Assembly (NCBI GenBank): GCA_020720785.1 | Contig: DYOA01000013.1 | Coordinates: 1 to 60,382 of the forward strand | DNA length: 60,382 nucleotides | Direction of reading: 5' to 3' | From: Leptospira biflexa | GTDB lineage: Bacteria > Spirochaetota > Leptospiria > Turneriellales > DYLW01 | Shown: piece by piece, positions 1-60,382 of the stretch | How positions within the stretch are numbered: the first letter of the stretch is position 1 | How the letters are laid out: every line of letters starts with the position of its first letter | Translations under genes and position numbers: made by a program | The notes under the pieces: generated by a model | What the model was told of the DNA's origin: nothing | Databases searched by the model: none | What the model saw: the letters and a program-made list of their open reading frames with translations, nothing else

Positions 1-4
1 CTTA

Positions 5-1804
5 ATGAATTTTTTTTCCCGGTATGAGAATATCAATATTGCTGTTGCCTCCCTTTTAGTGGAAGAGCTCATCCGTAATGACATTCATTATTTTGTCATT
101 TCACCCGGCTCCCGCTCCACCCCTCTGGCTATTGCTGTAACCAGAAATCCTCTCACCCGGTATAAACTGGTTCTGGATGAAAGATCGGCGGGATTCTATG
201 CTCTGGGATACGCCAAAGGCAGGAAAAAACCTGCCGTCCTTATATGCACATCCGGAACGGCACTGGCCAACTATTTTCCTGCAGTTATTGAAGCCAGAAT
301 GACAAATACACCTTTATTGGTTTTATCTGCTGACCGCCCGTTTTCCCTGCAGGATACGGGATCTAACCAGACCATAGAACAGCCCCATATCTATGGAAAT
401 TATACCCGGATTTTTTCCCATATACCGGTAACTCCCCAGGGTTTGTCCGCACCCTCCATCCTGAGCCTTGTGGACAATATTCTGTATAAAATGATATACG
501 CTGAACCGGGACCAGCCCATATCAACATAGCCTTTGATGAGCCTCTGCATCCGGAAATCCATCCATACCATATAGATGGGAATGAGTCTTTTTATGAATG
601 GATGAAGACCAGGAATCCATTCACCCGATACTTTCCACGGAAAGATACATCCTCCTTAACGGAAAATGAGATTTGGGGCAACTTGTCTGAATCCGGGAAT
701 ATGACGATAGTGACCGGAAGTCTGGAAGAATTCATACAATCCGATGAAGACAGAATTCTCATAAAGAAAATCATGGAGGACCTCTGCCGGAAAGGCTGGC
801 CGGTGTGGATGGATATTCGCTCCGGATTTTTCCGCAGTCTTTGCGGTATTTCCCATGCCGATTTTATTTTTGGCAATACCACTCTTCCGCCCCATGCTGC
901 TCCAGAGACAATTCTGCACATTGGCTCAGAAATGCTGTCCAAAGAGTATTACCGTCTTTTACAGAAACATATCATTCCCACCGTCATCCAGATAAAAAAC
1001 CATGCAAACCGTCATGATCCGGAATACGGAGTCACCGTTCGCCTGTCTGCCGATGTGCATAAATTGGCAGAAATCGTCCGCCAGATACCGGAGTGCAAAA
1101 ACCATGAATATTCCGAATACTGGAAATCTTCATCCGTGAAATCCCAGGCTTTGCTGGAGGATATTTTTAAATCTGAAAAGACAATATCAGAAGCTGGTTT
1201 TCTGCACCATCTTGCCCTGGCAAGGCTGGACTCAGATATCGCCATCGGCAACAGTATGCCCATCCGGAATCTGGATATGTTTACCGCATCCCTCCATCCC
1301 GGCATAGCGGTATTCTCCAACCGGGGAGCCAGCGGCATTGATGGCTTTCTTTCCTCCTCCATGGGTTTTGCCACCGCAACCGGAAGACCCACAGTGATAA
1401 TATCCGGCGATGTTGCTGCCCTGCATGATCTAAACTCTCTGTATCTTTCCACGGACATTCCCAACGCCACGATTGTTCTGGTTTTCAATAACGGAGGAAG
1501 CGGGATTTTTGATTATCTGCCCATTGCCCGTTATCCGGAAGATTACGGCAACTTATTCCGGACGGAACATTCATATAATATGAAAAATTTTGCGAAAGGG
1601 TTTAATCTCCCCTATTACACGGCATCCCCCGCAGAAGAAATTCCAGAAATATTTTACGGTAAAATAATGTTACTTATTCAGGATATTATTATTAAAAAAG
1701 AAAAAGCCGTTCTGGAACTTTTTTTTGACAGGGAGTATAACATTCTGCTCCAGAAAAAGATACATCACGAATTCAGGAAACACTTTTCTACACCAGAACA
1801 ATAG
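5..1804 (+). CDS. menD: SEPHCHC synthase (menaquinone biosynthesis)
   Basis: ISPGSRSTPL, DERSAGFYALG, CTSGTALANYFPAVIEA, LSADRP, SNRGASGIDG and the ThDP-binding GD...NNGG motif; 599 aa. Confidence 0.95.
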   Translation: MNFFSRYENINIAVASLLVEELIRNDIHYFVISPGSRSTPLAIAVTRNPLTRYKLVLDERSAGFYALGYAKGRKKPAVLICTSGTALANYFPAVIEARMTNTPLLVLSADRPFSLQDTGSNQTIEQPHIYGNYTRIFSHIPVTPQGLSAPSILSLVDNILYKMIYAEPGPAHINIAFDEPLHPEIHPYHIDGNESFYEWMKTRNPFTRYFPRKDTSSLTENEIWGNLSESGNMTIVTGSLEEFIQSDEDRILIKKIMEDLCRKGWPVWMDIRSGFFRSLCGISHADFIFGNTTLPPHAAPETILHIGSEMLSKEYYRLLQKHIIPTVIQIKNHANRHDPEYGVTVRLSADVHKLAEIVRQIPECKNHEYSEYWKSSSVKSQALLEDIFKSEKTISEAGFLHHLALARLDSDIAIGNSMPIRNLDMFTASLHPGIAVFSNRGASGIDGFLSSSMGFATATGRPTVIISGDVAALHDLNSLYLSTDIPNATIVLVFNNGGSGIFDYLPIARYPEDYGNLFRTEHSYNMKNFAKGFNLPYYTASPAEEIPEIFYGKIMLLIQDIIIKKEKAVLELFFDREYNILLQKKIHHEFRKHFSTPEQ

Positions 1805-3290
1805 ACTCCATCATGTAATCTCCGTATTTCTCCTGAAGATTCCAATGAAAGGATTCCACCGCTTCCTCTTTCAAAAGACCCAGCATGCTTTTGGCACCTT
1901 CGTGTATGAAAACCATTTTACCCTTAGCCGATTCTTTTTTTATCAGGGCATTAATCACATGTATCAGACTCACCAATTTCTGGTTTTCCTGGGACGCACA
2001 AAACGGGCAATGGTGGTATTCAATGGATTCCATAATTTCTTTTTGGAATCCCCATTTAGTTGCCATTTGCCCGCCAATGGATGTATGGGATGTGCCCAGA
2101 GTAATTTCTTCCAGTATGGATGATGCCCGGCGATTTTCATCCACTATCAGACCGTTGATTTCTTTTATGGTATCCGGATCTATGGTGGCCAGAACCACTT
2201 TCCCAATATTATGCAGAAGCCCGGCAAGATATGCCACATCCGGATCTATATCCAGCTTGAGCATGGCCACCGCTTCTCGTGTATAAAAGGCAGATTGAAA
2301 AGAATGACTCCAGAAACCCGCCATCACCTTAAAGCGGTTGGCCAGAAGCTTGTGTACGGAAACCCCTGTGGCCATGTTTGCGATACCGTTGATTCCCAGA
2401 ACAGAAGCAGCGGTGGCCACATTTTTTGCCGGATTCTGGCCCATAAAACCGCCGGAATTTGCCAGTTTCAGAATATTTGCCGTCAAAGAGGGATCCTTTT
2501 CTATCTCTTTGGCAATCTCCGCCACGCTGGCATTTTCACTGTCACACATATCCATAACTTTTTTGATCACATCGGGAAAGGTGGGCAGATCTTTAAGCAT
2601 CTCCAGAATTTTCCTTTCAATTTCCATCACATAATCCGGGCGGTGGATTTTCCGGGAAACCCGGATTCCAGCCACAGTCTCCATCCCCGTGTTGTTCAGA
2701 AAAAAGTTCTCTGGACCGATGCCGGATGTTTTCAGAAGCATCATATTCATGATGAGCCCCAGGCCGGCTCCCTCCGTTTCATCCGAAAACTGATCATAGG
2801 CTTCCATTATATTCCGGATTTTTTTCGCATTCTCCAGCCTCATGTTGATCCTTTCCAGTTCCAGGGGAGATATGGGTGAGTTATTGATAACCTGAATACG
2901 AATGCTTTCGCCATCCGGAAAATCAATGATCAGTTTCGCGTACAAACCCGCCCGGATCATCGGTTCAATATAGAATTCTTTTTTCTCCAGCACATTTTTC
3001 CGGAAACCTTCCATGGCTGTTTTTTGCCCATCGGTGTCTTCCATAGATATCTGGTTCATTTTAAAATATACATTCTTTAAATTTGCCTTGAACGCATTAT
3101 TGATTAATTCAATGAAAATGGAAAATACAATATCATTCAGATAATGCAGATCCTGGGTTGCCAGAGAAGAGGTGATCAGATCAAAGGCAGCTTTATTGAT
3201 AGCAGGATTCACATCCTCAAAAGAAAGCGATACCTGCTCTTTTTTTTCAATTTTCTCCGTTAAATCTTTGACAACGTCTGCTATTTTCAT
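1788..3290 (-). CDS. HATPase-like + HDOD domain signal transduction protein
   Basis: N-terminal ELINNAFKAN...GAGLGL (HATPase N/G boxes); C-terminal LPTFP, DPSLTANILKLANS, FWSHS, AGLLHNIGK, KWGF...YHH (HDOD). Confidence 0.85.
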   Translation of the reverse strand: MKIADVVKDLTEKIEKKEQVSLSFEDVNPAINKAAFDLITSSLATQDLHYLNDIVFSIFIELINNAFKANLKNVYFKMNQISMEDTDGQKTAMEGFRKNVLEKKEFYIEPMIRAGLYAKLIIDFPDGESIRIQVINNSPISPLELERINMRLENAKKIRNIMEAYDQFSDETEGAGLGLIMNMMLLKTSGIGPENFFLNNTGMETVAGIRVSRKIHRPDYVMEIERKILEMLKDLPTFPDVIKKVMDMCDSENASVAEIAKEIEKDPSLTANILKLANSGGFMGQNPAKNVATAASVLGINGIANMATGVSVHKLLANRFKVMAGFWSHSFQSAFYTREAVAMLKLDIDPDVAYLAGLLHNIGKVVLATIDPDTIKEINGLIVDENRRASSILEEITLGTSHTSIGGQMATKWGFQKEIMESIEYHHCPFCASQENQKLVSLIHVINALIKKESAKGKMVFIHEGAKSMLGLLKEEAVESFHWNLQEKYGDYMMESIVLV

Positions 3291-3305
3291 CTTCCCCCCA
3301 ATATT

Positions 3306-5387
3306 TTATTTCCTACCCATCCGGGCCACTCCCTGCCACCTATCCGAAGGCGGATGGTTTATGAGATAACGGCAGCGTTCCAGGAAAAGAATCAGAATTT
3401 TATCCTCCGGATTTTCCTCAAAAAGTCGCTGGAATATATCCAGTGCTACGGGAAAACCACCGCTTCTGTAGAGATCCAAAGCTTTTTCAAAATCCAACTT
3501 CTGGGCCATTTTCTTTTCCCGTAATTCTTCCGGATCAGAATTAAAAAGTTCATACAGAATGACAATCTTTTGTTTGCCTTTTACCTTGACACGGTCAATT
3601 TCCCGCAAATAGTATTTTTCTTTATCCAGAATTTTTTCATAGACGGTGTCAGAAAGAATCACCGGCACCTGGTAATATTTGGTGAGACTCTCAATCCGGC
3701 TGGCCAAGTTCACGGTATCCCCAATAACCGTGGTATCTATCCGCTGGGAAGAACCGACCGTACCCAGGATTAGATTTCCGGAGTGAATTCCCAGACCAAT
3801 GTCAATGGGAATATAACCGGAGTTGGACCGGTGCTCATTGTAAGTAACAAGTTTTTCTTTTATTTCCAGCGAGGCTTTAATGGCATCCTCCGGCGACTCC
3901 GGGAAAAGTGCCATAACCGCATCGCCGATGTATTTATCCACAAATCCATTATTTTCCTGGATGATGGGTTCCATCCTCTTAAAAAGGGAATTCAGGAAGA
4001 AAAAACTCTCATCGGGGGTCATGTTTTCCGACATATCTGTAAATTTTCTGATATCTGAGAATAGAACGGTCATTTCATAAGAAGCAGCATCTCCCAGACG
4101 AACATCTTCCACAGATTCCCTTTCCAGAAATTTTAGAAATTGCCGGGGAACAAATCGGGAAAAAGATTCCAGCATATTATTTTTTGTCTCCAGAAGTACT
4201 TTCTGGGCAAGCTCCTTGTCCTTCTTCAACTGGTTAATACGATCCCCCAAACCAAGGGAGAGCAGAGTTACTTCCAGAGCTACCCCAATCTGCATTCCCC
4301 ATTTGGTCAGGAAACTGTTGGGAAGAAGTCCCAGACTCTTTGCGGCAAAAATACCCGTTCCCAGAAAAGCAAATATCCAGCCAATGAAAAAATACCGTGC
4401 CGGCTTGTAACCACCCTGCAAAGATAAAATGGTGGTTATAATCATGCTCACCGGAATAATGATCCATAAAACTGTCCCCAACCGGATTGCCGGTGGATAA
4501 GAAGCCACCAAGGAAACAATCACGGAAATTCCGGAGACAAACATCAGGAATAACAGATACTTATCGGTTTTTTTCAATCGGCGGGGGGTGTCCAGAAATA
4601 TCCTGGCAAACTGGATCCCAAAAAATCCACCCATACTCATAAAAAACGGAGTGTTCTGCTTGGACCACCAATTGGAATATGGCCAGAGGTACTCAAAAGA
4701 ATAACCATTCAGAGACATCTGGACCATGGTGGCATTGATCAACCAAAAAATGTAATAAAAATAGTTAATGTCCCTGACCGACAGCAGGAGAAATAGATTG
4801 TAAAACAGCATCACCAGCATAATTCCGTAAAATACCCCCAGAAACAACTCTTCCCGAAGGACTTTTTCTATGAAACGGTTGTTGGACCAAACCTGCAGAG
4901 GAAATGTTTTAGATGTTTCCGTGGAAATACGGATGTAATACCAGTCGGCTGAGAAAGGTTTCTGCTCCAGCGGGAATAGGAAATTTCTGTAAAGAATTTC
5001 TCTCTCCCGGAAAGATTGGTATAAACCCTGGCTTTTCTTTTCGTAAGTACCATTTACCGATGGAATATAAAGATCAATTTTATCCACAAGGGAATATGAC
5101 ATCTCCAGAAAATACCGGATTTTCTGCGACCCATTGTTTTCCACCTGGAATTTCAGCCAGTATGTATGGGAATCATAACCAAAATTTGGCTCGTCCTTCA
5201 CGGAAGGGAAAAATTTTATCTTCCGCACCTCATCCAGTGTCAATGCATTGGTTTTATCCACATAGAAGAACAATTTTTTCCCGATATACTCGCCACTCAA
5301 TTCGTCCGTCAAAACAAGCGAATCCGCGTAAAGAGATCCGGATATCATAAAAAAAATTATGAACGCATTTTTATTCATTATATGCAA
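3306..5387 (-). CDS. 7TM-DISM sensor class III adenylate/guanylate cyclase
   Basis: DISMED2 (NFGY..YWL), 7 TM helices, VLFSDIRKFT, DKYIGDAVMA, VIGDTVNLASRIE, VKGK. Confidence 0.9.
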   Translation of the reverse strand: MHIMNKNAFIIFFMISGSLYADSLVLTDELSGEYIGKKLFFYVDKTNALTLDEVRKIKFFPSVKDEPNFGYDSHTYWLKFQVENNGSQKIRYFLEMSYSLVDKIDLYIPSVNGTYEKKSQGLYQSFREREILYRNFLFPLEQKPFSADWYYIRISTETSKTFPLQVWSNNRFIEKVLREELFLGVFYGIMLVMLFYNLFLLLSVRDINYFYYIFWLINATMVQMSLNGYSFEYLWPYSNWWSKQNTPFFMSMGGFFGIQFARIFLDTPRRLKKTDKYLLFLMFVSGISVIVSLVASYPPAIRLGTVLWIIIPVSMIITTILSLQGGYKPARYFFIGWIFAFLGTGIFAAKSLGLLPNSFLTKWGMQIGVALEVTLLSLGLGDRINQLKKDKELAQKVLLETKNNMLESFSRFVPRQFLKFLERESVEDVRLGDAASYEMTVLFSDIRKFTDMSENMTPDESFFFLNSLFKRMEPIIQENNGFVDKYIGDAVMALFPESPEDAIKASLEIKEKLVTYNEHRSNSGYIPIDIGLGIHSGNLILGTVGSSQRIDTTVIGDTVNLASRIESLTKYYQVPVILSDTVYEKILDKEKYYLREIDRVKVKGKQKIVILYELFNSDPEELREKKMAQKLDFEKALDLYRSGGFPVALDIFQRLFEENPEDKILILFLERCRYLINHPPSDRWQGVARMGRK

Positions 5388-5434
5388 AAAATGTATTATC
5401 CCTCCGGCGTCAATATTATAAATATGGAGGCTAT

Positions 5435-5465
5435 CCGCCGGGGGGCTGTGCTTTATGTGACATAA
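5435..5465. repeat. CCGCCGGGGG + TTATGTGACATAA palindrome (left copy of a direct repeat)
   Basis: Same two elements recur in the same orientation at 8684-8708 (CCGCCGGGGG..TTATGTCTCATAA). Confidence 0.6.
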
Positions 5466-5472
5466 TGTCTTA

Positions 5473-5506
5473 GGTGACAGACACTTATGGGAAAGTGACT
5501 GTCACC
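5473..5506. repeat. REP-like inverted doublet upstream of RAYT
   Basis: GGTGACAGACACTT-atggga-AAGTGACTGTCACC: 14-bp stem with one mismatch. Confidence 0.8.
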
Positions 5507-5705
5507 ATCCCCTTTAAATAAATTCATCAATATATTTGTCCCCGTCATGGGATTCCCACCCCCATAAACAAGGGAAAAACGCAATCCCCGAAAAAATTTT
5601 CACTTTTTATTAAATTTTATTCTAACAGTCAGCATTTTTTGCTGATTTTGAAACAAAATTTTTCATATATAATAAAATACACCAATGCACCAAAAGGAGA
5701 AATAA

Positions 5706-6461
5706 ATGGCCAGATACCCCAGAGTAAAAAATTCCAACGTGGAAGAAATATATTCCGTTTCCACCAAAGAAAATCGAAAAAATTTTATGTTCGATGTGAC
5801 CAATCCGGAAAACAACGAAAATATCTTCCTCTTTCTGGATGTCCTCAAACGGGCAAAGAAAAAGTACAAATTTATCGTCTACGGTTTTGCGATCATGAGC
5901 AACCACGTACACCTGCTGATCAAACCCCGGCTCGCATTCGGAGACATAAGTGTAATTATGCGCTACGTAAACGGGAGGTTCTCATTTGAATACAATAAAA
6001 AGCATAATAATGGCGGCGGCCACACCTGGAAAGACCGCTTCTCCAGCAAAATCCTGCGGGGTAAAAATTCCATCCGCAACATGCTGCGCTATTTTATCCT
6101 GAACCCCGTCCGGGCAGGCATCGTGGACGACCCCATGGATCACCCGTTCCACCTGGGCCACACCATCATGACCGCTAATGATAAATTACCCATTTATGGA
6201 GAAATAGTGGACTTGGCTGAAATTGAGAAAGATGTCATTGAATACCTGCAGAAAATGATCAACCAGATAAAGAAAGCAATCCTGGAAAAAACAAAAGCAA
6301 AGGCAGCCTATTTTTTAAAAATGGTCTCCGCAAAAATTCCCCGGCATAGTTTCAATTTAAGCAAAAAACGCAAAGAACAATTTTACCGTTATTTTTCAGG
6401 ACCGGTCGATGAGATCAGAGATGAAAGAAAGAAATATAATCTGAAGGATTATGACCCATGA
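5706..6461 (+). mobile_element. REP-associated tyrosine transposase (RAYT / Y1 HUH endonuclease)
   Basis: MARYPR start, MSNHVHLL (HUH), GHTWKDRFSS, RYFILNPVRAGIV (catalytic Tyr + NPVRAG); AAGGAG RBS; flanking REP-like palindromes. Confidence 0.88.
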
Positions 6462-6489
6462 TGATATATTTATCACCGGTCTTCACTAA

Positions 6490-6739
6490 AAGAAAATAAG
6501 TCTCTACGTTGCCGCCCGCTCTCCGCCTTCCGCTTGTATTAAGGCAGAGAGTCGCGGTGGCGTGGAAAGCACAATGGTAATTGTCCTTTTAGCAACGAAT
6601 GATTGGAAGGGAATTGGTCCACTTCCATATTTGTCACGGCGATTGCATATCCCGGAATTACGAGTCAAACCCAGAAAGGCAGGACCACCTGCGACTACCC
6701 GGCAAGAAACCGGCGACAGGCATAACCCGACTGTTTTTT
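6490..6739 (-). ncRNA. putative structured non-coding RNA of unknown family
   Basis: GC-rich intergenic block with at least 6 stems, directly downstream of a consensus sigma70 promoter; no credible ORF; U-rich tail after the last hairpin. Confidence 0.5.
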
Positions 6740-6745
6740 TCTATG

Positions 6746-6774
6746 ATTATAGCATATAATTTACATCCATTCAA
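6746..6774 (-). promoter_or_regulatory. sigma70 promoter with extended -10
   Basis: Minus strand TTGAAT-N17-TATAAT with TG at the extended -10 position (TGcTATAAT). Confidence 0.7.
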
Positions 6775-6862
6775 GGATAAATCCACCACTTTCCCTCATT
6801 TGGAGTACATTCCGGGAGAATGAGCAGTAAATCCAATGGAAAACCCCGGGGATTTGCCGGAG

Positions 6863-6921
6863 GGTGACAGTCACTACCGGTATGGTGACAGTCACATATG
6901 AAAAAGTGTCTGTCACCATAC
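6863..6921. repeat. REP-like cluster (3 copies) between RAYT and fbaA
   Basis: GGTGACAGTCAC at 6863 and 6884; GTGTCTGTCACC at 6906; 6880-6921 forms a 16-bp hairpin with one mismatch. Confidence 0.8.
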
Positions 6922-6989
6922 TGCAAGATGGAATTGACAATATACAACAAGGTTGAACGGTTGCCTATCACAAAATACCGGAGGAAAAA

Positions 6990-8063
6990 ATGTCAAAAAT
7001 CAATTTAAAACCAGGAATCGTAACAGGCAACCAGCTCAAAGAATTATATGATTACTGCAAAGAAACCATGTGTGCTATTCCCGCAGTCAACGTAATCGGA
7101 TCCAGCACCATCAACGCCGCAATGCAGGCAGCGAAGGAGATGTCTTCCCCCATCATTATCCAGTTTTCTAATGGGGGAGCACATTTCAACGCGGGGAAAT
7201 TTCTGGATAATACCGACCAGAGAGCTACCATTGCCGGAGCGGTGGCTGGAGCACTCCATATCCGCCACATCGCCCCGGTGTACGGAGTGCCAGTCATCCT
7301 GCATACGGACCACGCGGCAAAAAAACTGCTGCCCTGGATAGATGGTCTTTTAGACGCTGGAGAAGATTTTTTCCGTAAAAACGGAGAACCCCTGTACAGC
7401 TCCCACATGCTGGATCTGTCCGAAGAACCTCTGAAAGAAAACCTGGAGATTTCCGCCCGGTATCTGGAGCGGATGAATAAAATCATGATGAGCCTGGAAA
7501 TTGAACTGGGAGTGACAGGCGGGGAAGAAGACGGAGTGGACAATACGGGGATAGATAACGCAAAGTTATACACCCAACCCGACGATGTGTTGAAAGCTTA
7601 CGATAAATTAAAACCCATCGGCCATTTTACCGTCGCGGCATCCTTTGGAAATACCCATGGCGTATACAAACCTGGCAATGTCAAACTAACCCCGCCGATT
7701 TTAAAAAACAGCCAGGATAAAATCCAAAGCGTCCGAAATACCGGGATCAAACCCGTCGATCTGGTATTCCATGGCGGCTCCGGATCCAGCCTGGATGAAA
7801 TCCGGGAAGCTGTATCCTACGGAGTTGTAAAAATGAATATCGATACAGACACGCAGTGGGCATTCACTCAGCCCATCAAGGCCTATATGGATGAAAAAGA
7901 CGGGTATCTGCACGCACAGATTGGCAATCCGGAAGGAGAAGACAAACCCAATAAAAAATACATCGATCCGCGTGCATGGACAAATCTGGGCGAAAAAGGC
8001 ATGGTCCAGAGACTTCGCCGGGCATTTGAGGATTTGAACGCACCGGAAAAATTCACGTTCTGA
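6990..8063 (+). CDS. fbaA: fructose-bisphosphate aldolase class II
   Basis: PAVNV, LHTDH, SSHMLDLSEE, ELGVTGGEEDG, FGNTHGVYKPG, VFHGGSGS, KMNIDTD; GGAGG RBS. Confidence 0.97.
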   Translation: MSKINLKPGIVTGNQLKELYDYCKETMCAIPAVNVIGSSTINAAMQAAKEMSSPIIIQFSNGGAHFNAGKFLDNTDQRATIAGAVAGALHIRHIAPVYGVPVILHTDHAAKKLLPWIDGLLDAGEDFFRKNGEPLYSSHMLDLSEEPLKENLEISARYLERMNKIMMSLEIELGVTGGEEDGVDNTGIDNAKLYTQPDDVLKAYDKLKPIGHFTVAASFGNTHGVYKPGNVKLTPPILKNSQDKIQSVRNTGIKPVDLVFHGGSGSSLDEIREAVSYGVVKMNIDTDTQWAFTQPIKAYMDEKDGYLHAQIGNPEGEDKPNKKYIDPRAWTNLGEKGMVQRLRRAFEDLNAPEKFTF

Positions 8064-8680
8064 TGTTTCCTTTTTCCAGAGATGAAAAAAGCCGGGTGCG
8101 GTTCATGTTTAACACTATCGCACCCGTGTATTCCTGGTTTGATGAAGGAGTCCGGAATAACTTTGAAAAGGGTTTCCGCCTCCTCCAGGAAAAGGTGACA
8201 GTCACCGGCATGACAGTTCTGGACATTGGGTGCGGAACCGGGGCTTGGGCCTACCATTTTATGAAATCCGGAGCCCATGTGACCGGAGTGGACATTTCTG
8301 ATGGAATGCTCCGGTATGCCCGGAATCGTTATTCAGAAAAAATGGAATGCATATACGAGGATATTCTGGATGAGCAATCCACTATTGCCGGGAAGAAGTT
8401 CGATATTGTTACCGCATCTTATGTTCTCCATGGGATGAAACGTCCGGAGCGGATGGCCATGCTGAAAAGGATGAAATCCCTGGCCAGAAAAGCGGTGGTT
8501 ATCCATGACTATGGCCCGGATTTTGCCGGGGTAATCATGTATCTGCTGGAAAAGGCAGAGCGGTCCGATTACTGTGTTTTCCGGAGAGAATTCCCCAAGG
8601 AATTTGGGTCCACGTTTTCCCAAACTTCGATTTTACACCCCCGTAAGTCCAACGCTGTGTACTACGCTCTTCTGGATTGA
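8063..8680 (+). CDS. class I SAM-dependent methyltransferase
   Basis: VLDIGCGTG, GVDIS, FDIVTASYVLH; start overlaps fbaA stop (TGATG). Confidence 0.88.
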   Translation: MFPFSRDEKSRVRFMFNTIAPVYSWFDEGVRNNFEKGFRLLQEKVTVTGMTVLDIGCGTGAWAYHFMKSGAHVTGVDISDGMLRYARNRYSEKMECIYEDILDEQSTIAGKKFDIVTASYVLHGMKRPERMAMLKRMKSLARKAVVIHDYGPDFAGVIMYLLEKAERSDYCVFRREFPKEFGSTFSQTSILHPRKSNAVYYALLD

Positions 8681-8683
8681 CCG

Positions 8684-8749
8684 CCGCCGGGGGAATTATG
8701 TCTCATAAGTCCATAAGTGACTGTCACCATATTAAAAGTGTCTGTCACC
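8684..8749. repeat. right direct-repeat copy plus two tandem REP-like motifs
   Basis: CCGCCGGGGG-aa-TTATGTCTCATAA followed by AAGTGACTGTCACC (8715) and AAGTGTCTGTCACC (8736). Confidence 0.75.
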
Positions 8750-8756
8750 CATGCCC

Positions 8757-8790
8757 AAAAAAAGCCCCATAAATCGGGGCTTCTCTCTTC
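8757..8790. terminator. probable bidirectional intrinsic terminator
   Basis: A-tract, AAGCCCC-7nt-GGGGCTT, then pyrimidine tract, between convergent genes. Confidence 0.65.
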
Positions 8791-8808
8791 TCCGGCCCTG
8801 GGGGGATT

Positions 8809-10434
8809 TCAGTTCTTCTTTTTTGCTTCGTCCGCTTTGTTGGTTTCTTCGATCATTTTTACACGGGAGGATTTATCTTCGGTGGCGGTGCCTTCTTCTC
8901 CCGCTTTTACGGCTCCAAAGAGGTAGTATGCGGTGAGGCTCACGCCTTTGAATCCTGTTTCATCGTCCTTGTTGAAGAGCAGGTTGATGCGGAAATTCTT
9001 ATCCGGCTTATACTGGAATCCCAGGCCATAGTCTTCCAGAGAGGACACAAGGGTGGAGGGAGTTTCGCTGGTGGTATTGGTGTTGGTTGCTCCGCTTCCG
9101 GAAACCGGTTCTGTTTTTTCAATTCTCCGGTCGTGGATGGAGTACTTCAGTTTGGGGTATGTACCGGCGAATAAATCCAGTTGGGGATGGACGGCAATCT
9201 GGAATACCAGCGGTAGACCGGCGGCCACGGCATAGTTCTGGAATTTGATGGTGGATTTATTTCCGGTATCCGGTGTGCGCACCCATTCTGTATGGTTCAC
9301 AATAGCTCCCAGTTCCGGGGTCACATAGAAGAATCCGCTTTTGCCCACTTTAAAGGCCTGGGTGGAGAAGATGTAGAGATTCCCGTCTTCCACTCCGGTG
9401 TAGGTGTTTTTGGTGACTTCCTTACTTCCTACGGGAGTAACAACTACACAGCCACTTCCTTGGTCCTCTGAACAGTTCCGCTGAAAAAGTTGATCATATG
9501 AATAATCCGTGGTTCCCAATGGAATTTTGGCCCCGCCATACCAGCCCACATTATCCCCGCTGCCATACTGCATCCAGCCAATGGTCTGGGCATTCAGATA
9601 CATCACTCCGGAGGGTTTATCGCCCACAGCCTGCGGGGATTTGAGGGCATTGCCATCCGCATCGGTGGGGTAGGATATTTCGCTACCTCCCAGACTGGCC
9701 GGTAAAATCATAGGAATTGGGGCGTATTTCCCGGCATTGTTAATAATCCGATGGGACCCACCGTGTATTTTTACTGTCATTTCATTTTCGCCGCCTTCCA
9801 CCAGATAGGCCAGACCCATGGAAGCCACCAGCCGGCCAAACTGCCCGCCGGCGTTGATTCCAATCTGGGTGATATCATCCGGGTTGTGGTAGTCATACTC
9901 AAAGCTGGATATTTGCCCATCGCCCGCATTGGGGTTGGTATAGGAAAAATGGTTATATTTCAGATTACTGGCTTCGTCCGGAGCCATACGGTTCATCTGG
10001 GTAAAAATCCCCACGCCCAAGCTTTCGCCCACCAGAACGCCCACGGAGGCCCGCAGGTGCATGTCTTCAATGATCTGTTTTTTGGTTTCCGATGTGGTAT
10101 TGGAATTTTCTTTCTGGGTGGGATTGTTTTTATAGGATACCGCAGTGTAAATGGGCAGACCCAGAGTGAACCTTCCTCCCAGAAGGATGGTATTTTTCTC
10201 TCCGGTAAAATTGGTGTAACCGGCCTCCAGGGAGTCATTTTTTGCCTGGGAATAATACGCAGGGGCAATGAGGTAATCCCAGTTGTCAAAGGTGATATCA
10301 TAGCTCACCCCGGCCTGGTTGGGAATGGACTTCTCAAAAATGGAAATATAGGACCAGAGGAAATTTCCGCTTCCTGCGAATACAGCCAGTGCGATCACCC
10401 ATTGGCCGGATTTTTTTACAATATTTTGCAGCAT
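8809..10434 (-). CDS. exported, probably outer-membrane beta-rich protein of unknown function
   Basis: N-terminal signal-like segment; alternating aromatic/Gly strands (YGLGFQY, VSLTAYYLF); charged C-terminal tail; GGAGAG RBS. Confidence 0.6.
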   Translation of the reverse strand: MLQNIVKKSGQWVIALAVFAGSGNFLWSYISIFEKSIPNQAGVSYDITFDNWDYLIAPAYYSQAKNDSLEAGYTNFTGEKNTILLGGRFTLGLPIYTAVSYKNNPTQKENSNTTSETKKQIIEDMHLRASVGVLVGESLGVGIFTQMNRMAPDEASNLKYNHFSYTNPNAGDGQISSFEYDYHNPDDITQIGINAGGQFGRLVASMGLAYLVEGGENEMTVKIHGGSHRIINNAGKYAPIPMILPASLGGSEISYPTDADGNALKSPQAVGDKPSGVMYLNAQTIGWMQYGSGDNVGWYGGAKIPLGTTDYSYDQLFQRNCSEDQGSGCVVVTPVGSKEVTKNTYTGVEDGNLYIFSTQAFKVGKSGFFYVTPELGAIVNHTEWVRTPDTGNKSTIKFQNYAVAAGLPLVFQIAVHPQLDLFAGTYPKLKYSIHDRRIEKTEPVSGSGATNTNTTSETPSTLVSSLEDYGLGFQYKPDKNFRINLLFNKDDETGFKGVSLTAYYLFGAVKAGEEGTATEDKSSRVKMIEETNKADEAKKKN

Positions 10435-10512
10435 AATACTCTCCCGTTTATTGGTTTGTTGTTGTCTTTCGTGTTGGTGTCACCAAGACAACCATTTTTC
10501 TTGGCTCAATAT

Positions 10513-11760
10513 TTAGAATATTTCCAGAAGTGTGATCTCCGGAGGACAGCACAGACGCACGGGCATCCAGTGTCCGGTTCCTGCGTTCACATAAAGATGG
10601 CTTTCTACCGGCGTCCCGCTCCCCAGGACATAATGCCCCCGGATGAAAGGCTGGATATTTTTTTCCAGGAATTTGAGGAAAAACGGGAAACAGATCTGGC
10701 TGCCGTGGGTGTGCCCGGCCAGGGACAGATCCATCCTCTTGTTATTTTTGGATATCCGGGAGAAAAAAATGGGCAGGTCTTTGGGATCATGCAGCAGAAA
10801 CAGCAATGGATTTTTGTTATCCGTTTTCCCAAAGGCCGATGTATAGTACTGCTGGATCAATGCCTCCCGTTTCTGTGCATCCCGGAAATGGGGAAAGGGG
10901 TAGTCCGTGCCCACAATCTGCCAGATAAACCCGTTTTTATCCGTAAACCGCCGGGATTCATTGTCCAGAAGCACAATCCCCAGTTTCCGGTATTCTTCCG
11001 CCAATGGCCGGGCAGAATCAATATGGTCATGGTTACCGATGATGGCATACGTGGGGATTTTCTTCAGAGAGCGGTAAAATTCGGAGAAAACGGGAATAAA
11101 CTCATTATTATTGTCAATGATATCTCCCGTTAGAACCAGGATGTCCGCCTCCGTGGAGTTCACCAGGGCGGCAATTTTTGCCATTTCTCTGCGGTGGATA
11201 ATACTGCCGATGTGCGTATCCGAAATCTGGAGAATCCGGAGTTTCTGCTTTTCCATCTTGCCCACCTTAGGAAGATCCAGAGAAATCTTCCTCACTTCCG
11301 GACTGCGGTTGGAGCTATGGATGACTGTCACCAAAATAAGGAAGAAAGCAAGGTATCCATAAACCAATGTCTTGCGGAGGGGAAATCCAAAGGCAGGATG
11401 GGAAAAAATCGCCCTCAGGAACCGCAGGCTTCCCGCAATAACCAGAAAAATCAGGATAAACGGAAAAAAGAAAAGCATGGAATAATTCCAGGAAATCCAC
11501 ACAGAATAGGGATAAAATGCCCAACCGTCAAAACCCATCGGCAGACTTTTTCCATGGAAGCCCATAATGACCAGAAAAACCGTGTTCCCGGCAAATAGAG
11601 CACTCACTGTTCCGTAGAGCACTTTCCAGAGTATCAACGCGGGTTTCCGGATTTGCGGGTTATTATTTTTTTCCTTATATAAAACCCGTATGGATATCCA
11701 CAGAAAGTAGCTGAAGATAAGGATATACAGGAAGAGGAACAAAAATACAAATTTTACCAT
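10513..11760 (-). CDS. membrane-anchored metallophosphoesterase (YkuE/YaeI-like)
   Basis: 4 TM segments, then SDTH, GDIID, GNHD, LLH, GHTHGSQ, PPEI. Confidence 0.9.
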   Translation of the reverse strand: MVKFVFLFLFLYILIFSYFLWISIRVLYKEKNNNPQIRKPALILWKVLYGTVSALFAGNTVFLVIMGFHGKSLPMGFDGWAFYPYSVWISWNYSMLFFFPFILIFLVIAGSLRFLRAIFSHPAFGFPLRKTLVYGYLAFFLILVTVIHSSNRSPEVRKISLDLPKVGKMEKQKLRILQISDTHIGSIIHRREMAKIAALVNSTEADILVLTGDIIDNNNEFIPVFSEFYRSLKKIPTYAIIGNHDHIDSARPLAEEYRKLGIVLLDNESRRFTDKNGFIWQIVGTDYPFPHFRDAQKREALIQQYYTSAFGKTDNKNPLLFLLHDPKDLPIFFSRISKNNKRMDLSLAGHTHGSQICFPFFLKFLEKNIQPFIRGHYVLGSGTPVESHLYVNAGTGHWMPVRLCCPPEITLLEIF

Positions 11761-11806
11761 AAGCCAGAATTAATAACCCACGGAACCTGCAAAGTCCTTT
11801 GTCGGG

Positions 11807-12952
11807 TTACCAGGAATCCCGCATGGTATGGCAGGCTCTGCTTGCATTCTTTTCGTAGTAGTCCTGGTGGTAGTCTTCCGCAGCGTAAAAAGTTTTTGCC
11901 TCCGCAATCTGCGTGACGGCTTTTTTCCCCAGAGATTTTGCATAGGAAGAGGTCTGGTTAAAATCTGCCTTCACTTTTTCTGCGGTATTTTTCTGTTCCT
12001 CACTGTGGTAAAACACCACGGAGCGGTATTGGGTTCCCACATCCGGCCCCTGTCTGTCCTGGGTTGTGGGATCATGCAGGCGGAAAAAAACCCGCACCAG
12101 TTCTTTATAAGAGATAGCATTCGGATCATAGACCACCTGCACCACTTCCGCATGGCCGGTGTTGCCTCTGGCCACATCATAGTATCCGGGATTTTTGAGG
12201 ATCCCCCCCATATAGCCAGATTCCACATCCTTCACGCCCGGAGTTTTCTTGAGAATGGTTTCCACTCCCCAGAAACATCCCGCCCCAAAGGTGGCCACCC
12301 GGAACTCCTGGTTTTTCTTCAGGATTTCCTGGAAGCCTGTAAAGATGGTCATATCCAGAGTTTCCTCCGTATTGGATGGTTTCGCCGGCCTCGCATGAAA
12401 AAGGGAAAGAAGATGTCCATAGCCCTCCTCTTCCATATTTTCTATGGGGATAAAACGCAGAGAAGCGGAGTTGATGCAGTACCGCAGGCCGGTTTGGTCC
12501 CGGGGGCCATCCTCAAAAATATGGCCCAGGTGAGAATCTCCCCGTCGGCTCCGCACTTCCACCCGGCTCATTCCGTGGGAAATATCCCGGTTATAAACAA
12601 CATTCTTTTCATTAATGGGACGGGTAAAGGACGGCCAGCCTGTACCGGAATCAAATTTATGTAAAGAGGAAAAAAGTGGCTCTCCGGATACCACATCCAC
12701 ATATATTCCTTCTTTATGGTTGTCATAATACTCATTGTTAAAGGGTGGCTCTGTTCCGTTTTCCCGCACCACAGATATCTGAAGCGGGGTGAGTTTCTTA
12801 TTCTTCTCGCGATGTTCTGCGGATAAGTGGTCCCCTTTTTCATTTTCTACCATAGGTTTCATTGCATTGACTCCTTTATTTTCACGTACTTTTTTGTCTG
12901 TGCAGGAAAAAACCACAATTACTAAACTAATCAGGATTTTTCTATAATTCAT
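11807..12952 (-). CDS. msrAB: methionine sulfoxide reductase MsrB-MsrA fusion, probable lipoprotein
   Basis: [26 protein letters not shown] (MsrB), then [17 protein letters not shown] (MsrA); [17 protein letters not shown] lipobox-like start (alternative start 12991). Confidence 0.93.
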
Positions 12953-13037
12953 TCTGGATAGAGAATAATAATCATTCCTGATATTGACCATTTATTTCCA
13001 TAAATTCCTTAAAAAATCCTTTACTGGTTCTGCATGA

Positions 13038-14201
13038 ATGGGGTTTTTGAGCATGACGGAAACTGGAGTTCTGATATCGATTATTTTCACCATTTTTTAT
13101 GCCGCCAGTCGGGAAAAGCTGCAATTTCTGTTCCGGTATACTCCCACGGTGGTTTATGCCTATGTGATCCCCATGGCCTTTTCCTATTCCGGAATTTTGC
13201 CTGTATCATCCATCGCTTATGATACCATACAGAATTATCTTCTTCCCGCTGCCATTATTTTCCTGCTTTCCTCGTCGGATCCATCGGCACTGAAAAAATT
13301 GGGTTTATACCCCGTTATTGGGATGTTTGTGGGAACTCTGGCTGTTCTGGCTGGAGGTTTGGTATCCTTCTATCTGTTTTCCGCATATCTGGAGAAAGAT
13401 GTATGGAAAGGATTTGCAGCCCTTTCCGCAAGCTGGATTGGCGGCAGTACCAGCATGCTGGCCGCAGGAAAATCCTTCCAGACACCCTCCAGTATGATGG
13501 GCATGATGGTTCTGGTGGATACCGTTGTGAGCTACAGTTGGATGGCTTTTCTGATATTCTTACGTCCTTTTTCCGGTACAATAGACCAATGGAATCATGC
13601 CCGTCCAATGGATATTTCCCTGGACGGCACGCCGGTAACCCCCACGCCAGAATCCCAGACTTCCATTTTTTCCCATACCCATTCTTTGGCGTTTGCCATC
13701 CTAATCATGACCCTGGGCAGTGAATTGCTGCTGCGTCTGGGAAAAGTCCATCCCGGACAGGGAAAAATCATCTCCGCGTTTGGATGGACCGTTCTGTACG
13801 CTACCCTGGCCGGATTTCTGGTGTCCTTTCTGCCCCATTTTAAAAGGAACCAAGAGGATTACCAGAACCTGGGAAATTTTTTGCTGTATCTGGTTCTGGC
13901 GGCTCTGGGGGCATCCTCCGATTTCTCCTCCATCCGGAATGCCCATCTCTATTTGGCTGCCGGGGTGGTTTGGATACTCCTGCACGGGTTTTTCCTCTTT
14001 GTCATTGCGGGAAAATTCCTGAAACTGCCCTTCCCGCTTCTGGCCATTTCTTCCCAGTGCAACATCGGGGGAATTATCAGCGGACCCATTCTGGCATCGG
14101 TATACCATCCATCCCTGGTTCCCGTGGGTCTGGTCCTGGCCATTCTGGGTAATCTCTATGCCCTGACCTTCGCGTTTCTTTTTGCCTGGATGATCGCATA
14201 G
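13038..14201 (+). CDS. DUF819-family integral membrane protein
   Basis: ~10 TM segments; ASWIGGS, SQCNIGG, LAILGN motifs typical of DUF819. Confidence 0.8.
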   Translation: MGFLSMTETGVLISIIFTIFYAASREKLQFLFRYTPTVVYAYVIPMAFSYSGILPVSSIAYDTIQNYLLPAAIIFLLSSSDPSALKKLGLYPVIGMFVGTLAVLAGGLVSFYLFSAYLEKDVWKGFAALSASWIGGSTSMLAAGKSFQTPSSMMGMMVLVDTVVSYSWMAFLIFLRPFSGTIDQWNHARPMDISLDGTPVTPTPESQTSIFSHTHSLAFAILIMTLGSELLLRLGKVHPGQGKIISAFGWTVLYATLAGFLVSFLPHFKRNQEDYQNLGNFLLYLVLAALGASSDFSSIRNAHLYLAAGVVWILLHGFFLFVIAGKFLKLPFPLLAISSQCNIGGIISGPILASVYHPSLVPVGLVLAILGNLYALTFAFLFAWMIA

Positions 14202-14204
14202 AAA

Positions 14205-15605
14205 TCAAAACGCACGGGAATAGGATGCCATGACGGTCCCGTTGGGGTTTCCTTCCGGGGCAAAAACCAGAACAGTGTACAGGTAAAACCGGGAAAAATT
14301 CCACCGGGTATAGATTCCGGATTGCCCGCTCACCCCATACATCCGGTGGTATCGCTCTAGAGTGTCCTCGTTGTAATCCGTTTCCGGTACAAAGGGCATC
14401 TCCTCTCCATCTTCATTGGGCAGATAAAAACCACCCAGACGGATTTCCTTACCCAGATCCAGCCCACCGGAAAGCATGGCAGATTGGCCATGGACACGAA
14501 ACAATCCCCCGATATAAGGAGACACCGCTTTCCGCCAGTCCGGTGAAGAGACCAGGGAATCCGGACTTCTTTTCTGGAGGAATCCACCGGCAAAAAGGGA
14601 GCCATCCTCCTCTTTCTGGAAAATTCCACTCACCCAGGAATGCGACATCCGGATAAGGGAAAAATCCTTTCCTTCCCCCTTTTCCCGCAAATGCCGGTAA
14701 TAGACAAAAACATCCGTTTCCGGAGACCGGGCGGAAAAAATTCCCCAGCCACCCTCCTCCGCCTGATAAACTCCATGGGAGAAGGGATTCTCCCTTTTTT
14801 TCCTGAATCCCACTCCCCGTGCATACAACGATCTGCGGTCATTTCCGGAAAAGAGGGAAAAATCGGCCAGGAAACTGGAACTTCCATCCGCTACTCCCAG
14901 CAGACCGATGGAGGTATCCTCTCCCCGGTAGTCATAGTCCAAGGCCAAAACCGGCAGTGGCACCGCATAGTTTGTTTTCTCTCCGGTCTCCGTATCCTCA
15001 AAATGAGAAATCACACCGGGCTGGACAGACAAACCTCTTGCCAGAGGAAGCATCCATGCCGTCTGGAGTATTCCCAGGGTAGCGGCGGGATTTGGGGTGC
15101 CATTTGCTTCCGATGAGGAAATATCCTTGTAGTAATTCTTCACAAGAATTCGGGATTTTGCCCCGGCGGAATCCCCATAATTCTGAAAGGGGGAAACCTG
15201 AAATCCCCACCCGATGGGAGATTCGGCGGGATGGGCATAGGAACCGGGTGAATAGCTTCCGCTGGAAAGATAAAAACCCGCCATTTCATTATCCTGAAGA
15301 TAATTGCCTGCGTCCAGCCGGAAATAATCCCCGGGATAGCGGAACCAGCCATAGACATGGTGGAGGGTTTTCTGCTCATCGGAATACGTTTCCGGGTTAT
15401 AGGTTTCCTCTATCCGCCAGTTATATCCCGCAAGATATTCTTCGCTCCGGAGGAAAAATCCCGCTTCCGTGTGCTCGCCCGCTACGGCATATCCGGTTGC
15501 CAGGGCACCTATGTCATACCCCGTTATTGTTTCTGAAGAGAGAATCATCCCGCCATACAGAACCACAAGCCTGAGGGCAATGAAAATGGACGAGAATTTT
15601 TTCAT
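14205..15605 (-). CDS. hypothetical exported/outer-membrane protein
   Basis: Signal-like N-terminus, Gly/aromatic-rich strands, terminal Phe; start overlaps upstream stop. Confidence 0.6.
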   Translation of the reverse strand: MKKFSSIFIALRLVVLYGGMILSSETITGYDIGALATGYAVAGEHTEAGFFLRSEEYLAGYNWRIEETYNPETYSDEQKTLHHVYGWFRYPGDYFRLDAGNYLQDNEMAGFYLSSGSYSPGSYAHPAESPIGWGFQVSPFQNYGDSAGAKSRILVKNYYKDISSSEANGTPNPAATLGILQTAWMLPLARGLSVQPGVISHFEDTETGEKTNYAVPLPVLALDYDYRGEDTSIGLLGVADGSSSFLADFSLFSGNDRRSLYARGVGFRKKRENPFSHGVYQAEEGGWGIFSARSPETDVFVYYRHLREKGEGKDFSLIRMSHSWVSGIFQKEEDGSLFAGGFLQKRSPDSLVSSPDWRKAVSPYIGGLFRVHGQSAMLSGGLDLGKEIRLGGFYLPNEDGEEMPFVPETDYNEDTLERYHRMYGVSGQSGIYTRWNFSRFYLYTVLVFAPEGNPNGTVMASYSRAF

Positions 15606-16603
15606 AATTTCCTCCGGCAGTGGTATCCTTTCTGCCCCAGAATTTCCCGGCTACGGATATCCATCCCACACACCTCCCCGGATTTCTGGAAACGCAGGGA
15701 GGCGGCCGGCGTGAGTCCCCATCGTACCAGTACCGCAAAGGACGGAATTTTTTTGGGGATGGGGTTTTTGGATTTCAAATGCTCCGGCTTTTTATGCCTC
15801 TTTTCCTTTTTTTGTGTTTTCTCTTTCTGTATTTCCTCCGTGGTCTGCTCCGGCACGGGGTCAAATCCCCAGAAAGATCCATTGCTGTTTTGCCCATCAC
15901 CATAACTCCGGATTTTTTTCCCCCACTGGTATTGGATTCCCGCATAAAGCGTCCGGGAGGGAGACTCCGTTGAAGGAAAACTCATTTCCAGAGAAAATTC
16001 ATAGGCGGAATGGAAATGAAAAACCACCCCCGTGGATATTTTATGGAGGGGATTCTGGTATCCGGCGGAAAGATGGTAACCGGGAAATAGCTCCAGATTT
16101 ATTTTAACCGTGGAAACCATTTCTTCATCCGTTTCTTTCAGAAAATCCAGAGAAAAACGCAGGGGGATATAATAATAATTAGAATGGGATATCTGAAAAT
16201 TCTGCCGGCTTGGGGAGCCCATAAAAAAGGCGTTTATGGCTTCCTGCTCCCAATAGAATCCACCAGCCGGCTCCGTATGTCCCATTTCCACCTCCAGCTC
16301 CGGAAGTCTTGTGGAGGAGAAAAAACCCCCTCCCAGAAGCGAAAATTCCTGGCTTAATTTCCATCCCGCGGAAAACAGAAAAACATTCCTGCTATACAGA
16401 TCTTCCACCCGGTAGGAATCCCAATTTGCGTAGACGGCGGTTTTATCCGTATCCAGAAAGAATCCCGCATTGGTTACCTCCGGCTCCACCGGAATATCCG
16501 GTGCCCGGGTGGAAAGCCAGAGGGCAGTCCGGGCATGGACAACCCCAGCAAAAACCATATATGCGATAATCAGAATACCGGTGGTTTTCATATTACTGTG
16601 CAT
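15602..16603 (-). CDS. hypothetical outer-membrane protein with Lys-rich linker and small C-terminal helical domain
   Basis: Signal peptide (VVHA-R), amphipathic strands up to YAGIQYQWG, basic linker. Confidence 0.6.
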   Translation of the reverse strand: MHSNMKTTGILIIAYMVFAGVVHARTALWLSTRAPDIPVEPEVTNAGFFLDTDKTAVYANWDSYRVEDLYSRNVFLFSAGWKLSQEFSLLGGGFFSSTRLPELEVEMGHTEPAGGFYWEQEAINAFFMGSPSRQNFQISHSNYYYIPLRFSLDFLKETDEEMVSTVKINLELFPGYHLSAGYQNPLHKISTGVVFHFHSAYEFSLEMSFPSTESPSRTLYAGIQYQWGKKIRSYGDGQNSNGSFWGFDPVPEQTTEEIQKEKTQKKEKRHKKPEHLKSKNPIPKKIPSFAVLVRWGLTPAASLRFQKSGEVCGMDIRSREILGQKGYHCRRKL

Positions 16604-17237
16604 AGAACAAATAGACCCGGTTTTCTGAATATACCAGGTAAATTCCGGGGGGAAGATTTTCCCATCCTGGAAATGCTATCTGTTTCCCTTGTATTGTATG
16701 CAGGGAAAAACTACGGGAATAAAATGGAGCTTCCATAATATTTTCCCTCCGGAATGACCGTTTTTCTTCCCGTTTGGATTTGCCGGAAACATCCAGCCCG
16801 GAAGCATTATCCCAGAAATAATATTCTTTCCTCAGAGGAGAGAAATACACCCTATGCAGACGCAGAATGCCCATGCGTTCCCGGTGCCCGGGGGAGTCCA
16901 CGCAGGAGCCATGCCACAGACCCGCTTTCTGGGCTTCCTTGTTTTTTTCCGGATTTCCCTCTCCCCAGCATAGATACGCCAATGGAGCATTTTCCGGAGA
17001 GCGGATCATGAGATAATCCCCGTTAAATTGTGCAACCACGGGAAAAGAAAGATCATTGGCCAGAACCCGGGAGAAAGTTCCTCCGGATGTCTCCACCAGA
17101 ATGGTATCCCCCGGATGCAAACCCACCCCCCTATCCAGAGTGGATGTTCCATTGGGGAAATCCATCTGCATCACGGCGGGATAAATTTCGGCAAGGCATA
17201 GAATATTCCATGCCCATAAATAAATTATTATTTTCAT
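16593..17237 (-). CDS. hypothetical secreted protein with T9SS-CTD-like tail
   Basis: Signal-like N-terminus, AGGTG RBS; tail FSLHTIQGKQI...NLPPGIYLV. Confidence 0.55.
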   Translation of the reverse strand: MKIIIYLWAWNILCLAEIYPAVMQMDFPNGTSTLDRGVGLHPGDTILVETSGGTFSRVLANDLSFPVVAQFNGDYLMIRSPENAPLAYLCWGEGNPEKNKEAQKAGLWHGSCVDSPGHRERMGILRLHRVYFSPLRKEYYFWDNASGLDVSGKSKREEKRSFRRENIMEAPFYSRSFSLHTIQGKQIAFPGWENLPPGIYLVYSENRVYLFYAQ

Positions 17238-17481
17238 ATTTTCACCTTTCCTATACTATGAAAAAAATATTTCACGTTTTCGCTGTTTGTATGATTAATA
17301 ATGATAAAATGAAGTATTCCTGCAAAAAAAAAGAAAATTAGCAAAAAAATGTGAAAAAAGCGGGTAAAAATAAAAAATCTCTTGATCTCCCCCCAAAAAA
17401 TTAGTTACAGTCACTGCGTTCACGGAAAAAATTAAAAATCGTGAAAAAAACCAATAAGGATACGTACAAAGGATATAAATT

Positions 17482-18405
17482 ATGAATGAATTGAATTCCC
17501 CTCCATCAATCAGTTACGCCCGGCTGGATTTGCAACTGAAAAGCATTTTCCAGTTTATCCCATTTCATTTTGTACCGTTTACCATAGCCGCTTTTTTTGC
17601 CTTCTGGTCTTTCAAACAATTACCACCCTCCATCTGGTGGTCCTGGCTGATATATCCGTTCATTATGCTGGCCGGAGGATATATTTTTCTTTTATTAGTA
17701 GTCCTCTTTGTGGGAGTTGCCTATCGTATTGTACCTGCTCTGGAATCAGGGAAGAAATACAAGACATACAGCAAGGAATGGCTCACCTGGGGAGTGAAAG
17801 CGGAGCTGTATAAAGCAGTGGCCGATTATGATATCCTCTATAATTATATCCTGAAAATCTATTCTCTTCGCTGGTTGTTTTTTAAGCTCATCGGCTTGAA
17901 ACTCCCCGCCACCAGCATGATAGCCACAGACGTAAGAATATATGAGCCCCATTTTCTGGAAGTGGGACAGAACGTGCTTTTACCGGTTTACTCAATTTTT
18001 TCCGGACATTTGATTACCGGAAATACTATGATTATGGGAAAAATAAAAATTGGGGATAACGCTCGTCTGGGTGCCCAGTCCGGTTTCAGTCCGGGTGTAA
18101 CGGTGGGAGACGGTGTGGCCATCGGATTTGGGGTCCAGTTGGGGCCTTTTTCCAGCGTGGGAGAAAAAACATTGATTGACTCCGGAACCAAAGTTGCCGA
18201 TCAGGTATCCATAGGTAAAAACTGCTATATTGGAAAGGACTGTGTGATTGACCGGAGAGTTGTTATTGGTGATGGCATCAGCGTTCCACCTTTTACCAGA
18301 ATTGAAGCCAAAAGAAAAATAACCCGGAATGAGGATATTTTCCAACCCCACGTGGGAGAAAGGAGGGTACCCGCGAGAACTGCCGGAGAACGTAGAAAGA
18401 AATAA
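17482..18405 (+). CDS. membrane-anchored left-handed beta-helix (hexapeptide) acyltransferase-like protein
   Basis: 2 TM segments; IKIGDNARLG, VTVGDGVAIG, VSIGKNCYIG hexapeptide repeats. Confidence 0.8.
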   Translation: MNELNSPPSISYARLDLQLKSIFQFIPFHFVPFTIAAFFAFWSFKQLPPSIWWSWLIYPFIMLAGGYIFLLLVVLFVGVAYRIVPALESGKKYKTYSKEWLTWGVKAELYKAVADYDILYNYILKIYSLRWLFFKLIGLKLPATSMIATDVRIYEPHFLEVGQNVLLPVYSIFSGHLITGNTMIMGKIKIGDNARLGAQSGFSPGVTVGDGVAIGFGVQLGPFSSVGEKTLIDSGTKVADQVSIGKNCYIGKDCVIDRRVVIGDGISVPPFTRIEAKRKITRNEDIFQPHVGERRVPARTAGERRKK

Positions 18406-18411
18406 GGAATT

Positions 18412-18882
18412 ATGGACACAAAAGGTTATATTATTTGCGTTGATGATGAGAAAACCGTCCTGGATACCCTCCAGGAGCAGTTGACAGGATCGTTTTCCAC
18501 CACTCATGATGTACTGACAGCAAATTCCGGGGAAGAAGCCTTGGAATTGCTGGCAACATTGACCAAAGAAGGGGAAACCGTGGATCTGGTGATCACAGAC
18601 CAGGTTATGCCCAAAATGAAAGGGGACGAACTGATGAAGATTATCCAGGAAAGATACCCCAACACCATGAAGATACTCTTGACCGGGCAAGCTGGACTGG
18701 ACGCCACCATAAAGGCCATCAATTATGGAGGACTGAACCGTTTTGTGGAAAAACCATGGAATAAGGAAGATTTGGTCAACGATATACAGGCCTTAATTCA
18801 CAAATTCCGGGAAAACCTGGAAAACCAGAGACTCATTGCCAGACTGGAGGCCCGTATTAATGAACTGGAAACCGGGACCTAA
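18412..18882 (+). CDS. response regulator receiver protein with coiled-coil tail
   Basis: VDDE, ITDQVMP, LTG, KPW. Confidence 0.9.
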   Translation: MDTKGYIICVDDEKTVLDTLQEQLTGSFSTTHDVLTANSGEEALELLATLTKEGETVDLVITDQVMPKMKGDELMKIIQERYPNTMKILLTGQAGLDATIKAINYGGLNRFVEKPWNKEDLVNDIQALIHKFRENLENQRLIARLEARINELETGT

Positions 18883-19571
18883 TCCGCTACATTCCAGGTT
18901 TGTTTTCCATTTCCGGATAATGGGTATTTTTTGGCCGATTTGAGAACATCCGGATCAAAATTGTACAGCGAGATAATATCCTTGATGCGTGCGAAAAATT
19001 CCCGGACACGGGAAGACAAGTTTGTTTTATAAAAACCCATATTTGCCGGATAACCTGTGGCTTCCATATCCAAAATTCCCGCTATCATCAAAGCCCGGTA
19101 CAGATGATATTTTTGGGTGACGATGACAATCCGTTTTGCTCCAAAAATATATTTGGTATGAATCAGCGAATTCCTTGTGTTGATTCCCGCATGGTCAATA
19201 AAAATATCTTCCGGGGACACCCGTTTTTTCAGTAAATAATCCTTCATTACGTTCACTTCGTCATAGTATAATTTGGAATTATCCCCGGAAACAATTAGTT
19301 TTTGCACCCTCCCTGTATGGTACAAAAAAGCGGCTTTTTCCAGACGTTCTTTTAAAACTCCGGAAGGTTCCTTTTTTACCGTCACACTTGCCCCCAGAAT
19401 CAGAGCGACCTGGGCAGGATTTATTCTCTCCGGATCTGTCTGTATCCATTTTTCATAATAGTATGGAATTAATCCATTGGCAAGAAGAAGGCTCAACGCC
19501 GGAATCAGCGTTAATAGAATCATCAATATTCGTGCTTTACTGTTCATCGAATTAACAATAATAGTCCACAT
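18879..19571 (-). CDS. SanA/DUF218 (ElyC-like) protein
   Basis: LILGA, ERL, IVSGDN, YDEV, DHAGINT, TQKYHLYRA, REFFAR. Confidence 0.85.
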   Translation of the reverse strand: MWTIIVNSMNSKARILMILLTLIPALSLLLANGLIPYYYEKWIQTDPERINPAQVALILGASVTVKKEPSGVLKERLEKAAFLYHTGRVQKLIVSGDNSKLYYDEVNVMKDYLLKKRVSPEDIFIDHAGINTRNSLIHTKYIFGAKRIVIVTQKYHLYRALMIAGILDMEATGYPANMGFYKTNLSSRVREFFARIKDIISLYNFDPDVLKSAKKYPLSGNGKQTWNVAD

Positions 19572-19619
19572 ATTCTGTAAATAGTAATCCGGAGTGGGAA
19601 ATCAAAAAAGGAGATTCTC

Positions 19620-20114
19620 ATGCAAATCACATATTTTCCCATAGGGTTGGTGCACTCCCCCTTCACCGCGGCGGAGGGAACTCCCATCCAGGCGGCTTCA
19701 TCGGGAGCGGTGGGAACCGTGGAAATATATCCGGAGTATGCGGAAGGATTGCAGGATATTGAAGGCTTTTCCCATCTCTACCTGATATACCATTTTCATC
19801 TGTCCATACCCAAAGGTCTGCGGTTGACTCCGTTCATGGACAAACACCCCCGTGGAGTTTTTTCCATGCGGGGTCCTTCCCGTCCCAACCCAATTGGTAT
19901 TTCTGTGGTAACCCTGCTCTCAGTGAAAGACAATTTGTTGGAGGTGGGTGAGCTGGATATTCTGGATAAAACTCCTCTTCTGGATATGAAACCATATATC
20001 CCGGAATTTGATGTCCGGGAGGATTGCTCCATCGGCTGGTTACAGACAAAAAACGGGGAATTGTCCGGTACTTTCGATGACGGACGGTTTATCCACCGCA
20101 ATTCCCGCCCATAA
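19620..20114 (+). CDS. tsaA: tRNA m6t6A37 methyltransferase TrmO
   Basis: GFSHLYLIYHFH, GVFSMRGPSRPNPIG, TPLLDMKPY. Confidence 0.92.
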   Translation: MQITYFPIGLVHSPFTAAEGTPIQAASSGAVGTVEIYPEYAEGLQDIEGFSHLYLIYHFHLSIPKGLRLTPFMDKHPRGVFSMRGPSRPNPIGISVVTLLSVKDNLLEVGELDILDKTPLLDMKPYIPEFDVREDCSIGWLQTKNGELSGTFDDGRFIHRNSRP

Positions 20115-20958
20115 ACATATTGTCAATCAGCCGGACATCTCCGCAATAGACTGCCACCGCAGCCAAACCCTGCGTTACTATGGCATCATCCGGCAAGTCT
20201 TCCAGAGTGCGGGGATCATAGATCCCGGCATAATCCACCTGAACAGAACCCAGATATTTTTCATAGATTCCCTTCATCTCTTTAACCAGGATGCGTGGAT
20301 TTTTTTCCCACGCATCCCGAATGGCCGCCAGAGACCGGGAAATTACAATAGCATCCTTTCTGTTTTCTGGGGACAGACGGGCATTCCGGCTGGACATGGC
20401 CAGACCATCCTTTTCCCGGATGATGGGTATGGGAATGATTTCGACCTCCAGATGAAGGTCTTTATTCATTTTTTGTATTAATAAAAGCTGCTGATAATCC
20501 TTGCACCCAAAAACAGCATATTGTGGCTTTATCCATACAAAAAGGTTATGAACAATCAATAATACTCCTTCAAAATGGCCGGGACGGGTTTTCCCGCAGA
20601 GCCGGCTCATCATGTCCGGATAGCGGAGCTGGATCAGATTTGTGGATTGGTCCCCATAAATTTCCTGAACGCCGGGGTGAAAAAGAACATCCACGCCCTC
20701 GTTCTCCGCAAGAGAAATATCATTTTCCGTATTCACCGGATATTTTTCGTAATCCTCTTTATTATTAAATTGGGCCGGGTTCACAAAAATGGAAACCACC
20801 ACCAAATCCCCTACTTCCCTGGCTTTCCGGAACAAAGAAAGATGCCCTTCGTGTAAAAAGCCCATAGTGGGAACAAAGGCCACTTTTTTATCCGGATTTA
20901 CACATCGGTAGTTTTCCAGAAAACCGGAAATCCCTTTTATGGTATTAAATATCTGCAT
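20089..20958 (-). CDS. panC: pantoate--beta-alanine ligase
   Basis: VPTMGFLHEGH, SIFVNPAQF, RPGHFEGV, KDYQQ, GLAMSSRN, RLIDN. Confidence 0.96.
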   Translation of the reverse strand: MQIFNTIKGISGFLENYRCVNPDKKVAFVPTMGFLHEGHLSLFRKAREVGDLVVVSIFVNPAQFNNKEDYEKYPVNTENDISLAENEGVDVLFHPGVQEIYGDQSTNLIQLRYPDMMSRLCGKTRPGHFEGVLLIVHNLFVWIKPQYAVFGCKDYQQLLLIQKMNKDLHLEVEIIPIPIIREKDGLAMSSRNARLSPENRKDAIVISRSLAAIRDAWEKNPRILVKEMKGIYEKYLGSVQVDYAGIYDPRTLEDLPDDAIVTQGLAAVAVYCGDVRLIDNMFMGGNCGG

Positions 20959-21001
20959 GTCCTCCCCCCATTATTTTGATGATTATTTCTGCCCGGTTGG
21001 C

Positions 21002-23977
21002 CTATTTTGCCTCTTCCCAGTTGCGACCATAACCTCCGCTCACCACAAGAGGAACCCGGAATTCCACGCAGTTCTCCATAATCTCTTTGATTTCCGGAAA
21101 AACCTGTTTTTTTTCCCCTTCCGGGACCTCAAAGATCAGCTCATCATGTATCTGCAGAATCATTCGCGTTTTGCTCCCGCGTTTTTCCAGCATTTTCTGG
21201 ATGTCAATCATGGCCACCTTGATTAAATCTGCCGCAGTGGACTGGATGGGGGTATTGATGGCCAGTCTCCTCCCTGCTTCCCGCAAATTATGGCTGGAAG
21301 AACTTAATTCCGGGATATATCTTCTTCTTCCAAAATAATTTTCCGTAAATCCTTTTTCCCTGGCCGATTTTTCCGCATTCTCCATATATTTACGGATACC
21401 GGGAAACATCTCAAAATACAGGGATATCATGGATTTGGCTTCTGCCCTGGAAATTTTCATGGAATTGGAAAGCCCAAAATCCGTGACCCCATACACAATG
21501 GAAAAGTTCAACACCTTGGCACGGGACCGCATCCTGGAAAATTCCGGAGTGTGTTTCATCTGTGCCAGAATCTGCGGATCAATATCCGGTATGACCCCTG
21601 GATGGATAATATCCTCGCTCCAGACATTTTTTCTGTCATCAAAAAAACGCCGGTAAAGAAGATACGCTGCTTTATCGTGGATGTCTTCCCCGTGGAGAAA
21701 CGCATCTGTCAGATTTGTATCCCCGGAATAATGGGCCAGAATTCGCAGTTCAATCTGGCTGTAATCCAGCACCAGAAGAGAGAATCCCTCCTCCGCAATA
21801 AATGCCCGCCGGATCTGCCGCCCCTCCTCTTCCTTTATGGGAATATTCTGTAAATTCGGATTGGAGGATGTGATCCTTCCTGTGGCGGCCACCACAGGGG
21901 AAAAACTGGAGTGGATCCTTCCGGTGGAGGGAACAATATAACCCGGCAGAGGATCAATGTATGTGCCCAGTAGCTTATTGGCCAGACGGTATTCCAGCAT
22001 CCGGTCCACCACTTCATGTTCCCCCTTCAGCAATTCCAGAACGGAGGCGTCTGTGGATGCTTTCCCTCCCGAAGTTTTCTTCTTCATATCCAGACCCAGC
22101 TCATCATACAATACAGACGCAAGCTGTTGCGGGGAATTCAGGTTAAAGCTCCGCCCGGCGGCCTCATATATTTTTTGCTCCAGAATACGGATTTTTTCCG
22201 TGAAATCCACGCTCATTTTCTTCAGGTATTCCAAATCCACCAGAACCCCATTTTTCTCCATCTTATTCAAAACATAAATAAAGGGGAGATCAATATTCCG
22301 GTATAAATCCATCAGCCCGGATTTTTCCGTCTCCGGAACCAGAATATCCTTCAAACGCAGAGCAACGCCGGCATCTTCCCCTGCATAAGCGGAAAGAGTA
22401 CGGAGTGAAATTTCCACCAGAGGGATTGTCTTTTTCCCCGTACCCGTGATTTCTTTATACAGAATGGTGGTTTCCCCCAGATATTTAGTAGCCAGATCAT
22501 CCAGATTATGCTCCCGCTTTTCCGGATTTTTTAAATAGGACAGCATCATGGTATCATAGCGGATCCCTCTCAGATCAATACCATGATTCTGTAAAACCAG
22601 CATATCATATTTGATATTCTGTCCAACTTTAATTATGGATTCATCCTCCAGTACGCCCCGCAGGGCTTCTATGAGGGTTAGGCCATCGTCCACATCCGCA
22701 TAATCCGGATGAATGGTTTCCGTCCGGGCAAAAATGGCAGGGATATACAGTAGCTTAATGTTGGAACCTTTTTCCATGACCAGCCCGCCCGATGGATGGA
22801 AATATGCAATGGAAATTCCCACCAGAGAGGCTTCCATGGGAGATTTGGATGTGGTTTCCGTGTCCACAGAAATCTCCGGATTTTCCAGATTGCGGATTTC
22901 CTGTTCGCAGGCATCCCAATCGTATTTTTTTCTTATTATGCGGGTGGCGGAAGCATATCTTTCTATCCGCGTATCCAGATTGTTTTCCAGAGCTCCAAAA
23001 AGTCCTTCCTGCAAATACGCCGGAGAAGCCAAATCTCCGGAATCTGTTTTCTCCGGATCCGTTTCTTTCTCCGGAGCTTTTTGTTCCATCGGATAACTGC
23101 GGAATAACTTCTCAAAATCATTATAGACAGAGTGAATTTCTTTTTCTTTGAAAATCCGGATTTTCTTCTCCAGAGATGGACTCACCCACCGATCCATTTT
23201 TGAAAAAAGGAAAGGTAATTTCATGTCCGTTTTCAAACGCACCAGATCTCTGGATAAAAATGCATTATCCCGGTCATCATCCAGTTTTTTTGCGACCGCT
23301 TTTGCGGATATTTTATCCAGATTATCGTAAATATCTTCCAGAGATCCGAACTGTGCCACCAGAGCGGCAGCCCCCTTCTCCCCGATTCCTTTGACTCCGG
23401 GTATAAAGTCAGAAGAATCCCCCATCAATGCCAGAAAATCCATGATGCGGTCATGGGGAATGCCCCATTTTTTCTTTGGATATTCCGTATCCAGAATTTC
23501 ATAATCGCCGGTTTTATAACCCGCCCGGAGCATAAACACATTTTCACCCAGCATGGCCATCAAATCCTTATCCGCAGTGGCCAGATAAAGCGTGTATTCC
23601 TTCTGGCCATGAATGCTCGTTGCCAGGCTGGCCAGGGCGTCATCCGCTTCTTCGTTTTCCGGAATCCAGAGCGGAAGTTCCAGACTCCGAATGATTCCCT
23701 GGATTTCTTCAATCTGTATTTTCAAGTCATCCGGGGTGGGTTTCCGGTTGGATTTGTATTCGGGAAAGATTTCATGCCGGAAATTTTTTTTGGACGGATC
23801 AAAAACAAAAACCAGATAATCCGGCTGGATCACTTTCGCCATCGTGGCTATATTGCGGAAAAACCCCATAACCGCTCCCGTGGGAATGCCGTCTTTGTTG
23901 GTCAGGTTCTGGGCAGCCATTGCATAATATGACCGGTAGGAAAGTGCGTGCCCGTCAATGGCCAGAATTTTTTTCAT
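21002..23977 (-). CDS. polA: DNA polymerase I
   Basis: 5'-3' exo (IDG, YKSNR, EADD, GD.SD.IPGV.GIG.K), 3'-5' exo (DTET, NIKYD, YAGED), motifs A DYSQIELR and C QIHDEL. Confidence 0.97.
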   Translation of the reverse strand: MKKILAIDGHALSYRSYYAMAAQNLTNKDGIPTGAVMGFFRNIATMAKVIQPDYLVFVFDPSKKNFRHEIFPEYKSNRKPTPDDLKIQIEEIQGIIRSLELPLWIPENEEADDALASLATSIHGQKEYTLYLATADKDLMAMLGENVFMLRAGYKTGDYEILDTEYPKKKWGIPHDRIMDFLALMGDSSDFIPGVKGIGEKGAAALVAQFGSLEDIYDNLDKISAKAVAKKLDDDRDNAFLSRDLVRLKTDMKLPFLFSKMDRWVSPSLEKKIRIFKEKEIHSVYNDFEKLFRSYPMEQKAPEKETDPEKTDSGDLASPAYLQEGLFGALENNLDTRIERYASATRIIRKKYDWDACEQEIRNLENPEISVDTETTSKSPMEASLVGISIAYFHPSGGLVMEKGSNIKLLYIPAIFARTETIHPDYADVDDGLTLIEALRGVLEDESIIKVGQNIKYDMLVLQNHGIDLRGIRYDTMMLSYLKNPEKREHNLDDLATKYLGETTILYKEITGTGKKTIPLVEISLRTLSAYAGEDAGVALRLKDILVPETEKSGLMDLYRNIDLPFIYVLNKMEKNGVLVDLEYLKKMSVDFTEKIRILEQKIYEAAGRSFNLNSPQQLASVLYDELGLDMKKKTSGGKASTDASVLELLKGEHEVVDRMLEYRLANKLLGTYIDPLPGYIVPSTGRIHSSFSPVVAATGRITSSNPNLQNIPIKEEEGRQIRRAFIAEEGFSLLVLDYSQIELRILAHYSGDTNLTDAFLHGEDIHDKAAYLLYRRFFDDRKNVWSEDIIHPGVIPDIDPQILAQMKHTPEFSRMRSRAKVLNFSIVYGVTDFGLSNSMKISRAEAKSMISLYFEMFPGIRKYMENAEKSAREKGFTENYFGRRRYIPELSSSSHNLREAGRRLAINTPIQSTAADLIKVAMIDIQKMLEKRGSKTRMILQIHDELIFEVPEGEKKQVFPEIKEIMENCVEFRVPLVVSGGYGRNWEEAK

Positions 23978-24015
23978 AATCTTGAGTGGAATATCCGGGG
24001 CAGACGTAAAGAGTT

Positions 24016-24885
24016 TTATGAGCCGTTAAAACTTTTCGTCTCCGGATTGGGTGTTTTTTCCGGGGGAAACCTTCGGGCGGCCATCCTGAACCCAATCGAA
24101 TTGGCCGCTCCGTCCCGGGAATGGTAATTGCGGTTGGCGGGACGCAGGCTGGTCGGATTGCTGGTCCAGCCCCCACCCCGAATCGCCATATCATTACACT
24201 CCGGAGTGATAAAGGGCTCCTCTGTTTTCTGGATACGGTAATTACCATGGTAGCAATCCTGAACCCATTCCCAGACATTCCCCGGCATATCGTAAATCCC
24301 AAAGGTATTGGGGGAAAATTTACCTACGGCATAAGTGCCAATTTCATCACAAAAAATATCGTCATCAAATAGGGCTCCTCTCTGGCTTGTGCTACGGCAG
24401 ATGGGTTTTTGCTCTCCCCAGGGATAGGCACTGCTTTTTCCGGAACGGGCAGCGTATTCCCACTGGGTTTCTGTGGGCAAGGCAAAAAGAAGGTGATGGG
24501 AATTACTGTAAAGGTTATTGAATATTTGCATAAATGCAAGTGTATCTTCATAAGTGACCATTTCCGCCGGACATTGGGGGCAATTATTAAAATGAGACGG
24601 ATTTTTACCGGTGATCCGGGAATAGATATCCTGCGTGATTTCGTATTTGCCCATATAAAATTCTTCCACACACCGCTCATGAACCGGTTGTTCATCGGTT
24701 TCCAGCGAGGAACCCATCATAAAACATCCGGACGGAATGAGGATAAAATCCACCCCTTCAATGAGGATTTCCGGGTTGTCTTTTTGTGTCATAGGCGTTT
24801 CCCCGCTCTGTCCATACACCTTGCATGGGGAAAGTACCACAGAAAGGCAAAGGATAGTAAATAAAAAAAACTTATGAATCCTCAT
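24016..24885 (-). CDS. exported FGE-sulfatase (SUMF1-like) domain protein
   Basis: FMMGS, YEITQ, LPTETQWEYAAR, DMPGNVWEW, RGGGW, IGFR; start at MRIHKFF gives a signal peptide. Confidence 0.85.
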   Translation of the reverse strand: MRIHKFFLFTILCLSVVLSPCKVYGQSGETPMTQKDNPEILIEGVDFILIPSGCFMMGSSLETDEQPVHERCVEEFYMGKYEITQDIYSRITGKNPSHFNNCPQCPAEMVTYEDTLAFMQIFNNLYSNSHHLLFALPTETQWEYAARSGKSSAYPWGEQKPICRSTSQRGALFDDDIFCDEIGTYAVGKFSPNTFGIYDMPGNVWEWVQDCYHGNYRIQKTEEPFITPECNDMAIRGGGWTSNPTSLRPANRNYHSRDGAANSIGFRMAARRFPPEKTPNPETKSFNGS

Positions 24886-25104
24886 TATTCTCTCGCCCAC
24901 CATGTATCCTGACCAAGAGTGTCCATCGGAATTTTTTTCCATAGATGACGACATGCTTCTATAAACGGCAAGGATAAGGGGCGGCAATTGGCCATCATTG
25001 AACGAGAGCATTAATGGACCATCGTACCATGGATTTAACCGATTCATCCATGGTCAATACGCTAATATACTATACATTATTATAGCGTATATAATTATGG
25101 CATT

Positions 25105-25461
25105 ATGAACACAATTATGGAAGGAAAACAAACCCAGAGCCGGGCTACGTCCATTCTGGGAGAAATGGGCTATTCCATCCTTGAGGAAAACAAAAAAATC
25201 AGTAAGATTGAAATTGACATTATCACGAACCACCGGGAGAAAGACAGAATCATATTCTGGGAGGTGAAAAAAGTCAACCGGAAAAACTATCGGAATGGAT
25301 ATTTCCCCTTCTCCCGGCAACAATGGAAAAGATATGTACGGGCATCCCAGATTGGATCACGATACCTTTTTCCGCAAAAAAAAATCCTCATTGGTCTGGT
25401 CATATTGGATCAGAACAATGAGGTTATTTTTATTGAGCCGGAATTTTATTATTTCCCCTGA
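25105..25461 (+). CDS. YraN/UPF0102-family PD-(D/E)XK nuclease-like protein
   Basis: GYSILEEN, EIDII, FWEVK; 118 aa. Confidence 0.7.
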   Translation: MNTIMEGKQTQSRATSILGEMGYSILEENKKISKIEIDIITNHREKDRIIFWEVKKVNRKNYRNGYFPFSRQQWKRYVRASQIGSRYLFPQKKILIGLVILDQNNEVIFIEPEFYYFP

Positions 25462-25480
25462 AACATCATTCCAGGGGAAA
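25452..25480. terminator. hairpin at convergent gene junction
   Basis: TTTCCCCTG-11nt-CAGGGGAAA perfect inverted repeat. Confidence 0.5.
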
Positions 25481-25485
25481 ATCCA

Positions 25486-26727
25486 TTACAGTACGGACTT
25501 GATCAATCCGGGCAGTTTTTCACATTCGCTCTTACTAAGGGAGCAGATGGAAATTCTTAAAGCCGGAGGATCCGCAATGGGTACTGTAAACACATTGATG
25601 GCTTCCAGTTTTTCCGCAATGGCGGACGCATCCGGAACATAAACAGTTGTGAAATATCCGCCGGTGGGCTTGGAAATCCGGAGTCCTGCCTTAGCGGCTG
25701 CTTCCGCGAATATTCCAAATCTTTCCTGGATCACCGTATTGGCAGCCTGTCTTTCTTCCTCTGCTTTTTTTATCAATTTTTCATCGGCCAGAATGGTCGC
25801 CAGGGCTTTTTGGGGAGCGGTCACGTTATTGGAATTGGACGCACGGGTGGTTCCTTCCATTACATTGAACCACTCATCGGCTTGTGCTTCATTTCTGGAA
25901 AGCAGGATATTGATTCCAACCCTCCACCCATAGGCCATAAAAGACTTGCTCGCAGAGGGTGCCAGAATGATGTTCAGGGATGGGTCAATGTCCATGATTT
26001 CCGGAACAAACTGGAGGTCTTTGGAATCCTTGCCGTTTGGCCCAAAGTCAATATAGGCAATGTCCAGAAAAATGCTTTTGGGAACATTGAATTTTTTGAG
26101 AATTTCTGCCATCTTGTGCCATTCTTCCCTGGTTATGGAAGCACCGGTGGGATTGCTGTACGGGCTGTTGATCAGAAGAAACAGCCTGCCCTCTTCTTTG
26201 GCTACTTTCGTGACAGTCTCTTCAAAGGATTTTAGATTCAGATTCAGATTTTCGTCCAGGAGATAAAAACCGGCTACCTTTTTTCCCGCCTGTTTGATAA
26301 TCAGATTATAGTTGGGCCAATAGGGTAAATGACTGATGACCGTCTGGGATGCCATATTGATCACAGCCAGAAAAATACCGCCGGTCCCTCCGTGGGTGGG
26401 GATTGCCCGGATATGAACGTCCTTGGGCAATTGGACACCCTTCAGAATATACTGTGGATAGGCAGTTTTCAACTCCGGGTTCCCTCCGGGGGGAGTATAT
26501 CCGCAAAGCTGGTCCCCGCTTTTATTGATTAAATCCTTCATCACATCCAGATAGGTGGGAATGATAAAAGGATTACCATCTTCATCCATTCCATTTCCCA
26601 AAGATGAATTAATCACTTTATCTTTTCCAAGTTTGGAGGTTGCTTCTTTTGCTCTTGCGGAAACGGCAAATATTCCCGCCTTTTTACTCATAATAATACT
26701 TTTTCTTTCTTCAATAATTATACTCAT
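25486..26727 (-). CDS. PLP-dependent aminotransferase class I/II
   Basis: GGTG, WPNY, NPTG, DIAY, SASKSFMAYGWRVG (PLP Lys), LRIS. Confidence 0.9.
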   Translation of the reverse strand: MSIIIEERKSIIMSKKAGIFAVSARAKEATSKLGKDKVINSSLGNGMDEDGNPFIIPTYLDVMKDLINKSGDQLCGYTPPGGNPELKTAYPQYILKGVQLPKDVHIRAIPTHGGTGGIFLAVINMASQTVISHLPYWPNYNLIIKQAGKKVAGFYLLDENLNLNLKSFEETVTKVAKEEGRLFLLINSPYSNPTGASITREEWHKMAEILKKFNVPKSIFLDIAYIDFGPNGKDSKDLQFVPEIMDIDPSLNIILAPSASKSFMAYGWRVGINILLSRNEAQADEWFNVMEGTTRASNSNNVTAPQKALATILADEKLIKKAEEERQAANTVIQERFGIFAEAAAKAGLRISKPTGGYFTTVYVPDASAIAEKLEAINVFTVPIADPPALRISICSLSKSECEKLPGLIKSVL

Positions 26728-26776
26728 GATTGTTTCCTTGTGTTCGCGATTTAAACTGGTGATCTGCTGTCCAGTT

Positions 26777-27052
26777 TTAATAGAGTCCGTTTGTGTTTTT
26801 CAGGATTTCCAAAAGATAGATGGTTTTCCTGTCTTCATCAAAAAAATAAAAAAGGCTCATCTCATCCACCCGGTAACGATAGATAATCCCAAGGTTCCCG
26901 TGCAGACGCCGGATCCTTTTACCATACCGGGGCTCATTCTTCAGCACCGGGTATATTACGGACTTTACTTTTTGGTACAAGCCTTCATAGCTTTTCTTCT
27001 GGTAGCTTTTCTGGTATGAGGCTGTCTCCTTGATGGAATAGCTATTCGGCAT
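26777..27052 (-). CDS. RelE/ParE-family toxin
   Basis: ~90 aa basic protein, P.YG..I..L.G, YRYRV, LFY..D; start overlaps antitoxin 3' end. Confidence 0.75.
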   Translation of the reverse strand: MPNSYSIKETASYQKSYQKKSYEGLYQKVKSVIYPVLKNEPRYGKRIRRLHGNLGIIYRYRVDEMSLFYFFDEDRKTIYLLEILKNTNGLY

Positions 27053-27284
27053 CAGCCATATCTCCTTTTTCAATTTCTTTCAGGGAATTTTTTAAGTTCT
27101 TAATAAATTTCTTATTCTCTGATAAACTCTTCATTTCTTCTCTGCTCACAAAGGAAGACTCCTCGATAAAGTGCAGCGTAGCATATTCAATGAAATTGGA
27201 TATTGTCCGCCGTTCCGCATCCGCAGCTCTTTTGATGGTCAGATAATCCTCATCTTCCAAGCGAATGGTAATTGTTTTTGCCAT
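27042..27284 (-). CDS. ribbon-helix-helix (CopG-like) antitoxin
   Basis: MAKTITIRL..., RTISNFIE; 80 aa directly upstream of the toxin. Confidence 0.8.
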   Translation of the reverse strand: MAKTITIRLEDEDYLTIKRAADAERRTISNFIEYATLHFIEESSFVSREEMKSLSENKKFIKNLKNSLKEIEKGDMADAE

Positions 27285-27312
27285 AATCCCCCCAAATATT
27301 CATATTTATTCA

Positions 27313-27340
27313 ATAATATTTATTTACAGTGCTGTGTCAA
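27313..27340 (-). promoter_or_regulatory. sigma70 promoter of the TA operon
   Basis: TTGACA-N16-TATTAT; repeated AATAAATAT boxes overlap the -10/start (possible operator). Confidence 0.6.
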
Positions 27341-27470
27341 TTAATATTATGCTTTTATGTTCACTTTTTTTAAGGTTTGTTTCAATTTTTTGCATAAATG
27401 TTAAAATAGCCTCTTTTTTTTATTTACACCAAGCACAAGGGTTTAAAGTGGACACGGGGATAGGGGTAAA

Positions 27471-29636
27471 ATGTTACAAAAAATCCAGGATTGGAAAATA
27501 TCCAACAAATTATGGGGAATGGCATGGCTGGCAATAATCGCATTATCCATCACGGGAGCCATTGGGATTTATAATATTGATACGGGAAGGCGTTCCACCT
27601 TTACCGCGTTGAAATATAATATTGCCATTACCAATGCTGTGGACATTTCACGCTCCGCACAGGCGGATTTTAAACTGCAGGTTCAAGAGTGGAAAAATGT
27701 ACTCCTGAGGGGGCATGATCCGGCCTTATACAAAAAGTACTGGGCTGGCTTTGAAAAACAGGAAATTGTGGTACGGAATCATCTGAAGAAACTCATGCCC
27801 ATATTCCGGGAATTCGGGCTGGATGAATCCATGGTGACAGATGCTATCGATGAAAATATAAAACTGGGACAGAAATACCGGGAGCATGTTCGTTTCTTTG
27901 TTCCGGGAAGCCTGACCACCACTTTTGCCATTGACAAAGCCGTCCGGGGTATTGACCGGAAGCCGGAAGAAAACATAGATGCCATCGTTAAATACATCCA
28001 TAATTTTCAACTCACGGAAATGGAGAAAATCCGGAATGAGACTCAAACCCGGCAGATTATCAGTCTTTCCGTTTCCGCTCTTTTTGCGGTCTTATCCGCC
28101 ATTATCCTGTTCCTGGCGGCCCGGGTAATCATCAATTCCATCAATTTTCCACTTTTGCACACCATAAAGATTTTCAATAAAATTGGGAAAGAACGGCTCT
28201 CAAACCGGATTATACTCACCAGAAAAGATGAGATTGGTGACCTGTGGCGGGCACTTGATTCCATGCAGAAACAACTGCTGGATAAAAACAACCATCTCAC
28301 CCAGGCCAATGAGAATTTGAATCATACCTTACACCAGGTACGCAAGCTGAAGGAAGAACAGGATGGGGATTATTTCCTGACCTCCCTTCTGATGCAGCCA
28401 TTGAACGGTAATTACAGCCACTCCAAATTTGTGGATATTGATTATATTCTGGAGCAGAAAAAGAAATTTAAATTCCGCAACTGGGAAAAAGAAATAGGCG
28501 GGGACTTGATTGTGGTGAACGATATTGAGCTGAAAGGAAAACCCTATATTGTTTTTTTAAATGCGGATGCCATGGGAAAATCCATCCAGGGAGCCGGCGG
28601 TGCCCTGGTCATTGGCTCTGTTTTCCGTTCTCTCATAGAGCGAACAAATTTATCGACCGCTGCAAAGAATATTTCTCCGGAACGATGGATGAAAAACGCA
28701 TTCATTGAAATTCACAAAGTATTTGAATCCTTTAACGGTTCCATGCTCATATCGTCCGTTCTGGGGCTGGTTGACGAGAAAAGCGGCCTGCTGTACTATA
28801 TCAATGCAGAACATCCCCACGTGGTTATCTACAGGGATAAAACGGCCCGCTTTCTGGATGAAGGAATCATGTTGCGGAAACTGGGTCATCTGGGGGCAGA
28901 TGGGAAAATAACCATCGGTACATTTAAACTTTTCCCGGAAGATATATTAATCGTGGGATCGGATGGAAGGGATGATCTCCAGTTGGGGGAAAAAGAAGGA
29001 AAACGCATTATGAATGAGGATGAAAAATTATTTTTATCCATAGTAGAGGAAAACCATGCAGACCTGAAAAATATCCGTAAAAGACTGGAAAACCATGGAA
29101 TCATCACGGATGATCTTTCCCTGCTGCGGATTTTTATTAAGCCGCAGGAAAGCCCTCAACTGGACCTGAAAGCAGATATTAAAAATAGCCTGAAAGACCT
29201 GCATTACATTGAAAATAACAAAACCCTTGGGGAGCGTCTGGCAAGCATAGAAAGTGGATTTTTAAAGGAATTCCCCTGCCATCCCGCTCTTCTGAGAGAT
29301 TTGACCTGGGGATATCTGAAAGTGAAAGAATATAATAAATCCTATGAATATGCAAAAAAATATACGGATGTCCAGCCGGAGCATTCCGATTATCTGTATC
29401 TGGCTTCCTATTCGGCCAAGAAAACCGGTAATCTGCAGGACGCCGCTGACTATGGCGAAAGACTCCGGCTCCGGGATAGAAATCTCCAGAGAAATCTGCT
29501 GAATCTTGCTGATATTTATCTGGCAATGAAAGAGAATAACCGTGCGATGAAACTGACAAGAGAGGTTCTGGATATCAATCCCGAACATAAAGTGGCTAAA
29601 AGAGTCTATCAAAAACTGGTGAAAGATGCTGTCTGA
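27471..29636 (+). CDS. sensor-HAMP-SpoIIE (PP2C) phosphatase with C-terminal TPR
   Basis: 2 TM segments flanking a helical sensor, HAMP (RKDEIGDL), IGGD, DAMGKS, NAEHP, SDG, DDLS. Confidence 0.88.
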   Translation: MLQKIQDWKISNKLWGMAWLAIIALSITGAIGIYNIDTGRRSTFTALKYNIAITNAVDISRSAQADFKLQVQEWKNVLLRGHDPALYKKYWAGFEKQEIVVRNHLKKLMPIFREFGLDESMVTDAIDENIKLGQKYREHVRFFVPGSLTTTFAIDKAVRGIDRKPEENIDAIVKYIHNFQLTEMEKIRNETQTRQIISLSVSALFAVLSAIILFLAARVIINSINFPLLHTIKIFNKIGKERLSNRIILTRKDEIGDLWRALDSMQKQLLDKNNHLTQANENLNHTLHQVRKLKEEQDGDYFLTSLLMQPLNGNYSHSKFVDIDYILEQKKKFKFRNWEKEIGGDLIVVNDIELKGKPYIVFLNADAMGKSIQGAGGALVIGSVFRSLIERTNLSTAAKNISPERWMKNAFIEIHKVFESFNGSMLISSVLGLVDEKSGLLYYINAEHPHVVIYRDKTARFLDEGIMLRKLGHLGADGKITIGTFKLFPEDILIVGSDGRDDLQLGEKEGKRIMNEDEKLFLSIVEENHADLKNIRKRLENHGIITDDLSLLRIFIKPQESPQLDLKADIKNSLKDLHYIENNKTLGERLASIESGFLKEFPCHPALLRDLTWGYLKVKEYNKSYEYAKKYTDVQPEHSDYLYLASYSAKKTGNLQDAADYGERLRLRDRNLQRNLLNLADIYLAMKENNRAMKLTREVLDINPEHKVAKRVYQKLVKDAV

Positions 29637-29642
29637 TATTTC

Positions 29643-30632
29643 TTAATAAATTCGCCTGAATATACGGTTCCATCGGATAAATGCATTGGTATACTGACCG
29701 GTAACCCACTGGAAGATATTCTTTATGGGGTTGCTCTCCACAATACCACGAGTTCCCCAGTTCACACTGAAATAGGACATAAATACCTTTCCGTGAATAT
29801 TTTCTATATCCACCAACCCCCACTGGGTGGAGGGTTGCATATCTCCCGATGATTCCTGGAAATGGTAATAATCAAAGCATTTTTTATACTCGTCTTCATC
29901 ATAAACCAGATTACAGCCTCTGGAATCATCGGAATTATCCCTGTTATCCCCCATAACCATATATTTCCCGGTGGGAATTTTCCACGTCCTGTCCGGATTT
30001 TTCATATAGTTCACCATTCGGAATCGTGGCATATAGGGAGATGAACTCTCCAATTCCCTTTCCTGTAGCATGTAATGGGATACAATGACTTTTCCGCTCC
30101 GGGGATCATGAATATCTTCCCGGTAAAGCCGGAGAAATTCGATATTATCATGATCCAGATCAGCAATGGGGGATAAATCCGTTAATCTGGATGTCCGGTA
30201 TTTTTTCCCATTAATATAAATTTCGTTATCCTTAATTTCCACTGTATCCCCCGGCACACCAATGACTCTTTTTACCAGGGTTTTTCCGCTGAAATTATCC
30301 CGCTGGGGTGGAGTAAAGGTGACAATATCCCCCCGGCCTGGTTTGTCTATGCGAAAAAGCGAAATTTCCGTGAAGGGAATGGTTATGGTGTAACGCATTT
30401 TATTCACAAACAGGAAATCCCCAATTTTCAGCGTGGGTTGCATGGATCCGGAGGGGATATTATTTGCATCCAGAACAGCACTCTTAAAGGCAAATACCCA
30501 GAAAACAATCACCAGCAAAGAAAAAATACTGTAAAGAAACGATAATTTCTGATAAAATTCTTTTTTTTGGTAATGGAATCGGTAATAAGCATGGATAATT
30601 TTTTTCATATATTTTCCTGTTTTATTCCTCAA
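29643..30632 (-). CDS. lepB: signal peptidase I
   Basis: IPSGSMQPTL, RGDIV, VKRVIG.PGD, GDNRDNSDDSR. Confidence 0.93.
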   Translation of the reverse strand: MRNKTGKYMKKIIHAYYRFHYQKKEFYQKLSFLYSIFSLLVIVFWVFAFKSAVLDANNIPSGSMQPTLKIGDFLFVNKMRYTITIPFTEISLFRIDKPGRGDIVTFTPPQRDNFSGKTLVKRVIGVPGDTVEIKDNEIYINGKKYRTSRLTDLSPIADLDHDNIEFLRLYREDIHDPRSGKVIVSHYMLQERELESSSPYMPRFRMVNYMKNPDRTWKIPTGKYMVMGDNRDNSDDSRGCNLVYDEDEYKKCFDYYHFQESSGDMQPSTQWGLVDIENIHGKVFMSYFSVNWGTRGIVESNPIKNIFQWVTGQYTNAFIRWNRIFRRIY

Positions 30633-31110
30633 AGTATGAATTTTCCATATCCACCCGTCTATGGCATTCGGAGCAGTGAGTTATTATTTTTTTATAATGC
30701 ATATAAAAGATATTCTGGCAGGCCTCATTACAGCTCTGGATGTTTTTACCGGATGCGTATGCAGCAGCGGCGTCCCCATGCATTTTCTGGAAATAGACAA
30801 AAAGGTTTTTTCCCTTCAATTTGCTGGAAAGCGACGGAAACACATTTTTATAATAAGGGGAACTGGCAACCGTGAAGGAAGACAACTGCGAAAACCGGCG
30901 GAAAACCACCTTGGGCTGGTTCAGGGTTGCGGCCGATACCATCTCCCGGATGGCGATATCCATTTCTGTCATTTCCCTCCGGAGTGCTTTTTTTTCTGCG
31001 TGACTCAGCTCCAGCCGGTTTTTCCCGGAATCCGCATGCAAAATCTGGCCGATGGATAAAGCCATTAAAAGGAAAAAAACCATGAATATAGGTTTGTCAG
31101 GAACCGTCAT
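30622..31110 (-). CDS. class II (c'-like) cytochrome c
   Basis: Signal peptide, helical body, C-terminal CSECH heme motif. Confidence 0.7.
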   Translation of the reverse strand: MTVPDKPIFMVFFLLMALSIGQILHADSGKNRLELSHAEKKALRREMTEMDIAIREMVSAATLNQPKVVFRRFSQLSSFTVASSPYYKNVFPSLSSKLKGKNLFVYFQKMHGDAAAAYASGKNIQSCNEACQNIFYMHYKKIITHCSECHRRVDMENSYFEE

Positions 31111-31189
31111 TCATCATACTTTTTTTTTATCCTGCGTTGTCAAAATGAAAAATGGTTTACAGGGACTCTCTTGCCATTAATCTACTATA

Positions 31190-33343
31190 ATGGGAAAAAA
31201 AATCGGAATTACCGCATGGATTTGCCTAACCTTAGCATTATTTCCTGTTTTCACAGTATCCGCAGGGGAACTCTCTTCCGTAATCCATCTGGAGAAACAA
31301 ACCTGGATGGGGTTTCCCGGATTCTCCAGTGATTTGACCCATATCCCCCCCTCCGATGTCCGGAAATATCTGGAGGAATCCAGGATAGAAGTAAAATATT
31401 TTCAGAGTTTTCCCATCCTGATTACCCGGGAATGGAAAAGCAGTAACTCAGATTATTCATCCTACACGCTTCTCACCTTTTTCCGAATTCCGGAGCCCCA
31501 AAAAGAGAATGATGTCCCGTCTGCTCCAGCCATAGCCAGAAACTATATTCTGCATTTTTCCGGTATTGGAGAAAATTTCCGGGTTTATCTGAACGGAGAG
31601 CTTATTGATGACCAGCTCAATGAGGACAAAAAGATAGGAGAAATTCTTTCTCGCCGTAGCAAAAGGAATTACCGGATTCTCCTTCCCGGGCATATTCTCC
31701 GGAATGATAATCTTCTTCTCATCCATTTAAAAGGGCAGAATATTCCAATGTCATTTTTTTTCAATCCGGAATACGGTCTATTTTTCCGGGGTGACTATTT
31801 CATCACCAGCGAACTCCATTTGCCGGATAATACCATTTGGGATGTTTCAGGTTTTTTCTTTATAGTATTTTTTCTTCTGGGAATAGTTTTTCTGATTATT
31901 TACCTGGGAAATAAAAATGAAAATTACAATGCTGACTTTTCTGCTCTGTCCTTTGTTTTTTCCTTAAATGCACTATCGCAATCATCCATTTTCACTATAT
32001 TTACGGAGATGGACACCGGAATCATTACGTATCTGGAAGCAGTTTCCGTTTCCTTGGTTCCCTTACTTGCCTCTCGATTTATTTTTTCATACTGGAAATT
32101 AAAAATCCGGCCAAAGTCCGTTCCCTTTTTCCTGGATTTACTGCACTGGATAATGCCCGCAGTGGTGGTATTTATTCCCTATTCCATGATTCATTTTGTG
32201 GTCCAGCTAACCGTGCTTTATTATATTCCCCTCACAATTTATCTGGGTTTTTTTGTTTTTGTGCATATATCCCTGGGTAAAAAAACTGCCCGGAGATTAC
32301 TGGCGGTAATAATTATTTATTTTCTCTTTCTTTCTTTGCATATCCTGGACTATTTCTGCACCAGAAGCGGAAATAATTATACCTACTATGGCTTTATGCT
32401 GATTGCGTTTTTTCTGTTGTATTCTTTTTCCGAAAAATTCAGGTTCCAGAAAATAAAAAATGAAGCGTTAAAAGAATACTATCTGCAAGTCAACCAAGCA
32501 TACTCCCGGTTTATCCCTCATGAATTTTTTCGCTTTCTCCGGAAAAAAGATATTCTGGATGTAAAACTGGGAGATCAGATTGAAAAGGAAATGACCATTC
32601 TTTTTTCGGACATACGCAGTTTCACCCAGCTTTCCTATCGTCTCACAGAAGAGGAAACCTTCAATTTAATCAATGAATACCTGGCCTATGTGGTCCCGGT
32701 AATTAAAAAGCATAATGGTTTCATAGATAAATTCATCGGTGATGCGATTATGGCCCTATTCCCGGAAAATTCCCAGGATGCGGTGGAAGCCGCCATTGAT
32801 ATGCATAAGGCACTGGAAGAATTCAATAAAAAATCTGAGATTGAGCTTAAGGTAGGGATTGGAATCCACACCGGAAATCTGCGTCTGGGAATCATTGGAG
32901 AAAAGGAAAGGATGGAAACAACGGTCATTTCTGATGCGGTCAATCTTGCATCCAAAATTGAAAGCCTAACAAAATTATATTCTTCAAAAATCCTGTTAAG
33001 CGGCAACACATTTTTCAATCTGGATGATCCCAGCCTCTATCACTTCCGAATCATCACCCGCACACTGGTAAAGGGAAGTGATTCACCGGTGGGCATTCTG
33101 GAAATATTCAATAACGAAGATGATGTTATGGTGGAGAATAAATTAAAATATAAGTTCATTTTTGAAAAAGCGTTTGCAGACTATGTGGGCAGGGATTTCG
33201 TTGCCGCGTATGACCAGTTTTCCCGGATAAAAAATGAGTTTCCGGAAGATAAGGCGGTGGATATTTTTTTGAGCCGGATTTTGGAATTTAAAAAAAATCC
33301 ACCGAATGATAAATGGAATGGAACGGAGATCGTGACCGGATAA
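31190..33343 (+). CDS. membrane-bound class III adenylate/guanylate cyclase
   Basis: Periplasmic domain, 7 TM, ILFSDIRSFT, DKFIGDAIMA, VISDAVNLASKIE. Confidence 0.88.
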   Translation: MGKKIGITAWICLTLALFPVFTVSAGELSSVIHLEKQTWMGFPGFSSDLTHIPPSDVRKYLEESRIEVKYFQSFPILITREWKSSNSDYSSYTLLTFFRIPEPQKENDVPSAPAIARNYILHFSGIGENFRVYLNGELIDDQLNEDKKIGEILSRRSKRNYRILLPGHILRNDNLLLIHLKGQNIPMSFFFNPEYGLFFRGDYFITSELHLPDNTIWDVSGFFFIVFFLLGIVFLIIYLGNKNENYNADFSALSFVFSLNALSQSSIFTIFTEMDTGIITYLEAVSVSLVPLLASRFIFSYWKLKIRPKSVPFFLDLLHWIMPAVVVFIPYSMIHFVVQLTVLYYIPLTIYLGFFVFVHISLGKKTARRLLAVIIIYFLFLSLHILDYFCTRSGNNYTYYGFMLIAFFLLYSFSEKFRFQKIKNEALKEYYLQVNQAYSRFIPHEFFRFLRKKDILDVKLGDQIEKEMTILFSDIRSFTQLSYRLTEEETFNLINEYLAYVVPVIKKHNGFIDKFIGDAIMALFPENSQDAVEAAIDMHKALEEFNKKSEIELKVGIGIHTGNLRLGIIGEKERMETTVISDAVNLASKIESLTKLYSSKILLSGNTFFNLDDPSLYHFRIITRTLVKGSDSPVGILEIFNNEDDVMVENKLKYKFIFEKAFADYVGRDFVAAYDQFSRIKNEFPEDKAVDIFLSRILEFKKNPPNDKWNGTEIVTG

Positions 33344-34839
33344 TGCGGTATTTTTTCCTGATATCATTATTCCTTCATGTATATTTCTTTCAGTATCTCT
33401 GGAACACGGGAAGAGAAACCTTTTCGTATGCCGGGTGTAATCTGGAAGAGTCACCCAGCCGGGAATTCCAAATCCAGTTGGCAAAAAATAATCCCTCCCG
33501 CAACATGACGGATTCCTGGAGTAAGGACGGGAAGGACAGTAAAGATAAAACCAAAAAACTCCAGATGCCCCCGGATAAGCAGGATAAGAAGATGCTGGAG
33601 GATTTCAAAAAATACATGGAGAATGAATATTCCATGAATACGGAAGACTCCGGTGAGCTGCTGGATCTTCTGGATAAAAGCCGGGGATTAGAGAAGCATA
33701 ATCCCATATCTCCGGACCAATTGGTGCCCAATTCCGGGGTGGATAAAAAATATATTATGCGGGAACGCCAGTATAAAGATATTACTGTAAAGGATGTTTT
33801 TCCCACCCTTAAAACCATCCGCAGCCCTTTTGAAGAAATTTTACGCCAGTCAGAAGACGATCTGATATTTTTTGAAAAAAGAAATTCCATCATACGGGAC
33901 TTTGAGAGCTACCAGAATGGGGAAAAATTTTACAGTCCCAAATTCCGTATTACCATTAAAAATAAGCCAGAAAAATCCCGGTCTCCGCTTTTTTTCCCGC
34001 AAAACAAAAGAATTGCTTATCTTGATAAAACCATAGAGGAATCCAAGGAAGACCAACTCCAAAATTTTATCCGGGATTTTATGGGTTATCATCCACAGGA
34101 GGGAGATCTGCCGGTTTTCATCCGGGATCTCTATTTTCAGAATCTCCAGCGTATTGCATACCGTTTCAGCTATGATCCCACGTATTTTTATATAGATTAT
34201 TTTCAGGAAAATTTAAACAAGGAATCTTTTCTGAAAAATTCCCTTCATCTTATGTCCATTTTACCGGGGACAAGATCACAGATTGAGCTGGGTTTCTCAG
34301 TGGAAAACATCTATGAAATCCAGTCTAATGCATGGGATTTATATTTTGAATACCGGGATATGAATCCGGATTTGAAAGCCAAGGAAAATCCCCCCAATAG
34401 AATCCGGACATTAACCCTATTGGAGAACAAATACCGGAAATTACTGGAGAGAGAGAATATAAAAAATAAAATACAACTTAAAAAACTATATTTCCAGCGG
34501 CGCTTGGAGATTATGGATTTTCTGGAAAAACAAAGCCCAGATCACTATCGTATAGCAGATATCCACTACCAGAGGGGACGTATTTACTGGCAGCAGTTTT
34601 CCGATCATAACAATCCCGCATATAAGAACAAAGCTTTGGAAGAATGGAAAAAAATTCCCTCGCTCATCTCCAGAGAAGATATTTTTCAAAAAGAATATAA
34701 CGAATTAATCCGCATCCTCCATACCTCCCCGGATAATTCTGTGGAAATCAGTATCCGTATGTTTTTTCTCCGGGATTTGAGGGAAAAACTGTCCGAAAAG
34801 AAGGAACGGGAAAGCCGCCTTCTCTGGAATTCAGGATAA
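33343..34839 (+). CDS. hypothetical membrane-anchored helical protein
   Basis: Start overlaps cyclase stop (TAATG); N-terminal TM with SxxxH; long ORF. Confidence 0.7.
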   Translation: MRYFFLISLFLHVYFFQYLWNTGRETFSYAGCNLEESPSREFQIQLAKNNPSRNMTDSWSKDGKDSKDKTKKLQMPPDKQDKKMLEDFKKYMENEYSMNTEDSGELLDLLDKSRGLEKHNPISPDQLVPNSGVDKKYIMRERQYKDITVKDVFPTLKTIRSPFEEILRQSEDDLIFFEKRNSIIRDFESYQNGEKFYSPKFRITIKNKPEKSRSPLFFPQNKRIAYLDKTIEESKEDQLQNFIRDFMGYHPQEGDLPVFIRDLYFQNLQRIAYRFSYDPTYFYIDYFQENLNKESFLKNSLHLMSILPGTRSQIELGFSVENIYEIQSNAWDLYFEYRDMNPDLKAKENPPNRIRTLTLLENKYRKLLERENIKNKIQLKKLYFQRRLEIMDFLEKQSPDHYRIADIHYQRGRIYWQQFSDHNNPAYKNKALEEWKKIPSLISREDIFQKEYNELIRILHTSPDNSVEISIRMFFLRDLREKLSEKKERESRLLWNSG

Positions 34840-37800
34840 AACTCCATTTCCTGTTTGAGATAACCCATCCAGGGATTTCCAGACAATATGAGATTCCGAA
34901 GACAGGACTGCGGAAAGATCCCGGCTGATTTCCTTCCTGCCATCTACAAAAAAAGATGGATGGGCTTTGATTACTTCAATACTATGCCCCTGGAGCTGGT
35001 AATGTAAAAAAACCGGATTTTCTCCATGGTATGCTTTCAATATTTTCTGGATATTATTTATTTTTGACATGAGATCATTCCGGGATTGACTGGGGATAAA
35101 AATATGCAGGCTTTGTTTAATCTGCTTTTTTAATTCACTGACAGGCATAATTTTCTTTCCAAAGATGAAAACAGAAGCCTGGTCAGAATCCCTGTGAATG
35201 ATAATACTCACATCCAGCATGACAATTTTATTTTCAGATAATTTATCAGCATTTTCCTGGAATAATTTCTCATAAATTCTCACTTTTGTCCTGGAGGTCA
35301 GATCCGATATTTCTATTTCATAAAATGGTTTTTTTCCGCCAGATACATTCCTTACAGATTCAATGACCCCTGCAATGGTAGCATCCTTTTCCAGTGAAAT
35401 TCCATCGTCAATATCCTCCAACGCAGTAATTTTTGTCTGACTCAGCAGATTTTTATATTTCATCATGGGATGAGATGTGAGATACAACCCCAGAACATCT
35501 TTTTCCATTTTTAATTTTTCAGAATCTTTCCATTCTTCCTCCGGCGTAAGGGGAATTTTCTCTTCCATGTCCGCATGCACAGCAATGGAAAACAGACTTT
35601 CCTGACCCGTAAGTTCATCCTGATTTTTCCGGCGTTTCCAGTCCAGAATGGTATCCACCGAACCAAAAACGGAGGAACGCGTATATCCAAAGCTGTCCAA
35701 TGCTCCGGATAAAACCAGGGATTCCAGCATTTTTTTATTAAAATACTTATAATCTGCTTTCCGGACAAAATCATCCAGAGACTTGAATATTCCTTTTTCT
35801 TTCCTTGTTCCAATGATGGAATGGACAGCCGGATGCCCCATATTTTTTAATCCCAGAAGCCCGTAACGTATGGTTTTTTCATCGATAACCGTAAAATACT
35901 CATTGGATTCATTGATATCCGGTGGCAGAATTTTAATTCCCATTTCTTTTGCGGAATAGATAAACCCAATTAATTTATCTGTGTCTTCAATATCCGCGTC
36001 CAGGTTGGCTTTCAGAAACTCCACCGGATAATGAGCTTTTAAATAGGATGTTTGGTAACAGATTAAGCCATAGGCGGCACTGTGGGATTTATTGAAACCA
36101 TAGTGACCGAATTTTTCCATGTTGTCAAATAAATCACTGGCAAATTTGGCTTCATAGCCGTTTGTTCTGGCTCCCTCCAGAAATAAGGTTTTCATCTTTG
36201 CCATGACTTCCGGAAGTTTTTTGCCCATTGCTTTGCGCAATTTATCCGCTTCCGGCATTTTAAATCCGCCAATGACCTGGGATATCTGCATGATCTGTTC
36301 CTGGTATATAATTGTACCAAAGGTTTCTCTTAGAACAGGCTTCAGGTTCTCATGGGGATAAACCACCTTCTCTTCTCCGGTTTTTCTTTTCACATAATCT
36401 TCCGCCATTCCGGATTCCAGAGGACCCGGACGGTAGAGAGCAATGAGGGCAATAATGTCTTCAAACCTCTCCGGTTTGGAACGCATGGTAAGCTGGGTTA
36501 TTCCTCTGCTCTCCAACTGGAAAACTCCCTTTGTTTTGCCCTCGCGTAAGAGCTGGAATGCTGCCGGGTCATCCAAGGGAATCCGGGTGATGTCCAGATC
36601 AATGTTATGCCTGCGGTTGATTTCATCCACTGCCATCTGGATAATGGTCAGGTTTTTTAAACCCAGAAAGTCCATCTTTACCAGACCAGCTTTTTCCAGG
36701 GAAATTTTTTCAAACTGGGAGATCACGGAACCAGTACGGGAATCCCTGGCCAGAGGAATGATTTCATCCAGCTTCTCCGGTGCAATCACCACTCCAGCGG
36801 CATGCTTTCCCGGATTCCGTGGAAATTTTTCCAGGGCTTTTGATATTTTATACAGGCGTTTTTCTTCCTGAAAAAGTTTCCTCCCCTCCGCCGGTAGTGC
36901 AGCCACAGCATCATCCAGTTCAATGCCGGGGGTGCCGGGCATCATCTTTGTGATCTGGTTGATTTTTTCAAACTCAATTCCCAGAACCCGGGCAACATCC
37001 TTGGTTACCGCCTTTGCGGACATGGTTCCAAAGGTAATAATCTGGGAAACATGATCATCCCCGTATTTCTGAACAACATAGTCATAGACCTCTTCCCTTC
37101 TATCCCGGCAAAAATCAATATCAATATCCGGCATTTCATGACGGTCTGGATTTAAAAATCTCTCAAAAAGCAGACCGTAACGGATGGGATCCAGATTGGT
37201 TATTCCCAGACTGTATGCCACCAGAGAGCCGGCCGCAGACCCCCTCCCCGGCCCCACGGGTATTCTCTGGCTTCGGGCAAAACCAATAAAATCCTGTACA
37301 ATCAGAAAATACCCCTCAAAGCCCATGGTATTGATCACATCCAGTTCATAATTCAAACGCTTTTTATACTTATCCGGAACCTCATCCGGAAATTTTTTCC
37401 GCAAACCTTCATGGGATAGTTTAATCAGGTATTCCTTTAAACTCATTCCTCCGGGGACCACAAAATCCGGCAGGTGGGGAGAGCCAAAATCCAGCTCCAG
37501 ATCAATTTTATCCGCGATTTCCCGGGTAGCATACAGAGCTTCCGGAAGATCAGGAAAAAGCAGGGACATCTCCTGGGCAGATTTGACGTAGAATTCCTCA
37601 TTAAAGCCAAAATCCAGCGGATCATTGATTTTTTTATTCATCTGGATCCGGAGTAAAATTTCCTGGGCTTCTTTATCCTCTCTGTTCAGAAAGTGGGCAT
37701 CATTGGCCAGAACCAGCGGGATCCCCAGTTTTTTGGATATTTCCACAGAACCTCTCGCGGCAATCTCCTGCTCCTTGATCCCATGCTTCTGGATTTCCAG

Positions 37801-38340
37801 ATAGAAATTCCCTTTCCCCATGATCTCATTCAAATGGCCGGCCAGATCCCGGGCTTCTTTCTCTTTGCCCGTAACCAGATTGCGGTTCACTTCCCCTGCA
37901 ATACAGGCCGATGTGACTACCAACCCTTCCGAATGGTTCTGCAGAAGCTCATAGTCAATCCGGGGCTTATGGTAGAATCCATCCAGAAATGCCCGGGAAG
38001 ACAGTTTTATTAAATTTTTATACCCTTTCTTATTTTTGGCCAGCACAATCAGATGGTATGCCTTTCCATCCCTGACCCCTTCTGCATTTGTTTTGCTTAA
38101 ATGGGAGCCGGGGGCAACGTAAAATTCTTCACCAATGATGGGTTTGATGCCGTTTTTCAATGCAGATTCATAGAATTCCACGGTTCCATACATATTTCCA
38201 TGGTCTGTCATAGCCACGGAATCCATCCCCAGCCTTTTCACGGTGTGCATCAAATCATCAATCCGAATTGCTCCATCCAGAAGACTATATACGGTATGCA
38301 GATGCAGATGAACAAAATCGGAAGGCTTTTGATGCGACAT
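34831..38340 (-). CDS. dnaE: DNA polymerase III alpha subunit
   Basis: FVHLHLHTVYSLLDG (PHP), GPGRGSAAGS, PDIDIDF, KMDFLGL, YGFNKSH. Confidence 0.97.
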   Translation of the reverse strand: MSHQKPSDFVHLHLHTVYSLLDGAIRIDDLMHTVKRLGMDSVAMTDHGNMYGTVEFYESALKNGIKPIIGEEFYVAPGSHLSKTNAEGVRDGKAYHLIVLAKNKKGYKNLIKLSSRAFLDGFYHKPRIDYELLQNHSEGLVVTSACIAGEVNRNLVTGKEKEARDLAGHLNEIMGKGNFYLEIQKHGIKEQEIAARGSVEISKKLGIPLVLANDAHFLNREDKEAQEILLRIQMNKKINDPLDFGFNEEFYVKSAQEMSLLFPDLPEALYATREIADKIDLELDFGSPHLPDFVVPGGMSLKEYLIKLSHEGLRKKFPDEVPDKYKKRLNYELDVINTMGFEGYFLIVQDFIGFARSQRIPVGPGRGSAAGSLVAYSLGITNLDPIRYGLLFERFLNPDRHEMPDIDIDFCRDRREEVYDYVVQKYGDDHVSQIITFGTMSAKAVTKDVARVLGIEFEKINQITKMMPGTPGIELDDAVAALPAEGRKLFQEEKRLYKISKALEKFPRNPGKHAAGVVIAPEKLDEIIPLARDSRTGSVISQFEKISLEKAGLVKMDFLGLKNLTIIQMAVDEINRRHNIDLDITRIPLDDPAAFQLLREGKTKGVFQLESRGITQLTMRSKPERFEDIIALIALYRPGPLESGMAEDYVKRKTGEEKVVYPHENLKPVLRETFGTIIYQEQIMQISQVIGGFKMPEADKLRKAMGKKLPEVMAKMKTLFLEGARTNGYEAKFASDLFDNMEKFGHYGFNKSHSAAYGLICYQTSYLKAHYPVEFLKANLDADIEDTDKLIGFIYSAKEMGIKILPPDINESNEYFTVIDEKTIRYGLLGLKNMGHPAVHSIIGTRKEKGIFKSLDDFVRKADYKYFNKKMLESLVLSGALDSFGYTRSSVFGSVDTILDWKRRKNQDELTGQESLFSIAVHADMEEKIPLTPEEEWKDSEKLKMEKDVLGLYLTSHPMMKYKNLLSQTKITALEDIDDGISLEKDATIAGVIESVRNVSGGKKPFYEIEISDLTSRTKVRIYEKLFQENADKLSENKIVMLDVSIIIHRDSDQASVFIFGKKIMPVSELKKQIKQSLHIFIPSQSRNDLMSKINNIQKILKAYHGENPVFLHYQLQGHSIEVIKAHPSFFVDGRKEISRDLSAVLSSESHIVWKSLDGLSQTGNGVLS

Positions 38341-38481
38341 AATACGGCAATCTGATAACTCCAGAATGGCCGTCAAGAAAAGTTGAACAGGATTTATGCT
38401 ATTTTTTTGCCCGCTTTGGGGGGAAATTTCTGCCGCACGGCGTTCAAGGACACTATTCCAATGGAACCGCTATGGAATTGA

Positions 38482-39756
38482 TTATAGATTATTCATGTGG
38501 TCAATTTTTCGGGCCAGAAGGCGGGATAAAAATAATCCATAGTAAGGATAACTTTTAATGGAATCCACAAACTCACCTTTGGAAACCTTAATCAACAAAC
38601 CATCCGTAACCGCTTTTACCGTGGCCGTGCGCCGATTGCTCAGCAGAAAAGCCAGTTCCCCAATGAAAATATCGTTGGGAGTGAGGCGGGCAATGGAATC
38701 CCCGGATTTTGCGATCACTTCATATTCGCCCTTTGCAATATAATACAGAAAATTGGAGGATTCCCCTTCACGAAAAATATAATCTCCGGATTTTACCGCC
38801 AGTTCTTCCTTCTCAACAAAAATCTGTGGGATAAAATTGGAATGATCCGTTTCATGGGATATCTCAAAGGAAACCTGGTTACCGGAATCATTATAGCGAA
38901 AATTCTGGACAATCTGTGTGGTGATGGTTATCCCTCTTCCATGGGCAGTCTCATTTTTTTCTTTCACATCATTCAGGCGTTTTCTCCAGTCAAAACCTGT
39001 ACCCTCATCCCTTATGGAAAAGGAAGATATGTCCTCACGGATTCTGTAATTCAAATATACCTTTTTACGTGCAATTTCCGGATCCTGGTTTTTATTTTCA
39101 ACAATGTCCATAATCCCATGTCCATCCATGAGGAGCCGAGTTTTTTCATCATAGCTGATATTACAGTTTCCGTGTTCAATGGCATTCTGGATGAGTTCAA
39201 TAAACACCAGCTTGATTCCATCCCTCTGGTTTAAGCGGATATAATTGGAATAGTATAAAAAATTCGATAAAATGCTAGCGTATACATTCGCTTCAAAAGG
39301 ATCATTATCCAGAATAAACTCGCCGGTGATATTCTTCATCAGGCTCTGCTGGAGCTCTCTCTGAAAAATCAGATTGATATTACGGGAAAAAATCTTGATA
39401 ACACTGGGAAGCCGCAGGGAAATCTCCCTCCTTTCCATGGAACCCACCACATTTATTCCTTCAATTTTCTCTAGAAGTTCAGATTCGCTTTTATTAGCAT
39501 ACACAATGACGACCCCGGAATAATGTAGCCAGGGATCGTTTTTCATGGTGCGGATGAACTGGTACATGGAATCCATTTCTTCTTCCACGGTAAAATCCAG
39601 AATAACCAGTTCCGGATATTCATAATTCAGAAACTGCACAGATTCTTCCAGAGTGGAAGTAAATTCTGCCAATATGGAATCAGAGAAAGGGCGTAAAATT
39701 CCCTTTACTCCATCTGTAATGACACTGCTTCTGCTGTATACCAGTACCTTATTCAT
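38482..39756 (-). CDS. receiver-like + RsbW-type HATPase + cNMP-binding domain protein
   Basis: ELIQNAIEHG, DEGTGFD, HGRGI; C-terminal IFREGE, FIGELAFL, RTATV; start overlaps gltD stop. Confidence 0.85.
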   Translation of the reverse strand: MNKVLVYSRSSVITDGVKGILRPFSDSILAEFTSTLEESVQFLNYEYPELVILDFTVEEEMDSMYQFIRTMKNDPWLHYSGVVIVYANKSESELLEKIEGINVVGSMERREISLRLPSVIKIFSRNINLIFQRELQQSLMKNITGEFILDNDPFEANVYASILSNFLYYSNYIRLNQRDGIKLVFIELIQNAIEHGNCNISYDEKTRLLMDGHGIMDIVENKNQDPEIARKKVYLNYRIREDISSFSIRDEGTGFDWRKRLNDVKEKNETAHGRGITITTQIVQNFRYNDSGNQVSFEISHETDHSNFIPQIFVEKEELAVKSGDYIFREGESSNFLYYIAKGEYEVIAKSGDSIARLTPNDIFIGELAFLLSNRRTATVKAVTDGLLIKVSKGEFVDSIKSYPYYGLFLSRLLARKIDHMNNL

Positions 39757-41210
39757 ACCCGGGGAATGTCCCCTTTTCCTTTCTTCGGCAGATTGCTGTG
39801 ACCCATTAAGTATTTATCCACGGCAAACGCAGTTTCTCTCCCTTCGGATATGGCCCATACCACAAGCGACTGTCCCCTGCGGGAATCTCCTGCGGCAAAA
39901 ATGCCGGGAACGTTGGTCATATATTTTTCATCGGTTTTAATATTTCCGCTCTGGTCCAGCTCAATGCCCAGCTCTTTCAGCAGGCCATCGGGGCGGGGTC
40001 CGGTAAATCCCATTGCCAGAAAAACATAATCCGCTTTCCAGACACGCTCCGTACCTGGAATTTCTTTCATTTTGGGTCTTTCTCCGGACGGAAATTCCCA
40101 TTCCACCTTTATGGTTTTTATCTTTTCCAGCTTTCCATTGCTGCCCAGAAATTCTTTGGTCAGAATACTCCAATCCCTATCCCCGCCCTCTTCGTGGGAT
40201 GTGGAAACTTTGAGGACATTAGGATAATAGGGCCAGGGCTGGGATTGGGGTCTCTCTTTGGATGGTTTGGGAAATAATTCAAAATTAGTCACGGAGTTTG
40301 CTTTCTGGCGGTGGGCAGTTCCCACACAGTCAGATCCGGTATCTCCTCCGCCAATGACAATGACATCCTTTCCCTGGACGTCAATGGTATCATTCCCATC
40401 CAGTCCATCGTTCATTTTATTTTGAGACACAAGGTATTCCATAGCAAAATGAACTCCATCCAGTTCCCTTCCCGGTGCTGGCAGATCCCGGGGAACAGTG
40501 GAGCCAATGGCCAGAATGACAGCATCATATTTTTTCAGGTCAGATACCGGGAAATTTCCACCCACATCGGTATTTGTGAGGAAGCTAATTCCTTCTTTTT
40601 TCAGGATATTAATCCGGCGGTCAATCACCCATTTCTCCAGTTTAAAATCTGGTATACCGTAACGCAGTAATCCACCCACTTTGGGTGCTTTTTCCATGAC
40701 AGTGACTTCATGTCCGGCAGAATTTAACTGAGCAGCCACGGCTAGGCCGGATGGCCCCGAACCAATGACACAGATTTTTTTGCCGGTTTTAATGGAATTC
40801 TGGCGGGGTTCCACCCAACCATGCTCAAAAGCGTGCTCCACAATATTCAGCTCAATCTGTTCAATGGTGACCGGCTCATAGGATATTCCGGCCACACAAG
40901 CATATTCACAAGGTGCCGGGCAAATCCGACCAGTGAACTCCGGAAAATTATTTGTATCATGAAGCCGCAGATAAGCTTTCCGCCACAACCCCCGGTATAT
41001 TAAATCATTAAAATCCGGTATTACATTCCCCAGCGGGCATCCGGAATGACAGAAGGGAATTCCGCAATCCATACAGCGGGCTGCTTGCTCTTTGAGTTTT
41101 TCCTCCGGAAAATCCTTCACAAACTCCCGGTAGGTTTTTACCCTTTCCTCCACAGATCTCCGGGCGGAAAGTTCTCTGGCATACTGTTTAAACCCGTTTA
41201 ATTTTCCCAC
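39753..41210 (-). CDS. gltD: glutamate synthase small subunit
   Basis: RCMDCGIPFC, GRICPAPCE, GSGPSG, GGGDTGSDC, GDSRRGQSLVVWAI; GTG start. Confidence 0.96.
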   Translation of the reverse strand: MGKLNGFKQYARELSARRSVEERVKTYREFVKDFPEEKLKEQAARCMDCGIPFCHSGCPLGNVIPDFNDLIYRGLWRKAYLRLHDTNNFPEFTGRICPAPCEYACVAGISYEPVTIEQIELNIVEHAFEHGWVEPRQNSIKTGKKICVIGSGPSGLAVAAQLNSAGHEVTVMEKAPKVGGLLRYGIPDFKLEKWVIDRRINILKKEGISFLTNTDVGGNFPVSDLKKYDAVILAIGSTVPRDLPAPGRELDGVHFAMEYLVSQNKMNDGLDGNDTIDVQGKDVIVIGGGDTGSDCVGTAHRQKANSVTNFELFPKPSKERPQSQPWPYYPNVLKVSTSHEEGGDRDWSILTKEFLGSNGKLEKIKTIKVEWEFPSGERPKMKEIPGTERVWKADYVFLAMGFTGPRPDGLLKELGIELDQSGNIKTDEKYMTNVPGIFAAGDSRRGQSLVVWAISEGRETAFAVDKYLMGHSNLPKKGKGDIPRV

Positions 41211-41239
41211 ATTGTACTCCTTGTTGAATCCATCCGTTA

Positions 41240-44200
41240 TTATGCCACAGAAAGCGGTTCTTTGTTTTCATTGGCAATACGCTCCAGAGCCTTCTTATAA
41301 TCTTTGGGGATCACCTTGATAAATTTATGCAGATTGGAAGACCAGTCCGTGAGAATATCCCCGGCAACTTTGCTGCGGGTATAACGGAAATGGTTCTCAA
41401 TCATACTCCGGAGTTCGTTGATATCATCCGGCTTAATCAGAATTTCCAGATCCACCATTTCCTGGTTACACCAGGATGTGCTGAAATCTCCGTTTATATC
41501 GTACACATAAGCTATCCCGCCGCTCATACCCGCAGCAAAATTCCGCCCGGTAGCTCCTAATACCACCACCCTGCCCCCGGTCATGTATTCACAGCCATGG
41601 TCCCCCACACCTTCCACCACGGCCCGGGCACCGCTGTTGCGGACCCCAAACCTTTCTCCGGCAATACCCCGGACATACAGTTCTCCGGAGGTGGCCCCGT
41701 AAAGAGCCACATTGCCTATGATAATATTTTCCGACGCCACATAGTCCGATGTATATTCATCGGGAGGGGATACGGCAATTTTTGCCCCGGAAAGCCCTTT
41801 CCCCAGAAAATCATTCGCTTCCCCTTTGATGTGAAAGGAGACCCCTTTTGCCCCAAACGCCCCAAAGCTCTGGCCGGCGGATCCCTGGGCGTGGATAATA
41901 ATGGTATCCTCCGGTAAACCAGCTTCTCCGTATTTTCTGGAAATTTCACTGGAAAGCAGGGTGCCCACTGTCCGGTTTGTATTCCGGATGGTAATCCCAA
42001 ACTCCACCCTTTCCATTCTATCCAGAGCCGGTCTTGCTTTTTCTATGATGATATTATCCAGAGCTTTGTCCAGACCATGATCCTGGGGGATCATGCTCTT
42101 AATACCATTGATATCTTGGGGTTTTTTCAGAATGGAGGACAAATCCAGATGTTTCGCTTTTTCATGGATAATAGTATCTCTCATTTTCAGCAGATCGGAA
42201 CGGCCAATCATCTCATCCATGGTCCGTATTCCCAGGGAAGCCATAATCCGTCGCAGCTCCTGGGCAATAAAATAAAAGAAATTGATGACATGCTCTGGTT
42301 TGCCTGTAAATTTACTCCGCAATTCCGGATCCTGGGTGGCCACTCCCACCGGACAGGAATTCAGGTGACAGGCACGCATCATTACGCAGCCCAATACCAC
42401 CAAAGGAGCCGTAGCAAATCCAAATTCCTCCGCTCCCAGAAGTGCCGCAATGGCCACATCCCGTCCCGTTTTGAGAGAGCCATCGGTTTCCAGCACCACC
42501 CGGCTGCGGAGTTCATTCATCACCAGAGTCTGGTGGGCCTCCGCCAACCCCAGTTCCCAGGGAAGACCCGCATGCTTGAGGCTGGTCTGGGGACTGGCAC
42601 CAGTTCCGCCATCCCATCCGCTGATCAGGATCACATCGGCTTTCCCTTTGGCCAGACCGGCCGCCACGGTACCCACCCCCACTTCGGAAACCAGCTTCAC
42701 GCTGATCCGGGCCATTTTATTGGAATTTTTCAGATCATGGATCAACTGGGCAATATCTTCAATACTGTAGATATCATGATGGGGGGGCGGAGAAATGAGA
42801 CTCACATAAGGCGTGGAATGGCGTACCTCCGCAATCCAGGGATACACTTTTTCACTGGGGAGCTGGCCACCCTCTCCGGGTTTGGCTCCCTGTGCCATTT
42901 TAATCTGGAGTTCGGATGCGTTGATTAAATAATTACTGGTAACCCCAAACCGACCGGAGGCCACCTGCTTGATTTCGCTTCTTTTGCTGTCCCCATTATC
43001 CAGCGGAATGAACCGTTCCGCGTTTTCCCCGCCTTCCCCGCTGTTGGATTTCGCTCCCAGACGGTTCATGGCAATGGCCAGGGTTTCATGGGCTTCCTGA
43101 CTCAGGGAGCCATAACTCATCGCTCCGGTTTTGAACCGTTTCACAATACTTTCCCAAGATTCCACCTCTTTCAGAGGGATGGAGGCGGATGTCTCTTTAA
43201 AATCCAGCATTCCCCGAATGGTGAAAATCTCCCGGGCCTGGTCATTGATCATTTCCGCATACTGTAAATACAGGTTTTCATTCCGGTCCCGGGTGGCCTG
43301 CTGGAGCCATGCGATGCTGTATGGATTGAAGAGGTGACGTTCCCCATCCCGCCGCCATTTATAAACCCCGCCAATATCCAATTGGGACGGACGGGTGGAT
43401 GGACGGTCCGGAAATGCGTTTCTGTGACGGTAGAGGCTTTCCTGGTTGATTTCCTCCAGACCAATGCCCCCAATCCGGGATGGCGTATTGGTAAAGAATT
43501 CATCAATGAAAGCCTTATTCAAACCAATCGCTTCAAAGATCTGGGCTCCCCGGTAGCTGGACAGGGTGGAAATTCCCATCTTGGACATGACTTTCAGAAT
43601 GCCTTTGTCCACCGCCTTGATATAATGACGGATCAGCAGATTCAGATCCATATCTTTGATCCGCCGCTGGTTTATCATATCCTCAATGGTTTCAAAAACC
43701 AGATAAGGATTGACAGCACTGGCCCCATAACCAAAAAGAGTGGCAAAATGATGCACCTCTCTGGGCTCTCCGCTTTCCAGAACAATACCACATTTCCCCC
43801 GGATTTCTCTGCGGATTAAATAATGGTGCAGACCCGCCACGGCTATAAGAGCCGGAATGGGTGGATTGTCCTTATCTGCCCTGCGGTCAGAGAGGACCAC
43901 TATGGTCACCCCATCGTTCACCGCTTTTTCTATGTCAATAAAAAGGGATTCCAAAGCCTTGCGAATTCCCGCTGTCCCATCTTCCGCCCTGTAAATAATG
44001 GGAAAGGATTTGGCAAACAGGTTTTTCATGTCAGCACCTTTTATCTTTGCCATTTCTTTATTGGTCAGGACCGGACTGGTTATTTTGAGCTGGTGGCAGG
44101 CTTCTTCGGTTTCCTCAAAAAGATTTTTATCCGTGCCGATGGTGGTGGACAGAGAGGTCACCAGTTTTTCCCGTATGGCATCCAGAGGCGGATTCGTCAC

Positions 44201-45772
44201 CTGGGCAAACAATTGATGGAAATAGTTGAATAATAGCTGGGGACGGTCAGATAATATAGCGATGGGGAAATCCGAACCCATGGAACCCACCGGCTCCTGT
44301 CCAGTGACAGCCATCGGTTCAATGATGATATCCAGATCTTCCCGAGTGAAACCAAACATTTTCTGCCGCTGGTGGAGGGTATCAAAATCGGCCCCCCGGA
44401 CTCTTTTTACCAGAGGCAGATTATCCATGGGAACCAGGTTTCTTTTCACCCAGAGGGAATATGGCCGGGAACCGGCAATTTCTTCCTTGATCTCCGCGTC
44501 CGGTACAATCCGTCCCTTGGCGGTATCCACCAGAAACATTCTTCCTGGCTGGAGGCGTCCTTTGGATTCCACATTTTCCGGCTGGATATCCACCACTCCG
44601 GATTCGGAACTCATCACAAACATTCCGTCCTTGGTGACGGTATACCGGGAGGGGCGCAGACCATTTCTATCCAGCACTGCCCCAATCACCTCGCCATCTG
44701 TGAAGGGAATGGACGCCGGTCCGTCCCAGGGCTCCATAATAGTGGAGGAATATTCATAAAACCCTTTTTTGTTCTCGCTCATAGTATCATGGTTTTCCCA
44801 GGCTTCCGGGATCATCATCATGATGGCCTTGGGCAGAGATCGTCCGGTGTGGTATAATAACTCCAGAGCGTTATCCAGAATGGCGGAGTCGCTGGCATTG
44901 GGGGTCAAAACCGGAATGATTTTGCGGATATCATCCCCAAACAGAGGAGATTCAAACATGGGTTCCCGTGCCTTCATCCAGTTGATATTTCCACGCAGGG
45001 TATTGATCTCTCCGTTGTGGCTCAGAAACCGGAAAGGATGTGCCAGATCCCAGGAAGGAAACGTATTGGTGCTGTAACGCTGGTGGACCATAGCCAGACC
45101 GCTTTCCATATCAGTATCCTGCAGGTCTGTATAGTATGCAGACACCTGATGGGCCAGAAACATTCCCTTATATACGATGGTGCGGGAGGAAAGACTGGGC
45201 ACATAAAAAAGATGTTTTTCTTCCACCTGGGAATTGCGGACTTCCCTTTCCATTAACTTCCTTATTATGTATAACTTCCTTTCAAAATCGGACTGGTCTT
45301 TTATTTTACCACCCTTGCCAATGAATACCTGACGGATAACGGGTTCGGAGCGGCGGGCAATTTCACCGATTTTCTCCGAATCCACGGGAACATCCCGCAT
45401 TCCCAGGTAAACCTGCCCTTCTGCGTGGGTAATCTGGCGGAATAAGGCTTCCATATAATTAAGGTCCTCTTTCTTACGCGGTAAAAAAACCAGACCGGTG
45501 CCATAATCCATCGCATTGGGAAGATTAATATTGGCATCTACGGCAATTTTGGCAATAAACTTATGGGGAGTCTGTATCAGGATACCCGCTCCATCCCCCG
45601 TCATATTATCTGCCGCTGCCGCCCCCCGATGGGTAAGATTTTCCAGTATCCGGAGACCTTTCAGGATAATGTCATGGGATTTCTGGCCTTTTAAATTACC
45701 AATCAGACCCACTCCGCAGGCATCGTGCTCAAATTCTGGAACATATAAACCGGTATTTTCTGGTCGCTTCAT
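41240..45772 (-). CDS. gltB: glutamate synthase large subunit
   Basis: [53 protein letters not shown]. Confidence 0.98.
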
Positions 45773-46110
45773 TCTTTTCCTTCTCTATAACATAAAAAAT
45801 AACATAAAAATACAAATAATTGGGGATTATCCCAGAATTTTTTGCTGTCGCTTGAAATCATCTCCGGGAATGGCAATACAATAACCCAATTATACGTTTT
45901 ATTCATGAAACATCCCGTCAATGAATTTTGGGATACCGTGGTTCTGCATTATTATGTAGGATTAATAGCGACGATTCTGGCTTCCGGATGGATGAAAATA
46001 AGATTTGACAGCATGGAATTTATCGTCAGCAGGAAATATGAGAATCTATCATTGGATCCATACCGGAAATATGGGAGGACTGGAAAAATTCGCCATCCTT
46101 AACTGAGCCG

Positions 46111-47109
46111 TCAATGGATAAGTCCAGAAAGTGCGGAATCGGCTTTGGAGGTCGGTTTTTGCTTCAAGTACCCATAATAATCCAGGATTTCCTCATCGGT
46201 GTGTACCGCCGTCTTTTTTTCGATCGCTCTTTTTTCCATTATAGCATTCCACTTACCCATGGCCATAATGAGTGCCTTCCATACGGATATCCGAACGAGG
46301 AGCAGTTGCACAATGAGATAGAGAATATGACTGAATAATAATTTTCTGGAATGAATATTTTTCCATGTGAAAATAAATCGGTTCCGTAAAGAGATGACTT
46401 TCAGCCTCCTTGCTGAGGAAGTAGATTTGATAGTAAAACTATGGTCATGTTTGGCGACACATCGAGGTTCATAGTAAATTTTCCAGCCTCTCTTCAACGC
46501 CCGATAGCAGAGATCGGTCTCTTCAAATATGTAAGGGTTCATTGCTTCATCGAATCCATCCAATAATAATACTTTGCTTCTGTCAGCGAAAAAATATGCA
46601 CCCTGAACGGAAAAGGATGCGTACAACCCCTCGTTCGGATCATCAACATAATAATTTTCTGTTGTTCTCAGATTTCCTCTTTTCCAATATCCAATTTTGC
46701 CTCCATCCAATAACTTTCCAGTCCGGTATTGATAACCGGTTATAGTTACAGCAAATGTGTCGGCTTTGTTAAAATGGATAGAAAAGTATTGAAATATATT
46801 CTCCGATAATTCCACATCGGTGTTTAAAAAAAATAAAATATCGTTCTTTGCATTCTTTATCCCATCATTGCATGCTGCCGAAAAACCACCATTTTCTGAT
46901 CTGGCAACAACCCGGATATCCGGATAACCTTTCAAGATCTCCAGGCTGTCATCCTTGGAGGCGTCATCCACAACAATGATTTCCCACATGGAATCACATT
47001 GACGAACAGCTGCCATAACGGAGGGCAAAAATTTTGGTAATAAATCCTGTCCGTTGTAATTTGGGATAATAACGCTCAAACTTTTTGTGCAATACTTTTT
47101 CCTGTTCAT
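46111..47109 (-). CDS. glycosyltransferase family 2
   Basis: SVIIPNYNG, VVDDAS.D, NGGFS, FLNTD, FEETDLC. Confidence 0.9.
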   Translation of the reverse strand: MNRKKYCTKSLSVIIPNYNGQDLLPKFLPSVMAAVRQCDSMWEIIVVDDASKDDSLEILKGYPDIRVVARSENGGFSAACNDGIKNAKNDILFFLNTDVELSENIFQYFSIHFNKADTFAVTITGYQYRTGKLLDGGKIGYWKRGNLRTTENYYVDDPNEGLYASFSVQGAYFFADRSKVLLLDGFDEAMNPYIFEETDLCYRALKRGWKIYYEPRCVAKHDHSFTIKSTSSARRLKVISLRNRFIFTWKNIHSRKLLFSHILYLIVQLLLVRISVWKALIMAMGKWNAIMEKRAIEKKTAVHTDEEILDYYGYLKQKPTSKADSALSGLIH

Positions 47110-47214
47110 TGGTTCAAATTTAAATATTCATTATGACGTGAAGCATTTATTTAAATTAAAACTTGATGTTGTTAAAGGGTTGACACCCCACCCGGATTCC
47201 ATTATAAATAATAA

Positions 47215-48075
47215 ATGAAAGTCAGCGGTTTTTCCTTTATCAGAAACGGGATTCAATTTGATTATCCGTTTCTGGAAGCCATTCGTTCCATCCTACCGGT
47301 ATGTGATGAATTCATCGTGGTTGTGGGAGATTCTTCTGATGGCACCAGAGATGCTGTGGTAAAACTATCCGATCCCAAAATTAAAATCATTGATACGGTA
47401 TGGGATGAGAACCTTAGGGAAGGAGGACAAATTCTGGCACAACAAACGAATATTGCCATGGATCACATTACCGGAGACTGGGGATTTTATATCCAGGGCG
47501 ATGAAGTGGTGCACGAAAAGTATCTGGGCATAATCCGGGATTCCATGGAGCGTTACCAGAATCATCCGGAAGTGGACGGTCTCCTCTTCCATTACCGTCA
47601 TTTCTATGGTTCTTATGATTACGTGGGATCATCACGACGCTGGTACCGGAAGGAAATCCGGATAATCAGAAATGACAAATCCATTCGCTCATACAAAGAC
47701 GCCCAAGGTTTCCGGAAAAACGGGAATAAACTCAGGGTCAAGCAGATACCGGCCTGGGTGAATCACTATGGGTGGGTAAAAGATCCCCGGAGCCAGCAGG
47801 AAAAACAAAAATATTTCCACAAGCTCTGGCATGACGATTCCTGGGTGGAGCAAAGAGTAGCAAAGACCCAGACCTTTGATTATGAAGCCAATATTGATGT
47901 TCTGGAAAAATTCACGGAAACCCACCCGGAGGTTATGCATAAGCGCATAGCATTATCCAACTGGAATTTTTCTTATACACCCAAAAAACTGAAGTTGAAA
48001 GAAAGGATATCCGGTTTTATGGAAAAGCTGACCGGATACAGAATTGGGGAATATAAAAACTATAAAATTATTTAA
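47215..48075 (+). CDS. glycosyltransferase family 2-like protein
   Basis: SGFSFIRNG, DS.DGT, YIQGDEV, HYGWV. Confidence 0.85.
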   Translation: MKVSGFSFIRNGIQFDYPFLEAIRSILPVCDEFIVVVGDSSDGTRDAVVKLSDPKIKIIDTVWDENLREGGQILAQQTNIAMDHITGDWGFYIQGDEVVHEKYLGIIRDSMERYQNHPEVDGLLFHYRHFYGSYDYVGSSRRWYRKEIRIIRNDKSIRSYKDAQGFRKNGNKLRVKQIPAWVNHYGWVKDPRSQQEKQKYFHKLWHDDSWVEQRVAKTQTFDYEANIDVLEKFTETHPEVMHKRIALSNWNFSYTPKKLKLKERISGFMEKLTGYRIGEYKNYKII

Positions 48076-48076
48076 C

Positions 48077-48370
48077 ATGCTGACCCCGGAAGAAAAAGCA
48101 GATTATAAAAAATCCTTTCAGGAATTGAAAAATACTGAAATGAAAATGATCAATCCAACAAATGAGAAAAAGAAAAAAGGGACAGTAACCATGACCATTC
48201 ATCTGGGAATGGAATTTGGGATCACCCTCTTTCTGTTTTTATGGCTTGGGAAAAAAGCGGATGAATACATGGGTATTTCTCCCTGGCTTTTCTTTCTGTT
48301 TGGGTTAATGGGGTTTTTTACAGCCCTCTACCGGCTCATTAAATCTGCCGGGAGACTTTCCCGTGATTGA
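48077..48370 (+). CDS. AtpZ/AtpI-family small membrane protein
   Basis: G.EFG..LFL..WLG..AD...G.SPW two-TM pattern. Confidence 0.65.
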   Translation: MLTPEEKADYKKSFQELKNTEMKMINPTNEKKKKGTVTMTIHLGMEFGITLFLFLWLGKKADEYMGISPWLFFLFGLMGFFTALYRLIKSAGRLSRD

Positions 48371-49403
48371 AAAGGTATCCATTTCATCCCCGGCAAAAAT
48401 TAATCTGGGGCTAATAATACCTTTCAAATATGAAAACGGATTCCATCACATTGTTTCCCTATTTGTCCCCATCCCGTTTTATGATCATCTGGAAATAAAT
48501 TTTTTGCCGGAAGAGTGCTATGAGCTTACCTGGGAAAGCACCTTGGATGAAAAGTTTAAATCAGGGATGCAGTCTGCCTTTGACCAGCCGGAGAAAAATC
48601 TTTTGATAAAAACATGGACATGGTTTAAAGAATGGTCACGGGAAAATGACCCCGGGTTCTGGCATAAGTATATCCGGAACTATCCCGGAATCCGTATTCA
48701 TATCCAAAAATCCATTCCCTCGCCCTCCGGCCTTGGTGGGGGCAGCAGTAATGCAGCATCCCTTCTCCGGGCAATCTATGCGGCATTTCCGGAAAATCAT
48801 TTTTATAAAGATGAAAAATATCAATTAAAATTCAACACTGACGTTCTGAAATTAGGAGCAGATATCCCCTTTTTTCTGGGGGATTCTCCCGCTCTCATTT
48901 CCGGAATCGGGGAAATCTTTTCCCGCCACCCCGGCATTTCTGTTCATGGAATCCTGGGTATTCCCCCCTTTGGCTTTGCCACATCCCGTATGTATTCTAA
49001 TCTAAAAAAGGCTTTACAATCTGCCCACGATAAAAAAAATTCCCTAAGCATTATTCACAGGGATTTTGCGGATTTAATTGAATACATGACCAATGGGATG
49101 GCGTTACAAAAACGGGAAGCCTCACCTCTTCTGCAAAAAAGGGGAGAGTATATTTGGCTGGAAAATGAATTCTGGGATGCTGGCATGAGTTTATTTCCGG
49201 ATATGTCCGGAATTCTCCAGGTGGCTGTCCGGACAATGGCCGATTGTTTTGCCCAGGAAAAAATAATTCCATTGATCAGTATGAGTGGTTCGGGATCATC
49301 CATTTTCTGTATTATCCGTAACGCAGAGGGTGCTCAAGCCGCTATCAGTATTCAAAAAAAGCTGAAAATATTAATTCCGGATTTTATGTGGATTAGCTAT
49401 TAA
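48363..49403 (+). CDS. ispE: 4-diphosphocytidyl-2-C-methyl-D-erythritol kinase
   Basis: PAKINLGL, IP..SGLGGGSSNAA, LGADIPFF, MSGSGS. Confidence 0.88.
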   Translation: MIEKVSISSPAKINLGLIIPFKYENGFHHIVSLFVPIPFYDHLEINFLPEECYELTWESTLDEKFKSGMQSAFDQPEKNLLIKTWTWFKEWSRENDPGFWHKYIRNYPGIRIHIQKSIPSPSGLGGGSSNAASLLRAIYAAFPENHFYKDEKYQLKFNTDVLKLGADIPFFLGDSPALISGIGEIFSRHPGISVHGILGIPPFGFATSRMYSNLKKALQSAHDKKNSLSIIHRDFADLIEYMTNGMALQKREASPLLQKRGEYIWLENEFWDAGMSLFPDMSGILQVAVRTMADCFAQEKIIPLISMSGSGSSIFCIIRNAEGAQAAISIQKKLKILIPDFMWISY

Positions 49404-49404
49404 T

Positions 49405-49476
49405 AGGGCTGTCGCCAAGTGGTAAGGCACTGGGTTTTGGTCTCAGCATCCGTGGGTTCGAATCCTACCAGCCCTG
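49405..49476 (+). tRNA. tRNA-Gln(TTG)
   Basis: Cloverleaf: AGGGCTG/CAGCCCT acceptor, GCC-AAGTGGTAA-GGC D arm, CTGGG-TTTTGGT-CTCAG anticodon arm, GTGGG-TTCGAAT-CCTAC T arm; CCA not encoded. Confidence 0.95.
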
Positions 49477-49490
49477 CATTCCTTTCTACC

Positions 49491-50243
49491 ATGGAACGAT
49501 ACGTAGTAATATTAGCCGCCGGCAAGGGTACGCGCATGAAAAGCGAAATGCCCAAAGTGTTGCATACCCTGAAAGGTAAGGCAATGGTGCATTACGTTTT
49601 GGATTCTCTGAACGAATTGGGTATAAAAAAGGTAGTTATTGTCATTGGATTTAAAAAGGAAATGGTAATGGAAAGTGTTAACCAGTGGAAATCCAATGCA
49701 AACCCGGATTTCCCCATAGAGTTTGCCGAACAACCTCTTATGAGGGGAACAGGAGAAGCTGTGATGGTGACGGAGCCATTTTTTACAGATCATCATGGGT
49801 CCTTGGCCATTCTTCTGGGAGATGTTCCCCTGATTCGGAAGGAAACCATTCTTTCGTTTTTTGAGGTAGCCCAGTCCAACCCCCGGATTCCGATTGTGGT
49901 ATCGATGAAGCTGGATAATCCAACGGGATATGGCAGGATTCTCCGTGATTCCGATCATTCTGTGCGAAGCATTGTGGAAGAGAAAGACGCATCGGATAGC
50001 CAGAAGAAAATCACGGAAGTAAACACAGGCATTTTTGTGCTCCCCATCCCCCAGGTCTGGGAACATCTGCATTCCATTGAAAGCAATAATTCCCAGAAAG
50101 AATATTATTTGACAGATATCATTGAAATTTATGGAAAACGGCATTTGCCGTTTCATGCGGTGCAAAAGGAAAATCCTCTGGAATTCACCGGAATTAATTC
50201 CAGAGAGCAGTTGGAAGAAATAGAGAGGGAAATTTATGGATAA
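49491..50243 (+). CDS. glmU: GlmU uridylyltransferase domain only
   Basis: [48 protein letters not shown]; ends at 250 aa. Confidence 0.85.
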
Positions 50244-51198
50244 TGGCATACTGAAGATATTTTCCGGAAGTTCCAACCCCGCTCTCACCAGAGAAATCTG
50301 CAATTATATTGGTCTTGCTCCGGGGGAAATTGAGTTGAAGTCCTTTTCCGATGGAGAGAAATCTGTTAAAATATCGGAAAATGTTCGAGGGGCGGATGTC
50401 TTTGTTATACAAGCCACCAGCAATCCCGCCAATGAATACATTATAGAACTGATGCTGATTCTGGATGCATTACGCAGAGCTTCTGCCCAGAGAATTACTG
50501 TGGTGATGCCGTACTACGGTTACGGCCGCCAGGACAGGAAGGTGGAACCACGGGTTCCCATTTCCGCCAAGGTGATAGCAAAAATGGTGGAAACCGTGGG
50601 TGCGGACCGGGTTCTTGCCATGGATCTGCATGCTGACCAGATACAGGGTTTTTTTGATATTCCGGTGGATCATTTATTTGCCGCAACGGTTTTAATTAAT
50701 TATTTTATGGAACTCAAGATGGAAAATCTGGTGATTGTTTCTCCGGATTCCGGTGGTGCAGAAAGAGCTCGGTTTTTTGCAAAATATCTGAATGCGGAAT
50801 TGGCCATTATTGATAAAAGACGGGAAAGAGCCAATGAATCAGAAGTGATGCATATTATTGGAGATGTCAATGGTAAGGATTGTATCATCATTGATGATAT
50901 GATTGATACGGCCGGTACCATCGTGAATGGTGCCAACGCTTTGGTAAAAGCAGGTGCTTCCAGGGTCCTGGCAGCGGCCTCCCATGGGGTGTTATCGGGG
51001 CCGGCCATTGAAAGGCTTAAGAATTCCAAAATTGAACAGATTGTTTTGACAAATTCCATCCATCTGCCGGATGAGAAAAAACTGCCCAATATGAAAATAT
51101 TATCCGTGGCATCGCTGATTGGGGATGCAATTCAGTATATTCATAATGAGATGTCCGTGAGTACCTTGTTTTTGAAAAAAATAAAAAAGAATGATTAG
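50236..51198 (+). CDS. prs: ribose-phosphate pyrophosphokinase
   Basis: [40 protein letters not shown]. Confidence 0.97.
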
Positions 51199-51233
51199 AT
51201 AAGATCATCAAACCACCAGAAAAGGAGATTAAC

Positions 51234-51839
51234 ATGCCAGATATAGTTATTACCGCCGAGGAAAGACAAGCAAACGAAAACGCTTCCCAATTAAGAAAAA
51301 ATGGATGGATACCCTCTGTCATTTCCAGCCATGGAAAAACCACTAATATCAAGGTGAATGCAAAGCAAATGCATGATTTATTTTCTCACGGAATCAGCGA
51401 ATCCATGCTGATTGATGTGGAGTATGGTGGCAAAAAAGAAACTGCCTTTATCAAGGATTACCAGATACATCCGGTGAATGATTCCCTTTTGCATGTGGAT
51501 TTTTTCCGTATTACTTATGGAGAAAAAATTCGTACTAACATTCCATTAGTCTTGGTGGGAAAAGCTGCGGGTATTAAAGAAGGTGGGGTACTGGAAATCT
51601 TTCTGCATGAATTGGAAATTGAGACATTCCCCCGATTTTTAAAACCTCAGCTGGACATTGATATTTCTGCATTGAAAATTGGCGATACGGTATTTGTGGC
51701 AGACATTGAGCTTCCTCCGGAAACAAAGGTTTTAAACGAGGGAAACCCCATTATTTGCCAGATTTCGGTTCCAGCCAGAATGACCAGCGAAGGATATGAA
51801 GAAACGACCGCAGAAGAGAAAAAAGATACCAAAGATTAA
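51234..51839 (+). CDS. rplY: 50S ribosomal protein L25/Ctc
   Basis: LR..G.IP.VI, Q.HPV...LHVDF, GIKEGG; prs-rplY-pth synteny. Confidence 0.93.
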   Translation: MPDIVITAEERQANENASQLRKNGWIPSVISSHGKTTNIKVNAKQMHDLFSHGISESMLIDVEYGGKKETAFIKDYQIHPVNDSLLHVDFFRITYGEKIRTNIPLVLVGKAAGIKEGGVLEIFLHELEIETFPRFLKPQLDIDISALKIGDTVFVADIELPPETKVLNEGNPIICQISVPARMTSEGYEETTAEEKKDTKD

Positions 51840-51845
51840 TCTTTT

Positions 51846-52442
51846 ATGAAATTAATTATCGGCCTTGGAAATCCCGGCGACAGATATATGAATAACCGCC
51901 GGAACATCGGCTTTAAAGTAGTGGATGTTCTGGCGAATAACACAAATATTCAAATAAAAACAAAAAAGAAAAAGTCTTTGCTCGGTCAAGGCATGTTTGA
52001 AGAGCACGAAATTGTCCTGTTGAAACCCCAGACTTTTATTTACCTGAGCGGGGAGGCTGTTCTTTATATTGCTTCATTTTTAAAAGTACCTGTAAATAAG
52101 ATAATTGTCATACACGATGATTATACATTAAAATACGGGGATGTTCGGGTGGCCAGGGGTCCATTGGAAATACCGGAGCATGTGGGAATCCAATCCATTG
52201 CCACCGGATTAAAATCGGATAAGTTTGTCCGCATACGGGTGGGAGTGGGGCCGGTTCCAACAGCGTCGGAAACCCCGGAAAAGCAGGAGATTGAAAGCTA
52301 CATGCTTTCTGACTTCACGCTTGGAGAAAACATGGAAATTATTGATGTGATCAACCATGCAGAGGCGGCTCTCCGTTCCATTCTAACCCAGGATATTGAA
52401 GATGTACTTTCCAAGTATCGATTGGGAGCTCCTCTCAAGTAA
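51846..52442 (+). CDS. pth: peptidyl-tRNA hydrolase homologue with degenerate active site
   Basis: LIIGLGNPG, LLKPQTF, IHDD, RIRVGVG; catalytic His and two Asn replaced. Confidence 0.85.
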   Translation: MKLIIGLGNPGDRYMNNRRNIGFKVVDVLANNTNIQIKTKKKKSLLGQGMFEEHEIVLLKPQTFIYLSGEAVLYIASFLKVPVNKIIVIHDDYTLKYGDVRVARGPLEIPEHVGIQSIATGLKSDKFVRIRVGVGPVPTASETPEKQEIESYMLSDFTLGENMEIIDVINHAEAALRSILTQDIEDVLSKYRLGAPLK

Positions 52443-53652
52443 ACTTTCCATAACGGATCAAAAACTTTCTTTTATTGATTCTAATCGTTGGTTTTTGTCC
52501 TTTTCTGGTGGTGCCGATTCCGTTATGGTATTGTTTTTTCTTGTTGCTTATCATCAGAAAATAAATAAACTCCGTCATCTGGAAATATTTTTTCTGGACC
52601 ATGAGGATCAGACGGATTCAGCAATGGGGGAAAGAATGCGTATAATTCACTCCCTGCTGGATTTGGTGAAAGGCATTCAAAATCTTACTGTTAATTTTTC
52701 CCATCACAAACTCAATGTAAAAGCCATCTCGGCCAGATATAAAAACAGCTTTGAATACACTGCATCCCGCCTTCGGCAGAAAATCAGGGAACGTTATCAT
52801 CGGCAATATCCGGATACCGTTTTCTTTACTGGTCATAATTTAAGCGATTGGCTGGAAACGGTTATCCTGAGGATGAACAGGGGTACATATCCGGAAAATC
52901 TCCGACCTCTGGATTTCATTCAATCCCCCTGCTCTGCCATCCATTGCCATCCACTTTATCTGTCTACAAGGAAAGAGGTGCGTTCATTTCTGGATTCACA
53001 CGGAATTTCTTATTGGGATGATCCCCAGAATCAGAATTTAATTTACGCCAGAAATCGTGTACGGGAGAAAATCGGGATTGATAACAAAGAGGGGTTCAGA
53101 ATTACGGCACTGAATTTTCTCCGCCAATTTCCACATCCGGAAATTATGGAACATCATAGGAAAATGAAAGCCCAGGTGATAGTTGCACATAGAGAAATCC
53201 GGATTCCAACGATGGCATTGGACCATTCATCAGAGGAGGAAAAATTATTCATAGTTAACAACACATTCCGTTGCTTGGGGTTATACCCGCTTTCCTCTCA
53301 CATCAGAACGGCAATGAAAAGTCATCCTTTTTTTTATGGTCCTTATTCCATGGAAATAGAAAACTGGAACCAGACACTGTACTACACGTTTCGCCGGGGA
53401 AGGAAACAAATATTCCCATTGCAGGTAAAAGAAAATTTTATCTCCGGTACAGACATAACAAAACATCATTATATCCACTTAATGTATGGCAGGAAAAAAA
53501 TTTCCAAAATATTCAGCGAAAAAAGACTTTCCCAAAGACAACGGGGAAACCTTCTGATGGAATATAATCCGGATGATCCAAGGGAAATCCTGAGCGTAAT
53601 GCTGAATATCTTTGGCTTGAAAGACTATTTTTCCACAACAAAACCTAATTGA
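52402..53652 (+). CDS. tilS: tRNA(Ile)-lysidine synthase
   Basis: SGGADS, GHNLSDWLET, DPQN...YARNRVR; follows pth; start uncertain. Confidence 0.8.
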   Translation: MYFPSIDWELLSSKLSITDQKLSFIDSNRWFLSFSGGADSVMVLFFLVAYHQKINKLRHLEIFFLDHEDQTDSAMGERMRIIHSLLDLVKGIQNLTVNFSHHKLNVKAISARYKNSFEYTASRLRQKIRERYHRQYPDTVFFTGHNLSDWLETVILRMNRGTYPENLRPLDFIQSPCSAIHCHPLYLSTRKEVRSFLDSHGISYWDDPQNQNLIYARNRVREKIGIDNKEGFRITALNFLRQFPHPEIMEHHRKMKAQVIVAHREIRIPTMALDHSSEEEKLFIVNNTFRCLGLYPLSSHIRTAMKSHPFFYGPYSMEIENWNQTLYYTFRRGRKQIFPLQVKENFISGTDITKHHYIHLMYGRKKISKIFSEKRLSQRQRGNLLMEYNPDDPREILSVMLNIFGLKDYFSTTKPN

Positions 53653-55084
53653 GATGGGATTTCATCTGGAATACTACGGTTTTTTTAATGTTATGGAGCA
53701 GTAAACCCGGTATGACAGAATCGGTGATATTATACAAAGCCCATACTTGGGATCTGGAATTAATTTTTTTTACCGCCCACAGAGCCGCATAGCGAACCAT
53801 TGGTGATTCTTGCTCATCTCTTAGTATATCCACCAGAGAGGGAACCTTATTTCCGTCTGAAATTTTCCCCAGGGCAGCCAATGCCTCTGCTTTTTCCATG
53901 GGTGCCAAATCCGGATATCGTTTCCAAATTTCCGCTTCCGCTGCTTTATAACCGGTTTCCCCCACACAGTAGAGAGTCCATACCAGGATAGAAGGATTCT
54001 TCTCATTTATAATAAGTTCTTTCAATGTCTGGCCAATTCCATAGGATTTATAGAATAATAGTGCCTGGATTTCCATAATTTTTAACTCATCCAGAGTTTC
54101 AAATTCAATCTGTCTGGAAATATCTACAGCGGCAATTTTATTGTTAAAGACATACAAACCCCGGATGGCTGCTTTTCTTACATCCGGATGTGGATCAAAA
54201 ACCATTTTTTTCATTGGGTAAAACGCATTCTGCACTTTATATTTTGTCAGAACATCAATTGCCTTGACCCGGATTTCCGGGTTGTTATCATCTGTCATAA
54301 TACGGATAAATGGTGTTAAGGCCTCAGAACGCTTCATTTCATCCAATGTCCGGATTGCATAAAAACGAACAGACTTATTCTCATCATCCAGCAGTTCCAG
54401 TAAAATTTTTACGGCTCGTTCATCATGAATATAATAAAGGGCATCAATTGCATAGATTTTTTCCAGCGGATTTTTGGACTGGAGCATTTCCAGTAAAATA
54501 GAAACAATGCGGTCATCCTTTAATTCTGCATAGGTTAAATATGCCGCTTTTCTCACTTCAGTAAACGGAAACACAATAAAAGGCATAATTTTATACGTGG
54601 AATCTCCCCAGTGGTAGAGGCGGATTATTTCCATTAAACCGGTAATTAAATCCCCATCATCCATTAAAATTCCTGTGTCATCCCCCACGCTATCCAGCTC
54701 TGAGTAAACTGCATTTTTTAAAAAAGAGGAATCCCAACCCAGAATGGCAAACAACCTGGATTCAAAATATGCTTTCTTATCTTCTGATTTATGATAATTT
54801 TCTTCTTTGAGTATTGCTACAACAAGTTTCAATATGTGAGTCCGGAGAGAGGATTTCTTTTCTTTTTGCATTATATGGTATAATGAATTCTGGTATCGGA
54901 TGGTTAATTCAGGATATGTCTGGATAATCCGGATTATTTTTTCCTGGTTGTCACCGGAAATGGCTTCTTCCATTTTAGCAGTCTGCTCTTTGACGGCATC
55001 CGGGTTCTCCTGTGAAAGAATAATGGTATATCCGGTAAACATCAGAAACAGAATCCACAATTTTTTTCCGGAAATGGCTTGCAT
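53645..55084 (-). CDS. HEAT-repeat exported protein
   Basis: Repeated LL.LL.D....VR..A...L motifs; N-terminal signal/TM. Confidence 0.85.
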   Translation of the reverse strand: MQAISGKKLWILFLMFTGYTIILSQENPDAVKEQTAKMEEAISGDNQEKIIRIIQTYPELTIRYQNSLYHIMQKEKKSSLRTHILKLVVAILKEENYHKSEDKKAYFESRLFAILGWDSSFLKNAVYSELDSVGDDTGILMDDGDLITGLMEIIRLYHWGDSTYKIMPFIVFPFTEVRKAAYLTYAELKDDRIVSILLEMLQSKNPLEKIYAIDALYYIHDERAVKILLELLDDENKSVRFYAIRTLDEMKRSEALTPFIRIMTDDNNPEIRVKAIDVLTKYKVQNAFYPMKKMVFDPHPDVRKAAIRGLYVFNNKIAAVDISRQIEFETLDELKIMEIQALLFYKSYGIGQTLKELIINEKNPSILVWTLYCVGETGYKAAEAEIWKRYPDLAPMEKAEALAALGKISDGNKVPSLVDILRDEQESPMVRYAALWAVKKINSRSQVWALYNITDSVIPGLLLHNIKKTVVFQMKSHLN

Positions 55085-55118
55085 CTGCTATTATTTTTTT
55101 GGGAAACCGGTAAACAAT

Positions 55119-55143
55119 AAAAAAAAACGGGGGTTTCCCCCCG
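55119..55143 (-). terminator. intrinsic terminator of the flagellin operon
   Basis: CGGGGG-GAAA-CCCCCG followed by T9 on the minus strand. Confidence 0.85.
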
Positions 55144-55144
55144 A

Positions 55145-55996
55145 TTAAGACCGGTCCAAAAGTTTCAAAACCAGCCCGGTTGAAAAATTCGCCTGGGCCA
55201 GCATCGCCGTAGAACTCTGTAACAGGACCTGACTTTTAGTGAAGTTCACCAGCTCTTCTGCCATGTCAACGTCTCTGATTCTGCTTTCGGCAACTACCAT
55301 GTTTTCATACCCAATCCTCAGGGCTTCCACAGTAATCTCCATTCGGTTGGCATATCCGCCGAGGTCGGCTCTTTGACGGTTAAGTCTGTCAATAGCTTCG
55401 TCCACGATGCCAATCATATCATTGGCCTCTCCCACGGTAGAGATGCTTTTCTTTTTATTTGCACCTTCCACCAGGCCAAACGCCTTGCCATTCATTGTTG
55501 CGATGTACGCACGGATTCTCTGATCTTCATTGGGACCCACATGGAAAAAAATAGTGGCGGTACGGGAACTCCTGGATAAACTACCGTCCAGAAGCTTCAT
55601 CCTGTTAAATTCCGCCTGGCTGGACAAGCGATCCACCTCATCGATAAGCTGTGAGACTTCCACCTGTATCTGCCCTCTATCCTTTTCCGAATAAATCCCG
55701 TTGGCCGATTGTACTGCCAGAGAACGAATTCTTTGCATAATATCGTTCACCTGTCCCAGATTGCCTTCTGCCACCTGAATGAAAGACATCCCGCTCATTG
55801 CGTTCATTTCTGCCACTTTAAGACCCTTAATCTGCGTTTTCATTTTTTCTGAAACCGCCAGATTTGTGGCATCATCTCCCGCCCGGTTTATCCGCATTCC
55901 CGTGGCCAGCTTTTCAATCGACTTATCGAGCATCCGCTGTGAATTGTTCATCTGACGAACAGCAAACATAGCTGAGCTTGTGTTGTTTATCTGCAT
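55145..55996 (-). CDS. flaB: flagellar filament core protein (flagellin)
   Basis: LATGMRINRAGDDA, SFIQVAEG, RIRDVDMAEE, MLAQAN; 283 aa. Confidence 0.93.
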   Translation of the reverse strand: MQINNTSSAMFAVRQMNNSQRMLDKSIEKLATGMRINRAGDDATNLAVSEKMKTQIKGLKVAEMNAMSGMSFIQVAEGNLGQVNDIMQRIRSLAVQSANGIYSEKDRGQIQVEVSQLIDEVDRLSSQAEFNRMKLLDGSLSRSSRTATIFFHVGPNEDQRIRAYIATMNGKAFGLVEGANKKKSISTVGEANDMIGIVDEAIDRLNRQRADLGGYANRMEITVEALRIGYENMVVAESRIRDVDMAEELVNFTKSQVLLQSSTAMLAQANFSTGLVLKLLDRS

Positions 55997-56122
55997 CTTC
56001 TCCCTCCATGGATTTTATTTCCTCTTTCCTGAGGCTGCTTACCGTCGTAATCATTATAGCGGTAAGGAGCCCCGGGAAAGGCCATTTTGGTTTGATGCAG
56101 ATTATCAGTTCATCTTCTCACC

Positions 56123-56953
56123 TTATTCAAGCAACCGGAGAGCCTTTTGACCCCTCATATTGGCCTGTGCAAGCATCGAAACAGAAGCCTGCTCCAGTAT
56201 CTGGTTTTTGGTAAACTCCACCATCTCTTCCGCCATATCCGCATCACGGATTCGGCTTTCAGCGGCTTGGACGTTTTCATAAGCTGAAAGCAGTCCTTTT
56301 GCCGATGTTTCCAGACGGTTAGCGTAACCTCCCAGATCTGCTCTCAATTTCATCAACTTTTCGATCGCATTATCAACCAGGGCTATGGTGTCATTGGCAC
56401 TTCCAACATTTGTCAATGAAACCCCTTTAATCTGCAGTGCTGTTGCGGTCATTGTCTGCACAAACGCCCGCTCTCTCTGGTTTTGATTGGGGCCCATGTG
56501 AAACCACATGGATGCCTTTTTTGAGTTTTTGGCATAATCGCCCAGAAGGAGCTTAAAACGGTTAAATTCTGCCTGGGAAGCTACTCTGTCCACTTCGTCC
56601 ACAAGCTGTGAAATTTCTACCTGCATCAAAATACGGTCATTGTTGTGGTAGATACCGTTGGCTGCCTGCACAGAAAGAACCCGCACCCTCTGCAGAATAT
56701 CCGCCACCTGGCTGAGATATCCGTCCGCAGTCTGGATAAAACTGAGTCCATCCTCTGTGTTTCTTTCGGCTTGCCGGAGTCCGTTAATCTGCATACGCAT
56801 TTTTTCGGAAACCGCCAGACCGGAAGGGTCATCGGAAGCCCGGGTGATTCTTTCTCCAGATGCCAGTTTTGACATGGATTTTTCTATATCCCAGGACCTC
56901 CATTTTAATGCCCTATTGGCATTAATCGCGCTAATGTTGTGGTTGATAATCAT
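56123..56953 (-). CDS. flaB: flagellar filament core protein (flagellin)
   Basis: MIINHN spirochaete FlaB start with AAGGAG RBS; [16 protein letters not shown]. Confidence 0.95.
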
Positions 56954-57162
56954 GGTTCTCTCCTTGGTGAGTCGTGTCAAGCAAGACGACTGGCTTCCTC
57001 AGAAACCAGACAAGGGTTCCCCCTCCATCGTATTTTCGATGAATTTCCATTGTATATTAACTCAAGTTAGCAGAGGTTATTTCAGATTATAGAAAGATAT
57101 AGGAACCGAGGGCCAATTACTATTGTCTTTGGGCTGGTTAATAAAAATAAATCTTTTTTTAT

Positions 57163-57190
57163 ATATCGGAAGAAAAAACGGAAAGCTTGA
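57163..57190 (-). promoter_or_regulatory. sigma28 (FliA) promoter of flaB
   Basis: TCAAG-N15-TCCGATAT about 200 nt upstream of flaB. Confidence 0.7.
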
Positions 57191-57197
57191 TAATTTT

Positions 57198-57587
57198 TTA
57201 TAAAAACGTTTTTTTTGTATGGGCCAGAAACCGGGAAATTACATTATTCAATGGTGTTATTTTATCCGGATAACGCTTTTTCTCAAGCCAAATGGCCAAC
57301 TCCACGGAAAGGTTGGAGGTTTCATTGAATTCATATTTAATGACGTATTCCGTAAATTCATACTTGAGTTCATTGAACAAACGCTCATAATCACAGCCTT
57401 CCGGACCACTATTCAAATCATCCACTTTAGTCTTGATGATTTCCAAAAGTTCTTTTTTCCTCTGTTCGCGAAAAACCTTGCTCACCTTATCATTAAATTT
57501 TCTTTCTATTTTCTCTTCAAACCCGGAACAATGTTCGCATCTTGTACTATACAAACGATGATACTGCTTTTCTAGTTTTTCTTCCAT
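57198..57587 (-). CDS. hypothetical protein (129 aa, CxxC)
   Basis: 3' part of the 243-aa ORF; MEEKLEKQ start avoids overlap with the opposite gene. Confidence 0.6.
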   Translation of the reverse strand: MEEKLEKQYHRLYSTRCEHCSGFEEKIERKFNDKVSKVFREQRKKELLEIIKTKVDDLNSGPEGCDYERLFNELKYEFTEYVIKYEFNETSNLSVELAIWLEKKRYPDKITPLNNVISRFLAHTKKTFL

Positions 57588-57696
57588 TTTTTTTTCCGGC
57601 AATTTGGCTCCGTTGCTATTTACCCTAATTATACCAAACATTTCCGTTTCCGTCAAAAAAAAACTCAGGAATGGAAAAATATTACGATAATGAACT

Positions 57697-58329
57697 GTGG
57701 AATATTTTGCTGTTATAACATTCATTTCGGGTATAATACTATTAATAATAGGAATTGTTCTTCCAGATAAAGCCAAACGCCGGATGGAAGGGTTTGTTAA
57801 AAATGAATTAGTAACAGGAACTCTCGTTTCCCCCCCAATGGAACAGAAAAGCACACCGGATATTTCCATGGCCGCCCCCCCATCCAACCCTTTTCCCTTT
57901 GTGGAAATTCGGGAACCTTCGCAAGCCACGGTTAACCCCCAAATCCAGGATTCCTCTGTTAAGGTGCATATTGCGGAGACAAATCCGGCCCTCTGGGAGA
58001 AAACCTGCTATTTATACTTGGATCCATCATCCAGGAATACCTACACCGGAAATGAGACATCCTTCAACCTTCATCTGGCAAAGGATATTCACAGAGTGGG
58101 GAAAGGGAATTTTACATATATGGGAAATTCCTTTGATTTTCATTCCCGAAATGAAAAAAAGGCGTACCCCATAAACCAGATTGACCATCTTGCTTTTTAT
58201 CCCAACTGCCTGGTGATTGTTCCAAAAAATGGTTTACCCTCTGCAATGCTTTTTATGGATGAAACAGACAGCTTAAGAAAAATCCTAGAAACATTCAGAG
58301 TAGACGATGGCAACGACATCCGGCAGTAA
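57697..58329 (+). CDS. hypothetical membrane-anchored protein
   Basis: N-terminal TM, Pro-rich linker, beta-rich C-terminal domain. Confidence 0.7.
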   Translation: MEYFAVITFISGIILLIIGIVLPDKAKRRMEGFVKNELVTGTLVSPPMEQKSTPDISMAAPPSNPFPFVEIREPSQATVNPQIQDSSVKVHIAETNPALWEKTCYLYLDPSSRNTYTGNETSFNLHLAKDIHRVGKGNFTYMGNSFDFHSRNEKKAYPINQIDHLAFYPNCLVIVPKNGLPSAMLFMDETDSLRKILETFRVDDGNDIRQ

Positions 58330-59338
58330 TAGAAAAAAGAAATCATGGGAAATAAAAAGTTTCCTGAAGTTATTTTTATTTTTACTGCTGGCCGGTGTGG
58401 TTGCGGGCTGGTTTTTTTATAAAAACGAAATCTATTTTTATCTGAATCGGGATCAGTACCAGAGTAATCATAAATCCTATATTACTGTTTTGAACAAAAT
58501 CCAGACAACCGTTGATTTTTCAGAATCGGATTCCGGATTGGTTACGTTCATTTCCCGAATGGATTCTATCATAAAAGAACACCCAATGGATGGACGGTAT
58601 TATTACATGAAAGGTTCGGTGTATTTTGAAATCCTGAAAAAAGAATTTCAGAAACCAGCCAACCTGAATTTCATTATAATGTCCCCGTTTCACCGGGAGA
58701 CTTCCCTGCCCTTCACCCGCTATTCCGATTTATTAAAAAAATCGCTTCTGGTGTTAAGAAAATCCATGTATTTTCACTTGTCGCAAAAGGAAAAAACGGA
58801 AATTCAGGAAATGCTTGCATATTTATACTTCTGGCAAGGCCCGGATTATTCCACACACGGAAGAAAATATTCGTATAATCTTCCGGATAACTCTGTGATA
58901 AAAAGCCTTTATAACATCCAGGTTTCCAATGCCTATGTGAATTGGGAATTATTGGAAAAGAATTTCCCATCAGATTATCTATCGATCTGGAAAAGCACAT
59001 ATTACATCCACTCAAAAAGCTATCCTTTTGCCTTCAGCATTTTAAAGGAAAAATCGGAAAAAGTTAGTTCCACAGATGGGAGTACATTGGCTGATGATGC
59101 CAACTATTTATTGTATCAGATAATGAAGAAGAATGGTAATCCAGGGCAAATGATTTTTTATATGCAAAGAATCAACATGGATAAATTTCTGGAAAGATAT
59201 CCCGAATTTTTAGCAGAATATGTTTTAAACCTCCGATTTTACGGCTACTATTCCACAGCCACAGAGATTTTAACAAAGCATGAACAGAAAACATTAGCCC
59301 AAAAGCAGAATCAAAAGGAGACAATAAAAATAGAATAA
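58307..59338 (+). CDS. hypothetical membrane-anchored helical (TPR-like) protein
   Basis: Basic N-terminus + TM; HP.DG.YYY.KG pattern. Confidence 0.7.
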   Translation: MATTSGSNRKKKSWEIKSFLKLFLFLLLAGVVAGWFFYKNEIYFYLNRDQYQSNHKSYITVLNKIQTTVDFSESDSGLVTFISRMDSIIKEHPMDGRYYYMKGSVYFEILKKEFQKPANLNFIIMSPFHRETSLPFTRYSDLLKKSLLVLRKSMYFHLSQKEKTEIQEMLAYLYFWQGPDYSTHGRKYSYNLPDNSVIKSLYNIQVSNAYVNWELLEKNFPSDYLSIWKSTYYIHSKSYPFAFSILKEKSEKVSSTDGSTLADDANYLLYQIMKKNGNPGQMIFYMQRINMDKFLERYPEFLAEYVLNLRFYGYYSTATEILTKHEQKTLAQKQNQKETIKIE

Positions 59339-59353
59339 AACAGTCATAATACT

Positions 59354-59380
59354 TTAATTGAATGTTGAGTTAACCGATAA
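59354..59380 (+). promoter_or_regulatory. possible sigma28 promoter
   Basis: TTAA-N15-ACCGATAA, 15 nt before the ATG. Confidence 0.4.
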
Positions 59381-59395
59381 GGAAAATAGGGGTTT

Positions 59396-60382
59396 ATGCA
59401 GGCATTAGCGGTAAAAGATAAAAATGACTCGGATTTTTTTACCGAGGATGAGTCTTATATAATTGAGAATTCAAGAATGGACAACGCATGGGAAAATGAT
59501 ATAATTTCATCCGATGATTTTGATGACCACGAAATCATCGTAATGGATGATAAACCGGAAGGATTAGCTTCCGTTTCTGCCCCTTCACGCTCATCTGACC
59601 GCTTCCATTCCGTGGATATTGATCCCATAGAAAATGAAACCCTTATTTTGGAAAATGATGATCTGGTTCCACCCTCGGCCGGTGACCAACATCGCAGGAA
59701 TCTGGATACCCTGGCTGATATTAATCAGGATGACTCTCCAAGCCAGGATTATGCCGCTTTGCTGGAGGAACTTCACAGAGAAGAACTGGATGATATTTTA
59801 GCGGATACCGAGCTGGATCTTCTGTCCGTTTCCCATTATCATACAAATGACAGTTTGGATGACCCATACCGGGATGATGAAACTGAAATTGAATTAATTG
59901 AGCCGGAACCCATTGACATTGACGAATTTTCTGAACTGGAAGAAAAGGTCTTTCAGCAAAAAAATATTAAGACTACGGGCATAGATTCCCTGGGTGATAT
60001 TGCCGATGACATCCAGTTTGACAGTGATGATGAATTTAATCTGAACGATGACGATGCGGGAAATAATCTATCCTCGCCATTGGAGTCAACATTTTTTGAT
60101 GGGGATGATGATGCACCGGTTGCACTTTCCGATGATGAGTTAGACCTGATCATTGATGATGCGAGTGATGATATCATTACCATAGATGATGACTCGCCTT
60201 CCCATGCTGATTTTTTTGAGGACAATCCGGCCGACCAACCGGTGGCCCTATCCGATGAAGAGTTGCAGGGCATACTGGAGGAAGCCGGAGATCCGAGTGA
60301 TTTTTCCGAGGATGGAAAAGACCACGATTTTTTTATTGATGATACCGATGAAGAACCCATTGCCCTCTCCGATACCGAATTA
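59396..60382 (+). CDS. very acidic repeat protein, 3'-truncated by the window edge (absent from the ORF track)
   Basis: ATG at 59396 after AGGGG; open for 329 codons to the window end; Asp/Glu-rich with P(V/I)ALSD.EL repeats. Confidence 0.85.
   Translation, partial: MQALAVKDKNDSDFFTEDESYIIENSRMDNAWENDIISSDDFDDHEIIVMDDKPEGLASVSAPSRSSDRFHSVDIDPIENETLILENDDLVPPSAGDQHRRNLDTLADINQDDSPSQDYAALLEELHREELDDILADTELDLLSVSHYHTNDSLDDPYRDDETEIELIEPEPIDIDEFSELEEKVFQQKNIKTTGIDSLGDIADDIQFDSDDEFNLNDDDAGNNLSSPLESTFFDGDDDAPVALSDDELDLIIDDASDDIITIDDDSPSHADFFEDNPADQPVALSDEELQGILEEAGDPSDFSEDGKDHDFFIDDTDEEPIALSDTEL

Follow-up and report, generated by a model that had tools for sequence, protein, structure and literature searches.

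A REP-bounded RAYT-like cassette with filled and empty sites in one genus and an inward-facing promoter-like site beyond its Y1 gene

Transposition by Y1 enzymes proceeds via single-stranded DNA, and the enzymes of the RAYT and IS200/IS605 kind recognise DNA hairpins without RNA, as is the case for IS200/IS605 and TnpA-REP. RAYTs are described as single-copy genes that are mostly inherited vertically (10.1101/2022.05.22.493013). Regarding small RNAs of such elements, the antisense RNA art200 of IS200 is described as opposing the 5' UTR of tnpA (PMC4513863, PMC5435999), and in ISPpu9 the RNA Ssr9 is described as acting by pairing with Asr9, the 5' antisense RNA (PMC8450116). Among the papers listed for RAYT, REPIN and non-coding or antisense RNA, no title or abstract describes an RNA that is dedicated to a RAYT.

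The window, meaning the whole stretch of 60,382 nucleotides (nt) that was analysed, is one contig (C68) of a genome of 2.59 Mb in 103 contigs. In it, a cassette of 1.48 kb separates the gene of a 7TMR-DISM adenylate cyclase (3306-5387, minus strand) from that of a class II fructose-bisphosphate aldolase (6990-8063, plus strand); the cassette is composed of a REP block, a RAYT gene, a 3' non-coding module and a second REP block. A paralogous cassette with the identical order of parts is present on contig C70 of the same genome. The features of the window's cassette, with identities to the C70 cassette, are as follows.

5448..6925, no strand: whole cassette (left REP block, RAYT gene, 3' non-coding module, right REP block)
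5448..5508, no strand: left REP block, a TTATGTGACATAATG box followed by a hairpin of inverted 12-mers (5473-5484 and 5495-5506); 84% identical to C70
5509..5705, plus strand: A/T-rich 5' non-coding region, the presumed promoter and leader of the RAYT gene; 62% identical to C70
5706..6461, plus strand: RAYT-like Y1/HUH nuclease gene, 251 aa, assigned by Pfam, NCBIfam and structure match
6344..6461, plus strand: terminal 118 nt of the RAYT gene; 100% identical to C70
6448..6476, minus strand: weak antisense promoter-like site over the RAYT stop codon; 9/12 matches
6462..6718, minus strand: body of the candidate RNA, non-coding, 49% G+C; the least conserved module of the cassette
6511..6561, minus strand: long G+C-rich hairpin near the 3' end of the candidate RNA, non-canonical as a terminator; core of 7 consensus pairs
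6719..6860, no strand: distal 3' non-coding region, which bears the promoter; 57% identical to C70 (MAFFT alignment)
6746..6774, minus strand: strong sigma-70-like promoter facing inward, TTGAAT-17-TG-n-TATAAT; consensus match 10/12 plus extended TG
6861..6921, no strand: right REP block, a 12-mer (6863-6874) and a hairpin (6884-6895 / 6906-6917); 70% identical to C70

The 251-aa protein matches Pfam Y1_Tnp over residues 43-129 (E 2.3e-10), and its best NCBIfam model is REP_Tyr_transpos (NF047646), at 72.7 bits, just under the curated cut-off of 80; on transpos_IS200 it scores 21.1 bits against a cut-off of 55. The sole solved relative is E. coli TnpA-REP (4er8, E 2.4e-6), and a C-terminal extension of about 100 aa beyond the 4er8-like part is without a match. 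H67-V-H69 forms the HUH motif and Y129 is the conserved tyrosine; H67, H69, Y129 and N133 do not vary among 32 aligned sequences, and the Y1 fold with HUH and catalytic tyrosine that is expected of a RAYT is present. A first reading made from the sequence only had placed a Y1 HUH gene between two palindromic clusters, and both the Pfam match and the REP sites on the two sides agree with it, as does the lack of any TnpB-type gene near the locus or in the genome (PF07282, 0 matches; controls were positive in 8 of 14 genomes). Three Y1 genes were identified in the genome: that of the window, the C70 copy at 86% amino acid identity and one at 36%, which scores 80.6 bits on NF047646. The protein sequences of relatives (P0003-P0005) are 54-57% identical. 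A scan of genome contigs for further cassettes gave three distant or truncated loci, and a scan of metagenomes gave 28 loci, each at 35% identity or less at full length. One contig from another sample matches 6344-6461 and then carries on as the C70 copy. The 5' non-coding region of the C70 copy includes a 32-nt A/T-rich block that is 94% identical to the third paralogue.

The palindromes around the gene are a REP family with its RAYT-type gene. The motif GGTGACAGWCAC, with at most one mismatch, has 11 sites in the window against 0.14 expected, a number reached by 0 of 100 shuffles. Two of the sites lie to the left of the gene (5473 and 5495) and three to its right (6863, 6884 and 6906), and on either side an inverted pair of copies makes a ~34-nt hairpin (5473-5506 and 6884-6917). 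The 13-mer palindrome GGTGACWGTCACC occurs in 53 exact copies on 28 contigs of the genome, against 0.055 expected, and with one mismatch there are 414 sites in 226 clusters genome-wide. Taking open frames of at least 150 aa as a crude proxy for coding sequence, 60% of the 53 copies are inside such frames, vs 93% of the genome, and 40% are outside them, vs 7% of the genome; six of the 53 are within 60 nt of a contig end. REP sequences on both flanks, and genome-wide dispersal mainly outside genes, are expected of a RAYT and are found here, the latter as this excess outside long frames. The first 21-nt unit of the right REP block is absent in contigs from two other samples. At the C70 locus the right REP is followed by a left-type REP. 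The counterpart of that locus in the sister species G001, beside a pheS-like gene, is cut off by a contig break at a REP hairpin. A joint that goes back 1469, seen in contigs from other DNA samples, is best explained by the C70 locus.

G001 belongs to the same genus, and in it the cyclase gene is the direct neighbour of the aldolase gene, with an intergenic region of 165 nt between them from which the cassette is absent. Its alignment to the window extends up to ~5447 and resumes at ~6930, which places the insertion in the window's genome at ~5448 to ~6925. The homology between C68 and C70 begins at ~5449 and stops at ~6921. From the empty site and the matching limits of homology it follows that the cassette, including its 3' module, moved as one piece; as judged by these alignments, 5448-6925 is a single mobile unit, a result that is new here. 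The sequence-only reading had treated REP, RAYT, spacer and REP as one unit, and as a physical unit it is confirmed by the empty site and by the C70 cassette with the same order of parts. The mobility of the cassette departs from the usual view of RAYTs as fixed single-copy genes: there are three Y1 genes instead of one, and vertical inheritance does not hold at a syntenic site that is empty in G001. A discrete element with subterminal hairpins and with filled and empty sites is, on the other hand, what IS200/IS605 would present. The REP–RAYT gene thus behaves like a self-contained mobile cassette, its site being filled in one species of the genus and empty in another, and this pattern bears on the question debated for RAYTs, namely whether they are insertion sequences or fixed genes of the host.

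The modules of the cassette differ widely in conservation. Between C68 and C70 the coding sequence is 81% identical and the body of the candidate RNA 41%, while the two flanks, both unrelated, are at 41% (left) and 25%. Since 41% is the level of the unrelated left flank, the similarity of the bodies does not exceed that of unrelated DNA. Aligned globally, they nevertheless score above shuffles (z 4.3), the ungapped identity is 36% at offset 0 vs about 26% at other offsets, and the lengths are nearly equal (257 and 259 nt in C68 and C70, respectively). Third codon positions differ at 37% of sites, and the body has diverged more. A more distant gene, in G001, is 57% identical and also inside a REP-flanked unit; its spacer of 390 nt is unalignable with those of C68 and C70 (z -1.0 and -0.7) and unstructured (z -0.13). 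The metagenomic homologue L013, at 35% identity, is without a spacer, its REPs being tight on the gene, with palindromes 14 nt before the start codon and over the stop codon.

Searches with the candidate RNA stretch gave a similar picture. By blastn it is single-copy in its own genome, was not found in 40 relatives and had no match in the plasmid collection. In 400 genomes of the phylum only the -10 region was matched, three times and over 23-37 nt; these matches were rejected as chance, two of them by their place in seemingly unrelated A/T-rich sequence and the third by score alone. The spacers have no second copy elsewhere in the genome. A covariance model of the stretch (R1) found only itself in its own genome and across 41 genomes of relatives, and its best score among 12 homologous loci was 7.6 bits (E 0.19). 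Contigs of two DNA runs span 6500-6976 and show 2 substitutions and one deletion of 21 nt there, which is not enough variation to analyse covariation, and the contigs of two cave DNA runs leave the body uncovered. The conserved structure that had been anticipated downstream of homologues is therefore largely missing, given R1 scores of at most 7.6 bits, an unalignable spacer in G001 and none in L013.

The site at 6774..6746 would start the candidate RNA near 6739. Sites of equal quality number 41 in the 2.59-Mb genome, both strands counted (~1 per 63 kb), and the strong minus-strand promoter proposed earlier within the REP clusters holds as a rare consensus match. By blastn, C68 and C70 are 66.5% identical over 206 nt, from the distal 3' region into the right REP block. 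The counterpart hexamers in C70, TTTACA and TAAAAT, are 15 nt apart, a poor spacing, and are not among the called C70 sites. The weaker site over the stop codon has an antisense promoter-like counterpart of 10/12 at the same position in C70, and in G001 an antisense-facing promoter-like site of 11/12 with TG is inside the 3' end of the gene. Antisense-facing promoter-like sites recur at RAYT 3' ends in three cassettes (9/12, 10/12 and 11/12). No antisense promoter was found at the third paralogue in the 175 nt before the contig end, and no 5' antisense promoter was prominent in the promoter scan of the window locus. A promoter opposing the transposase gene, as would be expected of a cis-antisense regulator, is present here as a consensus match.

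Regarding the nature of the stretch itself, hidden coding was rejected (none of its four ORFs matches Pfam at E<=1), and no ORF is common to the paralogue cassette. A shared peptide was also rejected, as the six-frame peptides of the three spacers are common only at the REP-encoded ends. ARAGORN detected no tRNA or tmRNA in it, and an Rfam scan of 4000-9500 at E<=1 returned nothing in 6462-6745, so the alternative of a known Rfam RNA receives no support. Of the earlier claim of a structured, non-coding segment of ~250 nt that ends just short of the RAYT stop, the non-coding part stood. As to structure, the minus strand has a predicted fold of -94.1 kcal/mol (z -2.84; none of 200 shuffles is as stable), but the plus strand does about equally well (z -2.74, 3 of 200), and the GC-corrected rank of the fold is in the top 3.8% vs 600 random genomic windows. 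The body of C70 is not unusually stable (z -1.29). As to the end, the stretch does finish beside the stop codon, but the terminator scan called none there. The core helix of the hairpin at 6511-6561 has a mean pair probability of 0.997 in C68, and a gap of ~11 nt separates this hairpin from a U-rich tract; with no terminator called and the U-rich tract late, read-through into the RAYT gene is possible. An ISPpu9-like mode of pairing, between the candidate RNA and the RAYT 5' leader, was considered and rejected, since it did not exceed shuffles (z +0.4 and +1.6).

The minus-strand-specific consensus fold of the C68 and C70 bodies is the one result that favours an RNA partner of the enzyme. In a MAFFT alignment of two sequences only, at 41% identity and thus unreliable, RNAalifold predicted a structure of -32.2 kcal/mol with 46 pairs, in which a closing helix of 13 pairs, five of them with substitutions on both sides, connects the 5' part with the last bases ahead of the RAYT stop. 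Compared with column shuffles the minus strand has z ~-4, none of 150 being as low, and the plus strand z +0.5, and of 240 alignments of either body to random GC-matched windows none was as low. Pairs changed on both sides number 14 in all, a count matched or exceeded in 26 of 150 shuffles. The consensus energy is ~37% of the single-sequence mean (-32.2 vs -87.3 kcal/mol), the consensus helices have a mean pair probability of at most 0.008 in the C70 ensemble, and alignments guided by pairing profiles became worse, not better (-10 to -14 kcal/mol, the null level). We read this signal as a few common local hairpins and not as a conserved architecture.

Our preferred reading, to which we give about even odds, is that of an IS200-like REP–RAYT cassette in which the inward promoter, if active, would produce a convergent or antisense transcript that damps the RAYT. 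From its family membership, the Y1/HUH enzyme would act in the way of E. coli TnpA-REP, presumably binding the REP hairpins on either side in single-stranded form and cutting them. The 3' non-coding module would be a fast-evolving spacer within the cassette, with a predicted strong inward promoter in its outer part. If this promoter fires, a lineage-specific RNA of ~255-270 nt, convergent to the RAYT gene, could be made, and without a clear terminator the transcript would possibly run into the gene. The most likely role of such a transcript would be that of a cis brake on the RAYT, by transcriptional interference or by 3' antisense pairing. The antisense form of this reading needs the missing terminator, as the body otherwise has no overlap with the coding sequence. 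Counted against damping are the third paralogue, without a site in its 175 nt, the spacing of the hexamers in C70, the consensus fold, which hints that the body is more than a spacer, and the near-equal lengths of the bodies.

The simplest competitor of this reading is that there is no functional RNA at all, the 3' module being a decaying or neutral spacer and the promoter-like site vestigial or fortuitous in A/T-rich sequence. We regard this as quite possible, though we do not expect it. The body is the least conserved part, no closer between paralogues than the non-homologous left flank; the G001 spacer is unrelated and unstructured and L013 has none; and the fold is alike on both strands, stands in the top 3.8% only, is unremarkable in C70 and has consensus helices that are nearly absent from the C70 ensemble and lost when the alignment is guided by pairing profiles. 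All of this would suit a spacer, but a promoter of 10/12 with TG is rare, bacteria seldom retain 400 nt of useless DNA in three cassettes, the length of the body has been kept, and the consensus fold from MAFFT beats both controls on the minus strand only. The module could instead act on the plus strand or as DNA, either as a long RAYT 3' UTR reaching to the T-run at 6735-6741 or as single-stranded hairpins in Y1 transposition, which uses single-stranded DNA. In favour of this, folding stability is similar on the two strands, the scan calls no terminator from the stop codon to the T-run, and C70 retains the T-run; we nevertheless think such a role unlikely, as neither copy has a good hairpin ahead of the T-run, the consensus fold on the plus strand stays at the null level and the sequence lacks conservation.

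We consider it highly improbable that the Y1 enzyme has a dedicated structured RNA partner (a cofactor, guide, substrate mimic or specificity determinant) that co-evolves with each paralogue. In line with such a partner are the promoter, the place of the stretch within the mobile unit, the equal lengths of the bodies in two paralogues, the strand-specific fold with its closing helix and five two-sided pair changes, and a divergence of the body beyond that of third codon positions. The fold, however, comes from two sequences, its count of 14 'compensatory' pairs is reached by 26 of 150 shuffles, its energy is about a third of the single-sequence energies and it is not predicted in C70. In addition, the cassettes of G001 and L013 hold no match, pairing with the RAYT 5' leader is not in excess, and enzymes of the RAYT family recognise their DNA hairpins without RNA. 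A more specific version, in which the ~260-nt convergent RNA of each cassette would be a paralogue-specific partner whose sequence changes faster than synonymous sites while length, promoter position and closing helix are kept, also seems very unlikely to us; if true, the RNA would set Y1 activity or specificity and would be the first RNA component to be described for a TnpB-less Y1 system. A role of the candidate RNA as a conserved cofactor or guide is likewise unlikely on the comparisons made here. The sequence-only reading had offered the RNA as a dedicated cofactor, guide or substrate mimic, a proposal that is not supported by a body 41% identical between paralogues and found by R1 only as itself, and the comparative data available so far do not bear out the specific proposal of an RNA-associated Y1 system.

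Among known systems, the omega RNAs of TnpB and IscB in IS200/IS605 share with the candidate the place of a non-coding RNA at the right end of a Y1 element. Unlike them, it has no RNA-guided nuclease gene beside it, TnpB and IscB being absent from the locus and the genome; it is on the strand that runs away from the right end, and it has no Rfam match. The REP/RAYT systems, namely E. coli TnpA-REP (4er8) and the REPIN–RAYT of Pseudomonas, are closer: the locus has in common with them HUH and tyrosine, REP on both flanks and dispersed in the genome, and REP_Tyr_transpos as its best family match. It differs in a C-terminus ~100 aa longer than the 165-residue chain of 4er8, in two close copies and one distant copy where one is expected, in the absence of the cassette at the syntenic site of G001, in only 53 exact REP cores and in a 3' non-coding module of ~400 nt. 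With the IS200 group of IS200/IS605, which has TnpA only, it shares a Y1 transposase, subterminal hairpins, the lack of TnpB, and empty and filled sites. In contrast to that group, it scores low on transpos_IS200 (21.1 bits vs 55), its end hairpins are the REP of the genome, and instead of several near-identical copies there are two old ones (86% amino acid identity) and one at 36%.

As for the known regulators of such elements, ISPpu9 also has a transposase gene within REPs, and its element-encoded small RNAs Asr9 and Ssr9, one of them downstream of tnp as the source outlines, are comparable to the candidate; no counterpart of the Ssr9–Asr9 pairing, as set out there, was detected in our locus. 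IS200, with its antisense small RNA art200 and the 5' tnpA RNA, offers the other parallel, a Y1 element with its own opposed small RNA that restrains the transposase, which the RNA of the present cassette would be. The arrangement differs, as here the promoter is located past the 3' end, gene and RNA body have no overlap and there is no excess of pairing with the 5' leader. If the inward promoter is active, the cassette would represent a simple self-restraint of a domesticated or semi-mobile Y1 element via convergent transcription, and this, if true, would add to what is known from IS200 and ISPpu9.

The RAYT genes of the C68 cassette and of its paralogue in the C70 copy are 100% identical over their final 118 nucleotides (nt) (window 6344-6461 and L003 2139-2256, respectively), and the identity block ends exactly at the stop codon. 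In the rest of the gene, 37% of the third codon positions differ between the two copies, and an identity of 118 nt at the same divergence rate has a probability of approximately 1e-8. The identical segment was produced either by gene conversion or by selection at the nucleotide level, for instance on an overlapping antisense promoter or RNA. The following sites were also identified:

L009 1493-1522 (G001:C10, sister species), antisense to the gene: near-consensus promoter (TTGCCA, 18 nt, TATAAT with TG; 11/12 matches)
Window 6844-6862, minus strand: terminator-like hairpin with a T-run, directly upstream of the inward promoter

The predicted L009 promoter lies inside the 3' end of a RAYT homologue from the same genus and reads antisense into the gene. 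The hairpin at 6844-6862 could shield the inward promoter, which faces the RAYT 3' end, from read-through on the aldolase side; no obvious conservation of this hairpin was found in C70.

The C70 copy (L003 1386-1417) and a distant third paralogue (G000:C16 37234-37265) share, at 94% identity, an A/T-rich block upstream of the RAYT start. It is about 32 nt long, consists of an A-run, TCGCA and a T-run, and may serve both genes as an operator or promoter element. This third Y1 paralogue (L004, G000:C16 37187-38259) has 36% identity and an orthologue in the sister species (L011, G001:C63). A variant REP, composed of the palindrome and then ACATTATGTCGC, is found ahead of the L004 gene, and assembly gaps or contig ends adjoin both loci.

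In the whole genome, the 13-mer palindrome GGTGACWGTCACC has 53 exact copies against 0.055 expected, a strong excess, and allowing one mismatch gives 414 sites in 226 clusters. The longer form ATGGTGAC...GTCACCAT is frequent around it, and part of the copies fall within long open frames. Because six of the 53 exact copies are at contig ends, the palindrome is probably a cause of assembly breaks. Further sites in the window are:

8194: palindrome
8716-8749: palindrome
11320: palindrome
42364: palindrome

In C70, a left-type REP block standing on its own (TTATGTGACATAATG box and hairpin) occupies L003 2858-2912, approximately 140 nt past the cassette's right REP, and best explains the joint at which contigs aligned to the window go back. 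Regarding the right REP block of the C68 cassette, one unit of 21 nt (window 6863-6883) is missing in contigs from two other metagenome runs, which otherwise match 6500-6976 with two substitutions; its presence or absence is a REP copy-number polymorphism between populations.
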